A DNA stretch of 64,000 nucleotides, from positions 124,001 to 188,000 of the IMG/VR virus record IMGVR_UViG_3300009011_000001; one strand, written 5' to 3'. Of this stretch, positions 1 to 64,000 are shown in pieces. A model generated the notes under the pieces. It was not told the origin of the DNA. It saw nothing but the letters and a program-made list of their open reading frames with translations, and searched no databases. Both the position numbers and the translations under genes were made by a program. Numbering within the stretch: the stretch's first letter is position 1; each line of letters begins with the position of its first letter.

Positions 1-560
1 GCGCCTTCGAGCTTGTTGACTTTTTCTTTCAACTTCTCGGAGAGCTTTTTCAGGTTGGCCGTGGAGTTGCGGACCTTGTCGATCATGCTCATGAAGAAGT
101 CAGCCATTTGGGCGAAGATCTTCTTGATCCATTCCAGAATGCGGTTGACCACGCCTTCTTTCTTGGCTTCGGCTTCGGTCGAGTATTGCGCAGGAGTGGC
201 GCAGGATTCGAACGACGGCAGGACGGTGCAGAAACCGCCTGGGTGGCCCATGATGCGCAACACGCATTCAACGGAGACTTCCAGTTGCTTTGCAGCATCT
301 TCTGGAATGCCGTTCTCGCCGTAGATGGCGATGGTGTTGTCGACCAGATCCGACAGGCTATCGACGCCAGTGTCGCTCTGAACGATGTTATCAGAAGCTT
401 CGGTGATCTGACCGGATACTTCGGCTACTTCAGCAACGTCGCCGTCGACCGCTTCGGTCAATTCAACGATGTCACTTTCAAGGCTCAGCAGAGAAGCCTT
501 GTCTGCGGCGTTGCGTGCATCGGTAGTACGTTGAGCCAACGTGCCCATGATAGTGCTCAT
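1..560 (-). CDS. inner head (virion) protein, phiKZ-like paralog family; 3' end runs off the window
   Basis: Manual translation from ATG at 560 (MSTIMGTLAQR...SLLSLESDIVE...VLPSFESCA...VVNRILEWIKKIF). Acidic propeptide with SLE/SFE sites and a WIK helix also seen in 54646-57045. Confidence 0.75.
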   Translation of the reverse strand, partial: MSTIMGTLAQRTTDARNAADKASLLSLESDIVELTEAVDGDVAEVAEVSGQITEASDNIVQSDTGVDSLSDLVDNTIAIYGENGIPEDAAKQLEVSVECVLRIMGHPGGFCTVLPSFESCATPAQYSTEAEAKKEGVVNRILEWIKKIFAQMADFFMSMIDKVRNSTANLKKLSEKLKEKVNKLEG

Positions 561-679
561 TCCATTCCCCTAACTGTTTAATAGATCTTTGGTTGTTCGC
601 CGCAGTAAAAATAGAGTAGTCAATAATAACCCTGATACCCAGTCGTATGACCACCACATAAGATCGAAGGTTACCCTAC

Positions 680-1108
680 ATGATAGACTTTCTGTTGGCC
701 GACTTTATGTTTGATGCGCCTCTAGATAAGTACGTCGACACCGCGATCACTTACCAACTCGAGGACATCAGGTTCGACGTTACTGAGTACGGGAATCTTC
801 AGCCAACGTGCATCCTCTACAACGACAGTACCGATCCGGACCCAACCACATTTGTCCAGTTGCCCAATATCGACGTCTTGTTTAAGAAACGTCTATTGAT
901 TGGCGATATTGTTGACCATGATCTGAACCTGATCACTAGACCTGAGGATGCGTCGCCAGTACCCATCCCTAGGTGTTGCAAGCGTTGCGGGTTTAAGTTG
1001 TCCATTACCCATCAGAGAAAACTGATCATCAAATGTTTATACTGTCAACGGCAGAAGGAACGCCTAAATGAGTTTCCGTTTACTGAGTCCCGTCGGAATC
1101 ATTCCTAA
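680..1108 (+). CDS. hypothetical protein with C-terminal CxxC...CxxC zinc ribbon
   Basis: 142-aa ORF; CKRC and CLYC motifs. Confidence 0.6.
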   Translation: MIDFLLADFMFDAPLDKYVDTAITYQLEDIRFDVTEYGNLQPTCILYNDSTDPDPTTFVQLPNIDVLFKKRLLIGDIVDHDLNLITRPEDASPVPIPRCCKRCGFKLSITHQRKLIIKCLYCQRQKERLNEFPFTESRRNHS

Positions 1109-1505
1109 GGGCTCACTCATCGGCATGAGCGTTAACATGATGGGGACTGCAGGTACTGGACTTGCACTCTCTATCAGGGAACATCAACGATCTGTGTTTG
1201 ATCAGTACGTGAAAGCTTGCAGGCGAGGGACTATCAATACCGACACCATTGTCCTCGATGGTCTGCATCAGAAACTTCTATTGATGCCTATTAAAACGGG
1301 CTGTGTAAGTCATCCATCTCTGGAGATCATTGAAACATCTATTAAACGGTTGTGGCTCTACATGACCGAGAACAATATCGATACCGTCTATCTTCCAAAG
1401 CTGGGTTGTTCTGAAGGCCCACGCAGTCTTGATTTTGATGAGGACATCATTCCTTTACTTACGAAATACTTCCTCGATACCGACTTTACGATCTACATCT
1501 ATTAA
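1068..1505 (+). CDS. macrodomain (Poa1p/DarG-like ADP-ribose binding or hydrolase) protein, divergent
   Basis: VNMMGTAGTGLA...YVKAC...MPIK...TVYLPKLGC matches the macrodomain N-x-x-G-x-x-G-x-G and P-x-L-G-C motifs. Confidence 0.65.
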   Translation: MSFRLLSPVGIIPKGSLIGMSVNMMGTAGTGLALSIREHQRSVFDQYVKACRRGTINTDTIVLDGLHQKLLLMPIKTGCVSHPSLEIIETSIKRLWLYMTENNIDTVYLPKLGCSEGPRSLDFDEDIIPLLTKYFLDTDFTIYIY

Positions 1506-1508
1506 CGA

Positions 1509-1540
1509 CATACAGCCAGCCCATAGGGGCTGGCTGTATG
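1509..1540 (+). terminator. CATA...TATG-closed hairpin terminator
   Basis: CATACAGCCAGCCC-ATAG-GGGCTGGCTGTATG; arms identical to 4154-4185. Confidence 0.8.
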
Positions 1541-1567
1541 CTGTATTTATCACATCTAAAAAATCTT

Positions 1568-1581
1568 CAGTCACACATTGC
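1568..1581 (+). promoter_or_regulatory. putative early promoter motif
   Basis: CAGTCACACATTGC, a variant of the recurrent motif. Confidence 0.55.
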
Positions 1582-1634
1582 ACAACTGAATCAAACCCAC
1601 CCTGTTCTTAGGGTTCCGTTGTAGGAGTATAGAC

Positions 1635-1748
1635 ATGAAAGAAGTTACCTTCTTGGCGATCGGTCTCTGTATCGGTCTGTACATTGGCCGTCTGAAAAAC
1701 GCAGTCAATAAGGAGGTCAAGCAACCTTGCCCATGTCCTAAAACTTAA
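1635..1748 (+). CDS. small membrane protein (37 aa)
   Basis: AGGAG RBS; MKEVTFLAIGLCIGLYIGRLKNAVNKEVKQPCPCPKT. Confidence 0.65.
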   Translation: MKEVTFLAIGLCIGLYIGRLKNAVNKEVKQPCPCPKT

Positions 1749-1800
1749 GCGCTAAACTGCGGGACGCCATACCGTCCCGCATATTCAGAGGAGTTCCACC

Positions 1801-2283
1801 ATGTTTACAGTTACTCAGAAATACCTTGTAAAGCTGCGTGCCGAGTTCGCACGACTGGATCCGGCTGTCTTCGATAAAGGCATGTGGCAAATCTGCCGTG
1901 CTCTGAACAAGATGCCTGATCTCGTTACCGCGTCCTGCTGCTCGGGCCATGGCGAGCCTGAAAGCACCGCCACTGGTGATTTCTACATCGTCCTGCATGC
2001 AAGCTCTGAGAAGGGCGAGCGTAGCATCGCCAATCTGTACGAATGGTGGTGCAAGTTCCTGGGTACGCAAGTGCTCACGAACGAAGGGATGATGCCGATC
2101 CACCAAACCACCAAACTCGAAGTCAATCGAATCCACGATCGTTTCGAAGAAGGTGAGATCGTCTATGCGTACACGCTCCGTGCCCGCGTCGACAACGATA
2201 TCAACAATTCCGAGCGTCACATCGTTGCCTTTACGAAGGCGGCCGAACGCCTGGGTTTTCTTGATAATCGAAAGACAGCTTAA
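1801..2283 (+). CDS. hypothetical protein with a TYW3-like T-x-S-C-x-x-G-H motif
   Basis: GAGGAG RBS; LNKMPDLVTASCCSGH. Confidence 0.55.
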   Translation: MFTVTQKYLVKLRAEFARLDPAVFDKGMWQICRALNKMPDLVTASCCSGHGEPESTATGDFYIVLHASSEKGERSIANLYEWWCKFLGTQVLTNEGMMPIHQTTKLEVNRIHDRFEEGEIVYAYTLRARVDNDINNSERHIVAFTKAAERLGFLDNRKTA

Positions 2284-2339
2284 GTCCATCGGTGGACAGT
2301 GAGCTAATCTAACATCCTTTCAAGTCCTTAGGAGGACAC

Positions 2340-2468
2340 ATGAAACAATTCAAAATGGCTTTTCTTGGTTTGGTGTTGGGCGTTGTTGGTGCCGTTGGTT
2401 ATTCCAATGGCATCTTTGACGAAGCAGGTCAGGCAAAAGCCGCTCACGCGGCCTTCGCTAAATCGTAG
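2340..2468 (+). CDS. small membrane protein (42 aa)
   Basis: AGGAGG RBS; MKQFKMAFLGLVLGVVGAVGY... Confidence 0.7.
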   Translation: MKQFKMAFLGLVLGVVGAVGYSNGIFDEAGQAKAAHAAFAKS

Positions 2469-2481
2469 TTAAAAAAGCTAC

Positions 2482-2494
2482 AAGTACACATTAC
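2482..2494 (+). promoter_or_regulatory. putative early promoter motif
   Basis: AAGTACACATTAC. Confidence 0.6.
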
Positions 2495-2536
2495 TGACGT
2501 AGATGTGATCCATCTTTTGATCTCTGGAGAAGTACC

Positions 2537-2656
2537 ATGCTTAACATCATCGGTCGTATCGCAACTTCCGTTGTAATCGTTGTCGTGTCCTGCATCATCG
2601 TGGACCAAATCAACAAGCATCACCTGGTCGACAAAGCTGTAGAAAAACTGTCGTAA
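2537..2656 (+). CDS. small membrane protein (39 aa)
   Basis: GGAG RBS; MLNIIGRIATSVVIVVVSCIIVDQ... Confidence 0.65.
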   Translation: MLNIIGRIATSVVIVVVSCIIVDQINKHHLVDKAVEKLS

Positions 2657-2716
2657 TGCTTTGCGCTAAAACAGCTAACCTTTCGCAATAGAAAATCTGT
2701 CCTAGGAGGACTTTGA

Positions 2717-3079
2717 ATGTCTACTCTCGATATCGTTCTGTGCTTGTCGAACATCGCAATGCTGGTTTTCATGGGCGTGGTTGCAAAGACCATGCTCAAG
2801 AAGGGCGTGGCACTCAAAGAAGTAATCATGGATCTGTGCGCCGTCTTCACCTTCACCATGGGTGAGGACCACAAGGCCACAGTTGCGTCGGTCGTGTCGG
2901 TCGTACTCGGTATGATCGTCTTCAACTACTTCTGGCCAGTTCCAGTCTACACAGGCATGTGGATTGTGTTCTGGGTAGTCGGCTGGATTCTGCAAGCCTA
3001 CGTTCGCCTTAGCACTGGCACGCCATTCGGCAACATGGGTCTGTGGGGCATCAAAGCCATCGCTTCATTCATGAAGTAA
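2717..3079 (+). CDS. multi-pass membrane protein
   Basis: AGGAGG RBS; 3-4 hydrophobic segments. Confidence 0.75.
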   Translation: MSTLDIVLCLSNIAMLVFMGVVAKTMLKKGVALKEVIMDLCAVFTFTMGEDHKATVASVVSVVLGMIVFNYFWPVPVYTGMWIVFWVVGWILQAYVRLSTGTPFGNMGLWGIKAIASFMK

Positions 3080-3086
3080 AATGTAT

Positions 3087-3128
3087 GGGGACCTTCGGGT
3101 CCCCGGTACATTCCCATCTTTTTTTTTT
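3087..3128 (+). terminator. intrinsic terminator
   Basis: GGGGACC-TTCG-GGTCCCC followed by a T-tract. Confidence 0.75.
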
Positions 3129-3142
3129 GTCGTAAGGACGCC

Positions 3143-4150
3143 ATGATGCCCAGTTCCAGTAAGAGCCAGTATAAGCTGATGCAGTTCGCTGCTATCAATA
3201 AAGAATTTGCAGAAAAGAAGGGCATCAAACAAGAGACGGCAAAAGAGTGGCATGCTGCCGATCAGGCCAAGAAGAAAGAAGATCCGACCTGGTACGACAA
3301 CCTTCCTGAGAAGTTTGAAAAGAAAAAGAAAGATCGTGGCGAATCAATGGAAGGGTTCCAGTCCTGGCTCTTCCATCTGGTTACTGGCGGTACATTCAAG
3401 GACTCCGACCCTGACCATCCCGACTACTACAAAGAAAAAGAACTCAGCGCTATCGAGAAGATGATCAAGGATGAGAAGATCCTTGACAAGATCGAAATGC
3501 GCGAAGGCAAGATCGATGTCAAGAACATCAATAGCCATTTGCTATTGCGCCACTTCAACGAGTCGAATTGGCTGAGCGAGCTGGAGAAGGGCGTCCTTCA
3601 GATCGACAACTACGCCAACAAGTTCTTCGATGCCCGCCTGCGCTACAGCGACGCTATGCGCAAGGTGTACGAGAAGTGCGAAACCATGAAGCCACAGGAT
3701 GCTTTGGACTACGCCCTTAAGGCCGTACCTCCACTGAAGATGAAGTTGGATGCCATCTCCCCTCCGACCTTCCTGCTGGCAATCAACTCCGAGAAGAAGA
3801 CTCACGGCTACAAGTTCACGGAAGCTAACCCCGGCCCAAGTCCTTTCTACATGGAAGCGCTGTCCAAGGGTCAAGTGAAGAAGCTCTTGACGCTGATGCC
3901 TCACCTGTTCCAAATGGACGGGTTTGGTAACTACGAGCTGGAACATCTGTATTGGACTCTGGACGATACTGACGAACACAAGTGGTGGGCGCATCACTAT
4001 CCTGATGATGACCACATCTGGAGCAAGATGCTGAACCTGTTCCCTTACGCTGGTGAGTTTGATGAGTACGATTACGAGACTCCTCTGAACACCATCATCA
4101 CGAAGATCCGTCGTGGCTGCGAAGAGTTGATCAACAAGTCTGTGAAGTGA
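3143..4150 (+). CDS. probable virion head protein with cleavable N-terminal segment
   Basis: GESMEG site (S-x-E); C-terminal domain resembles the C-terminus of 57096-60521 (ALSKGQV vs ALNAEQI; both end in SVK). Confidence 0.55.
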   Translation: MMPSSSKSQYKLMQFAAINKEFAEKKGIKQETAKEWHAADQAKKKEDPTWYDNLPEKFEKKKKDRGESMEGFQSWLFHLVTGGTFKDSDPDHPDYYKEKELSAIEKMIKDEKILDKIEMREGKIDVKNINSHLLLRHFNESNWLSELEKGVLQIDNYANKFFDARLRYSDAMRKVYEKCETMKPQDALDYALKAVPPLKMKLDAISPPTFLLAINSEKKTHGYKFTEANPGPSPFYMEALSKGQVKKLLTLMPHLFQMDGFGNYELEHLYWTLDDTDEHKWWAHHYPDDDHIWSKMLNLFPYAGEFDEYDYETPLNTIITKIRRGCEELINKSVK

Positions 4151-4153
4151 TAT

Positions 4154-4185
4154 CATACAGCCAGCCCGCAAGGGCTGGCTGTATG
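4154..4185 (+). terminator. CATA...TATG-closed hairpin terminator
   Basis: CATACAGCCAGCCC-GCAA-GGGCTGGCTGTATG. Confidence 0.8.
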
Positions 4186-4200
4186 CTGCTTAAGTATTTT

Positions 4201-4214
4201 GAGTAATACATTAT
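4201..4214 (+). promoter_or_regulatory. putative early promoter motif
   Basis: GAGTAATACATTAT. Confidence 0.6.
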
Positions 4215-4258
4215 TCGCTTGAACGTCTCGTTCCCAACTAAACAAGGATTTGATTTAA

Positions 4259-4666
4259 ATGCGTCCACTTAAACAAGCTATCTACTCTTCCCGTACTGCA
4301 GACAAGTTCGTTATCCGTCTGCCGGATGGCATGCGTGAACGTATCGCCGAAGTTGCCCGTACCCATCACCGTAGCATGAACTCTGAAATCATCGCTCGGT
4401 TGGAACAAAGCCTTATTCAGGAGGAGAAAGAAAAGAACCCAGCAATGATCGTCGGTCCAGGCGATGATGTCCTGATGCCTGCTGTTGATGCGTGGGTCCC
4501 TGTAGCCGGCATGCTCGTCTGCGAGCGTCTGGATACGTCGAAAGTTTACGGCATTAAAGATTTCGATGTGGATAAAGATGGTAAGCTGTATGCCGTCCTC
4601 GGTTCCCTTAAAGGAGAAGAAGCCAAGATGCTGATTGGGCATCTGCAACCGTTCGTTGTAACTTAA
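4259..4666 (+). CDS. amrZ: AmrZ-like Arc/ribbon-helix-helix regulator with a non-AmrZ C-terminal domain
   Basis: First ~55 aa ([52 protein letters not shown]) are nearly identical to the Pseudomonas AmrZ/AlgZ N-terminus as I recall it. Confidence 0.9.
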
Positions 4667-4729
4667 TTTTGTAAATTGTTAGTCCCTCAGGTGATTGTAT
4701 AACAGCACAAAACCACCTGAGGTTTATCC

Positions 4730-5377
4730 ATGCACAAAGGCTTGTTTGTCTCCCTAGAAGGGGGTGAAGGAACAGGTAAGACAACGCAGCGCGAGAAGGT
4801 AGCCGATCACTTCTCAGCGCTGGGTTTGAACGTTGTCAGAACCCGAGAGCCAGGCGGCACCCCTCTGGCTGAAAGGTTCCGCGACATCCTCCTGTCGGAA
4901 CATGACGAAGAGATGAGCGCCAAATGCGAAACGTTGTTGTTCTATGCTGCTCGCGAACAGCATCTGGCGCAAGTAATTCGTCCGCACCTCAACGAGGGCG
5001 CTTTGGTCATCTGCGATCGTTTTGCAGATACCACCGAAGCCTACCAGATGGCTGGCGGTAAAATGGATCCAGATTTCATCAGCGGTCTGCGCAAGCACAT
5101 CGTCGGTGAAACTGAACCTGATCTCGTCATCGTCCTTGTGATGGATGTCGAGAAAGCTTTCCTGCGCGCAGCCGCACGCGGTACGCTCAATCGCATGGAA
5201 GGTAAAGGTCTGGACTACTACAAGGCTGCCCAAGAGCACTTTGTGAAGCTAGCCCACCAGCCTAACTCCCCCTCCTCTTACGCGATCATCAGTGCCGACC
5301 AACCTATCGAGGCGATCTCTGAGCAGATCATCCAAGAAGTGCAGTTGGCGTGGGATCGTAAACACGGCAAGTTCTAA
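4730..5377 (+). CDS. tmk: thymidylate (dTMP) kinase
   Basis: EGGEGTGKTT P-loop, REPGGT, LFYAAR, CDRF motifs. Confidence 0.95.
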   Translation: MHKGLFVSLEGGEGTGKTTQREKVADHFSALGLNVVRTREPGGTPLAERFRDILLSEHDEEMSAKCETLLFYAAREQHLAQVIRPHLNEGALVICDRFADTTEAYQMAGGKMDPDFISGLRKHIVGETEPDLVIVLVMDVEKAFLRAAARGTLNRMEGKGLDYYKAAQEHFVKLAHQPNSPSSYAIISADQPIEAISEQIIQEVQLAWDRKHGKF

Positions 5378-5407
5378 AAACACAACGACCATGATTGGAG
5401 CAACCTG

Positions 5408-6109
5408 ATGTCCGAAGTAATCAGTAAACCAGAAGTAACCATCGGTATCGACAAGTCGGAAGTGTTCTACCGCTTGCCTGCTGATGCGGCCGGTATGATC
5501 CATCTCGACGTGCGCAAGTTCTTGGACAGCGTGTCCCGTTTCGCTTCTGTTCAGGAACGCGAGCTGCTGGAAAACGATCGGACCAAGCTTCACCCGATCA
5601 ACTACAACGCTATCGTGCGCGTTACGCCGAAACTGACAGGCGGCAACGACTTTGCGTTCCTGGTCTATCAGCGTCCAGCGAAAGGCAACAGCGAAGCGCG
5701 TCTGTCAGGCAACCACTCCATCGGTATCGGTGGTCACCCTGATCGTGCCGACGTTGTCTACAACGACAACAGTTCGATCAACCTGTACCAGTCGGCCGTG
5801 GCCGGCGCCAAGCGCGAAAACCGAGAAGAAGTCACTCTGTCCGAAGGCACTTCCTCGATCAAGTTCCAGGGCGTGATCTACGATCCGAGCAACGACGTCG
5901 GCCGTTACCATCTCGGCCTGTTCGGCATTTCGTTCGTCGGCCCAGGCTGCACCATTCAGACCAACGAAAACCAAATCCTCAATCCTCACTGGATGGATGC
6001 GGAGAAGTACAACAACGGCGAGTACAACTTTGAGAACTGGTCGAAGATCATTCTCGAATCGCTTAACCAGAGCGATCTGGAAAAGGGTATCGCCGCCGCT
6101 TTGGCATAA
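5408..6109 (+). CDS. NUDIX-family phosphoesterase (YmaB-like)
   Basis: YQR...EARL...SIGIGGH...AKRENREEV (Nudix-like REx2EE), VGRYHLG. Confidence 0.8.
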   Translation: MSEVISKPEVTIGIDKSEVFYRLPADAAGMIHLDVRKFLDSVSRFASVQERELLENDRTKLHPINYNAIVRVTPKLTGGNDFAFLVYQRPAKGNSEARLSGNHSIGIGGHPDRADVVYNDNSSINLYQSAVAGAKRENREEVTLSEGTSSIKFQGVIYDPSNDVGRYHLGLFGISFVGPGCTIQTNENQILNPHWMDAEKYNNGEYNFENWSKIILESLNQSDLEKGIAAALA

Positions 6110-6162
6110 CGAATAGGCACGGGCTTCGGCCCGTGCTTTCTGCCCTTTATAAAGGAATCTTC

Positions 6163-6408
6163 ATGGAGCAGACTAAGTTTGTCTCGCTGGTCGAATCTGC
6201 TACAAACATGTTTATCAGTTACACTACGGCGATATTGGCTCAGGTCATTATCTTCCCATTCTACGACGTTCACGTTCAGCTGCATGAGAACATGTCGATG
6301 GCTTTGATCTTCGCCATCATCGGTTTCTTCCGCAACTACGGCGTTCGTCGCCTGTTCAACGCAGCACCATGGGTTAAGTTCAAAGGGGCAAAGAATGCGC
6401 AAAATTGA
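6163..6408 (+). CDS. small membrane protein
   Basis: AAGGA RBS; two hydrophobic helices; QTK..SLVE..N...RNYGVRRLFN pattern common in phages. Confidence 0.7.
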   Translation: MEQTKFVSLVESATNMFISYTTAILAQVIIFPFYDVHVQLHENMSMALIFAIIGFFRNYGVRRLFNAAPWVKFKGAKNAQN

Positions 6409-8353
6409 TTCGCAGTACAAAGATCTGTATCGCTTCATTCTTCAGCAAGGTCTGGCCAAGGCTAGCCGCACCGATATCGGCACTACGTCGGCGCTGGGCG
6501 GCTGGATGCGTTTCGATTTGCGTGACGATATCCTCCCGATCACGTCTCTGCGTCTGGTGCGCGAAGAGAAGTTCATCGGGGAGCAACTCTGGTTCGTCTC
6601 CGGCGATCCTTCGATCAAGTTCCTGAAGGACAACAACATCAGCATCTGGGATAGCTGGTTCATCCCAGGAACTGCCGTCTACGAAGACGAACAGCAATGG
6701 CGCCCAATTGTTGATGTGTTGCGGGAAGTATTCCGTTTGAAAATGGGCACTCAAATTTCAAACGATATCGTTTGCCACAAGCTGGCTACCGATACAGGCA
6801 TCTTTGCATTCCACGATCTCTTGTTCTGCATGGGGCTGGAAGATGGAGCTGATCACGTTAATCAGATCCATACCGAAAATGAATGCAACGGCTTCTCGAA
6901 AGAACAGATCGATGCCATTCGTACTCGTGCGACGGCGCTGGGCGTTGATGTGTCCTACTTGCCGAAGAAACCAATCGGCATTATCCAGCGTATTGCGCTG
7001 GCTAACGAAATGGGTCTGGGCGAAGAACTGTTCGAGTATTGCGACGGTCCAATGCCTCGTGAAGAAAAGGACACGATGTACGCGGAAGTAAACGTACAGT
7101 TGTGTCCAGAATTCACCGGCCCGTGGGATCTGTACCAATCCGAACTCGACCACATCGCCGAGTGGCTGACTTCGAAGAACGTTCCTACCGAAGTTCCTGC
7201 GCCACTAAAACCTGTCAGCCTGCAGACTCGTCTGAACCGGATCGACAAGAGCCAGTTCGGTCAGTGGAGCGCGATCAACCAGATCGTCTTCCCGCCTGTA
7301 GAAATGACGGCTGAACCAGCTCCTGAAGTCCGCACCAAAAAAGATGTCTTCGGCGAAGACGTTGTGGTGACGGCAGCGGCTGTGGAGGAAGAACCTCAGC
7401 CGAAACACACGCAGATCGAGATCTACTTCGAAGGTCGTTTCCAGAAAGTCGACATCAGCAAAGAACAGGCTGACGACATCTGGGAAATGATGGACATCAT
7501 GAAGATCCCGGCCTACCGTCTGGTCGACGCCAACATCGGCAAGGGTGGCTACGGCCCTCAGTGGCGTAACTGGCAGGACACTCAGATCGTTGACGGTTCT
7601 GAAGTTGAGCTGTACAAGTCCAAAGGTTACGAGTATGTCACTGAAGTAGACGACCTTGACTTCGGTCATCGTTTCTACGGAAAGGTGGTCATGCACCGCG
7701 ACATCGATCAGTTGGCAAATATGATCGATCTGCTGAAGACCGATCCGGACAACCGCCGCATCATCGTGTCTGCATGGAACCCGGGTCGTACTTGGCAGGC
7801 GGCTCTGCCTCCTTGCCACCTGTACTACCAGTGCGTGACCTACGAGAAAGATCTGCGTGACTACGAGGAAGACTTCGCGAAGCGCGATCTGACCGACAAG
7901 TATCTCGTCGGCCTGACTTCGATTCACGAAGGTGGCGAGCTCGATCCGGAAGATCCTGAAATCGAGAAGAAGTTCTTCGCTGCTGCGAAAGCCTTCGCTA
8001 TCGAGAATGGCATTCCGACTCGTTGGATCAGCATGGGTGTGGTACTGCGCAGCTGGGATACTCCGGCTGGTGGTGTGTTCAACACTCCGCAATACGCGGT
8101 GCTGTTGCGCATGATTGCTCATGTAACCAACATGGATGCTCGTGAACTGTTCATCGTTGGTATCGATGCGCATATTTACGACAACCAAATGGAAGCCATC
8201 GACGAGGTCATTTATACCGACTCTCCAGATGACTGCCCGCGTCTGTTCATCAAACGCGATGTTCAATCGATCGACGACTTCAACATCAGCGACTTCGAGC
8301 TGGTTGGTTATAACCCCGTGCCTAACACGAAGGTCATGCCGATCGCTCGCTAA
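6395..8353 (+). CDS. thyA: thymidylate synthase with large insertions
   Basis: RT.IGT, E.LWF, IWDSW, YGPQWRNW, RRIIVSAWNP, LPPCH, RS.D...FN, DAHIY. Confidence 0.95.
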   Translation: MRKIDSQYKDLYRFILQQGLAKASRTDIGTTSALGGWMRFDLRDDILPITSLRLVREEKFIGEQLWFVSGDPSIKFLKDNNISIWDSWFIPGTAVYEDEQQWRPIVDVLREVFRLKMGTQISNDIVCHKLATDTGIFAFHDLLFCMGLEDGADHVNQIHTENECNGFSKEQIDAIRTRATALGVDVSYLPKKPIGIIQRIALANEMGLGEELFEYCDGPMPREEKDTMYAEVNVQLCPEFTGPWDLYQSELDHIAEWLTSKNVPTEVPAPLKPVSLQTRLNRIDKSQFGQWSAINQIVFPPVEMTAEPAPEVRTKKDVFGEDVVVTAAAVEEEPQPKHTQIEIYFEGRFQKVDISKEQADDIWEMMDIMKIPAYRLVDANIGKGGYGPQWRNWQDTQIVDGSEVELYKSKGYEYVTEVDDLDFGHRFYGKVVMHRDIDQLANMIDLLKTDPDNRRIIVSAWNPGRTWQAALPPCHLYYQCVTYEKDLRDYEEDFAKRDLTDKYLVGLTSIHEGGELDPEDPEIEKKFFAAAKAFAIENGIPTRWISMGVVLRSWDTPAGGVFNTPQYAVLLRMIAHVTNMDARELFIVGIDAHIYDNQMEAIDEVIYTDSPDDCPRLFIKRDVQSIDDFNISDFELVGYNPVPNTKVMPIAR

Positions 8354-8400
8354 CGTTCAGTGCCTCAAGGACGAGGCCCCCTATTTCTGAGAGGAACACA

Positions 8401-8811
8401 ATGAATATCAATCCAACACCACCGGTCTTCATTCGGCCCGATAGCTGCTACATCTGGTGGACCATGCAGGGCGATTGCGAAAGCGCCATGCGCTCGACAG
8501 AGTCTTACGTTAACGGTAAGTCGATGGCCGCCTCCAAAGCACCGGGCGGGAGTACCATTCCGCCATACGTCTTGGAGAATCTCTCCCGCCGCAACGGCCG
8601 TAACGCTCAAGGCACGGTCTGGGGGTTTGGTGCTCTCGTCGACATCAACGAGATCCTCAAAGACAAGTGGAACAACAACGATTCTTTCCACCGTTTACTT
8701 CAGCGGTACGCCGGCGGGGTTTTGTTCCGTAAGGTCGACGCCCCAGCCATTTTCGCCAATGTCGGGTTCGTGACGGACATTGACCTCAAACTGATTATTC
8801 CAAAGGACTGA
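8401..8811 (+). CDS. hypothetical protein
   Basis: GAGGA RBS; operon-style packing. Confidence 0.7.
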   Translation: MNINPTPPVFIRPDSCYIWWTMQGDCESAMRSTESYVNGKSMAASKAPGGSTIPPYVLENLSRRNGRNAQGTVWGFGALVDINEILKDKWNNNDSFHRLLQRYAGGVLFRKVDAPAIFANVGFVTDIDLKLIIPKD

Positions 8812-8816
8812 GTACG

Positions 8817-9218
8817 ATGAGTTTCAGCAGCATTAAAATACAGTCGGTCAGTTTTGTTCGACATAAACGACTCAAGGGCGGCAGGATTATCGCCAGGTGC
8901 ATTCGGACACTGAGCACTGGCTTCAAAACTACCGTCGAAGGCGTTGGTGCTGTTAAAACGGTCCTCGTTGAATTCGATAGCAAGTTTGTATCTGGTTCGA
9001 TGACGGGCCACCTCAACACGATCACCGGTCAACTGTACATGCGTTGCGAGGACGTAGTGCCCGAAGGCTACCTGAAGAATAAACGCTTCAAGCTGATCGG
9101 GTACATGCCGCAAGTCAACATGACCAACGTTAACCGCCGGGAGAGGTCTCTTGAAATCAAAGCCAAGCGGTCCAAGTCCCCGCAGCAAGGCCCAGTTAAA
9201 AAAGGCTTCGGCCGCTAA
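8817..9218 (+). CDS. hypothetical basic protein
   Basis: 133-aa ORF in operon. Confidence 0.6.
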   Translation: MSFSSIKIQSVSFVRHKRLKGGRIIARCIRTLSTGFKTTVEGVGAVKTVLVEFDSKFVSGSMTGHLNTITGQLYMRCEDVVPEGYLKNKRFKLIGYMPQVNMTNVNRRERSLEIKAKRSKSPQQGPVKKGFGR

Positions 9219-9402
9219 GCACAACGCGAAGTACGAGCAAGGCGATGTTGAAGAGAAGCCTTTGAACATCGGAACCATTGGTCACGATGACCCTCCTCGC
9301 TTCCGGTCACGCTTGTATCGAAGAGATCCCGACACGCATCCAATCAGCGAGAGTACGATAGATAGTTCTGCCTTCGATCCGCGTTCACTCATTTATCTTT
9401 AA
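9151..9402 (+). CDS. small protein with an EF-Tu-like KPLNIGTIGH motif
   Basis: GGAGAGG upstream of the TTG start; shares KK..A..HNA(K/R)Y with 11992-12651. Confidence 0.55.
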   Translation: MKSKPSGPSPRSKAQLKKASAAKHNAKYEQGDVEEKPLNIGTIGHDDPPRFRSRLYRRDPDTHPISESTIDSSAFDPRSLIYL

Positions 9403-9411
9403 GGACGTTTC

Positions 9412-9831
9412 ATGAACCTCAATATCGGAAATACCCACGGCATTGATTTCCTGCCGTTCGACTTTAAAATGATTTACACCATGGCCAAGTACGTTCAGGA
9501 AAACAAACTGGACTACGATAAGTTCGTGGGGTCTTACGACCTGTCTGATGCCGGTGGTCCAGTCATCAGCGTCGTCATGAGAGATGCCGAACTCTGCCCT
9601 AAGCCAAAGGGGGTTCCGGTTGATCAGATCCCTGAAGCCCTCCACATCGACAACGGTTATCAGACCGTCGAGGTGCTGCTTTTTGGCGACGACCTACATG
9701 TAGCCGTCAGTCCGCGCAAGCTCGGCCATCGCTACTTCGACGCAGAAGACGTGCTGCATGGTCTGGCTAACTTCATCCGCGAAACCGAAGACGGTCAGGT
9801 ACCGCCAGTGCGTTATGTCAGCCCGACCTGA
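9412..9831 (+). CDS. hypothetical protein
   Basis: AAGGA RBS; 139-aa ORF. Confidence 0.7.
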   Translation: MNLNIGNTHGIDFLPFDFKMIYTMAKYVQENKLDYDKFVGSYDLSDAGGPVISVVMRDAELCPKPKGVPVDQIPEALHIDNGYQTVEVLLFGDDLHVAVSPRKLGHRYFDAEDVLHGLANFIRETEDGQVPPVRYVSPT

Positions 9832-10117
9832 AATCAAGTACCGGCATCTCGAGGGAAGTACGTTCCTAGTTGCTAACCTCAAGAGTTTTAAAGAATGTGC
9901 ATATTCTCACTTTGGTCCCAACTTACATGCCGAAGATTGGGAGCCGATGATGAAACCTAAGAGGTATCCGTCTGTTGTTACGTTCTGGGGTGCCGCCTGC
10001 ACTACTCACGAACCGGACGCTACCTGCACACCGCTTTCAGATTACATCGAATCGCTTAAAAAGAAAGTCGACGCTATATCGAACTTTTAACGCCCGCCCC
10101 TTATTGAGAGATTGAAC

Positions 10118-10564
10118 ATGCCCTGCTACGACGGAACACCAGTGCCAAGCGAATTGGAAAAGCGCATTAACAAGGCCGCCGCTTTGTTGCAGCTTACCTA
10201 CACCCTTTTCGACGAGCCTGTGTCAGAACACATTTCCAAAGCTGCCGGTAACCCGTACTGCAATGATCGCAGCATCGAGCCGCTGTTGTGCGAGCGCATG
10301 CACGATCTGCAAAACAACCGACCGCACGATTACAAAAATCTGTTCGCACCCGATTACCGTGAAGACAAGATCGACGGCTACACCAACGTCCTCCGTAGTC
10401 AGCTTCATTCGTGGTGGAGAACGCATCTGCGTCTCGACGAAGAGCGCAATGGAAAACCGAGCGATGTAGACCTGCTCCATTCGGCGATGCTCAAACTCAC
10501 CGCAGAAGAAGCAGGTGCCTTAGAACTTCTCCAGTATTGGAAGAAGGTACACGACGAGAAATAG
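10118..10564 (+). CDS. hypothetical phage protein (MPCYDG N-terminus)
   Basis: ORF in operon. Confidence 0.7.
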   Translation: MPCYDGTPVPSELEKRINKAAALLQLTYTLFDEPVSEHISKAAGNPYCNDRSIEPLLCERMHDLQNNRPHDYKNLFAPDYREDKIDGYTNVLRSQLHSWWRTHLRLDEERNGKPSDVDLLHSAMLKLTAEEAGALELLQYWKKVHDEK

Positions 10565-10570
10565 GTGGCC

Positions 10571-11023
10571 ATGCCAACAGTTTTGTTTGTTCCTCTTATT
10601 TGCGTCCCTCTCTTGGAGGGGGACTTTTCTTTAATCAGCATTGGAGATCCCGGGCAAGCCAATGAGTTTGCCGAAACCCACCCCGGACTTTTGCGTCTGG
10701 AGTTTCACGATATCCCCGACCCGATCCCGAATGAAGGCTACGTTCACTTCACTTACTTCATGGCGATCAATATCCTGACATGGTTGAAAGAACAGCATGG
10801 CAAAGACATTGTTGTTCATTGCCAAGGCGGCATCAGTCGTTCGGCTGCTGTTGCAAAGTTCATGGTTGGAACACTCGGCTATGAAAAGAAAGAATTCGAT
10901 CGCTGCACGTCTAATGACGAAGGCTACAACTCGCTCGTCTATCATCAATTAAGAATCGCCAACATGGATCTGGACAAAGCGTCAGGTCACATGCTGCGTA
11001 ACATGCGGAAGCTCCATCAGTGA
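10571..11023 (+). CDS. protein-tyrosine/dual-specificity phosphatase
   Basis: VHCQGGISRSA (HCx5R) and the F.D general-acid loop (EFHDI). Confidence 0.9.
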   Translation: MPTVLFVPLICVPLLEGDFSLISIGDPGQANEFAETHPGLLRLEFHDIPDPIPNEGYVHFTYFMAINILTWLKEQHGKDIVVHCQGGISRSAAVAKFMVGTLGYEKKEFDRCTSNDEGYNSLVYHQLRIANMDLDKASGHMLRNMRKLHQ

Positions 11024-11250
11024 CCCTAACCGGACGCATCATCGCCCTCGCCGTAGTTATCATTTTGCCAATCATTTTCTTTGGTTTCGTTTTCCCGACG
11101 TGGACAAGTCAAGGTAAAAAGAATGCAACAATGGTGACTTCCATGGATGCCTGCCTTGAGTCTGAAAAGAACAAGGGTCATGGGCAGGACCATCTCGACT
11201 CCATTTACCGCCTTTGCTGGATGCGTGCTAAAACAGACGCTTCGAAATAA
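11020..11250 (+). CDS. small membrane-anchored protein
   Basis: N-terminal TM helix, Cys pair. Confidence 0.65.
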   Translation: MTLTGRIIALAVVIILPIIFFGFVFPTWTSQGKKNATMVTSMDACLESEKNKGHGQDHLDSIYRLCWMRAKTDASK

Positions 11251-11264
11251 CCCTGGAGAAACAA

Positions 11265-13469
11265 ATGAACCTCAATGCCGCTTCTTTGTTTGATCAGATC
11301 AAAGCACAGCTCAAAGATCAGCCCGCTTGTGTGCTCACGATCTATCGCTGGTTCTTCGAAAAGGATCAGCACGTCACGGTCGATATTCCGCTTGTCGACA
11401 AGATCCGTCATCTTCAAGGCGACGGCTTCACTTTCACGCTGGTGGAGGTCATGAGTGCAAGCGGTAAGTTGCGCTACCTGCGCACTGACTTGATGATGGC
11501 CTTTCCGAAACCGGTGGTCGTCAAACCTAGCGTTCTCAGCAATAGGTCAGAACTGCAACAGGAAGAACAACCGGTTCTCCCTTTGAGAACCGAGCCTTAC
11601 GTCCTCGGTGGTCGTGTGCCGGAAGCCATGGTCAAGCATCTTCAGAAGAATGCCGGTCTTCCAACCCGCCGCGCCAGCTCTAAAGTCGAGGACGAAGAAG
11701 CAGCATGATCAATTTCCGACAAACCGATCTTCCGATCTCCTACGAGCCCGTCATCGTCGACTTTCACGATATCAGACCGCCGAACGACGGTCCAATCTAC
11801 ACTGCAGTAATGCAGAAAGACGTTTTCACTGAAGCCATGGTCCGGCTCGATTACAAAGTGTACGGGACTTCGACTATCAGCGATAAGCATCTGCAAGTCG
11901 TCTATCTGCGCAAGGACATGTACGAGAAAGCTCAAGAAGACTTTCTCCGTTCCGATCGCAGTTCTATTGGCACATTTCGAGTGACCCCACAATGAGCAAG
12001 CGCACTAACCCTCACAAACAAGCAATGAAGAAACACGCCGCCGCCATGCACAATGCCCGTTACACGCTGAGCAAGGAGTTTGACGCTCTGGAAGCTGGCC
12101 GTAAGCGCTTCGTGGCCACAACGGCCAATGGCGGCATGGGCGTTGTAACGGAATCATCAAGCGTCTCCACAGGGACTCTGGCGGAGTTCATGGAGAACGG
12201 TAGCCCTGGTGACGTCTACGTTGAACGCGGCATCGAAGTTGTTAAAGACGCCGCCGGCGTGATCGCCGATGACAAACTGGTGATCGGTAACGAAATGAAA
12301 ACTTCGTTGCCACAAGGTTTGCACTTTGCCGGGCACGAACCTCGTGACTATCAATTGCCGGCCATTGCTGCAGCAGAAGCCATGGTGGGCGAACACATCC
12401 CTCGCGGTACCGTGGAAAACTCTGGCGGAATACTGTTTGTCTGTGACAGCATTTCCCCTCTACCGGTGGGTGAAGGCAGCATCGAAGACATTCATGGTGA
12501 ATTCGCGAAGCTGGTGGATGTTGGTCTGCCTTCGACTTTTGCTACGGGCCGATCCAGCGTTTCCGGCTGCTTGCCAGAAGAACTCGGCGTAGGTGCCAAA
12601 CTTCCTCCGGCAGTCATGGAAACCATTGAACGTCGTCTTTCCGAGGAATGAGTCGATGATCGAGAATCACGACAAAAATCAGGTCATCATGTCGGTCGAA
12701 AACTACGAGGCGTTGGTGATTGCCTCCAGTAAGGGCATCGGCATGCTGCCTCGTGAGCTGAATCGAATTAAGCGCCATGTGCGTAAGTTCAATTCGCCTC
12801 AGAAGGAAAAGCGCGCAGCACAGCTGAAAGATGAAGAAACCCGTAAGTGGTGCCTTCGTCAGGAAGCTACAAAGCTCGTAAAGACACATGAAGGCAAGAC
12901 CGTCATCGTTCTGTACAAGTATCCCGACAAGGCTCCTGTTGGCGTTCCAGGAACTCTGAAGGGGTATTCGTCACATGGCGTTGGTTTCGTTGCCGTGCGT
13001 CTCCACAGTCGCGAAATGAAACGCTGTATCCATCTGCTGGCAGAGTTTGTTCTGTCCGTAGAGGAGTACGAATCGATGCAACAAGTCGACATCGCTGAAC
13101 GTCGACGCGAAGCATTTAAACAACTCGCAGAAGAATATCCAAGCGCCTCTTTCGTGCACGAGCTTCGTCCTCAGTCCTAATGAGATGAGCCTTGCAGAGG
13201 TAATTAGGATGGAAACCGTGAGAGTGAATCGGCATCGCTTACTGGTGGGTGATCGGTTTGTTCTGCCTGAAGACCGAGATCGATTGCTCTACGAAGTACA
13301 GGGAAGTCATCCCGAGTCAGGTTTGTTGATCAGACGTATTAAGCATAGCTGGTACGGTTACATGCATCGCGAAACTGGGTTAGTCATTGGGAGTGAAAAG
13401 GGGAGCAGTCTAAAGGAACTGATGACGATTCCTTCGGTTGTTTTGATGCGAGAAGTTGATTTGGCATAA
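11265..13469 (+). CDS. run of five hypothetical CDSs (11265-11708, 11705-11995, 11992-12651, ~12656-13180, 13185-13469)
   Basis: Closely spaced or ATGA-overlapping junctions; no recognisable motifs. Confidence 0.65.
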
Positions 13470-13470
13470 G

Positions 13471-13504
13471 GCATAGAGGCAGGGCGTTTGCCCTGCCTCT
13501 ATGC
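13471..13504 (+). terminator. CATA...TATG-closed hairpin terminator
   Basis: GCATAGAGGCAGGGC-GTTT-GCCCTGCCTCTATGC followed by a T-rich tail. Confidence 0.85.
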
Positions 13505-13533
13505 TGTTTCATTTTCTTTTACTTACTTATTTA

Positions 13534-13547
13534 CAGCAATACATTAC
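13534..13547 (+). promoter_or_regulatory. putative early promoter driving the RKK-peptide operon
   Basis: CAGCAATACATTAC about 30 nt upstream of the GAGGAGG RBS. Confidence 0.65.
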
Positions 13548-13578
13548 GGTATAGACAAACGTAACCTGAGGAGGTTTC

Positions 13579-13806
13579 ATGTCTAAATATAATTCTCTTA
13601 GAAAGAAATACGACGGTCCTAAAAACGAGGACGAGGATAACGGTAGCGCCACAGATCCGGATGATAGCTTGGAGGAAAGGGATTTCGTCAGTCTAGACAA
13701 TTACTTTCATCCCAGAGCGCAGGCAGCCGATAGAGATGCAGCCCTGATCACGCGCAGTAAACAACGGGATGCTGACGTCGTCTATACTTTTAGCAGGTTC
13801 AGATAA
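13579..13806 (+). CDS. RKK-motif small charged protein 1
   Basis: GAGGAGG RBS; MSKYNSLRKKYD...DNGS. Confidence 0.75.
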   Translation: MSKYNSLRKKYDGPKNEDEDNGSATDPDDSLEERDFVSLDNYFHPRAQAADRDAALITRSKQRDADVVYTFSRFR

Positions 13807-14021
13807 TGGCCGATATAGATAGAAAGAAATACGACCCTCTTAAAGTTAGCGATATAGAAAATGGCTCAGGAAGCTATATCCCTGATGCACATCTGTGGTG
13901 TCCGTCGTCCAGGGATCCGGATAATCGAACGACTATCCTAGATCGGGATAGCGACGAGGCAAAAAATGTAAAGCGAGGATATAAGTTCATCGTCCACGCC
14001 AGCCACGTCAGGTGCGATTAG
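13806..14021 (+). CDS. RKK-motif small charged protein 2
   Basis: TAATG overlap; MADIDRKKYD...ENGS. Confidence 0.75.
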   Translation: MADIDRKKYDPLKVSDIENGSGSYIPDAHLWCPSSRDPDNRTTILDRDSDEAKNVKRGYKFIVHASHVRCD

Positions 14022-14022
14022 G

Positions 14023-14265
14023 ATGGATGTTCTCAGAAAGAAAATGCGCCTTCCATTGAGAGATGATCGCATAGAGTTAGGTCAGGATGCGAATGGCTGC
14101 TTTGAGCAGATGTGCAAGTGCGCAGGTCATGAGCCCATTCACGATTGGGATGCTGAGCCAGATGAAGACGTACTTTCGTGCGACGATCCTGATCTGAGCC
14201 ACGCCCGTTACGAAAGGATTCATCTCTCAGAGGCCAATAACGCATGGGACTTTACGGTGGAGTAA
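14023..14265 (+). CDS. RKK-motif small charged protein 3
   Basis: MDVLRKKM...ANGC...AWDFTVE. Confidence 0.75.
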   Translation: MDVLRKKMRLPLRDDRIELGQDANGCFEQMCKCAGHEPIHDWDAEPDEDVLSCDDPDLSHARYERIHLSEANNAWDFTVE

Positions 14266-14268
14266 GCG

Positions 14269-14487
14269 ATGCCAGCCAGAAGTAAAAAGTTTTTGGTTAA
14301 CGAACATACTGCCGGTTTGAGAGGCGGACTCCGCGCTTACAGCGAAGACATTGATAGAAAGGTCGGATCTGCCGAAATTTACACCTACGACTCTGAAGAG
14401 ACGGCGTACATCAGAGACAGGGATGATGGCGCACCCACCCGTTCAAAAATTGATCAATCCCCGAGGGATCGTGATGCACGACATTAG
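14269..14487 (+). CDS. RKK-motif small charged protein 4
   Basis: GGAG RBS; MPARSKKF. Confidence 0.65.
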   Translation: MPARSKKFLVNEHTAGLRGGLRAYSEDIDRKVGSAEIYTYDSEETAYIRDRDDGAPTRSKIDQSPRDRDARH

Positions 14488-14728
14488 ACGTAAGTCAATG
14501 CCGGCACGTTACGTGGGCGGATGCGAGGAAGGTCGCCAAACCCTAGACGATGAAGTCTCGATTCAGCGAACCCTGGATGGCGATCCCGAAACAGGTAACC
14601 GGCCGTTCGACGTTGAGCGTTATGACAAGAGTGTTCTCAAAGATGGAGATTTTCGGCGAAACTTTGAACGTGATCGGCAACTGAAACTACCCGACCGGGT
14701 ATGGACAAACAAATGGGCAAGAGAATAA
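14474..14728 (+). CDS. RKK-motif small charged protein 5
   Basis: GAGGG RBS; MHDIRRKS...GGCEEG. Confidence 0.7.
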   Translation: MHDIRRKSMPARYVGGCEEGRQTLDDEVSIQRTLDGDPETGNRPFDVERYDKSVLKDGDFRRNFERDRQLKLPDRVWTNKWARE

Positions 14729-14973
14729 GTGCTGATCGCAAGAAAAACCTTGTCTGGATTGGAGAAGAATTCGTCGCCCACGATAACGGCTTGAAAACTC
14801 CAGGAAACTATGGACGGTGTATCGAGGCTTTTGATGGTGTTCATCGAGAAGGTAACGAACCACGCGATAGAGAGCAGATCGAAAGCGTAAAGCTCGATAA
14901 CGATCGTTATAGAAGACTGGATATTTCGAACATGCACTTTCGAGATCCGTTGGAGGACTACACACGACCCTAG
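14713..14973 (+). CDS. RKK-motif small charged protein 6
   Basis: MGKRISADRKKN...DNG...GRC. Confidence 0.7.
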   Translation: MGKRISADRKKNLVWIGEEFVAHDNGLKTPGNYGRCIEAFDGVHREGNEPRDREQIESVKLDNDRYRRLDISNMHFRDPLEDYTRP

Positions 14974-14981
14974 GAGGCTGT

Positions 14982-15251
14982 ATGTATTTCGTAGATAGAA
15001 AGAACGACCAACCTTGTCGACCGTTACCGGGCGATTCTCGTGGCACTAGCACTTTGGAAGGACCAGTTCTTTATAAGTGGATAGGCGAAGGAGATAAAGC
15101 CGAAGGCTGCGGTGATGAAGACCCAGATGAAGTTAAGCGCCGGCAGGGCTATCTTCAGGACGGAGATGAGGATAGAGAGTGGCCTCAGAAAACACTGAGA
15201 GCGCAGTGCCGGCAATCAGACCTTAGTCTTTGGGATTGGACAGTAGAATGA
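14982..15251 (+). CDS. RKK-motif small charged protein 7
   Basis: AGGAGG RBS; MYFVDRKND...EGCG...LWDWTVE. Confidence 0.75.
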   Translation: MYFVDRKNDQPCRPLPGDSRGTSTLEGPVLYKWIGEGDKAEGCGDEDPDEVKRRQGYLQDGDEDREWPQKTLRAQCRQSDLSLWDWTVE

Positions 15252-16603
15252 AACACGATCCCCTTAGAAAGAAGGCAGAACGTTGGTTCATGTCTGTGGT
15301 AAATGGCAAAAACCCACGGGAAACATTGCCACCAGAAACATATTTGCATTACTGGATCCCTGACTATGTCGAAAGTGATCCAGAGCTTATTGTCCACGAA
15401 TCTGTACGCGTCCTCGATTTCGACAAATACCGAGCCTGTAATAATCCTTCATTTATCGGCTTCCCTGATGCAACAAATAACCAAGGAGTAAACATGAAAG
15501 GCGATTTCCTTCCTGTACCGCAATCCGAAGCTCTGATTGCAAACATCAATTCGTGGAACGATAAACTGGCGCTGCTGCGCGGCGATAACATCTACGATGT
15601 CTCCCGCCTGTTCTTCTCGTCCAAAGGCTGGAATGCTCACCAGTACAATCTGGTGGCCGACATTCCTTACGGCAGCAGCGTAGCCGAGAACGACCGCAAA
15701 GTGCTGAAGGTTGTTGAAGAAGAGATCCTCAAGCCGAAGGGTCTGCACTTCATTCGTACTTTGATGGGTCGTCTGGTCTGCAACGACACCGAAATCCTCG
15801 GCTCGTTCGTCAACCCAAGCAACAGCGCCACCCAGTCCAAGTACGACATCATCGGCACCGAAAAGCTGGCAAGCTATTTCCGCGATGTCTTCAAAGAACA
15901 CATCGACAACGGCAAGACTGCGTATCTGCGCCGTCTGACTCTGGCTGACCGTAACATCACGTCCACCATCGAGACCATCCCTCCGGTCGAAGGCATCCCG
16001 GACATCATGAAGTTCTACCCGTACTTCGAGCGCAGCCCTGAACAGCTTATCGCTGAGTTCATGGCCTCCACCTCGAACGTACTGCTGCTGATCGGCCCGC
16101 CGGGCACCGGTAAGTCCAACTACATCCTGCAAATGATGAAGGCCCGTGGCTGGGATGACAAGATCCACCTGGCTGACCGTGAAGACGTTCTTCTTAACCC
16201 TGGTCTGTCCGACTATGTGCGCAACTGCGAAGCCGGCTCTGTGGTCATCACGGAAGACTCCGATAAGTTGGTACGTTCCCGTGAGCAGGATAACGAGAAC
16301 ATGTCGGCGCTCCTCAATGCCACGGCAGGTATCGTTAGCCGCGATGTGAAGATCATCATCTCCACCAACCTGGAATCTCTGACCTATGTCGACAAGGCAC
16401 TGACCCGCCCCGGTCGTTGCTTCGATATTCTGAAATTCCAAAGCCTGACGACTCAGCAGGCGCTGGACGTGCGTGAAATGATGGGCCTGGAATACATGGA
16501 CATCGAAGAAAAAGAAGCGACTCTGGCAGAAGCTTTGAAGTACCACGAAATCCACCGTGACCGCGTACCGAAGAAACAAGCATTCGGTTTTGCGAGGGCG
16601 TAA
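15248..16603 (+). CDS. AAA+ ATPase (internal start at 15494) with an in-frame N-terminal RKK module 8
   Basis: ATGA overlap at 15248 (MKHDPLRKKA); AAGGAG RBS before ATG 15494; GPPGTGKS Walker A, VITEDSD Walker B, STN sensor, ALTRPGRC arginine finger. Confidence 0.85.
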   Translation: MKHDPLRKKAERWFMSVVNGKNPRETLPPETYLHYWIPDYVESDPELIVHESVRVLDFDKYRACNNPSFIGFPDATNNQGVNMKGDFLPVPQSEALIANINSWNDKLALLRGDNIYDVSRLFFSSKGWNAHQYNLVADIPYGSSVAENDRKVLKVVEEEILKPKGLHFIRTLMGRLVCNDTEILGSFVNPSNSATQSKYDIIGTEKLASYFRDVFKEHIDNGKTAYLRRLTLADRNITSTIETIPPVEGIPDIMKFYPYFERSPEQLIAEFMASTSNVLLLIGPPGTGKSNYILQMMKARGWDDKIHLADREDVLLNPGLSDYVRNCEAGSVVITEDSDKLVRSREQDNENMSALLNATAGIVSRDVKIIISTNLESLTYVDKALTRPGRCFDILKFQSLTTQQALDVREMMGLEYMDIEEKEATLAEALKYHEIHRDRVPKKQAFGFARA

Positions 16604-16658
16604 TGCTGTGACCCGTATGTCGTAGTCCTGAGGCTACGGCGCATTCTGTGAGGTGTGT

Positions 16659-16910
16659 ATGAGCGTTGTAGAATTGGAAGACCTGCGTCAAAATCTTCTC
16701 GCCATCCTCAAAGAAAAGATGAGTGACAAGATCTTCGACCATACGCCACATGGCGTATTGGCTGACTATCTAGAGGTTCCGTTGGCTGAGGTTTCGACCT
16801 TGATGACAGGGAACATGCTTAAACTTCAATTGTCGACCATCGTCGCCGTAGCCCATTTCTGCGGTAAACAAGTCCGAACAACACTGATAGAAGAAAAGGA
16901 AGTTGCTTGA
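16659..16910 (+). CDS. XRE/HigA-like helix-turn-helix protein
   Basis: LADYLEVPLAEVSTLMTG...L.TIV..A...GKQV pattern. Confidence 0.55.
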   Translation: MSVVELEDLRQNLLAILKEKMSDKIFDHTPHGVLADYLEVPLAEVSTLMTGNMLKLQLSTIVAVAHFCGKQVRTTLIEEKEVA

Positions 16911-17362
16911 TGTCGAACTTTATCAATAATCAAACAGGCAAGCCTGTCGAAGAAACCACCGTACTTTTGGAGGTCGGCGTACCTACGAGCATTAGCGGCA
17001 AAACCTACCTTTTAGATGCAAGCTTGCGTGCAGCAGTTCGCGCACTGCAAGGCAAGAAGATCCACATGCAGTTCGGCAGTCCCGGCAGCAACGCCAACGC
17101 TCTGGACCAAAGCCGTACCTGCGGCCTGATCGAGAACGTTCGTCTGATCGAATGCCGTCAGACGAAAGGCACTGGCGTTATCATCGGTGATGTGAAGCCA
17201 TGGGGTCCTTTCGGCGTCCATGTGCGCGATTGCATCAGCGGCGCCGAACCACATCCTTCGTACTACGGCCTGCACGCCATGGTCAGCGCTCCAGTCGGTG
17301 GCGATGGCATGGTGCGGTCTGTTCGAGAAATCGTCAGCTGGTACATGGTCAGTAAGAACTAA
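16907..17362 (+). CDS. hypothetical protein, possible degenerate prohead-protease-fold homolog
   Basis: IIGDVKPWGPFG...YYGLHA...IVSWY resembles phiKZ-type head protease segments; catalytic residues not evident. Confidence 0.35.
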   Translation: MMSNFINNQTGKPVEETTVLLEVGVPTSISGKTYLLDASLRAAVRALQGKKIHMQFGSPGSNANALDQSRTCGLIENVRLIECRQTKGTGVIIGDVKPWGPFGVHVRDCISGAEPHPSYYGLHAMVSAPVGGDGMVRSVREIVSWYMVSKN

Positions 17363-17368
17363 GTAAAA

Positions 17369-17399
17369 CATACAGGCTGGGACAACCCCAGCCTGTATG
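17369..17399 (+). terminator. CATA...TATG-closed hairpin terminator
   Basis: CATACAGGCTGGG-ACAAC-CCCAGCCTGTATG. Confidence 0.75.
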
Positions 17400-17456
17400 C
17401 CGTTTGGTGACTTGATACAAAGTACACAAGAAGTATGTCCACCAGCCCTGGGGGCT

Positions 17457-18131
17457 ATGATGATTGATAACGTAGTGAGTATCACGAAGTACAAGAAGGC
17501 CGATGACGAACTTACGTTCATGCATGAGTTTAAGATGCCTCCGGATGCTCTACTCATGGACTTTCCGATGCAGCTCGAGCTGCTGAAAGATCGCTGTTGG
17601 GGCTTGTGTAACAGCGGCAATCCCTCTGGCATCCACATCCATCGGTTACTTGGCCTGACTGAGAAGATGTTCGCAAACATCTGTTTTTCGTTAGACGAGC
17701 CTTTGTTCATGCGGATCTATAAAGATCCGAAAAACGAACTTGTCTTCATGGTTCGTGTGCTTTCAAATTACCTGTTTGAAATAGGTAATGCTGTCAAAAA
17801 AGGAAGCCCCGAACCCAAGCCTCTCTTCGATGCCAAGATCTATTTCTTCGAAATGACGTGCGATCATCCAGAAATGTTCATCGAACCTCCGGCGGTTATG
17901 GCCGGCGAGATTGTTGAGCACTGGCACCTCCCGGCTAGTTTCTACGGCCGGGCATCAGAGCAGTTAACTGATCGCATCGTCAAGAACATGAATACGGTCA
18001 CCACAACGAACTGCGGCTTTGCAAAGATTGTAGATAACACGTACGTGGCAGTGATTCCTCACAGTGAGAAGTATTGCATTCTGATGACGCTTTGCCTGAA
18101 AGATAACCTTCCGACTAATGGAGTAGAGTAA
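17457..18131 (+). CDS. hypothetical protein
   Basis: ORF; start placed downstream of the hairpin. Confidence 0.65.
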   Translation: MMIDNVVSITKYKKADDELTFMHEFKMPPDALLMDFPMQLELLKDRCWGLCNSGNPSGIHIHRLLGLTEKMFANICFSLDEPLFMRIYKDPKNELVFMVRVLSNYLFEIGNAVKKGSPEPKPLFDAKIYFFEMTCDHPEMFIEPPAVMAGEIVEHWHLPASFYGRASEQLTDRIVKNMNTVTTTNCGFAKIVDNTYVAVIPHSEKYCILMTLCLKDNLPTNGVE

Positions 18132-19264
18132 TGCCTTTAATCGTTACAGACGAAGATACGAACTTCCTTGTCCAGAATATCAATCTGGCTCGGAAAGTAG
18201 ACAAGCTGCCGGCGATGGTTTATACGCCGGTAATGACCGACGAAGGTCCTCGTCTGATCAAAGGTCGTGAAAGCTTCGAAGTACCTGAAAACCCTCTGGG
18301 CGACCACAACGTCATCCGTGACCTGATCATCAGCGATTACAACAGCGTCAAGTCGCCGGTCGGTGTGATCTTGGTGGGCCTCAAGGGCTCCGGCAAGACC
18401 ATGTTGTCTGAAGACCTGTGCAACAAGATCCTGGAAACCGGTCGCCCTGTACTGAACGTCACCAGCCCTCTGCCGGGCGGTATCCTCTCCACCATGATCG
18501 ACCTGCTCGGGCCATGCGCCGTGCTGTTCGACGAATTCGGTAAAGTCTACGACGACTCCGAGAAACGTAACACTGTGCTGACTCTGTTCAGCGACTCCGA
18601 AAAGCGCAACATCCTCTTTATCGTTACGGCCAACAGCGAGCGCGAATTCGTCGACGCCATGCTGAACCGCCCTGGTCGCTTCAAGTACCGCGTGAACTAC
18701 GACGGTATTAAAGAAAAGACCGTGATGGACACCATCAGCCACAAGGACCATTCCCCTGAGCTGCTCGAGTATCTGCGCCTATATTCGACCTATCACGCGA
18801 TCAGTTACGACATGCTGCTTCTGATGAAGAAGCTGTTGAAGAAGTGCAAGACTCCGCAGGACTTCATCGACAAGATCGAGTTCTACAACCTGCCGGCCAA
18901 GGTCAACGTTCGTTACGGCGTGAAGTCCGTGACCTATGGCGGGAGCACCAGCGAATATAAAGGCTGGATCGATATCCAGGAAGACGGGTCCCTGCAGCTG
19001 GAACTTACCAATGTCGCCAATGGCGAAGTGGTACATAGCCAGAAACTGGTCTGGGCCGATGTAGAAAAGGTCAAGCGCGGCAACTTCTGGCAGCTCAAGT
19101 TCGACGACTCTTTCAAGATCGAGGTGGAACGAGATGTCAGCGAGCACACATTTCGGCCGAAAGAAAGGGATCATGGTACTCCCAAGTATCAAGGGTTCCG
19201 CCACCCGGAAGACGACCTGGAATTCCGTCAAAACGATTACAAGGAACCTGTGAAACGGTTCTAG
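18131..19264 (+). CDS. AAA+ ATPase
   Basis: GLKGSGKT, VLFDEF, VTAN, NRPGRF. Confidence 0.9.
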   Translation: MPLIVTDEDTNFLVQNINLARKVDKLPAMVYTPVMTDEGPRLIKGRESFEVPENPLGDHNVIRDLIISDYNSVKSPVGVILVGLKGSGKTMLSEDLCNKILETGRPVLNVTSPLPGGILSTMIDLLGPCAVLFDEFGKVYDDSEKRNTVLTLFSDSEKRNILFIVTANSEREFVDAMLNRPGRFKYRVNYDGIKEKTVMDTISHKDHSPELLEYLRLYSTYHAISYDMLLLMKKLLKKCKTPQDFIDKIEFYNLPAKVNVRYGVKSVTYGGSTSEYKGWIDIQEDGSLQLELTNVANGEVVHSQKLVWADVEKVKRGNFWQLKFDDSFKIEVERDVSEHTFRPKERDHGTPKYQGFRHPEDDLEFRQNDYKEPVKRF

Positions 19265-19273
19265 TCAAAAAAC

Positions 19274-19295
19274 GGGCAGTAACACATTACTGCCC
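19274..19295 (+). promoter_or_regulatory. promoter motif embedded in an inverted repeat
   Basis: GGGCAGTAA-CACA-TTACTGCCC contains CAGTAACACATTAC. Confidence 0.6.
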
Positions 19296-19327
19296 TGATC
19301 TCAACCATCACTCTACCAGGAGTAAGC

Positions 19328-22058
19328 ATGACTACCGTCGTTATTGAAAAACCTACTGATCTGCTGCAATTCGTCGACAACATCAAGCACGACTTCTTCG
19401 ATGAAGGCATGGAAACCGGTCTGAAAACCCGCGTTACCTTCTTCACCGAAAGCGGTCCTGATACCGTCGCCGTCGTCAAATTGAACAAGCCAGTGTCGGA
19501 TCACGTTCACCACATGAACGCCAACCTCGGCCTGGCTCTCGACGAAGCGATCAACGAGATCCGCCGCCAGGAAGGTCTGCAATTCGAAAACACCAGCATC
19601 GTGCTTTCCGAAGAGCTGAACAACCAGGACGAGTAAACTCGCACCGACCAGTGGGCGACGGCCCACTGGTCTTTATGCTGCGTAGTACTCGACACTTCTT
19701 CCCACAGGAGAAAGGCAATATGCGCATCACCCAGCTGTTACAGTCGAGTGCCGTGGTTAGTCTTTCAACCATTCTTGCCATGGGACACTTCCGGCTGCGC
19801 GAAGTCTGTGCAGAACAAGTACGGACAATTGCTCGGTACAGGAAGGAATTAGCTCGCATGGCCGCCGCCCACAAGGAGACGATGAGCGCGCTAAGGTTGG
19901 AGAACGATCAGTTACGTGACTCGGCTGCGGACACTCACAATCGGCTGGAAGCTGACTTCGAACATCGTATCGAGGTTCTCTTTCTGCGGATGGCGAGCGA
20001 TCGCGGAATACGTTTTCACGAAGATGCCACACTTGATGACATGGAAGAGCAGCTCCTTAAAGCTGATCGCCGTTGTGGTCAACGAGTCACCATCGGAAGC
20101 GGGCATCGTGCCAAAAACCAGCAACCTCGCCACAGACAAGACCACCAAAAGAATTAGGAGTACCAACCATGACTTTTATTCGTACCGCTGTAAACTTTGC
20201 TGCTTCGGCAGCCCTCTTTGGTGCCGGCTATCTGGTCGGTAAACGCCAAGGCGGAATGGATGTACAGGTCGGCCAACTGCTGGACCATCACAGCCTGCAG
20301 ATGACGGCCTACCGTAAGCTACACACCCAATTCGAAGAAGCGCTCGACGCCCCGGAAGAAATCCTCGAAATCGTTAAGGGCGATATCGAGAAGATCCGCG
20401 AAAGCTTCAAGCAGTATCTGGACAGCATCGACTTCACCGGTAGCACCAAGCGGTTGCATGACACGACCAGCACCAAGGTGAAGAAGCTCGTCCTCCACAT
20501 CACCGATCTTAAGAAAGGCAAGACCAACACATGAAACGCCTGATTGCGCTGTTCCTGATCCTGGCTCCACTGGCCTCGCACGCTGCTCTCACTGTACAGA
20601 ACCACAAGGTGACGTACGATGACTGCCAGCGTAGCGCGTCCATCATTCAAGGCGCCATTGAGGCGCGCGACGAAGTCGATTTCGATACCGTCGTTCAAAC
20701 GTTACAGCGCGATGAATACAAAAAGATCGATGGCTTCACGGCCATGTTGCCGATGACGAAGGATTACCTGAAACAGGTGTTCTTCAATAACCTCGTCAAC
20801 ACCACGGCGTTTCAAACAGAGTGTCAAACTCTGGTAGGTAAAGAACCGCCGCGCTCTATCTGACCTACTCCGTAGAGGCTTCGGCCTCTACGGGTCTTTC
20901 CTTTCTTATTTTTTAGGTGACATATGCCAATCTACAAAGTAGCAATCGTTGAGCAGCAAGAAGGGGTTCCCTACCTCTTTACCTGCATTCGTTACGATTC
21001 GTCGGTCTCGTTGTTCTTTGAGGTCGAAGGTGACACTCTTGTCCAGGCCATCAACAAGGACCTGGAATACCGTCCGTTCTACGAACGCGTTGAGTTCGGC
21101 ATCCTCCCGATCGATAACACGGATCGCATGCACGTTATCGACTTCGACCCTATCGGCGCCGAGCAGATCAAGTCGTCTCTGTGCGAAGTGGTTCTTCTGC
21201 CAGTCAAAGAGCTGGGCGACGATCACTTCATCATGTTCTGCAACAACATGAAAGTGCTCTACAAGAACCTGCGTGGTTCGGTCTCTCAGCAGCCCATCAA
21301 CCTCGCTCAGGCGTGTGACGTCAAACTCCACCCTACGCGTGGCTTCATGGCCTTTGATGGCTTTGGTGCGATTGCAGGGACTTTGGCTAGCGCCGAACTT
21401 CTCTGATCGTTTATTTTTAGCAAGGACGCTAAAGTACTGAGCACTATGGGTAGCGCTAAATATGAAAAAGAAAAAGATTTATTTCGGTAAGCTCCGTCGT
21501 CAGGACGGGCACCTGGTTCAGCAGCTGTGGATCAATAACCGCCTTTCTGTTGCTCGGGTTCTGTCCAAAAAGTTTGGCGTAACGGTAAAGGAAGCGTTTG
21601 CTTTCGCTACCTGCATATTCAGCGAAAACGTACCGGATGGTTTCAAGTTCGGTATGTTGCCTGAATCCGATCACGACAATGTACGGCAGTTGATTAAAGA
21701 TCGTGTCGTGCCAAGGCTGCTTACTGTTGCTCACCTTAAGGTTCTGACGGCAAGTTCGTTCGGTTACGCCGTCATGCATTACAAGAAGCCAGATGGAAAC
21801 ATGACTTCTGCTGGCTGTCTCTTTACAGTTCCGATCGAAGATAAGAGTCAGCGCATCAAGAAACACAACTTCATTGTTCCGGAAGCCCAGACGATTGAAT
21901 ATGGCTGGAACGGGGAGAATGAAACCATCGAACGGGAAAGTTTCAGCCGTACATTGCATCGCGCTGGTAAACGAGAAGGTTCGTTCCTCTGGTGGCAAAG
22001 CAGCTGGAAAGCTTTAAAGGCCGCAACACAACTCACCCTGCAAGGAGAAAACGTATAA
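19328..22058 (+). CDS. run of hypothetical CDSs (19328-19636, ~19720-20157, ~20169-20534, 20531-20863 exported, 20924-21406, 21462-22058)
   Basis: RBS-led ORFs; 20531 has a signal peptide (ASHA). Confidence 0.65.
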
Positions 22059-22685
22059 ATGAAAAAGACACTCATCGTCGGCGCTGTAGTCGCATCTACA
22101 GCTTTGTTGGCCCTGACCGGCTGTGAACAAGAACCAACCGATGCCGAGATCCAGGCGGCTATCGATGAAGAAGCCAAAGCTCAGACCATGTCCGACATGG
22201 CTTCTGAAGACGTCGAGCTGAAGCAAAAGTTGCTCGAACTGCAGAAGGTCGACCCAGCCGTCAAAGACGCTTACTACTCGGTCGACGAGAACGGCGTGAA
22301 GCATCTGCACGTTGTCAAAGAAGACCCGTCCAAGAAAGACGAGAACGGTGCTTCCGGCATGTCCGAAAGCGTGTGGCCATTGGTGGCCGGTCTCGCTGGT
22401 GGCGCTCTACTGATGAACATGATGAACAGTGGTGGTTCCAGCGCCTACGCCAACCGCTATCCTCCGAGTAGCTACCAGTCTGGCTTCACTCGTGAGGAAG
22501 AGAAGAAGCGTCGTGGCACTTACACCTCCAGCTACGTCAACACCGCCATGATGAACAACCGCAGCTCCATTGCGAGCAACCCGGCACGTTTGTCCAGCGT
22601 GCGCACCAATCTGTCGACCCGTACCTCCGGGGCACTGTCCAGCAGCTCTTCTGCCCGTGCTTCCTCCCACTCCTCTTCGAGCTAA
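22059..22685 (+). CDS. YgiB/YjfM (DUF1190)-like lipoprotein with a Ser-rich tail
   Basis: Lipobox LTGC; WPLVAGLAGG..MNMM segment; SSSSSARASSHSSSS C-terminus; adjacent to a GSP synthase homolog. Confidence 0.65.
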   Translation: MKKTLIVGAVVASTALLALTGCEQEPTDAEIQAAIDEEAKAQTMSDMASEDVELKQKLLELQKVDPAVKDAYYSVDENGVKHLHVVKEDPSKKDENGASGMSESVWPLVAGLAGGALLMNMMNSGGSSAYANRYPPSSYQSGFTREEEKKRRGTYTSSYVNTAMMNNRSSIASNPARLSSVRTNLSTRTSGALSSSSSARASSHSSSS

Positions 22686-22688
22686 TCC

Positions 22689-23993
22689 ATGAAAGTCACT
22701 TACCACAAAGTCGAATTCCCGATCGATCAACTTCTCGAACAAAACCTGCCCTGGTCTCGTAATTTCTACACCGATCAGAACGAACTCAAGTCCGACGTCA
22801 CCGACCTGTTCGAGTTCTTCATCAAGAACAAAGACAATCTGCCGTTCTACAACCTGACTGAGCGTGAAGGCGTCCACATCCAACAGGTGGCGAACGCGTC
22901 GTACGAAGTCATGCTGCAAGCCGTGCGGTATGCGTTCGACCACCCTGACCTGATTCGTCAGTACTTCGATTGCAAGATGCTGAACAGCCCGGCTGGCGAT
23001 GCGTTCATCGCGTACGCCAAGTGGACGCTCGGTCAGATCAACATGCGCGGTCAGTCGCTGTACTCTCGCTTCGACATGGCGTTCGATCCGGTCAGTGGTA
23101 CCGTAAAAGGTATCTACGAGCTGAATGCCGATACGCCAACCATGTTGTTCGAATCGACTACGCTGCAGGACGAGTTGGTTCGCCAGATCACGGGCGAAGA
23201 CAATCAGTTCAATAACTGGTTCGAAAACATCGCGGCCACTCTGAAAGAAACTCTGAAGGGTGTGTATAAAGGCAACAAGTTCGGCGTCGTTTTCGATAGC
23301 AACTATATCGAAGACACCACTACCTGCGAGATCATCAGCGATCTGCTGGAAGAGCCGACTGCCTGCATGATGGTCGACATCAAGCACCTGGACTACGAAG
23401 ATCTGCAACCTTCCCGTCCATGGATCGCTTACGAACACACGCTCGATGGCATGTTCATCCTGTCGCCGTGGGAAGAGATGGTCGTCAACTTCCCGAAAGC
23501 CTGGCTGCATTGGGAATCGTGGTGCAACAACGTCGTGGTTATGGAACCGGCCTGGAAATGGTTCATGTCCAACAAAGGCATTTTGGCCCTGGTCAGCGAT
23601 CTGCTTGAAAAGGGCCTCATCGGCCACGGCTTCGAAGCACCTCTGTTACCATTCCTGCACACCAGCCTCAGCCAACACCGCTTCGAAGGTCAGTTCTACG
23701 TCTCTAAGCCGAAGGTCGGCCGGATGTCGAACAACATCACGTTGTACGGCGACGATGGTTACGCGGTGGTTTCCACTGGCGGCGACTACCTCGACGAGAC
23801 CAAGGTCTTCCAGGAATACTGCCCAGCCGGTTCTCTGCGTGAAGGCACTAACTTCATCGTCAGCGTCTGGATGGAAGGTGGAAGTCCGGTCACCAAGATC
23901 GCCAAAGCGACGAACATCGCTATCCGCGAATTCGATACGCATGTGTCGAATGTGCAGAATGAGCGATTCGTTCCTCACGTCGTTGTGGAATGA
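22689..23993 (+). CDS. glutathionylspermidine synthase family (YgiC/YjfC-like ATP-grasp ligase)
   Basis: LYSRFD, YELNADTPT, PWE, MEPAWK...NKGILA, YV.KP..GR..NNI, FVPH. Confidence 0.92.
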   Translation: MKVTYHKVEFPIDQLLEQNLPWSRNFYTDQNELKSDVTDLFEFFIKNKDNLPFYNLTEREGVHIQQVANASYEVMLQAVRYAFDHPDLIRQYFDCKMLNSPAGDAFIAYAKWTLGQINMRGQSLYSRFDMAFDPVSGTVKGIYELNADTPTMLFESTTLQDELVRQITGEDNQFNNWFENIAATLKETLKGVYKGNKFGVVFDSNYIEDTTTCEIISDLLEEPTACMMVDIKHLDYEDLQPSRPWIAYEHTLDGMFILSPWEEMVVNFPKAWLHWESWCNNVVVMEPAWKWFMSNKGILALVSDLLEKGLIGHGFEAPLLPFLHTSLSQHRFEGQFYVSKPKVGRMSNNITLYGDDGYAVVSTGGDYLDETKVFQEYCPAGSLREGTNFIVSVWMEGGSPVTKIAKATNIAIREFDTHVSNVQNERFVPHVVVE

Positions 23994-24046
23994 TTAAGCT
24001 AACGAAGGGGGTGAGGGAACTCATCCTCCTCTTATCCGTTGGTGCG

Positions 24047-24166
24047 ATGGCTGGCGAAGCCGACAACACTATTAAAGCAACCACACGGGACTACCGCCCT
24101 ACCAAATACGCTAAGCGTGTCAGAAAAGGTAGAAATGGAAAGCCACTAAGGAGTTGGGAAAAGTGA
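24047..24166 (+). CDS. small basic protein (39 aa)
   Basis: MAGEADNTIK...RVRKGRNGKPLRSWEK; stop overlaps the next GTG. Confidence 0.5.
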   Translation: MAGEADNTIKATTRDYRPTKYAKRVRKGRNGKPLRSWEK

Positions 24167-27100
24167 CAAATGCTTTTGATTTGAAATCGTTCTTGGCTGG
24201 GTTTCTGAAGAATCGCCAACAGAAAGGTCCAGAAGAGTCTGTGAAGTATCGGCTCCGAAACCTCGCTGGTGGTCCAGAAGCATTGGAAGGCTACGAGTGG
24301 GTCGTGAATGAAGTAACGATTCCCTGCGTGTCTCAGAATCACGCTGAACGTACAGTTGAGCGTATGCGCCTGGATACTACTCGCGTCGTCGGCACTTCGG
24401 TTATTGAAACAGTTTCTGGTCCGATTGTTCGAGCGTATTTGCTGAATCGTGCGCTCTGCATTCATCAGTTAGATAACATTCCGGTTCGTAAACTGAGTCC
24501 GATTGGCGACACCATGCTGTTTGGCATTGTCAATCCCTCCAAGGCAGTGGTTCGGTACGTTCTCGATGGCGGAACTTCTGAGATCAACATGAACCCCGCT
24601 TTTGAAGCGCCAGTGAACAAACGCACGGCAATACATTACTAGGCTGTATAACAACACAAAGGAGCGTAGTGGGATGACCATCCAGTCTGTGTCTGTAAAG
24701 AAACGTTTACCGCCCGATGAAGAATTGGAGATGGAGATTGAAATCCGTGGCCAGGACGGTGCAGGTAAGACGTTGATTGCCGCCATGCTCCAAGAGACTT
24801 TGGAATTCGCCGGCTTCAAGAACGTCACCATCGTTTCTGCCGTTGGGGATGCCGCAAAGACTCGGCGGCGCCTGAATCGCATTGACCTGCGTGATCAGCG
24901 GTGCCTTAAAACACACATCCGAATTCTGGATGAAGATAAACCCATTGTGAAGGAGGGAGCAGAAAGCCAGTCGAACGGTAGCCTCACTAAACTTCTGAAC
25001 ATATTCCGATAGCCGCAAGGATTCAACGTGAATACTGAAATCATCAACTACATCGCCCAGCGTAAACCGCGCGGGGTAACGACACCTTACGATTCGACTT
25101 CCGCCACGATTGAAACGATCGTCAAGGGGTCTCGCTTCTTTCCGGCATTTAAAGCCTTCGCCGCAGTCCATAGCGTCCTCAAAGATTTTGTTTCTGCTGC
25201 TGAGCTGAACTGGCAGTTAAAGACCAACATCGAAGTCGACTGCACGAAAGAAGAAGGCCTGACGTTTTCCATCAAGACCTGCATGGATGAAGAAGAGCCG
25301 CTGAATGTTTCGACGTTCATGCAGCTGAAGGCATTCGAACATCCAGAGCCTGTGGTGTCGCGCCCTATCTCCGGTCCTGAACTTGGACCACTGCATCTTC
25401 AGATCGGTCGGCACTATAAGGAACACAACTACCCGCCTGCCAGCATCTTTTGGTCGCTGTCGTCGTGGTTCCAGAGCGCCGGTTGGTTGTGCGACGATTT
25501 CCTTTTCGATGGCGTGAAACACAAAGTTCGTTTCATGTTCATCGAACCGGTTACTCGCAAGCAGACATTTGAAGCAGTCATTGACTTCAGCGTCATGATT
25601 TCAGATTGCGAGATCGCCAACCGTCCAGAGCCTGAGCCGGAACCCGTTCCGGAACCAGAGCCTGAGTACAAGATGGAGAACGTCTACATCCTCCCTCACG
25701 CTCGCGACACTTACGGCCGGCCGTTGATAGACAGTGGTATTTATCGCTTTCTGACCGATGGTGAAACGATCCGTTGGGAAAACGTTACCAGTGAATCTTT
25801 CCCAGGGCTTGGAACCACTTACGTCCGCATGGGCAAGTTCATGCTTCATGACAAGTTCCTCAAGCGCACGTTCGATTTGTTCGACGAATACAAAGACGCC
25901 GGTCTGGACTTTGTTTCGATGGCTCGTTTCTGCCACCAGCAGGTCGATCCAAACGAAATCTTCCGTGAGCAGTACTCGCAACCGTAATTGTTGTATCCCA
26001 CAAAACCTTTGGAGTTAGTCGCAATGACAACCCTAGCTACTATTGAACAACCAGAAGCCCACAACCACACGCTAGATGATGTTCTTGAACATCACGCCGA
26101 TCAGCAGGATCCGGGTATTCGCGCCCGGTCTGCTGTAGCCAGCCGTGCAGCAGCCGCTGCCAAAGTGGCAAAGCGAATCCTGTACAGAACGATTGCTTTC
26201 ATTCTCTTCATCTCCGTCGTCGTTATTGGTGCCGGTGGCTATTACGTTTACGCCACCAGCACCAAAGGTTACGTCACCGATCATCGAAGCTGTGAACTCG
26301 ATGTAGGCGGTTACACCGTTACAGGGGAACGCACCTACAGTTATCCTTACACGGATTTCTTGATGTGGCGAAATATCGACAAGACCACCGTTACGGAAAA
26401 GACCCTTATTGATGTCAAGGGTACGGCCATGACAGTGGTGGGTATCACGGGCGAAGACTCTGTCGTCACGTCCATCGGAGAAGGCGAGCGAGGTACGGCG
26501 GTCATTAAAGCTGCCGACACGTACGTCTTCATGATCAACAAGAAGGTCGCTTCAAAGTCTTACAAAACTTTCTGCAAGTAAAGGGGAATGTAAATGTCAA
26601 GTGCCCAAAAGTCTTTGCTGGCCGACACCCATCACGAAATCCTCGCCACACTCAAACGCCTTGAGGAAGCTGGCGACATCGCAGAAGAGGCGGTTCATTT
26701 CTTCCGCGAAAAGGTTCGGCAGAATGGCAGTAACATTCTCAGCCTTTACATCCTGGACGTGACGCGTCCGAAGATGGAAGACGGAGAGTACCGTGTAAAG
26801 GTCCACAAAGAACTGACCCTCATGAAGGATTTCAGTCAGCTCGTCGCAACTCCTTTGCTCAACCACCCTCCGCGCAACTTGACTCAAGACGAGGTCAAGC
26901 TTCTGTTTGATGAACTCCGAGATACGGGGGAACAGAAAGATGAGCAACATTCCTAAAGGTACCGTTACGGCGATCACGGTTGCCAATGGTCGCGAAGATG
27001 TTCTTGCGAAGCTTGAGAAGTATCGCATGAACGACTTGCTGACCAGGTCCGAGATGGCGGTGTTCATTGCGAAGATGGACGCCAACACCGGCAGCGTTAT

Positions 27101-27591
27101 TCAGCTCCACCACGGGACTATCCAGTACCCGGGCGATTTATTGAAGGATGGTCTCATTCTCATGAATGAAGGCCAGATCCTTCATCAAGTAAACATCGGC
27201 GACTTCTTCCGTAAGAATGATCGTCCAAACACCACTCCGGATAAACCAACCTGGTCCGACGGGATCAACTGGGATCGAAAGTTCAATGACCGTTAAGCAT
27301 CTTTCTGTAAGCAAGCAACTCAAGCTGTTCAACAAAGAAATCCTGCGCAAGCATATCGAACTCAAAGGCAAGGGCATCAACGTCTTTGAGATCAGCGAGG
27401 AAGACCTGTTGAACCGCATCGCCGATCTGCTGATCAACGCGACCAACGAACCGGACTGGATGGTGACTCTGGCTCTGTACAGCTTCGCTTCTCGCCACAG
27501 CGAGTTTGCGCCGGCTCAGTTCATTGCCGAGAACATCAAGGATCCTGAGATCAACATCGACTTGCCAAACGACGACCAATTGGTCCATTGA
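24163..27591 (+). CDS. run of hypothetical CDSs, including a small P-loop protein (24674-25012), a PEPE-linker protein (25028-25987) and a membrane-anchored protein (~26024-26581)
   Basis: GQDGAGKT at 24674; PEPEPEPVPEPEPE linker; TM helix in 26024. Confidence 0.65.
24626..24639 (+). promoter_or_regulatory. putative early promoter motif
   Basis: CGGCAATACATTAC. Confidence 0.5.
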
Positions 27592-27593
27592 CG

Positions 27594-27631
27594 GCATAAA
27601 GCTCCCCAGCGCATCAGGGGAGCTTTTTTTT
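27594..27631 (+). terminator. intrinsic terminator
   Basis: AAAGCTCCCC...GGGGAGCTTT followed by a T-tract. Confidence 0.8.
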
Positions 27632-27649
27632 GTCTAGGTTATCGGATCT

Positions 27650-27663
27650 CAGTCACACATTAC
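27650..27663 (+). promoter_or_regulatory. putative early promoter motif
   Basis: CAGTCACACATTAC, identical to 51712-51725. Confidence 0.7.
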
Positions 27664-27700
27664 CCGCTTAGTATCACTTGACCAATTAGGTAGAATAACG

Positions 27701-28291
27701 ATGCACAAGGCCGCCGCCGCAATGGAACGTCTGGCATTTATTTTTGCAATTCACGAAGACCGTAAAGAGCTCAAGAAAGTCATTACGCGTTTTCGTAAGT
27801 ATTGTTCAAACGCTGTACGCGATGACATCATCAAGACCATTCTTGATGCCCCTAATTACAAAGAGGAGTTCGAACGACTCGACGAACTGTACAGCAAGTT
27901 CAAGCCTTTAGCTACACAGTTTGAAGAAGAAGGGTATCCTGCAATGGTCGTGGTCAATGAAGAGGAGGCTTATCCGATTCAGATCAATATGCGCGATGCT
28001 AAGTCCCGCATGGCCATCTATGAAAACCTGACAGAAGAAGCCGCCAAGGAACAGATCCGCCAAGATCGATTCTGGGCGCTCGGTAACGAATACGAAATGC
28101 AACTCGCTGCAGGGCATTCGGTCATGAACCAGCTGAGTCTCGATAAGCTTTACTTCAAAGTTCAGCTGTTTGAGTCGAAAGGTTTCTCCGGCACGATCGC
28201 TGATCTTGGCGTTGCGCGCATACATGATCGCGTCCTACATAAGCCGGAACAGTCTGCTTATATCAACAGTATTGCAGGGGGAAGGACTTAG
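27701..28291 (+). CDS. hypothetical protein
   Basis: 196-aa ORF after promoter. Confidence 0.7.
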   Translation: MHKAAAAMERLAFIFAIHEDRKELKKVITRFRKYCSNAVRDDIIKTILDAPNYKEEFERLDELYSKFKPLATQFEEEGYPAMVVVNEEEAYPIQINMRDAKSRMAIYENLTEEAAKEQIRQDRFWALGNEYEMQLAAGHSVMNQLSLDKLYFKVQLFESKGFSGTIADLGVARIHDRVLHKPEQSAYINSIAGGRT

Positions 28292-28293
28292 CC

Positions 28294-28911
28294 ATGTCGA
28301 TCATCAAACTAGACAAGCTTTATTCGGTAGTGTCCATCACCCATCGTGCAACTGGCTGTTATCACCTGGTGGTTACGTCGGTGCCGCCTGAAGAATACAC
28401 GCACGATCATCTGGTCGGTTACATGAACGACTACGCTAAGCGGAACCACAAGATCAGCAACTACGCCATGCGTGAGTTTGCTATTGCGCTTAGTCCGCTG
28501 AGCGCAGAAGACTTTGATCGTCGTGTCCTGCACAAGAACATCCACTACAGCGAAGCCAAGGCTAAAGCTCTGATCGAAACCATGCAGATAGGTGTCGATA
28601 AGTTGCTGACGGCTAACCTGGTAAAGCCTGTTCTGTGGGAGCTGAATGTTCTAGCCAAGCTCCGGCTACAAACTGGCAAACCAAGCCCGTATGTGCAAGT
28701 GGCAGAAGACACCGGTCCTCTAACTCCTCAGCAAAACGAAGAGTTGGAGAAACTTCTTCTTCGTCGGCACACTTACGGGGTGATTGGCACTCAACCAAAA
28801 GGGCGCGCCTACGAACAGTTGCAAAAGCTTGGTCGGGGGCATCGCAACAACATTAACGAACGCACGATTACGATGATAGACAACACCTACAAAACAAGGG
28901 GTTCTGAGTAA
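28294..28911 (+). CDS. GIY-YIG-like derived protein, paralog of 39960-40688
   Basis: YSVVSITHRATGCY; SN..R.F and EAKA.A....G...LLTAN shared with the paralog. Confidence 0.45.
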   Translation: MSIIKLDKLYSVVSITHRATGCYHLVVTSVPPEEYTHDHLVGYMNDYAKRNHKISNYAMREFAIALSPLSAEDFDRRVLHKNIHYSEAKAKALIETMQIGVDKLLTANLVKPVLWELNVLAKLRLQTGKPSPYVQVAEDTGPLTPQQNEELEKLLLRRHTYGVIGTQPKGRAYEQLQKLGRGHRNNINERTITMIDNTYKTRGSE

Positions 28912-29928
28912 TGCCAGAAGTGACTATCAATGGTGTTCGCTACATTCCAGCGCCACCTACCTGTGAGAACCCCGCTCTTCTTGATTTCGAGTGGGACTTT
29001 CGCGATGTAGGCAAAGTCCGCATCCGGGATTTTCTCCGGCAGTTGCTCACTACTCTCTGGGATGAAGGCGAACGCTTTGATGCCAAGTGGCCGTGGGGAA
29101 ATAGCGGCTGGCAATGGGACTTCTACGAAGCTCTCATTGCCGCCAAGGCCATTGAGGGCGATATCGATGTCAACGCATTCGGCTGGGAACGTGGAGACGG
29201 CAACGCCGAAAAGGCTAAAGCAATCACTATCGGTCTGATCACAGAGATGTGCAAACCGCATCCAATCGTTCATGCCGACTGGGTAGCGGCACCAAATTAA
29301 AACAGGAGTTATCATGGGAGGATATTCCCTCGACACGCAGGTTAATCCTGACGACTTTTCTGACCCGCAGATAAAGATGCAGGTTGCCTTCCGTTCCGGC
29401 TATAAAGGAAAGGTTCGGCGCAGCTACGATCTGTTCCTCGATACAGATGGCACGCGCAGTAAGTTCATTGCGTATCGTGCTGTCTTCGGCGGAATGGTCG
29501 TCTGCCACACAATCGAAAGCGAATACGAGCCTGGCAAGAACTGCCGGATGATTCTCTGGTATTTCAGACGCGGTAAGTCTACACCGATCCCTCTTGATGT
29601 ATGGGCAGGTGATGCCAAGGCCCGTTTCCCGGAAGGTTGTCGTGATCCGGGCATGATTGAGATGCAGCCAAACCTCATGCAGCGTCGTTACATGACGACA
29701 GGCGTGTGGCAGGAACCTCGGGTGCCTCGACCTTATTCAAAACCTGCTGGACTCAGAAACGGCTTAGAGCCGGGAGTTATCTTTGTCGACAAGGGAATCT
29801 ATCGCGATAGCGATACTGGCGAACTCTATGCTGAAGTTACGGGTAAGGAAATTGCCAAGAAGTTTGATGAAAACCATCTGGTAGTCCCGAACGTCCTCGG
29901 CGGCTTTAAAATCCTTCGAAAACAATAA
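28911..29928 (+). CDS. two hypothetical CDSs (28911-29300, 29314-29928)
   Basis: RBS-led ORFs. Confidence 0.7.
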
Positions 29929-29958
29929 ACGCTGTACCACCACTAGGAAGAAGTAATA

Positions 29959-30855
29959 ATGAAGAAAATGGTCTACGCTGTACTGGCATTGATGGCGTTG
30001 TCTTTCAACGTCTTTGCTAACGAACCCAAAACACTCAACTTCTGCACCGGAGCGGCCGAAGGCTATTACAGCCAGATCGGTCAAGTTGTCGGCACTGAAA
30101 TCCAATCGAACTCCAAAGGTTTGGTTGTGGTCAAGTTCGTCAACACCAAAGGCTCCGTCGATTCCGCTACTCGTCTGAAAGCCGGCGAGTGCGATATCGC
30201 GATCCTGCAAAACGATGCGGTGACGTCTCGTCCGATGCCTACTGACATCTCCACCACCGATGCTCACCAGGAAGCGATCTTCTGGATCCACAGCAAGAAC
30301 AGCAAGGTCAAAGACTTTGATGATCTCTCTGACAGCGACTACAAGAACCTGGGCGTTGCCATCGTTGACGGCTCCGGCGCTGAAGTGACCCTGCGTAACT
30401 TCGGCAACATCGATAAAGACTTCAAAGACCTGAACATCGTCGGCTTCAAGAACTGGCGCTGGGCTGCCAAGGCTGCTGCTGAAGGCAAGGTCCGTAAAGG
30501 CGGTATCGACATCCCTATCGCTGGTCTGATCTACGTCGGTCGTCAAGGCAAGATCTCTACCGAAATTACCGGTGAGTTCAAAGAAGAGCTGCGCATCGGC
30601 GAGATCGATGTTAGTGCCTTCAAGAAAGTCAAAGACCTGAACGGCAACCCACTGTACACGACCTGTGAAGTTGTTCAGGCCAACGGCATCGAAACCTCCA
30701 CCACGCTGAAGCCGGACACCTACTGCCTGCGCGCTCAGTTCGTGTACAACAACGCATTCTTCGAAGGCATGGACGAAAACGACGCTGAGCTTCTTCAGAC
30801 CGTAGTCGACAAGGCCATCGTGCGTAACGTGCGTCAGCAACAAGCAGCGAAGTGA
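29959..30855 (+). CDS. TAXI-family TRAP solute-binding-like periplasmic protein
   Basis: Signal peptide; FCTGAAEGYY, TKGSVD, CDIAILQND, GSGAEVT. Confidence 0.8.
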   Translation: MKKMVYAVLALMALSFNVFANEPKTLNFCTGAAEGYYSQIGQVVGTEIQSNSKGLVVVKFVNTKGSVDSATRLKAGECDIAILQNDAVTSRPMPTDISTTDAHQEAIFWIHSKNSKVKDFDDLSDSDYKNLGVAIVDGSGAEVTLRNFGNIDKDFKDLNIVGFKNWRWAAKAAAEGKVRKGGIDIPIAGLIYVGRQGKISTEITGEFKEELRIGEIDVSAFKKVKDLNGNPLYTTCEVVQANGIETSTTLKPDTYCLRAQFVYNNAFFEGMDENDAELLQTVVDKAIVRNVRQQQAAK

Positions 30856-30950
30856 GCAACACCTCCCCCGTTCTACAACAGGGGAGTTTAATCGCCATCT
30901 AGATGGCACAACCGTAAGACATTGCTACCAACGTAGCGAGGAGACTTCCT

Positions 30951-31337
30951 GTGGAAGTAGATCAAATGCTGTCCCTGCGTCAACACCAAGCCCTGACCTG
31001 CCTGAGCTATCTCCAGCACTGCGCAGTACAGAAGCAGACCATCACGTATGAATCGCTGGCCATTATCCTCGGCATGCCGTCTAAGGGCAACGCCATGGTG
31101 ACCGCCATTTCCAGAACGCTCTATGACGTGTTCAACTTTTGCGAGAAGGCGCAACTTCCGCATTTGACTGTTCTCGTTGTGCGCAAGTCTGGTAAGGACG
31201 TGGGTCTGCCGGGGTCTGGTTTCTGGAAGGTTTACCTGAAAGATGAGAGCCCGAGCCTTGAGTACCGGGTTGAAGAAACGGAGAAGTTGACGGGCGAGAT
31301 CTATCGCTTGTTCGACAACTTCGCGAAGGGGCAGTAA
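30951..31337 (+). CDS. hypothetical protein, possible nucleic-acid binder
   Basis: TITYESLA...LP.L..LVV.K...PG.GFW pattern. Confidence 0.6.
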   Translation: MEVDQMLSLRQHQALTCLSYLQHCAVQKQTITYESLAIILGMPSKGNAMVTAISRTLYDVFNFCEKAQLPHLTVLVVRKSGKDVGLPGSGFWKVYLKDESPSLEYRVEETEKLTGEIYRLFDNFAKGQ

Positions 31338-31344
31338 GCAACAA

Positions 31345-31377
31345 CATAGAGCTGGGGGCGATGCCCCCAGCTCTATG
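31345..31377 (+). terminator. CATA...TATG-closed hairpin terminator
   Basis: CATAGAGCTGGGGGC-GAT-GCCCCCAGCTCTATG. Confidence 0.85.
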
Positions 31378-32067
31378 CTTTATTTTTTACAAAAGTGAGT
31401 TTGTTTATGAATAACTTTACAAATGGCGAAAACACCACCCTCGACGTTTTTCGAAAGCATTTGAATCACACCAACAGAACCAGTCAGGCTCAGCATGTGA
31501 TAATTAAGGAAACGCCGGAAAGCAATGGCACATCCATCAACATCTGTGTTCCTTTGAAGATGCCTGAGCACTTCTTCAAGAAAGATCCCGACAATGCTCA
31601 TGGTGACATTTATTTCTCACGGGATGATGGAATAAACGAAATGTCTGAAATGTTGCATGAAGATATTTCGCTGGCCTGTCTGTCGGAAATGGTGAAGATG
31701 GTTGAAGACCTGACCTCTTCAGAAGTCTTGTTTATTCGATGCACTCATTCGCCTACAGCTTTGTTTCTTTCAACCCCACAGATTCTGATTTTAATGGTGC
31801 ACGAATAATGAGAACAGTGATCAACTGGCCTGATGCCTACGACACAATGTCCGGCATGGATCGATTCTGCGGCGGTCCCGAGCACGAAGACAGAACGGCC
31901 ATGGCGTTTTACTACGAGGCCAAACCAATTGTAGAAAAGGCCGTCGAGAATCTTGAAGCGCAGATCGACAAACTGCAGCTTCAGGTTAACGAACTAAAAG
32001 CCGCCAAACCTAAACTCCGCTACCATTCTGACCTTGGGATTTGGTACGTTGTTCCGAAGGAGTCGAA

Positions 32068-32238
32068 ATGACAAAACGCATTTACGTTGTGCCTGCGGTT
32101 GGCCGCGCTGTACCAGATCCTGTTCAAGGCGACTTGCTTCCAAAGAAAGGTCGTGAGGTTGACGACAGCGACTGGTGGCAGCGCCGCAAGGCAGATAAAG
32201 ATGTCACCATCAAACCAGTCAAGAAGGCGGCGGAATAA
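32068..32238 (+). CDS. DUF2635 (Mu gp38-like) small protein
   Basis: V.PA.GRAVPDP..GDLLP..GREV..S.WW.RR..D.DV. Confidence 0.8.
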   Translation: MTKRIYVVPAVGRAVPDPVQGDLLPKKGREVDDSDWWQRRKADKDVTIKPVKKAAE

Positions 32239-32729
32239 TGCAAGATCCTGTCAATCCGGAATATGTAGATTTCGAATCTGTAAAGATGGCCGTACAGACC
32301 GATGAGTTTCGAGGCTATCTGATCGATTGGGCATTGGCTATGGCACACCCAAAGATCAAAGTCTTCAACATGCATGACGGTAGTTATCCGGGCAACTACA
32401 ACAAGTTGCAATACGCAATGGATAACCCGACCGTCATCGTCGATCTAGAATGGAAAATCTGGTTCGAGGAGGCCGAGAAGAGCTGCCAATATAACCCGCA
32501 TGAAAACTGGGAATTCCTTGGCCCGTTCCTCACTGCCGAGAAGCCGTGTATCCGTTACGACTTTGAAAGCAAGGTCTATTCGGTCTATTTCGATAACAAC
32601 GTCGACGGAAGCTATTTGGTCTGTCACGAGAAACTCGAAACAGCCATTGCTAAGGCGTTCATCCTCTTCAAGTTTGGCTCCACAATGATGGTCCCATACC
32701 CACTCGCTAAACGGTATCTGCAGCAATGA
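32238..32729 (+). CDS. NinX/DUF2591-like phage protein
   Basis: LIDWALAMA...YNP..NW...GP.L. Confidence 0.55.
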   Translation: MQDPVNPEYVDFESVKMAVQTDEFRGYLIDWALAMAHPKIKVFNMHDGSYPGNYNKLQYAMDNPTVIVDLEWKIWFEEAEKSCQYNPHENWEFLGPFLTAEKPCIRYDFESKVYSVYFDNNVDGSYLVCHEKLETAIAKAFILFKFGSTMMVPYPLAKRYLQQ

Positions 32730-33391
32730 AAACTCAAAACCAAACTGTTGCTCCTTATTACGGCATTCCGCCTGACGTGATCGTCGAAGATCTGGCTATC
32801 GATCTGGTCAAAGACAAGGTCGAAATGTGTTTCTATCAGTACCTGCCTATCAAGATGGCCGGTGCTCTGGAAAGCTTCCACATCCCGAAGAACCTGGACT
32901 GGATCCGTCCGTTCATCCAGCATCTGGAATTCGATCCTCATCGCGACTACATCTACGTCAGCGCAAAACACCTGTTCGTGACCCCAGACAACATGGGTAA
33001 TCGTCCGGGCTGGCACAGCGATGGATTCGGCAGCGACGATGTGAACTACATCTGGGTCGATCGATTCCCAACTGAGTTTGCTCTGCAGCGTTTCCACCTG
33101 ACTACGGAAGACCACGCAGAGTCTCTCAAGCAGATTGCTGAGCAAGTGCGCGAAGACGCAATTTGCGTGTACAGCTCGAACTGTTTGCTGCGTCTCGATC
33201 GCTGGAACATCCATCGCCCTCCGGTCATGGGCACTGGCTTCCGTACGTTCTTGAAGTTCTCCATCTCCAAGAACAAGTACAACCTGCAGGGCAACTCGCA
33301 CAACTACCTGATCGATTACGATTGGGAAATGGTACCTCGTGCAGAAGCCCGCAATCACCCAACTGCCGATGTAACCGGCAAAGTAGGTTAG
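32726..33391 (+). CDS. 2OG-Fe(II) dioxygenase-like protein
   Basis: RPGWHSDG (HxD), distal NIHR, RTF arginine. Confidence 0.75.
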   Translation: MKTQNQTVAPYYGIPPDVIVEDLAIDLVKDKVEMCFYQYLPIKMAGALESFHIPKNLDWIRPFIQHLEFDPHRDYIYVSAKHLFVTPDNMGNRPGWHSDGFGSDDVNYIWVDRFPTEFALQRFHLTTEDHAESLKQIAEQVREDAICVYSSNCLLRLDRWNIHRPPVMGTGFRTFLKFSISKNKYNLQGNSHNYLIDYDWEMVPRAEARNHPTADVTGKVG

Positions 33392-33400
33392 GAGGGATTC

Positions 33401-34086
33401 ATGTCGCCTGAAGCTAAAGAAGCGGTTGAAGGTTTTCGTGCAACGGTAAAGCGAATCAGGGAATCTCTCCAGTCGTTGTTTGAGAAGATTCGCGACGGCA
33501 TGGACCACCGCGATCACAGCGTTTTGCACAAACACCGCAATGACGTCAACCGTAACGGCATGCCTGTAAACCGCCGGAAAGGCGTCGGTCACTATCGTCG
33601 ACCACAAGGAAAGAAGAAGTAATGAATATTTCCAACGGTCTTCCAGTCAGCCTGCAGGCAGAATTCGAAGATCCCGAACAGTGCAACACGATTCCGATTG
33701 TTGAACACGCTCGCTGGCTGAAAGGCCAAGACGCTGAACACGTCAACGGCTATGCGCACAAAACGCCGTACACCCGTGTCAATCTGGCCGGGGTGTTTCA
33801 ACACCTGTCACCGGTGGTGGAGTTGTTTGAAGAAGCGACCGAACAAGCTGTGCTGAAGGCTCTCTCGGCTCGTCTGCAGATTGATTTCGTCCAAGGCGAT
33901 GTACGGATCCACTTTACGCAAGACGGTATGCCAAAGCCCGGTGAGAGCTATGATGCTTACATCTTTGCTCTGCCTTATTCTGCCGTGTATCAGGGTTGCG
34001 CAACTCTGCGTATCTACAATCCTGGCAAATACATCCAGGCAGAGATCGTTCGTGATGAAACTGGGAAACTGCTTCCGAAGGCGTAA
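33401..34086 (+). CDS. two hypothetical CDSs (33401-33622, 33622-34086)
   Basis: GGAGGG RBS; TAATG overlap. Confidence 0.7.
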
Positions 34087-34119
34087 TTAATTACGGGAAG
34101 TCGAACTCCTATACAAACA

Positions 34120-34432
34120 ACCACTGCTGAAGGAACTGCAATGCGCGTAGCAGTCCTCGGGGCGTTAATGAGGATAACGTATCCCGATTGACTGGGCGAA
34201 GGACCAATGTCCGTGGCCACTAAAACTTAAAGCTTCAACCGAGTCGGGATAACCGCTCTTTGAATTGCACAAGCAAAAGCTTGTGTGAACTGCAGCGTGC
34301 GCATACACGCCGTAGCGCAACATCCGCCCCGACGCAAATTCCATTGAACAGGCGAGTTCTGGTTTATCGGTACCGATAAATTGCAGTTCCACACTGGAGG
34401 AAATGGACAGGGGCGGTATTTCTTTCTTTTTA
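34120..34432 (+). ncRNA. candidate ~300-nt structured non-coding RNA
   Basis: ORF-free on +; 11-bp closing IR (34132-34142/34380-34390); multiple internal stems with G-U pairs; T-tract end. Confidence 0.55.
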
Positions 34433-34473
34433 TGCTGTTCTATTTCTTTTAATCAACCGCAAGGAAGTTACAG

Positions 34474-37400
34474 ATGGATACCGCTGCTCTTAAAAAGCTC
34501 CCCATTCCTAAGCCAGGAAAGACCTCTCCAGAAACCTACGGGTTCCTGTTCGGGGTTATGAAGACCCTTGAAAACTCTCCTCATGATCACGACTTCAGCG
34601 TTCACGGGAAAACTGAAGTGGTGAACTTCAGGATCAACCGCAATCGCAGCCAGATGGGGATGTTGAGCTTTCGACCTACTCAGCCCGGCCCCGCATTGGA
34701 AAATCCTGTAACGGTGTCCGATGAGTTCATCGCAGGTTTCGGTAAACAGATCGACGACAAACGCGTGGAACTGTCCGATGGTTCCGAAAAGGCTTTCTCG
34801 ATCATCCTGGCCTGTCTGAAGGGTCGCATGATCGTCACTCGCACTACTTGTGATGTGGTCCAGATGTGGAGCGGGCGAGGGGTCAAGGTCAAGCTGAATG
34901 GCATTTTGATCGATGGCCAATCGACACCAGTCGGCTTCATCGATTTCGACTTTACTCTGGCTCCGCGGGTGCAACGCTGGAATTTTCCACGCAGGCTCTA
35001 GGTAAATAGCAATGGCCCAAATACCACTACCGCGAGATGCGTTCGCCTATACCGACATCGATGGTAAAGAAAGAACGTGCTACGTCGTAAGTAGTTCTGA
35101 CCGGCGGCGAGCCCCGTGGCGGCGTATGAAGAAACACATCGCGGAAACCGCTGCCCTGAAGCTGAAAGAGGAATCGCAGGATGTCAAAGCTTAAACGACT
35201 TCACGAAAAATACGAAGAAGTTAAACTCTGGCTGAGTGAGCGCGACCGTAAGATCGAGCAGCTCGAAGACGAAAAGTCTAAAGATCAGAAAACAACTGCC
35301 TATTTGCAAGAAGAGATCAAGAAGCTCAGCGCTAACGTGCAGGTGCTTCAGGGTCGTCTGATTAAATACGAAGGCACCCCGGCGAATCGTCGTGGCGACA
35401 CTGGCGAAAGCGACGACTTTGCTCACTATCTGGATCGTGAGCGTTCTGACCTGCCTTTAGGCGATTACACGGATGATGAGCTGGCCAATGCTATCTTCAT
35501 GAACTACGATGTCTTTCCTTCTGTCGAGGAACTGCTTTCAGGCAAAGCCAAGATGCCAATCGCCTACATGACTGCCGGTAAAGAGCGCATTCGCTGGCTG
35601 TCCCGCAAACTGGCTGAAGCGCTTGCCGCTGATTTGGCCAACTCACCAAAAGGTACCCTGGAGGTATAATGTCTAACAAATACACTTTGATCGATGCAAC
35701 TATCGGTGTTAAATGTTTCGGCACCGGACGGATCGATGTGAAAGAAGTCCTATCCGACATGGGTGTTGCGGTGACTCCGAAGTCTGAAGAACACCCTGGC
35801 TTCAATGTCTACCAGAAACGCCTCTACGAAGACAACCCGGATTTCGACTTCGAAGAAAACAACGGCGTGATCGACTACACTCAAGTCGGCGAGCCTAAAG
35901 ACCAGATGGTCACTATCGTGATCGAGGTGGAGAACGATGCCTAGAGTGAAGCTGGACGGAGCTACTGCTCTGACCTTGGAGCTGAAAACTCCTACCGAAC
36001 AAGCAACGGTGGTCTTGACCGCCCTTGCTCCAGACAACGTTATAGGTCTGATCAACCTGCAATACGAAAAGACCGGCAACAGTCCTTACGATCTTGCTCA
36101 ATGGCTGGTCGGTAAGAACTGGGCGGTTCTTGCTGTGTCCCATCCCGTAGCTTTGAAGCGCGAAATCAAGAACCTTCAAATCACCACTCAACGCCCTGAT
36201 TAAGGAGCTGTGAAATGAAACTGTCCGACATGGCAGCACTGGAAGTACCGAAAGGTGCCACTCACTTTGTTCTCGATAACGACGGCTTCAGTGCCGCCTG
36301 GTATAAACGCGAAGGCGTAGAACTGTACGGCATGCCGATGGACGTTTCTCGTGCCGGCGATGGCTGGGCAAAAACGCCAGGGTGCACTCGCGCCCTGCGT
36401 GATCTGAAAACCGATATTGAACTTAAATTTGAACGCGAAAGATTGGGGAAATAATTAATGTTCCAGATTATGCTTGCTGGCATGGTTGCTTTTGATGGCA
36501 GCTACTTCGACAATATCGGTCGCGCTCTTGCGTTCGGGTTGCTGTTGTTCTTCACTTATCTGACCCTGTGGATTCTGGCCGCCCTGTGGAACTTCGCCTG
36601 GGCGTGGATCGACGATGCTCCACGTAAGCGTTACAACTGCTTCAGTGGCTTCATCGCGCGCCTGACTGGCTACGAATGGCGTGGTGGTACCTGGGCATGG
36701 CACTCGAAGCGGTTCGGTGAGTCGGACATGATTCACATATTTCCGATGATCTTCGTCTTCGCCCTGCCAATGGTTTTGGTAACCCTTTTCACGTTCTACA
36801 GCTTCTTCCTCACCTGTGCCGTCTGTGTTGGCGCAGCATTTGGCACTCGCTTCGTTCGCCGCATGAAGAAAGCTTTCGATAAGCACGTCGGCGACAAACA
36901 CGCTCACCAGAAGGACGACTAAAATGGACGCGCCAGACAATAAAGAAGAGCAACCTGTCTTGCGCGATATCCTTGCCATGCACGAGCAGGTCTTAAACGA
37001 CCTGCTCCTTGAGCTGCCTCATGAATCCAAGCTCATCGCTTTGCAGGTATTGAACAAGCATCAACAGAAAATCGCCAACAAGTACTTTGACATTGACAAA
37101 CCCACTGACCCGGCCATCACCGAGTTGTTTGAAACCTGGCTCAGAATTGGCCTCAACGCCGAGAAAGATGAAGAGGCTCGAACTACTGCTCGCCGCAATG
37201 TGATTCGCAGTCTCTTTAAAGCCCACGGTTTCACTGTCAAGCCTGGTGAGACGGATCTGAAGGAATACGTCTTCCGTGCAGCCGAGTCGCTAATTCGTCG
37301 GATCGATGTGTTCTATCGGAAGATGGGTATCGTCGCCATCACGAAGACTGGCGATTTCGACCACAACACCGTCGAGCATTATCAGGCGATGGAAGATCGC

Positions 37401-38438
37401 TCCAAGTGGTCGACCAAACAATGGATCGAACATTTGGGTGGTCGGCAGGACGAACAGATGAACATCGTGTTCGGCAGCCCGTATGCGGTGGCCAAGCTTC
37501 TGGAACTGTACTGCGAAGAAATGGTTCGCGGTACCATCATTAAAACTATACCGAAAGAAGAATAGGGGGTTGTCATGGAACTTACGTTTTATTGCGAACC
37601 GGACAGTAATGAATGGCGTGTTCTCGAACCGGGTAAAGAGTTCGCTACTTTCCGCGCCAAGTTCACCGATAACTACGCCGGCAATGGGATTCGCGTCCAA
37701 ACGTCTATCGGCGGTGACGGCGCCGGCGCCAAAATGTGGGGCGAGCTCAAGGTCCTTGTTTATGGCAACGGTCAAATAAACGGTCAGCGCGATGTGGCAA
37801 AAATCGTTTGCTCAGAAAATCGGTCGTTTGAAATGCCTTTGTCGCATTTCTATATCGACGATGAATACCTACTCGGAAACGGCCTGTTGTCTGATTCTGT
37901 TTCCTTTGCTCTTCCGGCCTCTAACGCCAAAGGCCTAGGAAATATTTCATCTGTCTTTTTCAAATATTGGCAGATCAAGATTCTTGGCCCACTTATTGAA
38001 AGCGATAAGAGGTCGGCGGCTTACGCATCGGGGCTGATTTTTAGAAAACGTAATGGGGACGATTTCTTCTTGGCCTGTAACCGACTTCGCGAGCCAGCGC
38101 AGGTCAAATGGGTGAGCGAGATCCCAGAACCGATATTCAGCAATGAATACGGCGATGTCTACGTCTACGACGATATATCGCGTCAAGACAAACTGACCAT
38201 CTCTACGGACGATTTCTTTAAAGCGTCTGTTCAGTAAGGGGCGTGTATGAAAGTTCCAATTGGTCCTGACATGGAGGAGGCGCTTCTCAACACGGTGAAG
38301 GTAAAACTTCAGCAGTTGAAGTGTGTTGCTCCAGGTGGTATCTACGGCAGTTGGCTGAATTCGTTGGTTGCAGATGTCAACAAAGCCTTCGATAAAATTG
38401 CCGATAAAGCGGCCAGCGATAACGCCGGTTGTCTCTAG
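34474..38438 (+). CDS. run of ~11 hypothetical CDSs, including membrane protein 36458-36922
   Basis: Tightly coupled + strand ORFs (34474, 35012, 35181, 35669, 35937, 36215, 36458, 36924, 37575, 38247). Confidence 0.7.
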
Positions 38439-38579
38439 ATGGTAAAAAGTTACAATGCGTATTAGCTATATGTAGGAAGAGCACTGCCCGGCGGGCAGCA
38501 AGGCTATTCTACACGACGCAACCCGCCGGTGATGCCGGTGCCTTTGAGCGAAATGGCGCTCTGGCGGGTTGCGTCACCT

Positions 38580-38667
<88 letters not shown>

Positions 38668-38751
38668 CGAATTATCGGCCGCGACTTTATAGTTGCTGGG
38701 AAACCTTATCCGAGTATAAACGGATCGGCCGGCCTTGCTTTAAAAGTTTGT

Positions 38752-38828
38752 TGGGGTATAGCTCAGTCCGGTAGAGCAGCGGGTTTTGATCCCGCTTGTC
38801 ATAGGTTCGAATCCTGTTGCCCCTGCCA
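38752..38828 (+). tRNA. tRNA-Gln(TTG)
   Basis: GCGGG-TTTTGAT-CCCGC anticodon arm, TTCGAAT, GCCA end. Confidence 0.9.
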
Positions 38829-38833
38829 TGTTC

Positions 38834-38975
38834 GGAGAAGCGTTCGGTTACGGAGTGGTTGAACGTTGATATATCGGGTAACTACCGATTGGATACATGA
38901 GCTAGAGTGGAAGTCGCCTGCCATGGGGCCATGACTATTCATCCGCGAGTTCGAATCTCGCCTGTCCGCTTCTCC
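38834..38975 (+). ncRNA. tRNA-like RNA with expanded central domain and no CCA
   Basis: GGAGAAGCG/CGCTTCTCC closing stem; D-like ACG-GAGTGGTTGAA-CGT; T arm GCGAG-TTCGAAT-CTCGC. Confidence 0.65.
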
Positions 38976-38987
38976 TTACCTTGTAAT

Positions 38988-39063
38988 TCCGCGATAGCTC
39001 AGTTGGTAGAGCAAACGGCTGTTAACCGTTTGGTCCCTGGTTCGAGTCCAGGTCGTGGAGCCA
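38988..39063 (+). tRNA. tRNA-Asn(GTT)
   Basis: AACGG-CTGTTAA-CCGTT; canonical cloverleaf; GCCA. Confidence 0.95.
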
Positions 39064-39194
39064 ATTTGCTGCGGTCCCTTTGAGGGGCAGATACCGTGGA
39101 TTGTCATGACAGCTTACACCGTCCGGCGGAGTCTTGACTAATAGAGTGATGGGTTAAAACCCTGAGCGATGCCGGAGACTATTTCTTGCTTTAC

Positions 39195-39284
39195 GGTGAA
39201 TTGGTCGAGTGGCCTATGGCGGCGGCTTGCTAAGCCGTTGACCCTTAACCGGGTCCGAGAGTTCGAATCTCTCATTCACCTCCA
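39195..39284 (+). tRNA. tRNA-Ser(GCT)
   Basis: GCGGC-TTGCTAA-GCCGT; long variable arm; CCA. Confidence 0.92.
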
Positions 39285-39291
39285 GTTAGTC

Positions 39292-39378
39292 CCCTGGGTA
39301 GCTCAGTCGGTTAGAGCAGCTCTCTGAGGTCGCTCCTCAGGAAGAAGGTCGTGGGTTCAAGTCCCGCCCTCGGGGCCA
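39292..39378 (+). ncRNA. aberrant tRNA-like RNA with an extended anticodon arm
   Basis: Canonical D arm, T arm and GCCA, but the anticodon arm is TCT-CTGAGG-TCGCT-CCTCAG-GA-AGA with no valid 7-nt loop. Confidence 0.75.
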
Positions 39379-39398
39379 TTACAAGTTAGGAGAACGCA

Positions 39399-39650
39399 AT
39401 GCGTCGTCGGCGGGTCATCAAGGCTGTTGTTGCTCCGAAGTTTGATTATCAAAAACATTCTTCGTCGAGAGAAGATGAAGCTCTGCAAACGGCTCGGTAT
39501 GAATGGTTCGCTAAACGCTCTCCTGAGCTTGCAGAGATTGTACGTCGCGTAGTTCGTCCTGATGGTACGCTTGTGATTAACGAGCTTGTTGCTACTGAAC
39601 AAGATCTTGATAAGCACGATGTGCCAAAGACCTTTCATGAATTGGTCTAA
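39399..39650 (+). CDS. hypothetical protein within the tRNA cluster
   Basis: AGGAG RBS; 83 aa. Confidence 0.65.
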   Translation: MRRRRVIKAVVAPKFDYQKHSSSREDEALQTARYEWFAKRSPELAEIVRRVVRPDGTLVINELVATEQDLDKHDVPKTFHELV

Positions 39651-39867
39651 TTCAACGTGTAATGTCGGTGACCCATCGTCGCGCATCCATGCCGAAGACT
39701 AGGAAGTGGCTAAGTGTGGTAACCGGCACCTAGAGTTGTACCTGCTTTAAGCCATCGTCGGACGGGATTGTAACTCCCAACCTCAATTTCCCATACGGCC
39801 GAAAAAGCCGGAGTTGGTTAGTGTAGATGGGCCGTAAATCGGTAGCAGGTGGCTAAACAAACATACT

Positions 39868-39892
39868 GGCCTGCTTCGGCAGGCCTTTATGC
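39868..39892 (+). terminator. terminator of the tRNA operon
   Basis: GGCCTGC-TTCG-GCAGGCC-TTTATGC. Confidence 0.75.
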
Positions 39893-39904
39893 TGTAAATA
39901 TTCT

Positions 39905-39918
39905 CATTGATACATTAC
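39905..39918 (+). promoter_or_regulatory. putative early promoter motif
   Basis: CATTGATACATTAC. Confidence 0.6.
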
Positions 39919-39959
39919 CTTAATGATACAGGCAGTGTGCTCACCTAGAGGTGTCTATA

Positions 39960-40688
39960 ATGAAAATCGGTAGCTATGAATTCGCTGAGTTGACTCGCAA
40001 CAATGTACGCAACCTTCCAGAAGGTAGTGGTCTTATTCTCATGCAGGATAAGGTAACTGGCCTTTACGATGTAGCGGCAGCTAACAACCTGCGTCGTCGT
40101 GCTGAAGCAGCTTTGCATGGCGATGTGACCCCTAACATCCAGCGGCTCCACCCTGTCTCGCCGGAGACTAACGTCAAGTTCCTGTACACGCATCTTGGCT
40201 ACACTGTGCGTCCAGTGATGCATCGCTGCAGAGTGAAGACTCTGCTGCACGGCAAGATGATTCAACGCAGTACTCGCGGCACCCATGGACAAGGCTATAC
40301 GGTCAATCTGTTTACCTATCCTGAAAGTAGTGAATACGTTATCTCCATCCAGACCGTGGCTTCTACGGAAGATCCACTGACTCGTCTCTACCGCCACCTG
40401 AACGGGAAAATTCGACAGACCCACGAAACCAGCAATCCAATCATTCGCAATTTCTGCAAGAAACGCGGTCCGTTTGACGCAAAGAACTCATTCATTCTGG
40501 AGCAACATCAGACCAACATCGAAACACTCAAGGAAGCTAAGGCAATTGCTGCGGCACTTGCTTTGAAGTTAGGAACCGAATATTTACTGACCGCTAACGT
40601 GGTCGCAAAGTCCCAGTGGAAACATCCAGGCTGGGGTAAGGAAAAGACAGCATGTTCATCTACGTTTTTGGCTTCTCGTTGTGGGTAA
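39960..40688 (+). CDS. GIY-YIG-like derived two-domain protein, paralog of 28294-28911
   Basis: SGLILMQDKVTGLY..A.ANNLRRR; SNPIIRNF; EAKAIA...LGTEYLLTAN. Confidence 0.5.
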   Translation: MKIGSYEFAELTRNNVRNLPEGSGLILMQDKVTGLYDVAAANNLRRRAEAALHGDVTPNIQRLHPVSPETNVKFLYTHLGYTVRPVMHRCRVKTLLHGKMIQRSTRGTHGQGYTVNLFTYPESSEYVISIQTVASTEDPLTRLYRHLNGKIRQTHETSNPIIRNFCKKRGPFDAKNSFILEQHQTNIETLKEAKAIAAALALKLGTEYLLTANVVAKSQWKHPGWGKEKTACSSTFLASRCG

Positions 40689-40921
40689 TTGGGACCATCA
40701 GTCTTTTCGCTCACGAAGTGTGGTTGTGGAAGTGGCACCCTGAAGAATGGAAGAATCGGAAGAACGGCATCACCACTATGCCAGATTGGCAAGTCTGGTT
40801 GTGCATGCTCTTCTGGCCTATCGTTCTTGTAGGCGCACTGGCTCTTTCGGCCGGTACCTACATTTCTACAAATGCAACCGTATGGTTTGCATCCCGGAAG
40901 GCCCGTAAGAAAAAGAATTAG
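40652..40921 (+). CDS. small membrane protein
   Basis: Two TM segments, LFWP motif, basic tail. Confidence 0.7.
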   Translation: MFIYVFGFSLWVIGTISLFAHEVWLWKWHPEEWKNRKNGITTMPDWQVWLCMLFWPIVLVGALALSAGTYISTNATVWFASRKARKKKN

Positions 40922-40922
40922 T

Positions 40923-40960
40923 GCATAAGGCCCGTGGATTATCCCACGGGCTTTTTTTTT
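40923..40960 (+). terminator. intrinsic terminator
   Basis: GCCCGTGG...CCACGGGC followed by a T-tract. Confidence 0.85.
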
Positions 40961-40989
40961 GTTATGGATTGAATAGGTAACGCCTTTAT

Positions 40990-41002
40990 AATCGTACATT
41001 AC
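40990..41002 (+). promoter_or_regulatory. putative early promoter motif
   Basis: AATCGTACATTAC. Confidence 0.55.
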
Positions 41003-41044
41003 TAAGATGATGTCGTAATTACACTGTACCCAAGGAGCTGCACC

Positions 41045-41425
41045 ATGGCTAACTGCACTTGCAAAATAACATCAACGAGCACCGTCGTAGTCAACAACGG
41101 CAAGGCCTATCAGGATGCTTTTGAACGCCCAGACATGCGACTCTACATCCCTGTAGATCGTGAGGGTAAACTTACCGAATTGAGCCGGGCTATCAGCCTC
41201 CAATGCTGGATCACTGGCGAACGTAATCCTCAGATCCCTGAGGCGATGACGATGTCTGCTGAAGGCATCACGGCATCTTTGATCCGCAACCAACACGGTG
41301 ATGAGTTCGGGACTCTGTCTCGCTCGGTAGCCTACGGGTCGATTGCCAAGATGGAACTGTGGTTGCGTACACTACACCGCCACGAGAAAGGCGACATCAC
41401 TAACTTCACTGTTGGCTACCGTTAA
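41045..41425 (+). CDS. hypothetical protein
   Basis: AAGGAG RBS. Confidence 0.75.
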   Translation: MANCTCKITSTSTVVVNNGKAYQDAFERPDMRLYIPVDREGKLTELSRAISLQCWITGERNPQIPEAMTMSAEGITASLIRNQHGDEFGTLSRSVAYGSIAKMELWLRTLHRHEKGDITNFTVGYR

Positions 41426-41440
41426 TCCAGGAGGACACCA

Positions 41441-42163
41441 ATGTCTATTTCGACTCAGTTTGAAGATATCCTGTTTCTGCGCAAGATCGAACAACTCGGC
41501 CTGAAGCCGATGTGGGACTATATCCTGCGCACTAACCGGGGGAACGGAAATGGGTATCACAATACAAAACACATGTTCGACGCAGGCAAGAATGGATGGA
41601 AAATCTGGAACGTCGAAGTCGGCGATGAGTCCTACGCCTGCGATACTCCAGAATACCGTCTTGTCGATGTCATCACCGCCCTCCTCTGGCATGACTACGA
41701 TCACAGCGGAGGACACCAGCCGGATGTGGAGAATATCGAAGACGCCTGTAATGCGTTCGATCACTGGTGCAGCTTAGACGAGTTCCAGGACATCGTTAAG
41801 CGCCACAACTACTCCGGCGCCAATGCCAACTGCGTTAAACGCCTGATTCGCATCACCGAATTCCCGTTCATCCACGAACCCCGCTACATCGCAGAAAAGA
41901 TCGTTCGCGATTCCGATTTGCTCTACAGCTTTAAAGACGAAGCCGGCCCTATCCTTCACGGCCTGTATAGCGAACTGTCAGCCGCAGGTAAACTGCCAGA
42001 AGACATGAAGTTTGCACAGATCGTAGAAGGGCAAACCAAATTCCACAACGAGGTTCAGCTGTTCACTCAGACCGGCGTGATCCTTCACACCCTGCTGGTA
42101 GCCGAAGTGATTCGTGAGCAAACGGCTTACGCTCGCAAAGTTACTCAGCTGGAGAAAACATGA
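41441..42163 (+). CDS. HD-superfamily metal-dependent phosphohydrolase (class I PDE-like motifs)
   Basis: YHNTKHMFD, WHDYDHSG, TEFP, RDSDL. Confidence 0.85.
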   Translation: MSISTQFEDILFLRKIEQLGLKPMWDYILRTNRGNGNGYHNTKHMFDAGKNGWKIWNVEVGDESYACDTPEYRLVDVITALLWHDYDHSGGHQPDVENIEDACNAFDHWCSLDEFQDIVKRHNYSGANANCVKRLIRITEFPFIHEPRYIAEKIVRDSDLLYSFKDEAGPILHGLYSELSAAGKLPEDMKFAQIVEGQTKFHNEVQLFTQTGVILHTLLVAEVIREQTAYARKVTQLEKT

Positions 42164-42555
42164 TTGAAGAAACAGCGGACGTTTTGAAGCAACGTCTTGA
42201 TGCAATGGTCGAAGGACTTGATCCAAAAGAGTGCGAAAAGCTGTTGGTCGATATGGCAGAGTACGTCCTCATGGCCCGCTATGGTTTTGTTCTGGATGAC
42301 CAGATGAAAGAACTGAACCCAGGTACCTTTGACCGCTCTACAACGATCCAGACGATCAATGGCGGTAAGGCAGTACTCGTATCGCCAAAAGGTTACGAAG
42401 TCATCTCAGAAGAGAACGTGGGCAGTAATGGCTGCTATCGCGTTACTCTGCGTGAGCGCAAGCGTAGTTCATTCGAAGGATCGCCACGGGCAGGTAATGT
42501 TCCTCATCTGGAACGTGGCGGTTTCATCAAACGTTATTTGGGCCGGCAACGGTAA
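42160..42555 (+). CDS. hypothetical protein
   Basis: ATGA overlap. Confidence 0.7.
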   Translation: MIEETADVLKQRLDAMVEGLDPKECEKLLVDMAEYVLMARYGFVLDDQMKELNPGTFDRSTTIQTINGGKAVLVSPKGYEVISEENVGSNGCYRVTLRERKRSSFEGSPRAGNVPHLERGGFIKRYLGRQR

Positions 42556-42580
42556 CCCACTTATTTAGGAGCAGCTATAA

Positions 42581-43621
42581 ATGAAGAACCGCACTTTCGT
42601 TGTGGCCATCGATCCGAACATGGATAACTTCAGCGTACTCGGCCTGCGCCATACGCTGAAGAATGGCAACGATGTCGTCGTCCACAACGACCCGGCCATG
42701 AACATGCAGGGCGCTGAGACGGTGTTCAACTTTGACGTCTACATCAGTGGGAAGCGAGGCTTTGACCCCATTCTGGTTTCGGCACCTAGACACCGTCTGA
42801 TTGTAGTTCCTCGCCACACCAAGTCCGTTCAGGCTGCCTTGCTTCAAAAAGCTGTAGCCGATTTCGATGGCACTCCGCAGCATGGCTTCCGGCACGTACC
42901 TACCTGGATCAACGGCTGGGGCGGACGCAACTATCCCTGCTCCACTGACCGCATGGTCGTAAAGCCCGGCGATGGCGCACGGGGCATTGGTCAGTTCACG
43001 GTCAGCACTCAGAACGTGAACATGGACTACTTCCTCAAGCAGCTGAACAAGTTAGTTGAGGGCGAGCACACCCAAGAGAAGCTCGACGAATTCCTCTCTC
43101 AGTTCAACGGTAACGTTAAATACCACACTGGGTCTGAGAACTTCCCTCTGGAAGGACTGGGCGCCCTGAAAGAAGATGAAATCGTCGTTCAAGAAGTCAT
43201 CGAGAACATCGTGAAAGAATATCGGGTAATCACCGATAAGAATTCGCGTCCAGCCTATTGGCAAGAGCGCCGCCGTCCAGTTGGTCAGAACTTTCCTCAG
43301 GCGACCGGCGGTGGTGCGATCATCGACCATAACGCGCTCATCATGCTCGTCGACATCCCAAGCTGCATCAATGTGGCGCTGCTCGAACACCTCTGTCGTA
43401 ACGTGATTGGTCCATTGAGTTCGATCGACCTGTTCGTTACTGGCGATGGTAGCTGGGGTATCTTCGAGTACTGCAACCAGTTCGGTATATCTGGCGTTCC
43501 TCAGGACGTCGCGTTCAACCTGCACGCTGAATTCATGCAGGACATCGTCGACATCTATATCGAAGGTGAAGAACGCCGGAAGCTCGTCGCCGACGAAGCG
43601 GGGATGAGTTCCGATGCTTGA
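42581..43621 (+). CDS. ATP-grasp (RimK-like) ligase
   Basis: VVKPGDGARGIG, VVQEVI, EYRV, SIDLF...IFEYCN. Confidence 0.8.
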   Translation: MKNRTFVVAIDPNMDNFSVLGLRHTLKNGNDVVVHNDPAMNMQGAETVFNFDVYISGKRGFDPILVSAPRHRLIVVPRHTKSVQAALLQKAVADFDGTPQHGFRHVPTWINGWGGRNYPCSTDRMVVKPGDGARGIGQFTVSTQNVNMDYFLKQLNKLVEGEHTQEKLDEFLSQFNGNVKYHTGSENFPLEGLGALKEDEIVVQEVIENIVKEYRVITDKNSRPAYWQERRRPVGQNFPQATGGGAIIDHNALIMLVDIPSCINVALLEHLCRNVIGPLSSIDLFVTGDGSWGIFEYCNQFGISGVPQDVAFNLHAEFMQDIVDIYIEGEERRKLVADEAGMSSDA

Positions 43622-44265
43622 ATTTCTGTCAGAAGAAGCCCACGCAGCCTTTGTGCTGGTCTTTTTAATCTGGTGCTACGTCTGGTGGATTCGTTATCAG
43701 GCAAACCGGCGGCTCGAATTCACCGAGATGACTGACTGGTGCATTGCACTTAAGTATTGCATCGAAACCGACACCTTTTACTGCTTTCCGAAAGGTGTGC
43801 GTGAAGAAGGCATCTACCGGCGGCTCAAGCTGATGGAGAAGTATGGCATTGACGCCGATGTGCATTACGATAAAGAAACCCTGTACGTTCGCAAAAAGGA
43901 CGGCACTAACTGGGCCTGTGAAGTCTACTAAGGAAAAGAAGTAATTGAACAATTTCGATTCGCTGGGAAAAACCTTTACATGGATCGTAGTCGGTTTGAT
44001 TGCGATCGGCGTATATCTGTTCTTCGACAAACGACGTACAGATAGCTACAACAAATTTGTGATTGAAGGCTGGTGCGATTGCATCCTGCGCGGCATGTAT
44101 CTGAATGATGACGGCATGCCCGAGTTCATCCAGAAGCGTAACGTCAAGTATGCGTCGCAGTATTTCGAATCGTTGGGAGCAAAGACGCTCATCGACGTGT
44201 CCGAGAACAGCCTGGTTGTTTCTCATCGTGGTCGTCAGCACAAGCTGTCGATCACGGACGTGTAA
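43614..44265 (+). CDS. two membrane-anchored hypothetical CDSs (43614-43931, 43945-44265)
   Basis: N-terminal TM helices. Confidence 0.65.
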
Positions 44266-44336
44266 TAGTACTTTACTACGAAAGGGAGGGCTTTATGAGC
44301 CCTCCCTCTTCTATGCTATCTAACAAGGATTCTGAC

Positions 44337-45125
44337 ATGGGACTGTTGTCTGACCGCCAAATTAAAGAACGTTGCATGCAGCCAACCCATTACCTGAAAA
44401 ATGCTGAAGGTGAAGGTTGGTCTCCAGTTATTCCAGGCGTTACCCATTCGGTCGAAACGATCACCAATTGGGAAGTCCGTTCGTACTCTCGGTTGATTAA
44501 AGCTACTCCTACTGTTCTTGAGAACATGAAGTGGAAGCCAATGATCTCGCCGTTCGTTCCTGAGGCGATTCGTTATAAAGATGTCGATACAAATTACCCA
44601 ATCGCTAGCGCCCTTGATGTCAAAGCGGTGAAGATCATTTCGTATGGCCTGTCGTCATTCGGATATGACATCCGAATGAAGAAGACTGGTCTGAAGATCT
44701 TCACGAACATCAACTCTGCCATCATCGACCCGATGCGCATGTCGCCTGAGGCCTACAAGGAACCACAGGTGTTGTTTGATGAAGAGTTTAAGCTTCACTA
44801 CTTCATCTTGCCGCCGAAGTCTGTGGCGCTCGGCCACACGGTAGAGTACTTTGCCATTCCCCGCGATGTCCTCGTCATGTGCCTGGGCAAGAGCACGTAT
44901 GCCCGTGTCGCCATGATGCCGATCGTTACTCCACTTGAACCTGAGTGGGAAGGCGAACTGGTTCTGGAGATTGCAAACTTGGTTGAACTACCAATGCGCA
45001 TTTATCTGGAAACCGGCATTGCTCAGCTTCTGTTCCTGCAGGGCAACGAGGCGTGCGAAGTGAGCTACAACGACCGTGGCGGTAAGTATCAAGGTCAGAC
45101 GGGGACTCAAGATGCAATTCTTTAA
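44337..45125 (+). CDS. dcd: dCTP deaminase
   Basis: LSDRQI, ISYGLSSFGYDIR, GKSTYAR, TPLEPEWEG, GIAQLLF, GGKYQGQ. Confidence 0.95.
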   Translation: MGLLSDRQIKERCMQPTHYLKNAEGEGWSPVIPGVTHSVETITNWEVRSYSRLIKATPTVLENMKWKPMISPFVPEAIRYKDVDTNYPIASALDVKAVKIISYGLSSFGYDIRMKKTGLKIFTNINSAIIDPMRMSPEAYKEPQVLFDEEFKLHYFILPPKSVALGHTVEYFAIPRDVLVMCLGKSTYARVAMMPIVTPLEPEWEGELVLEIANLVELPMRIYLETGIAQLLFLQGNEACEVSYNDRGGKYQGQTGTQDAIL

Positions 45126-45437
45126 GCTCGGGGTTATTCTAATCGTCATTTACCTGTGCGGCGCGTTTGTCTCCGGCGGGTTTAATCCTGAGTCATGGAA
45201 TGCGTTCTGGAAACTGGTCCTTGTGGCCTGCGGTGTTGTTGCTGCGGTGTTCACACTGGAGAGACATTTGTAATGGATCCTGATGCTTACCTGAAGATTC
45301 TGCTCACAACAGCAACCTGTTATTTAGGTGGGGCTTTCGTAGCCGGCACCTTTAACACGGGTCGCTGGAACCCTTACTGGAAAGCCGCCCTCGTTGTACT
45401 GTGGGTTCTTTGCTGCTTCAGTGTGATCCGTGCCTAA
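45112..45437 (+). CDS. tandem paralogous small membrane proteins (45112-45273, 45273-45437)
   Basis: Both contain YL.GAFV.G.FN...WN..WK..LV. Confidence 0.75.
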
Positions 45438-45477
45438 TGTTCCTGTAATATGAAATAAATTGAGCGAGGTGGTTAAC

Positions 45478-47179
45478 ATGGATTTGTTCCGGTGGTTTGA
45501 CCGTAAAAAGAAATCCGCTAAAGATCTGACTGCTGAGTTACCTCCGGCCGTTAGATTCATTAAACCACCCGTCGTTATGACTATTGCAGAATGGGACCGG
45601 ATCAACGATGAAACCCCCACCCAGTTCTTGCAGTATGGGTGGAGGCGCGGTGAGGAGAATGAGTTCACTCGGCCTTGGGATCAGCAGCTCAAATTTGCGT
45701 ACCAGCATGGGCAGCAGTACAAGATCCATTCGATGTCAGTGATGCTGCCCAACGGCTTAGGTCTGAGGGCAGCCAGCTTTATCTCTCCGCAGATTGAAAA
45801 CATGGGTCTGAACACCATGCTGATTCTTTATCTGTCTGCGGAAGTAGCTTTTAAAGAAATGCCAAAGATCGATCCGGTCACTGGTGGCGCCACCCCTGAA
45901 TTGAGCGATACTCTTCGCTATATCGCTTTAAGGATGGAGTCCCGCATCATGACTGTAATCACCGACAGTCTGTCCGGACAAGTGTTGGTTGTTCTGAGAT
46001 CGTGGGCAAAGAATTACACCATCTATAATAACGAAGAGCGTTGGACCGTCAGCGCTCAAACAGACACGACCATCAAAAAGGAGTCTGATAAGCCATGAGC
46101 AAGAATGTTACTGTAGAAGCAATTCTGGAAGCGCTTTCGAGCGCACGGGATAAAAGCGAGGCTCGACAGCTTCGTATCAATCCAGAAGCAGGCAGTCTGG
46201 AGAAATCTCTGGACTTCGTGGCAGCCATCCCTGCTACTCTTCCACGTCACTTTTACGACATGGACACGGCACCGCCGATGGGATTGACCACCACTGATCG
46301 AGAATCGTTCGGCAGTCGCTTTCCGCACTTCTTTGCAAAGATGCTGGGTGACGGCGGCGTGCAGAAAGTTCTCGGGGCTATCGAGGAAGCACATCCGCAT
46401 CCTCCGAAGTACATGTACAGCGCTGTTACGTTGTACGCGTGCACGAAGGATCTTGTGGTCATGTTGACCGAGGCAGTGGTTGTTCCAGCGACAGGGGATA
46501 TGTCATGAGCGCACCCAACAAGAAGTATCTGATCAAGCTGCCTATCGATAGCGCCTCTCAACAGCCAGCTGCAATCATGGCGGGCTACGGCGAGATCGTC
46601 AAAGAGCTGAAGAAGTATTCGACTACCGATGTGGTCAAATACAGCATGCCGGGGGCGACCGATGATGTTTTGCGGCGTCTGGTAAACATCGCCAAGGCAC
46701 CTAAAGCGGATCTGATCGCCAAAGGTGTTGACGTGGAAGACCTGCCGGATCTGGCAGACGTGCTGGCAACCAACCTGCCATGGATTGGTCATGCTACGCA
46801 CAACGATGCCTCACGCCAGTTCCGTTCCAAGAACGCATTGGCCGTAGCGGTTGAAGTCCTGCGTGAGTTCGACGGTTACATCTACCGTTTGTCTGCCGAT
46901 ATTGGCTGCCCTCCCGAAAGCCGTGGCCCTGCTCTGTTCGAACTGCAGAACCCTTCGCGCATGGATCGTTTTTACAAGATCCACGTCAACTTCGAACTGA
47001 CCGACAAGCTGTCTTCTGACATCTTGCTGAAGTCGCCGATCGTGCCGCAAAGCCTGATCGACTACCTGACCAAACTCGGTTACGAACAACATGGCCGTTT
47101 CTTTAGCCATCCTGACTTCGGTCATGCAAGCATTCACGTATCGCTGTTCGGCAAGATTGCTGACGCCGAGGTGAAGTAA
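45478..47179 (+). CDS. three hypothetical CDSs (45478-46098, 46095-46508, 46505-47179)
   Basis: ATGA-coupled ORFs. Confidence 0.7.
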
Positions 47180-47180
47180 C

Positions 47181-47657
47181 ATGAACTTCTCGATCATCCC
47201 CAAGTGGGTTTGGGTTGTTGTCGCCCTTGCTGTTCTCGGGGGTGTCGCAGGTTCTGGTATTTACGCCGTCCACAGCTACAACACGATGGCTACAAAACTT
47301 TCCACGGAGACTAGTGAAAAGAACACCGCGATTGAAGCAAACAAAACTTTGCAAGGCGAAATCGAACGTCTGAAACAAGACGCTATCGACAAGCAAGCCG
47401 TAAATGAAAGTATTGCCGCAGAGAAGGCCAAGACGCAAGAAGAGCTGAAAGGCTTATCGAGCAACTTGGATGTCGCTATCTTTGAACGCGATGAGGCGCG
47501 CCGTAAGGCTCAAGAACTCGCAGGCACTACCAATGTGTGTAAAGCTGACGATGCGTTCTCAGTGGTGCCTACAGAGCCTGACATCAGGTTGGATTATGCA
47601 TGGCAGGTCTACTGCAAAACTAATCCGAACGTCAGTGTCTGCAAGGTGGCGAAATGA
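47181..47657 (+). CDS. i-spanin (Rz-like)
   Basis: N-terminal TM, coiled-coil periplasmic domain, C-terminal Cys; coupled to a lipoprotein gene. Confidence 0.75.
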   Translation: MNFSIIPKWVWVVVALAVLGGVAGSGIYAVHSYNTMATKLSTETSEKNTAIEANKTLQGEIERLKQDAIDKQAVNESIAAEKAKTQEELKGLSSNLDVAIFERDEARRKAQELAGTTNVCKADDAFSVVPTEPDIRLDYAWQVYCKTNPNVSVCKVAK

Positions 47658-47974
47658 ACTATTTGATGCTCTGTGTCTTTGCAATGATGGCGGGCTGTGC
47701 TGCCGAACCGGTGGTCGTTACCAAGACGACTACTCAGTACGCAACCATGGATGACAGTTGGCTTGCTGACTGTGTTATCACTCCGCCTCCATCGCCCGTG
47801 CCCTATCGGACGGCTGATCTCCAACACCGACTCGACATGTGGGCTAAGTCCTACGCCGATCTGGTGAAAGAGACAGTTGATTGCAACACTCGTCTTGTAG
47901 GTGCACGAAGCTACAACGCCAAGAAGAAGCTTGAGACCACCACGGTCACCTGCAGCAATGGCGTCTGCAAATAG
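47654..47974 (+). CDS. o-spanin (Rz1-like lipoprotein)
   Basis: Lipobox MAGC; L.DC..TPPP, DCN.RL. Confidence 0.8.
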   Translation: MNYLMLCVFAMMAGCAAEPVVVTKTTTQYATMDDSWLADCVITPPPSPVPYRTADLQHRLDMWAKSYADLVKETVDCNTRLVGARSYNAKKKLETTTVTCSNGVCK

Positions 47975-48006
47975 CATACACCCCGGCCAAAGGGCCGGGG
48001 TGTATG
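47975..48006 (+). terminator. CATA...TATG-closed hairpin terminator
   Basis: CATACACCCCGGCC-AAAG-GGCCGGGGTGTATG. Confidence 0.8.
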
Positions 48007-48033
48007 TCATCTTAATCTCAACTGGAGTTTGTC

Positions 48034-48586
48034 ATGTCTCAAGAAATGCAACTGAAAGATTTCTTCATCTCCGAAGGCTCGATGCGTGTCTTCGCAGCTA
48101 ACCACACCGACGGCGCTATCCGCACCAAGATGCTGGGCATCAACAACAAGTGCTACCACGACAAAGATGAGGCCGACATCTGGTTCGGCGACGTAAAGAA
48201 CGAGATCTCTCGTGCTCGTGGCCTGTGCGGAGAAGTCGAGGTCCAGTCGGCGTTGGAAAAGGTCAGCAGCATCTATGGCCGCATGATCGGTGTCATCAAT
48301 ACCAACAACGGCTCTGAGCGCGAAGAAGATGAAAGCCAATAAAGATGTTGAGTTATACTTTACATCTAAGGCGGCAAGTTTGATTTTTGCCGCTTTACAT
48401 ACCGATGGCGCAACACGCTGCAAACTTCTCGGCATGGTTGATAAGTGCTACCACGATCGCGACGCAGCCGAACTCTGGCGTATCGAAACTATCAACGAGA
48501 TCAACCTCGGAACTGATTTCGATAAAGAAACACGACAGCTTGCGATCGATGCAGTAAACAAGATGTATAAAGGCTGGTGGAAGTAA
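48034..48586 (+). CDS. tandem paralogous small proteins (48034-48342, 48329-48586)
   Basis: Both contain FAA.HTDGA.R.K.LG...KCYHD.D.A..W. Confidence 0.8.
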
Positions 48587-48623
48587 CTTACATCCCTGAC
48601 GAGGATGACAGCTAAAAAGATTT

Positions 48624-48637
48624 GAGTCACACATAAC
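48624..48637 (+). promoter_or_regulatory. putative early promoter motif
   Basis: GAGTCACACATAAC. Confidence 0.5.
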
Positions 48638-48670
48638 TCACATGAATCAAACCGCAACATTGGGGGCGTC

Positions 48671-49359
48671 ATGGAGTATTTGATCGAAACAATAATCGAC
48701 GGCGTCCATAGTTCTGAGAATAATGCGCTCGCTTGTGCATTGCAGACTGTTGTTTGTGGACGCTATAATCAAAGACTCTGGGCCATACGCACATGGCCCT
48801 TAGACTGCGGGAAATGGAAGTTGGCGTTTTATCACGTCCCTTCTACTGCTCCTGCAGCACACCTCGCTGCTTTCAAAGCCCTACACGAAAGTGGCGAGTT
48901 GGATCACGGACTCGGAGACGAGCAAAGCTGGTGCGTTGGCGTTGGCGAGACCGTGACGCGTTACCGGGACATGGTTCAGATGAAGGTCATGCGAATGTGT
49001 GATGATCGAATCAAGCCTGCCCAAATTCCGCTTTATACACCGCTTACATATACGTCCTAAGGAGGACACAGATGTATTCCAATACCGCCCGCGCTTACGA
49101 TGACCAGTTCGTTCAAACTACCGTAGACTTTGGCAATGAAATGGCCAAGCTCCGCGCGTACCGCGACGAACTCAGTTCTAAATACAGTGCTCTGCAATTG
49201 CGGAAAATGGAGTTGTTGTTGAGCAACTCCAGCACGAAAGTCATCGAAGCTGAAATGGAAGAAGTGGCGCGCGTCAAAGCAACCATCGCCGGCGAGATCG
49301 ATAGCCTGATGGCTGTTCAAAACGATTACCTGAAAAGCTGTATGCATGCCCGTGCATAA
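48671..49359 (+). CDS. two hypothetical CDSs (48671-49060, 49072-49359)
   Basis: RBS-led ORFs. Confidence 0.7.
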
Positions 49360-49432
49360 ACAATAAACCTGAATGCGCATCCAGCGGGAGCTGGGTGTGC
49401 TTCGATGATTTTCATTTGCCCAAGGAATAGTT

Positions 49433-50941
49433 ATGCCAACCGTACTGAGCTCACGAGATTACGGAATTGTTTTCAAGAACGTTGATGACGGTGTCCGCCT
49501 CGACCACGTTCCGCCATACGTCTACACCCTGGGCCTGATCGGTAACCCGATGGATGGCCATGAGCTGTTGCTCAAGAAGGACCGCAAGAACTTCAACGTA
49601 CCGCCCAAGCTGTACGGCGATAACCACGACTACCTCAGCATGATCTACGACGACTGGCGCGAAACTGAAGGCGCCATCGGTGCAATGCTCTACGGTAAGA
49701 AGGGTTGTGGTAAAACCGTCCTGTCTGAAATGATCGGTAACAAGATCCTTCAGAATGACGTGCCGGTCTTCCTGATCAACACGAAGATCCCGGCGCACAT
49801 GATCAAGATGACTCTGGCCGCTTGCCCGAACGGCGCAATGGTTCTCTTCGACGAGTTCGAAAAGATCTACGAAGAAGACGATCAGAAAGAACTGCTGATC
49901 CTGTTCAGCGATAGCGATCTGAAGAAGGTTCTCTTCGTCATGACCGTTAACGACGCTGGTGAGATCAACGACTTCCTGATCAACCGTCCTGGTCGTGTGA
50001 AGTTCTGGATCCATTACGAAGGCATCGACGATCGCGTCGTTTCTGAACTGATGGAAGAGATGAAGGTGCCGAAGGTTCTTCGCTCCGGCATTCGTGAGTG
50101 GGCGCGTGATCTCGGCGAGGAAGTTAGCTTCGATATCATGAAGTTCGTCTGCAAAGAAGCTCTGAAGTGCACGTCTTACGCACAGCTCGTTAAACGCATT
50201 CGTGTGCTTAACGTTCCGGCGATGCGGCACCATGACTACGAGCTGTGGGAAGTCTCCGTCAACGAGCAGGCGTACTGGAACGAGAACGTCAAGTTTGAAA
50301 TGGTTGGCGAGCGTTCTTTCTCCATCGGTATCAAGTGTCAGGAAACTGGCATCGATCTGTACGAGGAGTTCGATCTTCAGTGTGGCGGCGATGGGCGGTT
50401 CGATCGTGCAGTGAATCTGCCCGGTGGTATTCGCCTTGACATCCACAAAACAACCAGACAGTACTGGTCAACGGAGGATAGCGCCGTCCGGCGGCTTGGC
50501 TCTAAGCCTGTGCCAGTGGAGGTCGCCCAGGAGCCCCTGGGAAAGAATCAACCGCTACACCAGAACCTGGGTCAAAGCCAACCAAAGGAGTCGTCTGCCA
50601 CATCGTCGACGAATCACGAGGGGATCAACACGGAGGCTTGGTTGATATCGGACAAGGACGCCTCACGGATATTGGCCGAGGATAAAAACACTCAGACGGT
50701 ATCCAGGATGACGAGGTTTGGCAGCCGTGGAGCACCGGGTAGTTTCGATAAGCAAGTTAGCATCGATGGTCCTAATCCAAAGGACTTCGATGGCGATGCC
50801 GTTGACCTGTCGAGTGCGCTTGATATCAGTAAGCTTTATCGGCCATTGACGGTTAGCTATACAAGCATGTCCATGCTCAGTAGCAAACACGCCAAAACAC
50901 CAAAAGATCCAAAAGGTGGGGCACGTAAAGAAAAAGAGTAA
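49433..50941 (+). CDS. AAA+ ATPase with a long disordered C-terminal tail; paralog of 18131-19264
   Basis: GKKGCGKT, VLFDEFEK, LFSDSD, NRPGRVK. Confidence 0.9.
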   Translation: MPTVLSSRDYGIVFKNVDDGVRLDHVPPYVYTLGLIGNPMDGHELLLKKDRKNFNVPPKLYGDNHDYLSMIYDDWRETEGAIGAMLYGKKGCGKTVLSEMIGNKILQNDVPVFLINTKIPAHMIKMTLAACPNGAMVLFDEFEKIYEEDDQKELLILFSDSDLKKVLFVMTVNDAGEINDFLINRPGRVKFWIHYEGIDDRVVSELMEEMKVPKVLRSGIREWARDLGEEVSFDIMKFVCKEALKCTSYAQLVKRIRVLNVPAMRHHDYELWEVSVNEQAYWNENVKFEMVGERSFSIGIKCQETGIDLYEEFDLQCGGDGRFDRAVNLPGGIRLDIHKTTRQYWSTEDSAVRRLGSKPVPVEVAQEPLGKNQPLHQNLGQSQPKESSATSSTNHEGINTEAWLISDKDASRILAEDKNTQTVSRMTRFGSRGAPGSFDKQVSIDGPNPKDFDGDAVDLSSALDISKLYRPLTVSYTSMSMLSSKHAKTPKDPKGGARKEKE

Positions 50942-50949
50942 CGCAGTGC

Positions 50950-50980
50950 GCCGAGGTCCTTCGGGACCTCGGCTTTATGC
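50950..50980 (+). terminator. intrinsic terminator
   Basis: GCCGAGGTCC-TTCG-GGACCTCGGC-TTTATGC. Confidence 0.8.
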
Positions 50981-51000
50981 CGTTTTTATTTGGAGCGATT

Positions 51001-51633
51001 ATGAAATACCACAACCTGAAGAACAAGGCCGAAATGGATGCCCTCCCAAAAGGCACCCTGAAAGATTTCGACGTCATCATTCTTACCGATACTCGCGATG
51101 TCTACTCCATCCCGCACAAAGGCACTGAGCCTGTATTTGCGTTCAACATCAAGCCGCGCGATGTAGCGTTTCCTGTTGTTGAGCACGCGCCTGCGGCACA
51201 GCTGACCGTACCAGCCGTGGGCGATAAGCCCCTGATGCGAGTCCGGTTCCATTCGGACTTCTCGGACAGCCGTCCAGTTACGTGGCCGTTAAAACACCCT
51301 TACTGGTGTACCGGCAGCTACACCTACCATGATAAGAACGGTGATCCGGGCGACGGCTGCACTATCGTTGCTTATCTCGAATCCAAAGACGAGGTGTTGA
51401 AAGGCTGGCCAGAAGCTCGCGATATCGAAGTGTTTGAAGAAGACTTAGATTTCTACACCTTCACCGCACGCTTCGGCGTTAGCGAAATGGTGCTTTCGTA
51501 TTACGATTTGCCTAAGTTTAAGGCAAGTCATCCAGGTGAGCAGTTCAAGGAAGCGGTGGAGTCGTTCAAAGCCATCTATCCCGAATGCAGTACTGCTGCT
51601 GCGGAGTTCATTCCGGGCAGTCTCCGTAACTAG
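51001..51633 (+). CDS. hypothetical protein
   Basis: GGAG RBS; RVRF...D.RP..WP..HPYWCTG domain. Confidence 0.7.
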   Translation: MKYHNLKNKAEMDALPKGTLKDFDVIILTDTRDVYSIPHKGTEPVFAFNIKPRDVAFPVVEHAPAAQLTVPAVGDKPLMRVRFHSDFSDSRPVTWPLKHPYWCTGSYTYHDKNGDPGDGCTIVAYLESKDEVLKGWPEARDIEVFEEDLDFYTFTARFGVSEMVLSYYDLPKFKASHPGEQFKEAVESFKAIYPECSTAAAEFIPGSLRN

Positions 51634-51711
51634 TTACTAAACACCTCACCATCCTTCGGGGTGGTGAGTCTACCTTCTTTTTTTTTGTTAGTATTCCAAC
51701 AGAGATTTGAG

Positions 51712-51725
51712 CAGTCACACATTAC
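51712..51725 (+). promoter_or_regulatory. putative early promoter motif
   Basis: CAGTCACACATTAC. Confidence 0.7.
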
Positions 51726-51756
51726 CTCATTGTCTAACCAAACCAGTGAGGTAATT

Positions 51757-52311
51757 ATGATAACACCAGTTAGCGAACTCCTTGCCAGAGCCCGTAAGGA
51801 TAAAGGCTACACGCAAGACTACGTGGCCAACGCTATCGGTTGCCGGAGAGCAACTATCAGTGACCTTGAGCGTGGCGCTATACCGTTGAGTAGTTTTGAA
51901 AAGCTTGGTGAGCTTAAAGCTCTTCTTGACTTTGCTCCAATTGAATCGTTAACGGCTTGGGAAGTTCCAAACTTGCCAACTCCGAATGAAGCGCAGTACC
52001 TGATGGACAGCAACTTGCTTCGGGCGTTGTTCCAAGCAATGTCAGATCCTGTTGAACTTTACAAGGCATCTGAGCGGTTTAAAGATGTCGGCGAAGACCT
52101 AGGCTTTAAAGAGGGTGGCTATATTTTCGACATGCCTTGGCAGATCGAACACATCTATCCGCCAGTAATCGAGAGTGTGCGAGTTAGTCTGGAGAAATCT
52201 GGCTGGGATCTTGTTACTTGGCAATCTCTGGATGAGCATCAAAAGCCCACTCTCCATTGGGACAAGATTGTAATCAGATTGATCATTCGTCCTAAGGAGG
52301 ACAAACCGTGA
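51757..52311 (+). CDS. XRE-family HTH protein
   Basis: ARKDKGYTQDYVANAIGCRRATISDLERG. Confidence 0.85.
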   Translation: MITPVSELLARARKDKGYTQDYVANAIGCRRATISDLERGAIPLSSFEKLGELKALLDFAPIESLTAWEVPNLPTPNEAQYLMDSNLLRALFQAMSDPVELYKASERFKDVGEDLGFKEGGYIFDMPWQIEHIYPPVIESVRVSLEKSGWDLVTWQSLDEHQKPTLHWDKIVIRLIIRPKEDKP

Positions 52312-52502
52312 AGTCTAAAGAACAACAACTCATTGAAAAAGCCTTGCGGCTAAAGTGTGAGAATATGGACTGGCTCTATCAGTACACCGAAAACATGCAG
52401 GAATATCAAGCAGGCGTTGATGCGTTTGCTGAGATACGTCAACTGGCAGATGCCCTAGGTCCAGAGGGAGATGCAATAATTGCTGAATACCGAAAAGAGT
52501 AA
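52308..52502 (+). CDS. small hypothetical protein
   Basis: AAGGAGG RBS. Confidence 0.7.
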   Translation: MKSKEQQLIEKALRLKCENMDWLYQYTENMQEYQAGVDAFAEIRQLADALGPEGDAIIAEYRKE

Positions 52503-52733
52503 TTTTCAACGAACTCTGAACATGTAATGGAGCGTGGGGGAACCTAGGAGCGAAGCGACGACGGAGGGGGCTAATAAATAGCGAGGATGACAACAGGAAT
52601 CCTCTTCTTTATTGCAATGAAACGTAGATGGATGTAATTCATCGAAGTGGAATTTAATCTCTCCAAATGGCGAAGCTATTTGGCTCTGATGTTGCTCTAT
52701 TACACGTTAGGGGAAAATGACCAGGAAGCAAGC

Positions 52734-53027
52734 ATGTCCACATCGTTAAAGATAAAAGCTGAATGGGTAGGTAAAGGTTTCTTCTACCTAGATCATACTC
52801 CAACAGGTAAGGTCTACACAGGTACAGCATCAAACATGTTCGAAGCCATCTCTGAGCTTAAAGGTCAGTTAGACTTCGGTACGTGTAAGAACAAGGCGTT
52901 AGTAAAGCTCTGCGAAAAAGAGCCTACGTTTACTGCTCATGTTCTGGCGTGTAGTTCTATTGGCGATGCCCGCAAAGCCGAGAAAGAATTCCGCTCAAAG
53001 AAACCAGCCCATTTACTTCTCAATTAA
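52734..53027 (+). CDS. small GIY-YIG-like protein
   Basis: GFFYLDHTPTGKVYTG.A.N. Confidence 0.5.
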   Translation: MSTSLKIKAEWVGKGFFYLDHTPTGKVYTGTASNMFEAISELKGQLDFGTCKNKALVKLCEKEPTFTAHVLACSSIGDARKAEKEFRSKKPAHLLLN

Positions 53028-53039
53028 GGGAAACGGATT

Positions 53040-54590
53040 ATGGACACCGCTGCCAATCACCTAAAGATTGTTGTACTTAGAAACTTGCGTTACTCGGTGC
53101 CTGCTGTCCTCTTATCGATTCTCGGAGACCATGCCCGCATAGAGGAGGCGGTTGACACGTACCTGAAGGATCTTGAAAAATATATCAAGACAGAAGATCA
53201 CCTCATGATGTGGAATCTGGCCTCGAAATACGTCATACACAAAATAAAGTTTCAACTTCTTGAAACCGTCGCCGGTAATAGATCGCCTGTACCCGCCGCC
53301 ATTACTGACCGATTCAAGGAGATACTCAGCGACTACAAAGATAGTGACGAGTTAGCCGCGCATTACGAAAACAAATTTTCATCCATCGCCGATATGAGGA
53401 CCCGTTATGCCCACCGCCCTACCTAAATCCCCACCCGCTCCATCGACTACGAAAGATTACACCTGGTCAGCTCCGATACCTTCCCAGGCTCAGATTGAAC
53501 GTTTCAAAAAGTTCAAAGACTCAGGTGGTGAAGTGCCTGTAATCAAAGGCATCGTGATGGGCGGTCATTATACCGACCTCATGAAAAGTTTCTTCGGGAT
53601 GTGGGAACTCGCTGGACTTCCTACAGGCAATGGTAACTTCCCAATTTGTGCGCCTGAGTTTGGATTCACTCCCGAAGAACAGACGCAACTGGAAAAAGAT
53701 TTCGATAAGGTAACCATGAGGACTGGTGAAGAATTTTCTTTTGTTAGAAGCAAGTTGGGTTCCGAATACGATATCGTGTCTGTGATTTATGGCGTGCCAC
53801 GCACTCGGCGTGAATATGCGGACTACAGAGCCAACATGAACGCAAAGGATGGCGGCGATGATCAGAAGCCTTTGGAATAAGTGGAAGTATAGCCGGCAAA
53901 AAGACAGCATCGATATTCTTTTGATGTATATCGTGTCGTCAGGAACAGCCGGCATTAAACTCCCATTTGAAGATAATTTGGGGAATGTCGTAGAACTACC
54001 CGTCATTGGTTACAACGCGGATAATGTCTACATCGATATCGATCATCATTTAGCCTTCTTCCCAAAGGACCGCATGCGACTCAGCGACCTGGAGTTGGAC
54101 AAACGCATCATGGCGATAGAGCCCGCTCTAATCCCACCGAAGTCGAAAAAGCTGTACAAACATTTAAACTCCTTCAAGGAATTGGAGGGTCAGGCTGTTC
54201 GCCTACGACACACGATCACCGGTCAGATCCACAAGTACGAAAACTTCTGCTTGGACTGCAGCTCTCTGATGCAGAGCGATAGTCGGGTCTACCATCTGCC
54301 AATCATGATTGCTGTTGGTTGGATCAGTAAGGTGATGTACCTCGAACATTTGGAAGTTCACAAAACAGTCAAGTGAGGCATTCATGTATAACAAGGTTCT
54401 GACGGGGTACGATAACCGTCACCAGTCCAAGCCAACGATAACGATCGGTAAGGCCCGCCTCGATCCGCCGTTGGAGAAAAGCCCACTTGGGCCAGATCAC
54501 GATATCGTGATGGAGATGTGGGGAGAGAAAACTACCCGCAAGGAATACATGTTCTTTAAACAATGGGCTGAAAGCCTAGCGAAAGCATAA
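53040..54590 (+). CDS. four hypothetical CDSs (53040-53426, 53407-53880, 53858-54376, 54384-54590)
   Basis: Coupled ORFs. Confidence 0.65.
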
Positions 54591-54594
54591 ACGA

Positions 54595-54627
54595 CATACA
54601 GCCCGGCCGTAGTGGCCGGGCTGTATG
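54595..54627. terminator. CATA...TATG hairpin between convergent genes (probably bidirectional)
   Basis: CATACAGCCCGGCC-GTAGT-GGCCGGGCTGTATG. Confidence 0.8.
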
Positions 54628-54645
54628 CTGTCTTCTTTCTTTTTG

Positions 54646-55878
54646 TTACTTAGCCATGCTACTCAGTAGCGTGTGGATCGCATCAGCATTGCTGCGCATG
54701 CTGTTTGCAAAACTACCCAGAGCTTGGCAGTATTTCAGGTCAGCAGCTGCTTCTGCACGCAACTCAGCGATACGCGCACTGTCGGCGTCTTTGCCTTTTT
54801 CGCGGTTTATGTCACGAGCCATATCGGCCTGGGAACGAGCGGCCATCTGTTCGAGTGATTTACACTCATTGTACAGGGTCTTCGCTTCGGTGTGGGCCTG
54901 TTCGATCAACTTGTCCAACTCGTTAACGCCGGCAGCGTATTCGGTGGTGTAGTCGGCATCAGGGTACTTGGCCTTCCATTCCTTAAAGGCCTTGTTGAAT
55001 GGATCACCTTCCATGAAGGTGCCAACGTCTTTTGGCATTACGCCCTTACCGCTGGCGTCCTGTCCGGCGATGAGCTTACCGGCAACGCCGCCGTTCAGAG
55101 AAACGATGTATTCGCGAACCTTGGCAACGTCAAGACGGCCATTGGAAACCATCCAGCCTGGCACGCGGACAGAACGCTTCTTACCTTCTTCCTGCGGTGC
55201 TTCTTTCTTCGGCGCAGGTTTGGCAGGCTCTGCTGGCTTTTCAGCAGGTTTCTCTGCAGGCTTTGCCGCTGGAGCAGCAGCAGGCTTCGCAGGAGTGTTG
55301 GCCGGAGCAGCGGCAACGGGTTTTGGTTCGTTGGCAGCAGGTTTGGCGTGACCACCCACCTCGGTAATCTTGGCTTCTTTCAGCTTGCCGATATCGGCCT
55401 TGGCAGCGGCATGGCGCTCATCCAGCTTCTTCTCACCCAGCCCCAGTTTGGCGCCCCAGCGTTTGAACATGGCAACCAGTGCGTCGTAACGCTCCTTCAC
55501 CCATTTGATCAGAGCTTCAACCACGCCCTTCACTTTCTGACCAATCGACTTCTTGTCTTTCTCAGCTGCTTCAAAAGAAGGAGCCAAAACGGAGACAGGA
55601 ATGTGAGCACCAGAAACGTGCATGATCTGCGCCATTGCGAACTGATAGTTCTCCATCGACTCAGGGGTCAGTTCTTGGCCCTCGAAGCGCTGAGCCAAAG
55701 CTTCCAGCGACTGAGTCACCGCAATGGTGCGGCCCATGTCGTCGATGTGGGAGTTGACGAGTTCGAGATAATCGTCAGCATCGGCACTTGGATCCGGTTC
55801 GTATTCCACCGGTAGTTCTGGTTGAGCAACTTCTCCAGATTCCATTGCCAAGGAAAGCAGGGTTCTTTCGAGATTCAT
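54646..55878 (-). CDS. inner head (virion) protein with a Pro/Ala/Lys-rich linker
   Basis: LAMESG, SLE, SME, PSFE sites; acidic propeptide; paralog of 55894-57045 and 1-560. Confidence 0.8.
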   Translation of the reverse strand: MNLERTLLSLAMESGEVAQPELPVEYEPDPSADADDYLELVNSHIDDMGRTIAVTQSLEALAQRFEGQELTPESMENYQFAMAQIMHVSGAHIPVSVLAPSFEAAEKDKKSIGQKVKGVVEALIKWVKERYDALVAMFKRWGAKLGLGEKKLDERHAAAKADIGKLKEAKITEVGGHAKPAANEPKPVAAAPANTPAKPAAAPAAKPAEKPAEKPAEPAKPAPKKEAPQEEGKKRSVRVPGWMVSNGRLDVAKVREYIVSLNGGVAGKLIAGQDASGKGVMPKDVGTFMEGDPFNKAFKEWKAKYPDADYTTEYAAGVNELDKLIEQAHTEAKTLYNECKSLEQMAARSQADMARDINREKGKDADSARIAELRAEAAADLKYCQALGSFANSMRSNADAIHTLLSSMAK

Positions 55879-55893
55879 CTTTCGTTCCTTTTC

Positions 55894-57045
55894 TTACGCA
55901 GCCTTGAGTTTAAAGAGAGCACCAAGGATGCCGTGTTGTTCACAGATCCAAGCGTGGCATTTGGTTTCGAGTTTGGAGATCTCTGCATCGATGCGCATGG
56001 CTGCTACAAAAGCATTGCGATACGCAGCAACCTTCTTGTGATCTTTCGATCCAGCCACGTTGTTCTCAAGCTTACGCCGAGCTGTAGACATGGCTTCTTG
56101 TCGAGCCACAGACCACTTGTTCAGAGTCTTGAGCGTACGTGCCAAGAAGGCACTGACCAGCTGAACACGAGACAACTCCATCGTGTAATCGCTGACCTTA
56201 TTCTTATCCTTGATGGCTTCTTCAAGGCCTTTACGGAAAGCACTGTCGTAACGATCCTCTTTGAGGAAGTCGAACAGATACTTGGCAGACTCTTCAGGAT
56301 CTGCTTGATCAACTTTCTCGATCAGGTCAACGCCCTTGCTATCCTTGCCGTTCAGAAGATGGCCAACTTCGCCCTTCAGGTTGAAGAGACTATCGACCAG
56401 ACGAATGAACACATCGGCGTTGAAAGCGCCTTCATGAATCATCCAGGCAGGAAGAGGATTGCGGTGGAACTGACCCTGCTTATCACCAACGCGAACCGTC
56501 AGAGTGGCGACGTTACCGCTCAGCTCATAACGCTTTTCGGTACTTGGCTCATCGACGGCGACAGCCTTGGCAATGAGTTCCGCCTCAGCTTCCAACTTGT
56601 CAGTCTTGCCTTTTCTGAAGAGGTTGACCTTCTTGAAGAAAGCAACCAGCGAATCCCACTTTTCTTTGATCCATTTAAGGATCGAGGCAACCACGCTCTT
56701 GGCCTTTTGGCCAATCGATTCCTTGTCCTTCTCGGCAGCTTCAAACGAAGGCGCCAGAGTCAGTACGGGGATGTGGACACCGCTGACTGCCAACATGGTT
56801 GACAGAGTCGCGTGATACTGCTCCATGGAAGCCTGCGTCACTTCCGCACCCTGTACTTGTTCAGCCAAGGATTCGAATGACTGCACAAATGCGTAGGCGC
56901 GTTCAATCTCGCCAATGCGGGCTTCCGTTGCGTAGACCAGCTCTTCAGACAGCACTTCGAACAAAGGCAAGTCTTCGTAAGTTGGTTCAACGGTGACTGC
57001 GCCACTTTCCATTGCCACAGACAGCAACGTTCTGCTCAAATTCAT
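55894..57045 (-). CDS. inner head (virion) protein
   Basis: VAMESG, SFE, SME; LAPSFEAAEKDK.SIGQK shared with 54646-55878. Confidence 0.8.
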   Translation of the reverse strand: MNLSRTLLSVAMESGAVTVEPTYEDLPLFEVLSEELVYATEARIGEIERAYAFVQSFESLAEQVQGAEVTQASMEQYHATLSTMLAVSGVHIPVLTLAPSFEAAEKDKESIGQKAKSVVASILKWIKEKWDSLVAFFKKVNLFRKGKTDKLEAEAELIAKAVAVDEPSTEKRYELSGNVATLTVRVGDKQGQFHRNPLPAWMIHEGAFNADVFIRLVDSLFNLKGEVGHLLNGKDSKGVDLIEKVDQADPEESAKYLFDFLKEDRYDSAFRKGLEEAIKDKNKVSDYTMELSRVQLVSAFLARTLKTLNKWSVARQEAMSTARRKLENNVAGSKDHKKVAAYRNAFVAAMRIDAEISKLETKCHAWICEQHGILGALFKLKAA

Positions 57046-57095
57046 GATAGATCCTTATCGGTAAAGACGCCGACCTGAAGGCCGGCGTCAGTCGA

Positions 57096-60000
57096 TTACT
57101 TGACGCTGCGGTCCATCCAGTGCAGCAGTGCGATGATGATGTCACTGTACCAACGGTTGTAGTACGGGAAGCCGTATTCCAGCTCCTCAGAAACACGCTG
57201 ATGGTACCAGTGTTCGGCGTAGTCCATGTAGAGCGGCTCATCGAAGTCTTGCAGAAGACTCCACACATCCTCGGCTTCGAAATCGAGCCATCCGAAGTGA
57301 AGCGCGCCTTTCTGCCCTTTGATGTTCTGGAAGCACTGATCGATGATTGCAACAGCCTTACCAATCTGCTCAGCGTTCAATGCCGGGATCTTGGTAACGC
57401 CTTCGACTTTGTGTTCCTTGCCTGGCCGCACTTCCATGCCGTAAGCGTTGTTCGACTTCACGATGGCAGGATTCCAACCGCCCATGAAGACGTACTTCTT
57501 GCCGATAGCTTGCTGAGCCGGATGGTGCTTGCCAATCAGATCAAACTCTTTATTGGCATCGGCACAAAGCTTCTCGACTTCGTCATGGTTCCCGGCATGG
57601 ATAGCCTTGGTCAAAGGACCTTCGTACTTCGTGAAAGTCGCTTGGACTTTATCGTCCGTCTGCTTCAGCAGAGCGCTGTAACTGCCCGCTTGCTGAATGA
57701 AACCGGCGATGCCTTTTTCGATATCGCTGAAAGCAGTCGAGGCGTTGAACTTACCTTCGTAAGACAAAGGTTGAACAATGCCTGCAGCAGCCACTTCCGT
57801 GTTAAACTGCTGTTTCTTCACCCAGGTCGGGTTACCGAAGAACTGTTTCAGATACTCATCCACTTTCTTCTGTTCAGCGATCGGATAATCGTCTCGCGGA
57901 ATAGCTTCTTTGTGGATGTCTTTCTGACTTGGTCCCTGGAACCACTTCTTGATGTCGGTAATGATATCGCCCAGACTCTCGAATGACTCGCCGGCTACCT
58001 GTTTGATGTTGATCGTGTAGCCACGCAATGCAGCATGCACATCAACGGTTTCACAACGCAGGATGTTGTCGTGGATCGTACCTTGAGTCTTGTACTCACC
58101 TTTCAGGCCGTTAACAGGATTGAAGTTCTCAACCCAGCCATCTTCGGCTTCAGGTCGCAGCGTGTAGATGTAGACCGACAGCTTTTCGATATCAGCTTTG
58201 GTGATGGTTTGGTCGCACACCTCGATATCCAGACGGCGGGTTTTCGCATCGTACTTGTAGCGCGATAGATCCCACTTCTTCTCGATTGCCGAGCTAATGC
58301 CCAGCATGATCGCTTCGTCTTTCTTATCGGCAGCATACAGCCAGGTGTTGTCTTCGGTCTTATCCCACTTAACCAGAACACCGCTGTGTTTAAAGCCTGG
58401 CTTAAGTTCGTTCTGCTTGTAGGCAGACGAGTGGAACAGATACGGAGGCAGGTTGGTCATTGGCTCAACAAACTCCTGCTTCACGCTTACCGGAGCAGCA
58501 GGACCACCCAACCACTGATTGTCGAACGACTCTTCTGCGTACTCGATCAGCTCGTTGAGCAACAGGTTCTTGGATTCCAGCTGCATGCTGTCCAAGTCCA
58601 CGTTAGCCACGCCGAGAATCGATGCAGTCATTTCAGCCGACCACTGCATGATGTCGTTGCTGCGGGTGGAGATGTTTGGCTTGTCGCCGGTGTCGAGCAA
58701 CAGATCGACCACGTCCACTGCAGTGTCCTGACCAAGGCGAGCAGCACGGGCGATGGTCTGAGTACGGATAGCGTCACGGAACGGCTGGTTGATCATGAGG
58801 ATGCGACTGGCCACTGTCAAAGGCACCGCCGTCGACAGAGACGGGTAGGTAGCCAGCAACGGGTTGATGTCGTCATTCTCGTAGAAGTCTTTGACGATCT
58901 TCGAAAGGTCCTTGTTGGTAGCGCCATAGACGCGAGCCGTTTGGTAACCCTTCTGATCGATCAAAGAAGCCGCACGTTCCAGCACCTCAACGAAGCTGGT
59001 GAAGATCAGGGTCTTCTTAACGGCACCGTCAATCAGCATGGAGAAGTCGATGTTCTCAACCATCTCCAAGTGGCACTTCGAACGAGAGCCGCCGAGGATA
59101 GTGCCAAGGCATTCACCCATGATCGTCAGGTTGACGTACTTGACCACAGATTTGGCTTTACGGAAATCTTCCTTCATTGTGTTTGGCAATGTTGGAATAA
59201 TGACCTTACGCTCAAAGCTGTTTGCAAGCTGTGCTTCGGCCTTCATGAGCTTTGGGTCAAACCCTTTGCTGATCAAAGCCACAGCAGCCTTATAGGCGGC
59301 GTAGTCAGCCTTGTTGAAGTGAGCATGCTGTTCAAAGTACGTCAGCGCACGTTCGTAGTCAGCCTTGAACTCAGCCTTGTGTTTCTCGTAGAACGCTTCG
59401 CGCTCCATGATGAACTTGCGCATCTTCTCGCCGATAGCTTCGAGCGTGTACTCGTGGGCATTCGGCATTTTAACCAGAACGGTCTGAGTGTGGATTGGGA
59501 TGTCCACTACGTCTTGTTTAGGGACGTGATACTTCAGGTGGCCGATACGGTTACGCAGGATATCGTTCGCACGTTTGGCGTCACGACCGTAGATCTTACG
59601 GAAGCGTTCTTCGGCCTCGTCGTTGAACATTGGGTCGATGCATTTAAGGAACGGAATGCACTCAACGCCAAGCGCTTGAATCGGAGTACCCGATGCCCAG
59701 AGATTCATCATCATCTGCGGCATGCCAGCCAGGTCAATAAAGGCCTGAGTACGGTCAGAAGCAATGCGGTTGAAGTTGTGCGATTCGTCCAGGCCCAAGT
59801 AAGAGCCTTCGAAATCACGAGGGTGCGCTTTAACGAAGTCCAGCATTTGTTGCAGCTGTTCGTAATGCACGACGTAGTAGTACGCATCGGTGGTCAGAGG
59901 CTTGCCATCGGTGGAAACCCAGTACGGTTTCTTCATGAGCATGATGTGCGCAATGGTATCTTGCCACACGCGCTCAGCCGAGTTCTTCGGTACGATGACG

Positions 60001-60521
60001 ATGCATTTCTTCGCACCCAAACAGTGGGCGAGGATCAGCTGAGTAACGGTCTTGCCTGTACCGGCACCGGCATCGAGCATGTAGCCACGCAGACGATAAG
60101 CAGGAACCAACTTACCGACGTGGCGCACAAACTCACGCTGGAAAGGCTTGAGCGGGAACGGAACAAGGTGGTCAAGATCCTTCTCGTTGGTGATGGACTT
60201 GACTTCACGTTCTACGTCACCAACCCAGGTCTTTTCCTTGAGTTCGTGAATGATCTTTGCAAGCACACGACGGGAACTGCGGGTCTGTGGATCATCAAGC
60301 AGTTTCTCGCAAATGTACTTGAAGTCCAATGCGAAGAAGTGAAGGAACCGAAGCTTACCGCTCTGGATAACCGAGAACATCTGGTTACCGACCTGATTGC
60401 TACCCCAGATACGATACATGTCCTTCAACAGGATGAATGTCTCAATACCCTCCACGGTGATGTACTTGGGGGTGGAGGAAACGTCCACAATCCCAAGCGT
60501 CTTTTTAATAGATGAAAACAT
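57096..60521 (-). CDS. virion-associated SF2/SNF2-type helicase fused to additional C-terminal domains
   Basis: PFQREF, AGAGTGKT, LDESH, ASGTP, IFTSF, QTIARAARLGQ; ~490-aa C-terminal extension. Confidence 0.9.
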   Translation of the reverse strand: MFSSIKKTLGIVDVSSTPKYITVEGIETFILLKDMYRIWGSNQVGNQMFSVIQSGKLRFLHFFALDFKYICEKLLDDPQTRSSRRVLAKIIHELKEKTWVGDVEREVKSITNEKDLDHLVPFPLKPFQREFVRHVGKLVPAYRLRGYMLDAGAGTGKTVTQLILAHCLGAKKCIVIVPKNSAERVWQDTIAHIMLMKKPYWVSTDGKPLTTDAYYYVVHYEQLQQMLDFVKAHPRDFEGSYLGLDESHNFNRIASDRTQAFIDLAGMPQMMMNLWASGTPIQALGVECIPFLKCIDPMFNDEAEERFRKIYGRDAKRANDILRNRIGHLKYHVPKQDVVDIPIHTQTVLVKMPNAHEYTLEAIGEKMRKFIMEREAFYEKHKAEFKADYERALTYFEQHAHFNKADYAAYKAAVALISKGFDPKLMKAEAQLANSFERKVIIPTLPNTMKEDFRKAKSVVKYVNLTIMGECLGTILGGSRSKCHLEMVENIDFSMLIDGAVKKTLIFTSFVEVLERAASLIDQKGYQTARVYGATNKDLSKIVKDFYENDDINPLLATYPSLSTAVPLTVASRILMINQPFRDAIRTQTIARAARLGQDTAVDVVDLLLDTGDKPNISTRSNDIMQWSAEMTASILGVANVDLDSMQLESKNLLLNELIEYAEESFDNQWLGGPAAPVSVKQEFVEPMTNLPPYLFHSSAYKQNELKPGFKHSGVLVKWDKTEDNTWLYAADKKDEAIMLGISSAIEKKWDLSRYKYDAKTRRLDIEVCDQTITKADIEKLSVYIYTLRPEAEDGWVENFNPVNGLKGEYKTQGTIHDNILRCETVDVHAALRGYTINIKQVAGESFESLGDIITDIKKWFQGPSQKDIHKEAIPRDDYPIAEQKKVDEYLKQFFGNPTWVKKQQFNTEVAAAGIVQPLSYEGKFNASTAFSDIEKGIAGFIQQAGSYSALLKQTDDKVQATFTKYEGPLTKAIHAGNHDEVEKLCADANKEFDLIGKHHPAQQAIGKKYVFMGGWNPAIVKSNNAYGMEVRPGKEHKVEGVTKIPALNAEQIGKAVAIIDQCFQNIKGQKGALHFGWLDFEAEDVWSLLQDFDEPLYMDYAEHWYHQRVSEELEYGFPYYNRWYSDIIIALLHWMDRSVK

Positions 60522-60572
60522 ACGGGCTCCTAGTCTGCAGTGCTGCGGTCGGTACTTAAAGTCATAAAATCA

Positions 60573-60938
60573 CTATTTGTCATCTTCGGGGATATCGACC
60601 ATCGACATCGTCTGTCCTTTAAGGTGGTGGGTGCAGTCACCAAGGAAGATGAGGTTTCCATCCCGGATGAAGAAATGGCAGGTATAAGGCCGGGGTTCGA
60701 TCTTCCCTCCTGTCATCAGAATGTCGCGTTCTTCATCGGTGATTCTTGCAGTTCCGTTGATTAACAGACTAGGCGAAAACGTAGGTTCTTTGACGCACAT
60801 GTTCCAGCCCCAAGAGGCCTGCTTGTTATCCGGATGTTCCAGATACACGTTGTGCATCAGTTTGCAGCCAGGGCAATAGAACGACAATGTGTAGCTGTTT
60901 ATTTGAAGCAAGATAGGCGACAGTTCTTTTATACTCAT
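60573..60938 (-). CDS. DUF6527-like metal-binding protein
   Basis: FYCPGC..H, PTFSPS, CHFFIRDG, FLGDCTH. Confidence 0.7.
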   Translation of the reverse strand: MSIKELSPILLQINSYTLSFYCPGCKLMHNVYLEHPDNKQASWGWNMCVKEPTFSPSLLINGTARITDEERDILMTGGKIEPRPYTCHFFIRDGNLIFLGDCTHHLKGQTMSMVDIPEDDK

Positions 60939-60967
60939 GATTGCTATGTCCCAGAGAGGAGATCGTA

Positions 60968-61396
60968 ATGGATAACAAGGCTGAAGCAAAAAGGCTGATT
61001 GAACTTGCACTAAAAGACCCACGGCTTGGACGACCAGCTCTGACGGCAGATATCAACCAACTGGAATGGATCTACCTCGAAGGCAAACCAGTCGGCTTCT
61101 TCACCCCTAAGCTTGAACCAGATGGACGATACAGAACCGGCACCATCTTTATTGAACCATCTCACCGTGGTAAAGGATTAGCTACAGATGTAGTAAAGAA
61201 GTATTTTGACGACGGTGATAAACCGGGCCGTGCTTGGATTGAACCCAGTAATCTGGCTAGCCAAACTATCTTCAAACGAGCAGGCTTTTATAAGTCTGGT
61301 CGCGTCACTAACTCGAAAGCAACATCACGAATGTTTGAAGAATGGGTGAACAAACCTATCCCTCCTCTTGTGAGTCGACCAGTGTTAGGTTGGTGA
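60968..61396 (+). CDS. GNAT acetyltransferase
   Basis: FIEPSHRGKGLAT motif A; N.AS...F...GF motif B. Confidence 0.85.
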   Translation: MDNKAEAKRLIELALKDPRLGRPALTADINQLEWIYLEGKPVGFFTPKLEPDGRYRTGTIFIEPSHRGKGLATDVVKKYFDDGDKPGRAWIEPSNLASQTIFKRAGFYKSGRVTNSKATSRMFEEWVNKPIPPLVSRPVLGW

Positions 61397-61409
61397 TAAG
61401 TTACATTAT
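61397..61409 (+). promoter_or_regulatory. putative early promoter motif
   Basis: TAAGTTACATTAT. Confidence 0.55.
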
Positions 61410-61417
61410 ATGTGTAG

Positions 61418-61641
61418 ACAGATCACGCCCATCCATCCTGCTCCTGGATGGGCTACTTGTGGTCAGGACATTCCCCCTGACCGATGGTCATTGCCATTCC
61501 TGGTCGTGTGGCAGTGACTGCTAAGTATCACTTAGCCTACAGGGCAATCGTCGTGGGAGTGGATTGCTCTGTAGGGTGTGTGGTGTGTGGCGATGGTGGT
61601 GAGCGGAAAGCATAGGGCGGAGCGCAAGCTCCGCCTTTATG
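61418..61641 (+). ncRNA. candidate ~220-nt five-hairpin non-coding RNA
   Basis: Promoter motif upstream; five consecutive stems with G-U pairs favouring +; own terminator; no RBS-led ORF. Confidence 0.7.
61611..61641 (+). terminator. CATA...TATG-closed hairpin terminator
   Basis: CATAGGGCGGAGC-GCAA-GCTCCGCCTTTATG. Confidence 0.8.
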
Positions 61642-61668
61642 CCGTTATAGTTCGATTTAAAAAACTCT

Positions 61669-61682
61669 CAGTAATACATACT
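61669..61682 (+). promoter_or_regulatory. putative early promoter motif
   Basis: CAGTAATACATACT. Confidence 0.5.
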
Positions 61683-61724
61683 GGAACTGACTACACACCA
61701 CCCTGTCCTTTGGAGGACTTAGTA

Positions 61725-63183
61725 ATGCAAAAAGCAGATCTCTTGCTCGTCGTGGTTTATGTTGGCTTTATTCTCTATCGCCAGCATCGTCAGTTCAGCA
61801 CCCTGCTGTCGCAATCGGTGGGCGGTTGGGCAGGACTCAAGTTCGCCGCTTCAATGCTTTCGGCGTTGTTCTACACGAGCATGGCTAACAACTCGCACTA
61901 CAGGAACGGGTTCTTAGCATCGTTTATCACCACGCCGATTGTGCTCTACTCCATCGGGTTCCATTACACCCTTGGGGCTAACCTCTTTTTCGCTGCTGAG
62001 TCGACGGCGTTTTTCGTAGCCGGCTGGCATCTTGTCCGCAAACACCAGATGAACACTTTCTGAGGATTTCACTATGTTAGTTTTCGTTCGTAATCCGTGG
62101 GTCCAAGGCATTGCCACCGCATCGGGCATTGCCGCAACGTTGGCTGTGGCTAGCTACTTCATTCTGAAGAGCGAGAAGAAAATTGCATCTGAGCCATCGC
62201 CGGTTTCTGAAGCAGACCGCAAGCAACGCGCTGAACTCGAGGGGAACATCAAACATCTCCTCCACCTCATGTCTAAGCAACGTGAGAAGCGTCCGATGTT
62301 CCTCACCAGTGAGCAGGCTCTCAGGGTCCGCTACCTGACCAACAAGATTTCGTATAGCTACGTCAACATACCGATGCTGGAAGAAATCCAGATCGAAATC
62401 AAAAACATTTACGACAGTGCTGAAAAACGCACTTAAAGGAATTGCCATGTCAGTAGAAGCTGCTATCCGCATTGCGTGTGGTACTGTCTGCGTTGCCGCA
62501 GGTCTGTACGGTACTTACAAGTTCTGCAAGTTCTTCAACAGCGTTTCACGCAAACTCCAGATTGTTCAACGGATCCAGACCAACGTTGAACAGCTGCACG
62601 TCGGCGACGCTGCTCTTGAAGGAGACCAGCTTCGTCAATTCATGATGGAGTTGGAATCGGTAAAGGATGTCCTGGAGCAGATCCAATTGGACTTCAGTTC
62701 CATTACCGAGAACGATCTTCTCAATGCCCTGAACACGTCCACCAAAATGTTCGTAACCTACGGTATCGCTAAGGAGTGAGCATGAGCAGTGTTAATGCAA
62801 GCGATCTTGAACAGCTGGCTATCATCGAAGCATTGATTGATAGCCAGGCTTCCCGTAACCAACCCAGCGGTGGAAACATCACCGCTGCTCGCTTTACTTG
62901 GGCCGGCGTCTTCGTAAATCCCTCGAAGAAAGAGTACGCGTTCAAGATCTACACGAAACCTGAAGACGATCCACGTCCTGGGTGGTTGTACACGATCAAC
63001 GAACACCGTCTCTCTGACGGCAAGGTCTTATCGACCGAAGTATCTGTAGGTGGTCTGTTGCCCTTGGTTAAGGACAACGAGGTCATCGACATGATAAAAG
63101 CATTCAACGTAGACAGAAAAGGGTCGGTGTTGGTATCCGACCTTTGGGATCTGGAAACCGGTAAACACTACCCGATGGTTTAG
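61725..63183 (+). CDS. four early hypothetical CDSs, three with TM segments (61725-62063, 62074-62436, 62447-62779, 62776-63183)
   Basis: RBS-led and coupled. Confidence 0.7.
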
Positions 63184-63279
63184 CAGCCATTGGTAACTGC
63201 TGTGGGGAAACCCACAGCGGCACTCCTTTTTATTTTCTACAAATACACCCTTTCTTATAAGTTCCTGGAGCGCACTTAA

Positions 63280-64000
63280 ATGAAGTACCTTCACCCGGAA
63301 GATGCGGAAAGAATCGAGATCCTGAAAAACAAAAGCGATCGGGAGCTGGTTCCTGCAGAGTTGTTGATTAAACGTGTGATCAATTTCGACCACACTTACG
63401 AATACAGTGATGACATCAATGTCTATCACACCTGGTCTGCCAAAGAAAAAGAACTGCGCCAAGACCTGCTGGAAAGTGACTTGATCAATGCGGAGGTGAA
63501 AGCCCTCGCACTCAAGGCACTCAAGAATACAGTCAGTCACGAACCACTGCAGCAGTTGGTCGACCGGTATCCGAACATCAAGTACGAGCACTACGGTCCA
63601 ACTGGCTTCACCAAACTTCTCGAAGAAAAAGGTGATGAATACACCGAGCGCGCAATTGAGACGCTACGAGAACTTGGAAGTCTGATTGATGAATTACCTC
63701 CGGCATTATATCCGGGTTGGTTCATCATGACTCCGGCGACGCCGCACCAGAAGATCATGCGCGACTACGCAAGAAGTGACACCGGCCGCGATTCGTGGTA
63801 CGGGTACGCATTACCGAAACCGCTCCACGATCGCATCTGGAACTTCTTCGACAAATGCATGTTCCAGAAAGAAGGTTGGAAAACCATTGTTGAAACCTAC
63901 GAGTTGGCGAGAGCCAAATCTGCAGGCGTAAACTATGGTCTCCAGTACAACGTATCTGATGACGCACCGGCTAAATACACCGGTACTCCAGCAGCTTGGT
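63280..64000 (+). CDS. hypothetical protein, truncated at the window end
   Basis: GGAG RBS; ATG at 63280 (MKYLHPEDAE...); open to the end of the window. Confidence 0.7.
   Translation, partial: MKYLHPEDAERIEILKNKSDRELVPAELLIKRVINFDHTYEYSDDINVYHTWSAKEKELRQDLLESDLINAEVKALALKALKNTVSHEPLQQLVDRYPNIKYEHYGPTGFTKLLEEKGDEYTERAIETLRELGSLIDELPPALYPGWFIMTPATPHQKIMRDYARSDTGRDSWYGYALPKPLHDRIWNFFDKCMFQKEGWKTIVETYELARAKSAGVNYGLQYNVSDDAPAKYTGTPAAW

What the first reader, a model, noticed from the sequence alone, without database searches (positions are those of the whole stretch)
38834..38975. 142-nt tRNA mimic with the anticodon arm replaced by a ~75-nt domain
Seen: a D-loop-like GAGTGGTTGAA and a perfect T arm are kept. 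The acceptor region is extended by GGAGAAGCG/CGCTTCTCC with internal mismatches and no CCA. The centre holds ATCGG-GTAACTA-CCGAT and AGTC/GACT stems. Inference: a non-aminoacylated RNA presenting a tRNA elbow, such as a decoy for tRNA-targeting nucleases or an adaptor.
Basis: partly seen in the sequence, partly recalled or inferred. Interest (0 to 1): 0.6.

Follow-up and report, generated by a model that had tools for sequence, protein, structure and literature searches.

The report
Anticodon-less tRNA-shaped RNA in jumbo phage
A giant phage carries, in the middle of its tRNA genes, a 142-base gene for an RNA that keeps the core shape of a serine tRNA but has no usable anticodon or amino-acid end; two distantly related phages have the same design, so it is probably a working tRNA look-alike whose job is still unknown.

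Summary
Window 38834-38975 (+) lies between tRNA-Gln and tRNA-Asn in the tRNA cluster of a 248-kb phiKZ-like jumbo phage. It has a class-II (tRNA-Ser type) D arm, a perfect T arm, a 14-position terminal helix (7-bp acceptor-like stem with a UU/UC internal loop plus 7 extra pairs) and no CCA. ARAGORN and Rfam do not call it a tRNA.

The centre is better read as two hairpins than as one 75-nt domain: a 5-bp stem with a 7-nt loop, and a roughly 52-nt hairpin at the variable-arm position.

I found two relatives with the same frame:
- Burkholderia phage FLC9, where it is mis-annotated as a protein.
- An uncultivated phage contig, E5.

E5 and FLC9 keep 51 base pairs with 10 compensatory changes. Their "anticodon" arm is a closed hairpin of about 10 bp. 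The extended terminal helix covaries across all three.

None of 121 ordinary phage tRNA genes has more than 2 extra terminal pairs.

The window copy is absent from the phage's closest relatives, and its central fold has no comparative support.

Best reading: a tRNA-Ser-derived, non-decoding, stable tRNA mimic. A decoy role is plausible but untested. The closest known analogue is T4 RNA C, itself of unknown function. I class it as a new variant of a known kind, of moderate interest.

The parts
38834..38847 (+). 5' strand of the terminal helix: a 7-nt extension GGAGAAG, then the acceptor-like strand CGUUCGG (UU lies in a 2x2 internal loop)
   Evidence: Sequence. Pairs with 38962-38975 at 12 of 14 positions. 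The helix covaries across the window, E5 and FLC9.
38848..38849 (+). Linker UU at tRNA positions 8-9 (U8 kept)
   Evidence: Sequence and frame comparison.
38850..38866 (+). D arm of class II (tRNA-Ser) type: 3-bp stem ACG/CGU and 11-nt loop GAGUGGUUGAA, with A14, G15, G18, G19 and A21
   Evidence: E5 and FLC9 have the stem GCU/GGC with the same loop pattern. Aligned by the covariance model R1.
38873..38889 (+). Hairpin AUCGG-GUAACUA-CCGAU at the anticodon-arm position. It is separated from the D arm by 6 nt instead of 1, and the loop has G32 and U37, which are atypical for an anticodon loop.
   Evidence: Present in every near-optimal fold. No comparative support.
38890..38941 (+). Long irregular hairpin at the variable-arm position (prediction only)
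   Evidence: Fold constrained to the tRNA frame: -47.0 kcal/mol against an unconstrained -48.8. The analogous hairpin in E5 and FLC9, about 70 nt with a 13-bp base, is supported by covariation.
38944..38944 (+). C at the position of C48, the partner of G15 in the tRNA core
   Evidence: C in the window, E5 and FLC9.
38945..38961 (+). T arm GCGAG-UUCGAAU-CUCGC
   Evidence: The stem covaries with FLC9 (GUAGG/CCUAC). The same T arm occurs in ordinary phage tRNA-Ser genes.
38962..38975 (+). 3' strand of the terminal helix: CUGUCCG, then the extension CUUCUCC. It is followed by UUACC, not CCA.
38752..38828 (+). Upstream neighbour tRNA-Gln(UUG) with encoded CCA, 5 nt before the element
38988..39063 (+). 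Downstream neighbour tRNA-Asn(GUU) with encoded CCA, 12 nt after the element

Best explanation
The element is a gene for a non-decoding tRNA look-alike derived from a phage tRNA-Ser gene. It belongs to a small family found so far in three phiKZ-like jumbo phages.

Shown:
- It sits like a tRNA gene inside the tRNA cluster.
- It keeps the D arm, T arm and core nucleotides that build the tRNA L-shape and elbow.
- Its acceptor end is buried in a helix lengthened by 5-10 pairs, with a UU/UC internal loop in the window copy and in FLC9.
- It has no CCA.
- In the two relatives the anticodon arm is a closed hairpin of about 10 bp with a 4-5-nt loop, so there is no anticodon.
- The variable arm is enlarged to about 50-70 nt.
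- These helices are maintained by compensatory changes.

Inferred:
- The RNA is made as part of the polycistronic tRNA transcript.
- It is set free by the processing of its tRNA neighbours (RNase P at the next tRNA, 3' trimming of the previous one).
- The long terminal helix protects it from exonucleases, so it accumulates as a stable RNA of about 140-170 nt.
- Because it can neither decode nor, most likely, be charged, it would act through its shape. It would occupy a protein that recognises the tRNA body.
- The likeliest such partner is a host tRNA-targeting defence nuclease, which would find no anticodon loop to cut. Seryl-tRNA synthetase or a tRNA-processing enzyme are alternatives.

Its patchy presence in a hypervariable accessory locus fits a host-specific counter-defence or fitness role rather than a core function.
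For: Position and anatomy.

Not a tRNA by ARAGORN or Rfam.

Relatives:
- E5 is L005:9945-10101(-), between tRNA-Glu and tRNA-Asp.
- FLC9 is L015:2985-3152, between tRNA-Asp and tRNA-Gln.

Structure of E5 and FLC9:
- 51 pairs, 98% of cells paired, 10 pairs changed on both sides, 0 of 500 shuffles as good, and 31-47% paired when the partners are slid.
- RNAalifold recovers essentially the same helices independently; only the D-arm pairing register differs.

All three together: the terminal helix plus T arm are 93% paired, with 10 pairs changed on both sides.

Link between the window copy and FLC9: the same UU/UC loop sits in the same context, CGUUC(G/A)G with CUGUCCG.

Covariance model built from E5 and FLC9: the window scores 44.3 bits, E=1.9e-8, the best hit outside the training set.

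Control: 0 of 121 ordinary tRNA genes have more than 2 extra terminal pairs, and 109 of 121 encode CCA.

Conservation: the RNA is 78.6% identical between E5 and FLC9, while a flanking protein is only 32.7% identical.

Common clade: the window's helicase finds FLC9 as its best GenBank match at 42.5%, and the window encodes phiKZ internal head proteins.

Accessory character: the locus is hypervariable among close relatives.
Against: - There are no expression, end-mapping or binding data. The function is pure inference.
- Only three family members were found, despite eight viral-contig scans (seven aimed at the element), one metagenome scan and two genome scans.
- The central domain of the window copy cannot be aligned with that of E5 and FLC9, and has no covariation support.
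- The window copy's folding energy is unremarkable (z=-1.68).
- Ordinary tRNA-Ser genes score 30-38 bits with the same model. The 44-bit hit therefore largely reflects the tRNA-Ser frame plus the extension.
- The element, together with tRNA-Asn, is absent from a relative whose dCTP-deaminase-like protein is 86% identical. It is therefore dispensable in that lineage and could be a recent, neutral acquisition.
Confidence: 0.45

Rival explanations
1. It is a decaying tRNA-Ser pseudogene. A duplicated tRNA-Ser gene picked up insertions in the anticodon and variable arms and lost its CCA. It is carried along in a fast-changing locus with no function.
For: - It is absent from the closest relatives (L100; L093).
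- The locus is hypervariable.
- The central domain is not conserved between the window and E5/FLC9.
- The folding z-score is only -1.68.
Against: - All core and elbow nucleotides are intact.
- A 7-bp perfectly paired extension beyond the acceptor stem is not seen in any of 121 ordinary tRNA genes, and decay would not produce it.
- The extension differs in sequence but stays paired in all three phages.
- E5 and FLC9 keep 51 pairs with 10 compensatory changes, while a neighbouring protein has drifted to 33% identity.
Confidence: 0.2
2. It is a chargeable but non-decoding carrier. RNase P cuts at the canonical site inside the long helix, the trailer is trimmed and the host enzyme adds CCA. Seryl-tRNA synthetase ignores the anticodon and reads the long variable arm and the D arm, so it would load serine. 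The product would then serve a non-ribosomal reaction, or would simply sequester the synthetase.
For: - tRNA-Ser recognition features outside the acceptor end are kept: C11:G24 in all three, G20b in the window and FLC9, and a long variable arm one nucleotide before the T stem. That these are identity elements is established tRNA-Ser knowledge, not tested here.
Against: - The discriminator position is C or U, not the G73 used by bacterial seryl-tRNA synthetases.
- The acceptor stem carries two mismatches in the window and FLC9.
- The leader is fully paired with the trailer, which disfavours RNase P.
- All neighbouring tRNAs encode CCA while these elements do not.
Confidence: 0.1
3. It is a processing or stability element for the polycistronic tRNA transcript. 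A tRNA-shaped module would recruit RNase P or RNase Z, or would block exonucleases, to tune the maturation of the neighbouring tRNAs. It would have no role of its own as a free RNA.
For: - It is embedded with 5-21-nt spacers between tRNAs in all three phages.
- Other long-stemmed hairpins occur in the same clusters, at window 38518-38572 and L015:2737-2886.
Against: - The neighbouring tRNAs are themselves complete RNase P/Z substrates.
- Relatives lacking the element have the same tRNA-Gln and tRNA-Ser.
- Conservation of the elbow nucleotides and of a 70-nt variable hairpin is more than a punctuation mark needs.
Confidence: 0.1
4. It is a Y-RNA-like partner of a Ro60/Rsr protein. The long terminal helix with an internal loop would bind Rsr, and the tRNA-like part would tether another factor, as in bacterial YrlA.
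For: - The terminal helix is formed by both ends and has an internal loop.
- Some jumbo phages encode ROT/TROVE proteins with a tRNA-like partner (PMC7824862).
Against: - The Rfam YrlA model gives only 20 bits against a threshold of 69. That match joins this T arm to the D arm of the next tRNA.
- YrlA has the permuted order: T arm, closed acceptor hairpin, D arm. Here the order is that of a normal tRNA.
- None of the 20 largest ORFs of the window screened against Pfam hits a TROVE domain. The other 184 kb of the genome were not examined.
Confidence: 0.05
5. It is a real tRNA interrupted by one or two introns, which are removed to give a normal serine or other tRNA.
For:
- FLC9 has another tRNA gene with a 39-nt insertion next to a UUA anticodon.
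Against: - The E5 call needs a non-canonical 32/33 insertion site and an anticodon stem with two mismatches.
- It is not reproduced in FLC9 or in the window.
- It contradicts the helices that covary.
- No Rfam intron or ribozyme family matches.
- From general knowledge, 50-100 nt is too short for a group I intron.
Confidence: 0.03

Closest known systems
Phage T4 RNA C (species 1 RNA, rnaC)
   Same: - Encoded inside a phage tRNA cluster and about the same size (139 nt).
- Has a perfect T arm next to a 7-bp acceptor-like stem that carries two U-U mismatches, and a long structured centre.
- Its function is still unknown: it is described as an RNA of yet unknown function, expressed late and seen on Northern blots (PMC9697503).
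   Different: - No detectable homology beyond the T arm. The model R1 gives 15.9 bits, E=0.08.
- T4 RNA C has no tRNA-Ser-type D arm and no helix extension beyond the 7-bp stem.
- Its host and phage family are different (Straboviridae, against phiKZ-like).
Canonical class II tRNA-Ser
   Same: - D arm with a 3-bp stem and the loop GAGYGGNUKAA.
- C11:G24, the G15-C48 pair, a T arm identical to those of phage tRNA-Ser genes, and a variable arm one nucleotide before the T stem.
- It is the evident evolutionary source.
   Different: - No CCA and no G73.
- The acceptor stem is mismatched and continued by 5-10 extra pairs.
- The anticodon arm is displaced or closed.
- The variable arm is 3-5 times longer.
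- Not called by ARAGORN or by the Rfam tRNA model.
Bacterial Y RNA YrlA (RF02553)
   Same: A non-coding RNA that combines a long helix formed by its two ends with a tRNA-like D/T elbow module.
   Different: - Permuted module order.
- The Rfam score is far below threshold.
- No Rsr gene seen in the window.
allo-tRNAs and tRNA-Sec (8/4, 9/3, 8/5 acceptor/T configurations; PMC5389517)
   Same: tRNA-Ser-like bodies with a longer acceptor stem and a long variable arm. According to that paper's abstract, some occur in phages.
   Different: - Those keep a total of 12-13 bp in the acceptor plus T branch, a real anticodon loop and a free acceptor end.
- Here the branch is 17-22 bp, the T stem is the normal 5 bp and there is no anticodon.
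- No Rfam tRNA-Sec match.

Membership tests
Canonical tRNA (Rfam RF00005 / ARAGORN) | Recognised as a cloverleaf by ARAGORN or by the Rfam tRNA model at the gathering score | tested here: not met
   No call over 38834-38975, while the four or five neighbours score 39-69 bits.
Canonical tRNA (Rfam RF00005 / ARAGORN) | 5-bp anticodon stem with a 7-nt loop, one nucleotide after the D arm | tested here: not met
   The window hairpin lies 6 nt after the D arm and has G32 and U37. E5 and FLC9 have a closed hairpin of about 10 bp with a 4-5-nt loop.
Canonical tRNA (Rfam RF00005 / ARAGORN) | Free 7-bp acceptor stem with a discriminator and a CCA end (encoded in this cluster) | tested here: not met
   Two mismatches, 7 extra pairs and no CCA. 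The control of 121 tRNA genes gives at most 2 extra pairs, and 109 of 121 encode CCA.
Canonical tRNA (Rfam RF00005 / ARAGORN) | D-loop and T-loop nucleotides that form the elbow and core (U8, A14, G15-C48, G18, G19, UUCRA) | tested here: met
   All are present in the window, E5 and FLC9.
Intron-containing tRNA | Removing one insert gives a canonical tRNA, consistently among homologues | tested here: not met
   ARAGORN -i gives nothing for the window or FLC9, and a weak, non-canonical model for E5 only.
Extended tRNA-Ser-like family defined here (E5, FLC9) | Terminal helix extended at least 5 bp beyond a 7-position acceptor-like stem that abuts a 5-bp T arm, with no CCA | tested here: met
   Window 14 positions, E5 12, FLC9 17. 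Covariation in the extension.
Extended tRNA-Ser-like family defined here (E5, FLC9) | Class II D arm at standard spacing, and C48 before the T arm | tested here: met
   The R1 alignment has high posterior probability over these parts.
Extended tRNA-Ser-like family defined here (E5, FLC9) | Closed 8+2-bp hairpin and a 13-bp-based, roughly 70-nt hairpin with the apical CUGGC-UUGCU-GCYAG | tested here: not met
   The window centre is 77 nt against 96-97 nt and cannot be aligned. It has a 7-nt-loop hairpin and a different long hairpin. The architecture is analogous, but homology of the centre is unproven.
Extended tRNA-Ser-like family defined here (E5, FLC9) | Significant hit by a covariance model built without the window sequence | tested here: met
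   44.3 bits, E=1.9e-8. True tRNA-Ser genes reach 30-38 bits, so the margin is modest.
T4 RNA C-like stable RNAs | Sequence or structure homology to T4 rnaC | tested here: inconclusive
   R1 on T4 rnaC gives 15.9 bits, E=0.08. Only the T arm and the mismatched 7-bp stem resemble each other.
T4 RNA C-like stable RNAs | Accumulates as a discrete stable RNA during infection | not testable with these tools
   No transcript data are available for this phage, E5 or FLC9.
YrlA / Y RNA (RF02553) | Rfam model at the gathering score, the order T arm - closed acceptor hairpin - D arm, and a linked rsr gene | tested here: not met
   20.2 bits against 69, and the match spans two genes. The order is that of a normal tRNA. 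None of the 20 largest window ORFs screened hits a TROVE domain.
tmRNA | tRNA-Ala-like ends with G3:U70 and a tag reading frame | tested here: not met
   ARAGORN finds no tmRNA. Position 3 is A paired with U. There is no Rfam tmRNA hit.

The most novel reading that the evidence does not exclude
Jumbo phages carry a repertoire of anticodon-less tRNA look-alikes. This would include this extended tRNA-Ser type, the CCA-ended hairpin type at 39292-39378, and others in FLC9, L093 and L100. They would act as uncleavable decoys that soak up host tRNA-targeting defence nucleases, or would hijack a tRNA-binding host factor such as seryl-tRNA synthetase. That would be an RNA-based counter-defence class, and it might also explain T4 RNA C after fifty years.
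Probability: 0.2. Interest if true: 0.8.

Novelty: new variant of a known kind. Interest (0 to 1): 0.55.

Why it matters
Phage tRNA clusters are usually read as codon-usage aids or as spare parts against tRNA-cleaving defences. Here a cluster also encodes RNAs that keep the tRNA shape while systematically removing the two ends that make a tRNA work. That design is held in place by compensatory evolution across phages whose proteins have diverged to 30-40% identity.

This points to a shape-dependent function such as a decoy, a sponge or a cofactor. One family member lies in a cultured phage, FLC9 on Burkholderia glumae, so the question can be tested directly. It may also shed light on the unexplained T4 RNAs C and D.

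On the practical side, such genes are currently missed by tRNA finders or annotated as small proteins. FLC9 gp119 is an example.

Tried and rejected
**Searches for more members**
- Pattern scans of viral contigs gave only E5 plus chance hits:
  - D loop to T arm: one search gave 0. The element's own contig is missed because the stored piece starts inside the element (see L004).
  - The same pattern loosened: one search gave E5 plus two chance hits, and one search gave E5 only.
  - The 14-mer of the E5/FLC9 variable arm: one search gave 75 loci, of which only E5 is real.
  - The UU-loop pattern: one search gave 0.
- The metagenome scan gave the same phage again (L010, identical element) plus chance hits.
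- The genome scans gave 0 and one chance hit inside a protease gene of a Parcubacteria MAG.
- blastn of the window element against GenBank phages found nothing at E<0.01, and only T-arm matches at E<10. One unannotated hit, in S-B43, is an ordinary tRNA-Ser.
- Neighbouring proteins are orphans.

**Relatives of this phage, reached through the dCTP-deaminase-like gene**
- L100 has Tyr, Gln and Ser but lacks the element and tRNA-Asn.
- L093 and L095 have other sets.
- L096-L099 have no tRNAs at this locus, and L101 does not reach it.

**Other phiKZ-like phages**
- Noxifer has no member: the covariance model and the structural descriptor both find none (locus).
- LucasX has no member by the structural descriptor; the covariance model was not run on it.

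**Other elements considered**
- A 138-nt "type 2" tRNA-like in L093 and L100 looked related, but it does not share the frame spacing. I do not count it as a member.

**Readings rejected**
- Spliced tRNA.
- YrlA, tmRNA, tRNA-Sec, or a ribozyme or intron family.
- An alternative internal roughly 85-nt tRNA-like fold suggested by Rfam and by low-threshold ARAGORN. It is sub-threshold and not conserved in E5.

**Literature**
- Searches found no description of such elements.

Full report
**Context**

The window is part of IMGVR_UViG_3300009011_000001, a 248,574-bp contig. A near-identical 248,578-bp contig, with an identical element, is in a JGI metagenome.

The window encodes phiKZ-type internal head proteins, a helicase, thymidylate synthase, a glutathionylspermidine-synthase-like protein and a dCTP-deaminase-like protein. 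Its helicase finds Burkholderia phage FLC9 as its best GenBank match, at 42.5% identity, followed by many phiKZ-like jumbo phages. This is therefore a jumbo phage of that group.

On the + strand it carries these tRNA genes:
- tRNA-Tyr at 38580-38667
- tRNA-Gln at 38752-38828
- tRNA-Asn at 38988-39063
- tRNA-Ser(GCU) at 39195-39284
- an Rfam-only tRNA-like at 39292-39375

The finding fills the gap between Gln and Asn, with a 5-nt spacer before it and a 12-nt spacer after it.

**Checking the observation**

Reading the 142 nt as a tRNA frame gives:
- Positions 1-7, GGAGAAG, pair perfectly with positions 136-142, CUUCUCC.
- Positions 8-14, CGUUCGG, face positions 129-135, CUGUCCG. They form C-G, G-C, a 2x2 internal loop (UU/UC), then C-G, G-U, G-C.
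- This 7-position acceptor-like stem abuts the T arm GCGAG-UUCGAAU-CUCGC.
- After the 5' strand come UU (U8 kept), a 3-bp D stem ACG/CGU, and the 11-nt loop GAGUGGUUGAA. That arm is the class II, tRNA-Ser-type D arm, with A14, G15, G18, G19 and A21.
- A C stands just before the T stem, where C48 pairs with G15.

The 3' end continues as UUACC. All four ARAGORN-called neighbours encode CCA.

ARAGORN and Rfam do not call the element a tRNA. The one weak YrlA match joins this T arm to the D arm of the next tRNA and is spurious.

As a control I took 121 ordinary tRNA genes from all the phage loci fetched. None has more than 2 base pairs of leader-trailer pairing beyond the acceptor stem, and 109 of them encode CCA. 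The 7-bp extension and the missing CCA are therefore real peculiarities.

The overall folding energy is not unusual (z=-1.68).

**The centre**

With the tRNA frame imposed, the best fold costs only 1.8 kcal/mol more than the free optimum. It contains two hairpins:
- AUCGG-GUAACUA-CCGAU at 38873-38889.
- Directly after it, a long irregular hairpin at 38890-38941. Three nucleotides separate it from the T arm.

The small hairpin sits 6 nt after the D arm instead of 1. Its loop has G at position 32 and U at position 37. It is not a credible anticodon arm.

So the centre is not one 75-nt domain. It is a hairpin at the anticodon position plus a greatly enlarged variable arm.

**Relatives**

A scan for the T arm plus the start of the 3' strand found the same 23 nt in two kinds of place. 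One is an ordinary phage tRNA-Ser(GCU) (L006). The other is a 157-nt element in another viral contig, E5 (L005:9945-10101 on the minus strand), between tRNA-Glu and tRNA-Asp.

blastn with E5 then found a 168-nt element in the cultured jumbo phage Burkholderia phage FLC9 (L015:2985-3152), between tRNA-Asp and tRNA-Gln. It is 78.6% identical to E5 and is annotated there as hypothetical protein gp119.

Both relatives have the same frame:
- A terminal helix of 12 positions (E5) or 17 positions (FLC9).
- UG at positions 8-9.
- The D stem GCU/GGC with the loop GAGYGGNUKAA.
- C48, a 5-bp T arm, and no CCA although their neighbours encode CCA.

FLC9 has the same UU/UC internal loop as the window, in the same context: CGUUCAG with CUGUCCG, against CGUUCGG with CUGUCCG. 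FLC9 thus shares its acceptor motif with the window copy and its central domain with E5. That links the three.

**Structure of E5 and FLC9**

My hand-drawn structure on their alignment has 51 pairs:
- 98% of cells are paired.
- 10 pairs changed on both sides.
- None of 500 shuffles does as well.
- Only 31-47% of cells pair when the partners are slid.

RNAalifold recovers essentially the same helices on its own, differing only in the register of the D arm.

The anticodon position is occupied by an 8+2-bp hairpin with a 4-5-nt loop, UU(U)GC. There is no anticodon. The variable-arm position holds a hairpin of about 70 nt with a 13-bp base and a conserved apical stem-loop, CUGGC-UUGCU-GCYAG.

Across all three elements, the terminal helix and T arm are 93% paired, with 10 pairs changed on both sides. 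The extension differs in sequence in each phage but is always paired.

A covariance model built only from E5 and FLC9 finds the window element at 44.3 bits, E=1.9e-8. That is the best hit outside the training set. However, true tRNA-Ser genes reach 30-38 bits, and the model cannot align the window's centre. The shared frame is well supported. Homology of the centres is not.

A structural descriptor run over all the fetched loci returned only these three elements, plus one false positive without a real T loop.

**Evolutionary setting**

A 289-aa protein next to the E5 cluster has FLC9 as its only GenBank phage match. The identity is 32.7%, and the FLC9 gene lies next to that phage's tRNA cluster. 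The RNA is therefore far better conserved than the flanking protein.

The window phage's own close relatives, reached through the dCTP-deaminase-like gene, give a different picture. They keep the flanking genes but have different contents at the tRNA locus:
- L100 (86% identity) has Tyr, Gln and Ser(GCU), but neither the element nor tRNA-Asn.
- L093 (87%) has only Ser(GCU) and two tRNA-like genes.
- L095 has an HNH gene at this site.
- More distant relatives have no tRNAs there.

So the window copy is an accessory, cassette-like gene in a hypervariable locus.

**What it is not**

- **A spliced tRNA.** ARAGORN with introns allowed finds nothing in the window or FLC9. For E5 it gives only a weak model, with a non-canonical insertion site and a mismatched stem, which contradicts the covarying helices.
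- **YrlA, tmRNA, tRNA-Sec or any Rfam ribozyme or intron**.
- **An allo-tRNA.** The acceptor plus T branch is 17-22 bp, not 12-13.

**How it most likely works**

Shown: it has the position of a tRNA gene, an intact L-shape core, no anticodon and no CCA, a sealed and lengthened acceptor limb, and selection on these helices.

Inferred:
- It is transcribed with the cluster.
- It is released when RNase P cuts at the next tRNA and the previous tRNA's 3' end is trimmed.
- The long terminal helix protects it from exonucleases.
- It then acts by shape, as a ligand for a protein that recognises the tRNA body.

Because it offers no anticodon loop to cut and no end to charge, a role as a decoy for a tRNA-targeting defence nuclease is attractive. 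That role would also fit its patchy distribution. Binding of seryl-tRNA synthetase or of a processing enzyme is an alternative.

I put about 0.8 on [quoted passage not shown]. I put about 0.3 on the decoy mechanism specifically.

The main rival is a neutral pseudogene. The absence from close relatives and the unsupported centre favour it. The extension helix, the intact core and the covariation count against it.

**Comparison with what is known**

The closest analogue is T4 RNA C (species 1). It is 139 nt, lies in the tRNA cluster, and has a T arm next to a 7-bp stem with two U-U mismatches. A 2022 study still describes it as an RNA of unknown function (PMC9697503). Homology is not demonstrable (15.9 bits, E=0.08).

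The element works like a tRNA mimic. It is not a member of any curated family. I class it as a new variant of a known kind, namely the phage tRNA-like stable RNAs.

**Limits**

- There are only three members.
- There are no transcript data.
- The window copy's centre rests on energy prediction alone.
- The pattern-based searches could only find members that share short exact motifs.

Noticed in passing
window 39292-39378 (+): A second tRNA-like gene, called only by Rfam (38.7 bits). It has normal D and T arms, G73 and an encoded CCA. The anticodon arm is replaced by a hairpin of about 10 bp with a 5-nt loop, UCGCU, so there is no anticodon. Its homologue in L093 (4405-4490) keeps the long hairpin through several compensatory changes.
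   Followed up: partly
window 38518-38572 (+); L100:628-682: Just upstream of tRNA-Tyr lies a hairpin with a 12-bp stem (GCAACCCGCCGG...CUGGCGGGUUGC). It is conserved in relative L100 with one compensatory pair change (A-U to G-C). It may be a structured leader of the tRNA transcript. A sigma-70-like promoter match lies at 38429-38456, and a strong terminator-like hairpin at 39868-39885.
   Followed up: partly
L093:4489-4626; L100:1161-1298 and L100:1022-1160; L095:4600-4745: Close relatives of the window phage carry other 135-140-nt tRNA-like genes at the same locus. The 'type 2' form has a D-loop motif GAGUGGUGGAA, a T arm, a U-rich internal loop in its terminal stem and no CCA. Another form ends in CCA. 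Neither shares the frame spacing of the element studied.
   Followed up: partly
L095:3754-4960: In one relative an HNH-endonuclease-like gene (4000-4605) sits inside the tRNA locus. It lies directly after a fragment that looks like the 5' half of a tRNA (TCCATGGTAGCTCAGTTGGTAGAGC...). This could be a homing-endonuclease insertion or an intron in a tRNA gene.
   Followed up: no
L015:2155-2890 (Burkholderia phage FLC9, LC667451.1): The FLC9 cluster holds further odd RNAs.
- A 113-nt tRNA (2359-2471, Rfam 42 bits) has the anticodon loop AU-UUA-AG, like an ochre suppressor, followed by a 39-nt insertion.
- Two tRNA-like units (about 2183-2330) are joined so that a T arm, a UUCG-closed acceptor hairpin and a D arm follow each other, as in Y-RNA-like modules.
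- A 150-nt spacer (2737-2886) has a 13-bp terminal stem.
- The small ORF gp119 annotated over 3013-3186 overlaps the RNA element and tRNA-Gln and is probably spurious.
   Followed up: partly
L005:9528-9838 and 10213-10353: The E5 contig has tRNA-like genes that ARAGORN reads with 4-base anticodons (ttga, cgaa). It also has weak YrlA-like matches and a truncated Rfam tRNA match.
   Followed up: no
L091:4548-4759 and 4876-4975 (Pseudomonas phage Noxifer): There is a 212-nt unannotated G+C-rich spacer between tRNA-Asp and tRNA-Asn. Downstream is an unannotated tRNA-like sequence whose anticodon stem encloses a 23-nt loop.
   Followed up: no
window 6395-8353 (+): A 652-aa ORF matches thymidylate synthase in three separate stretches, the best at residues 545-647. 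The enzyme may be fused to, or interrupted by, extra sequence such as an intein or an inserted domain.
   Followed up: no
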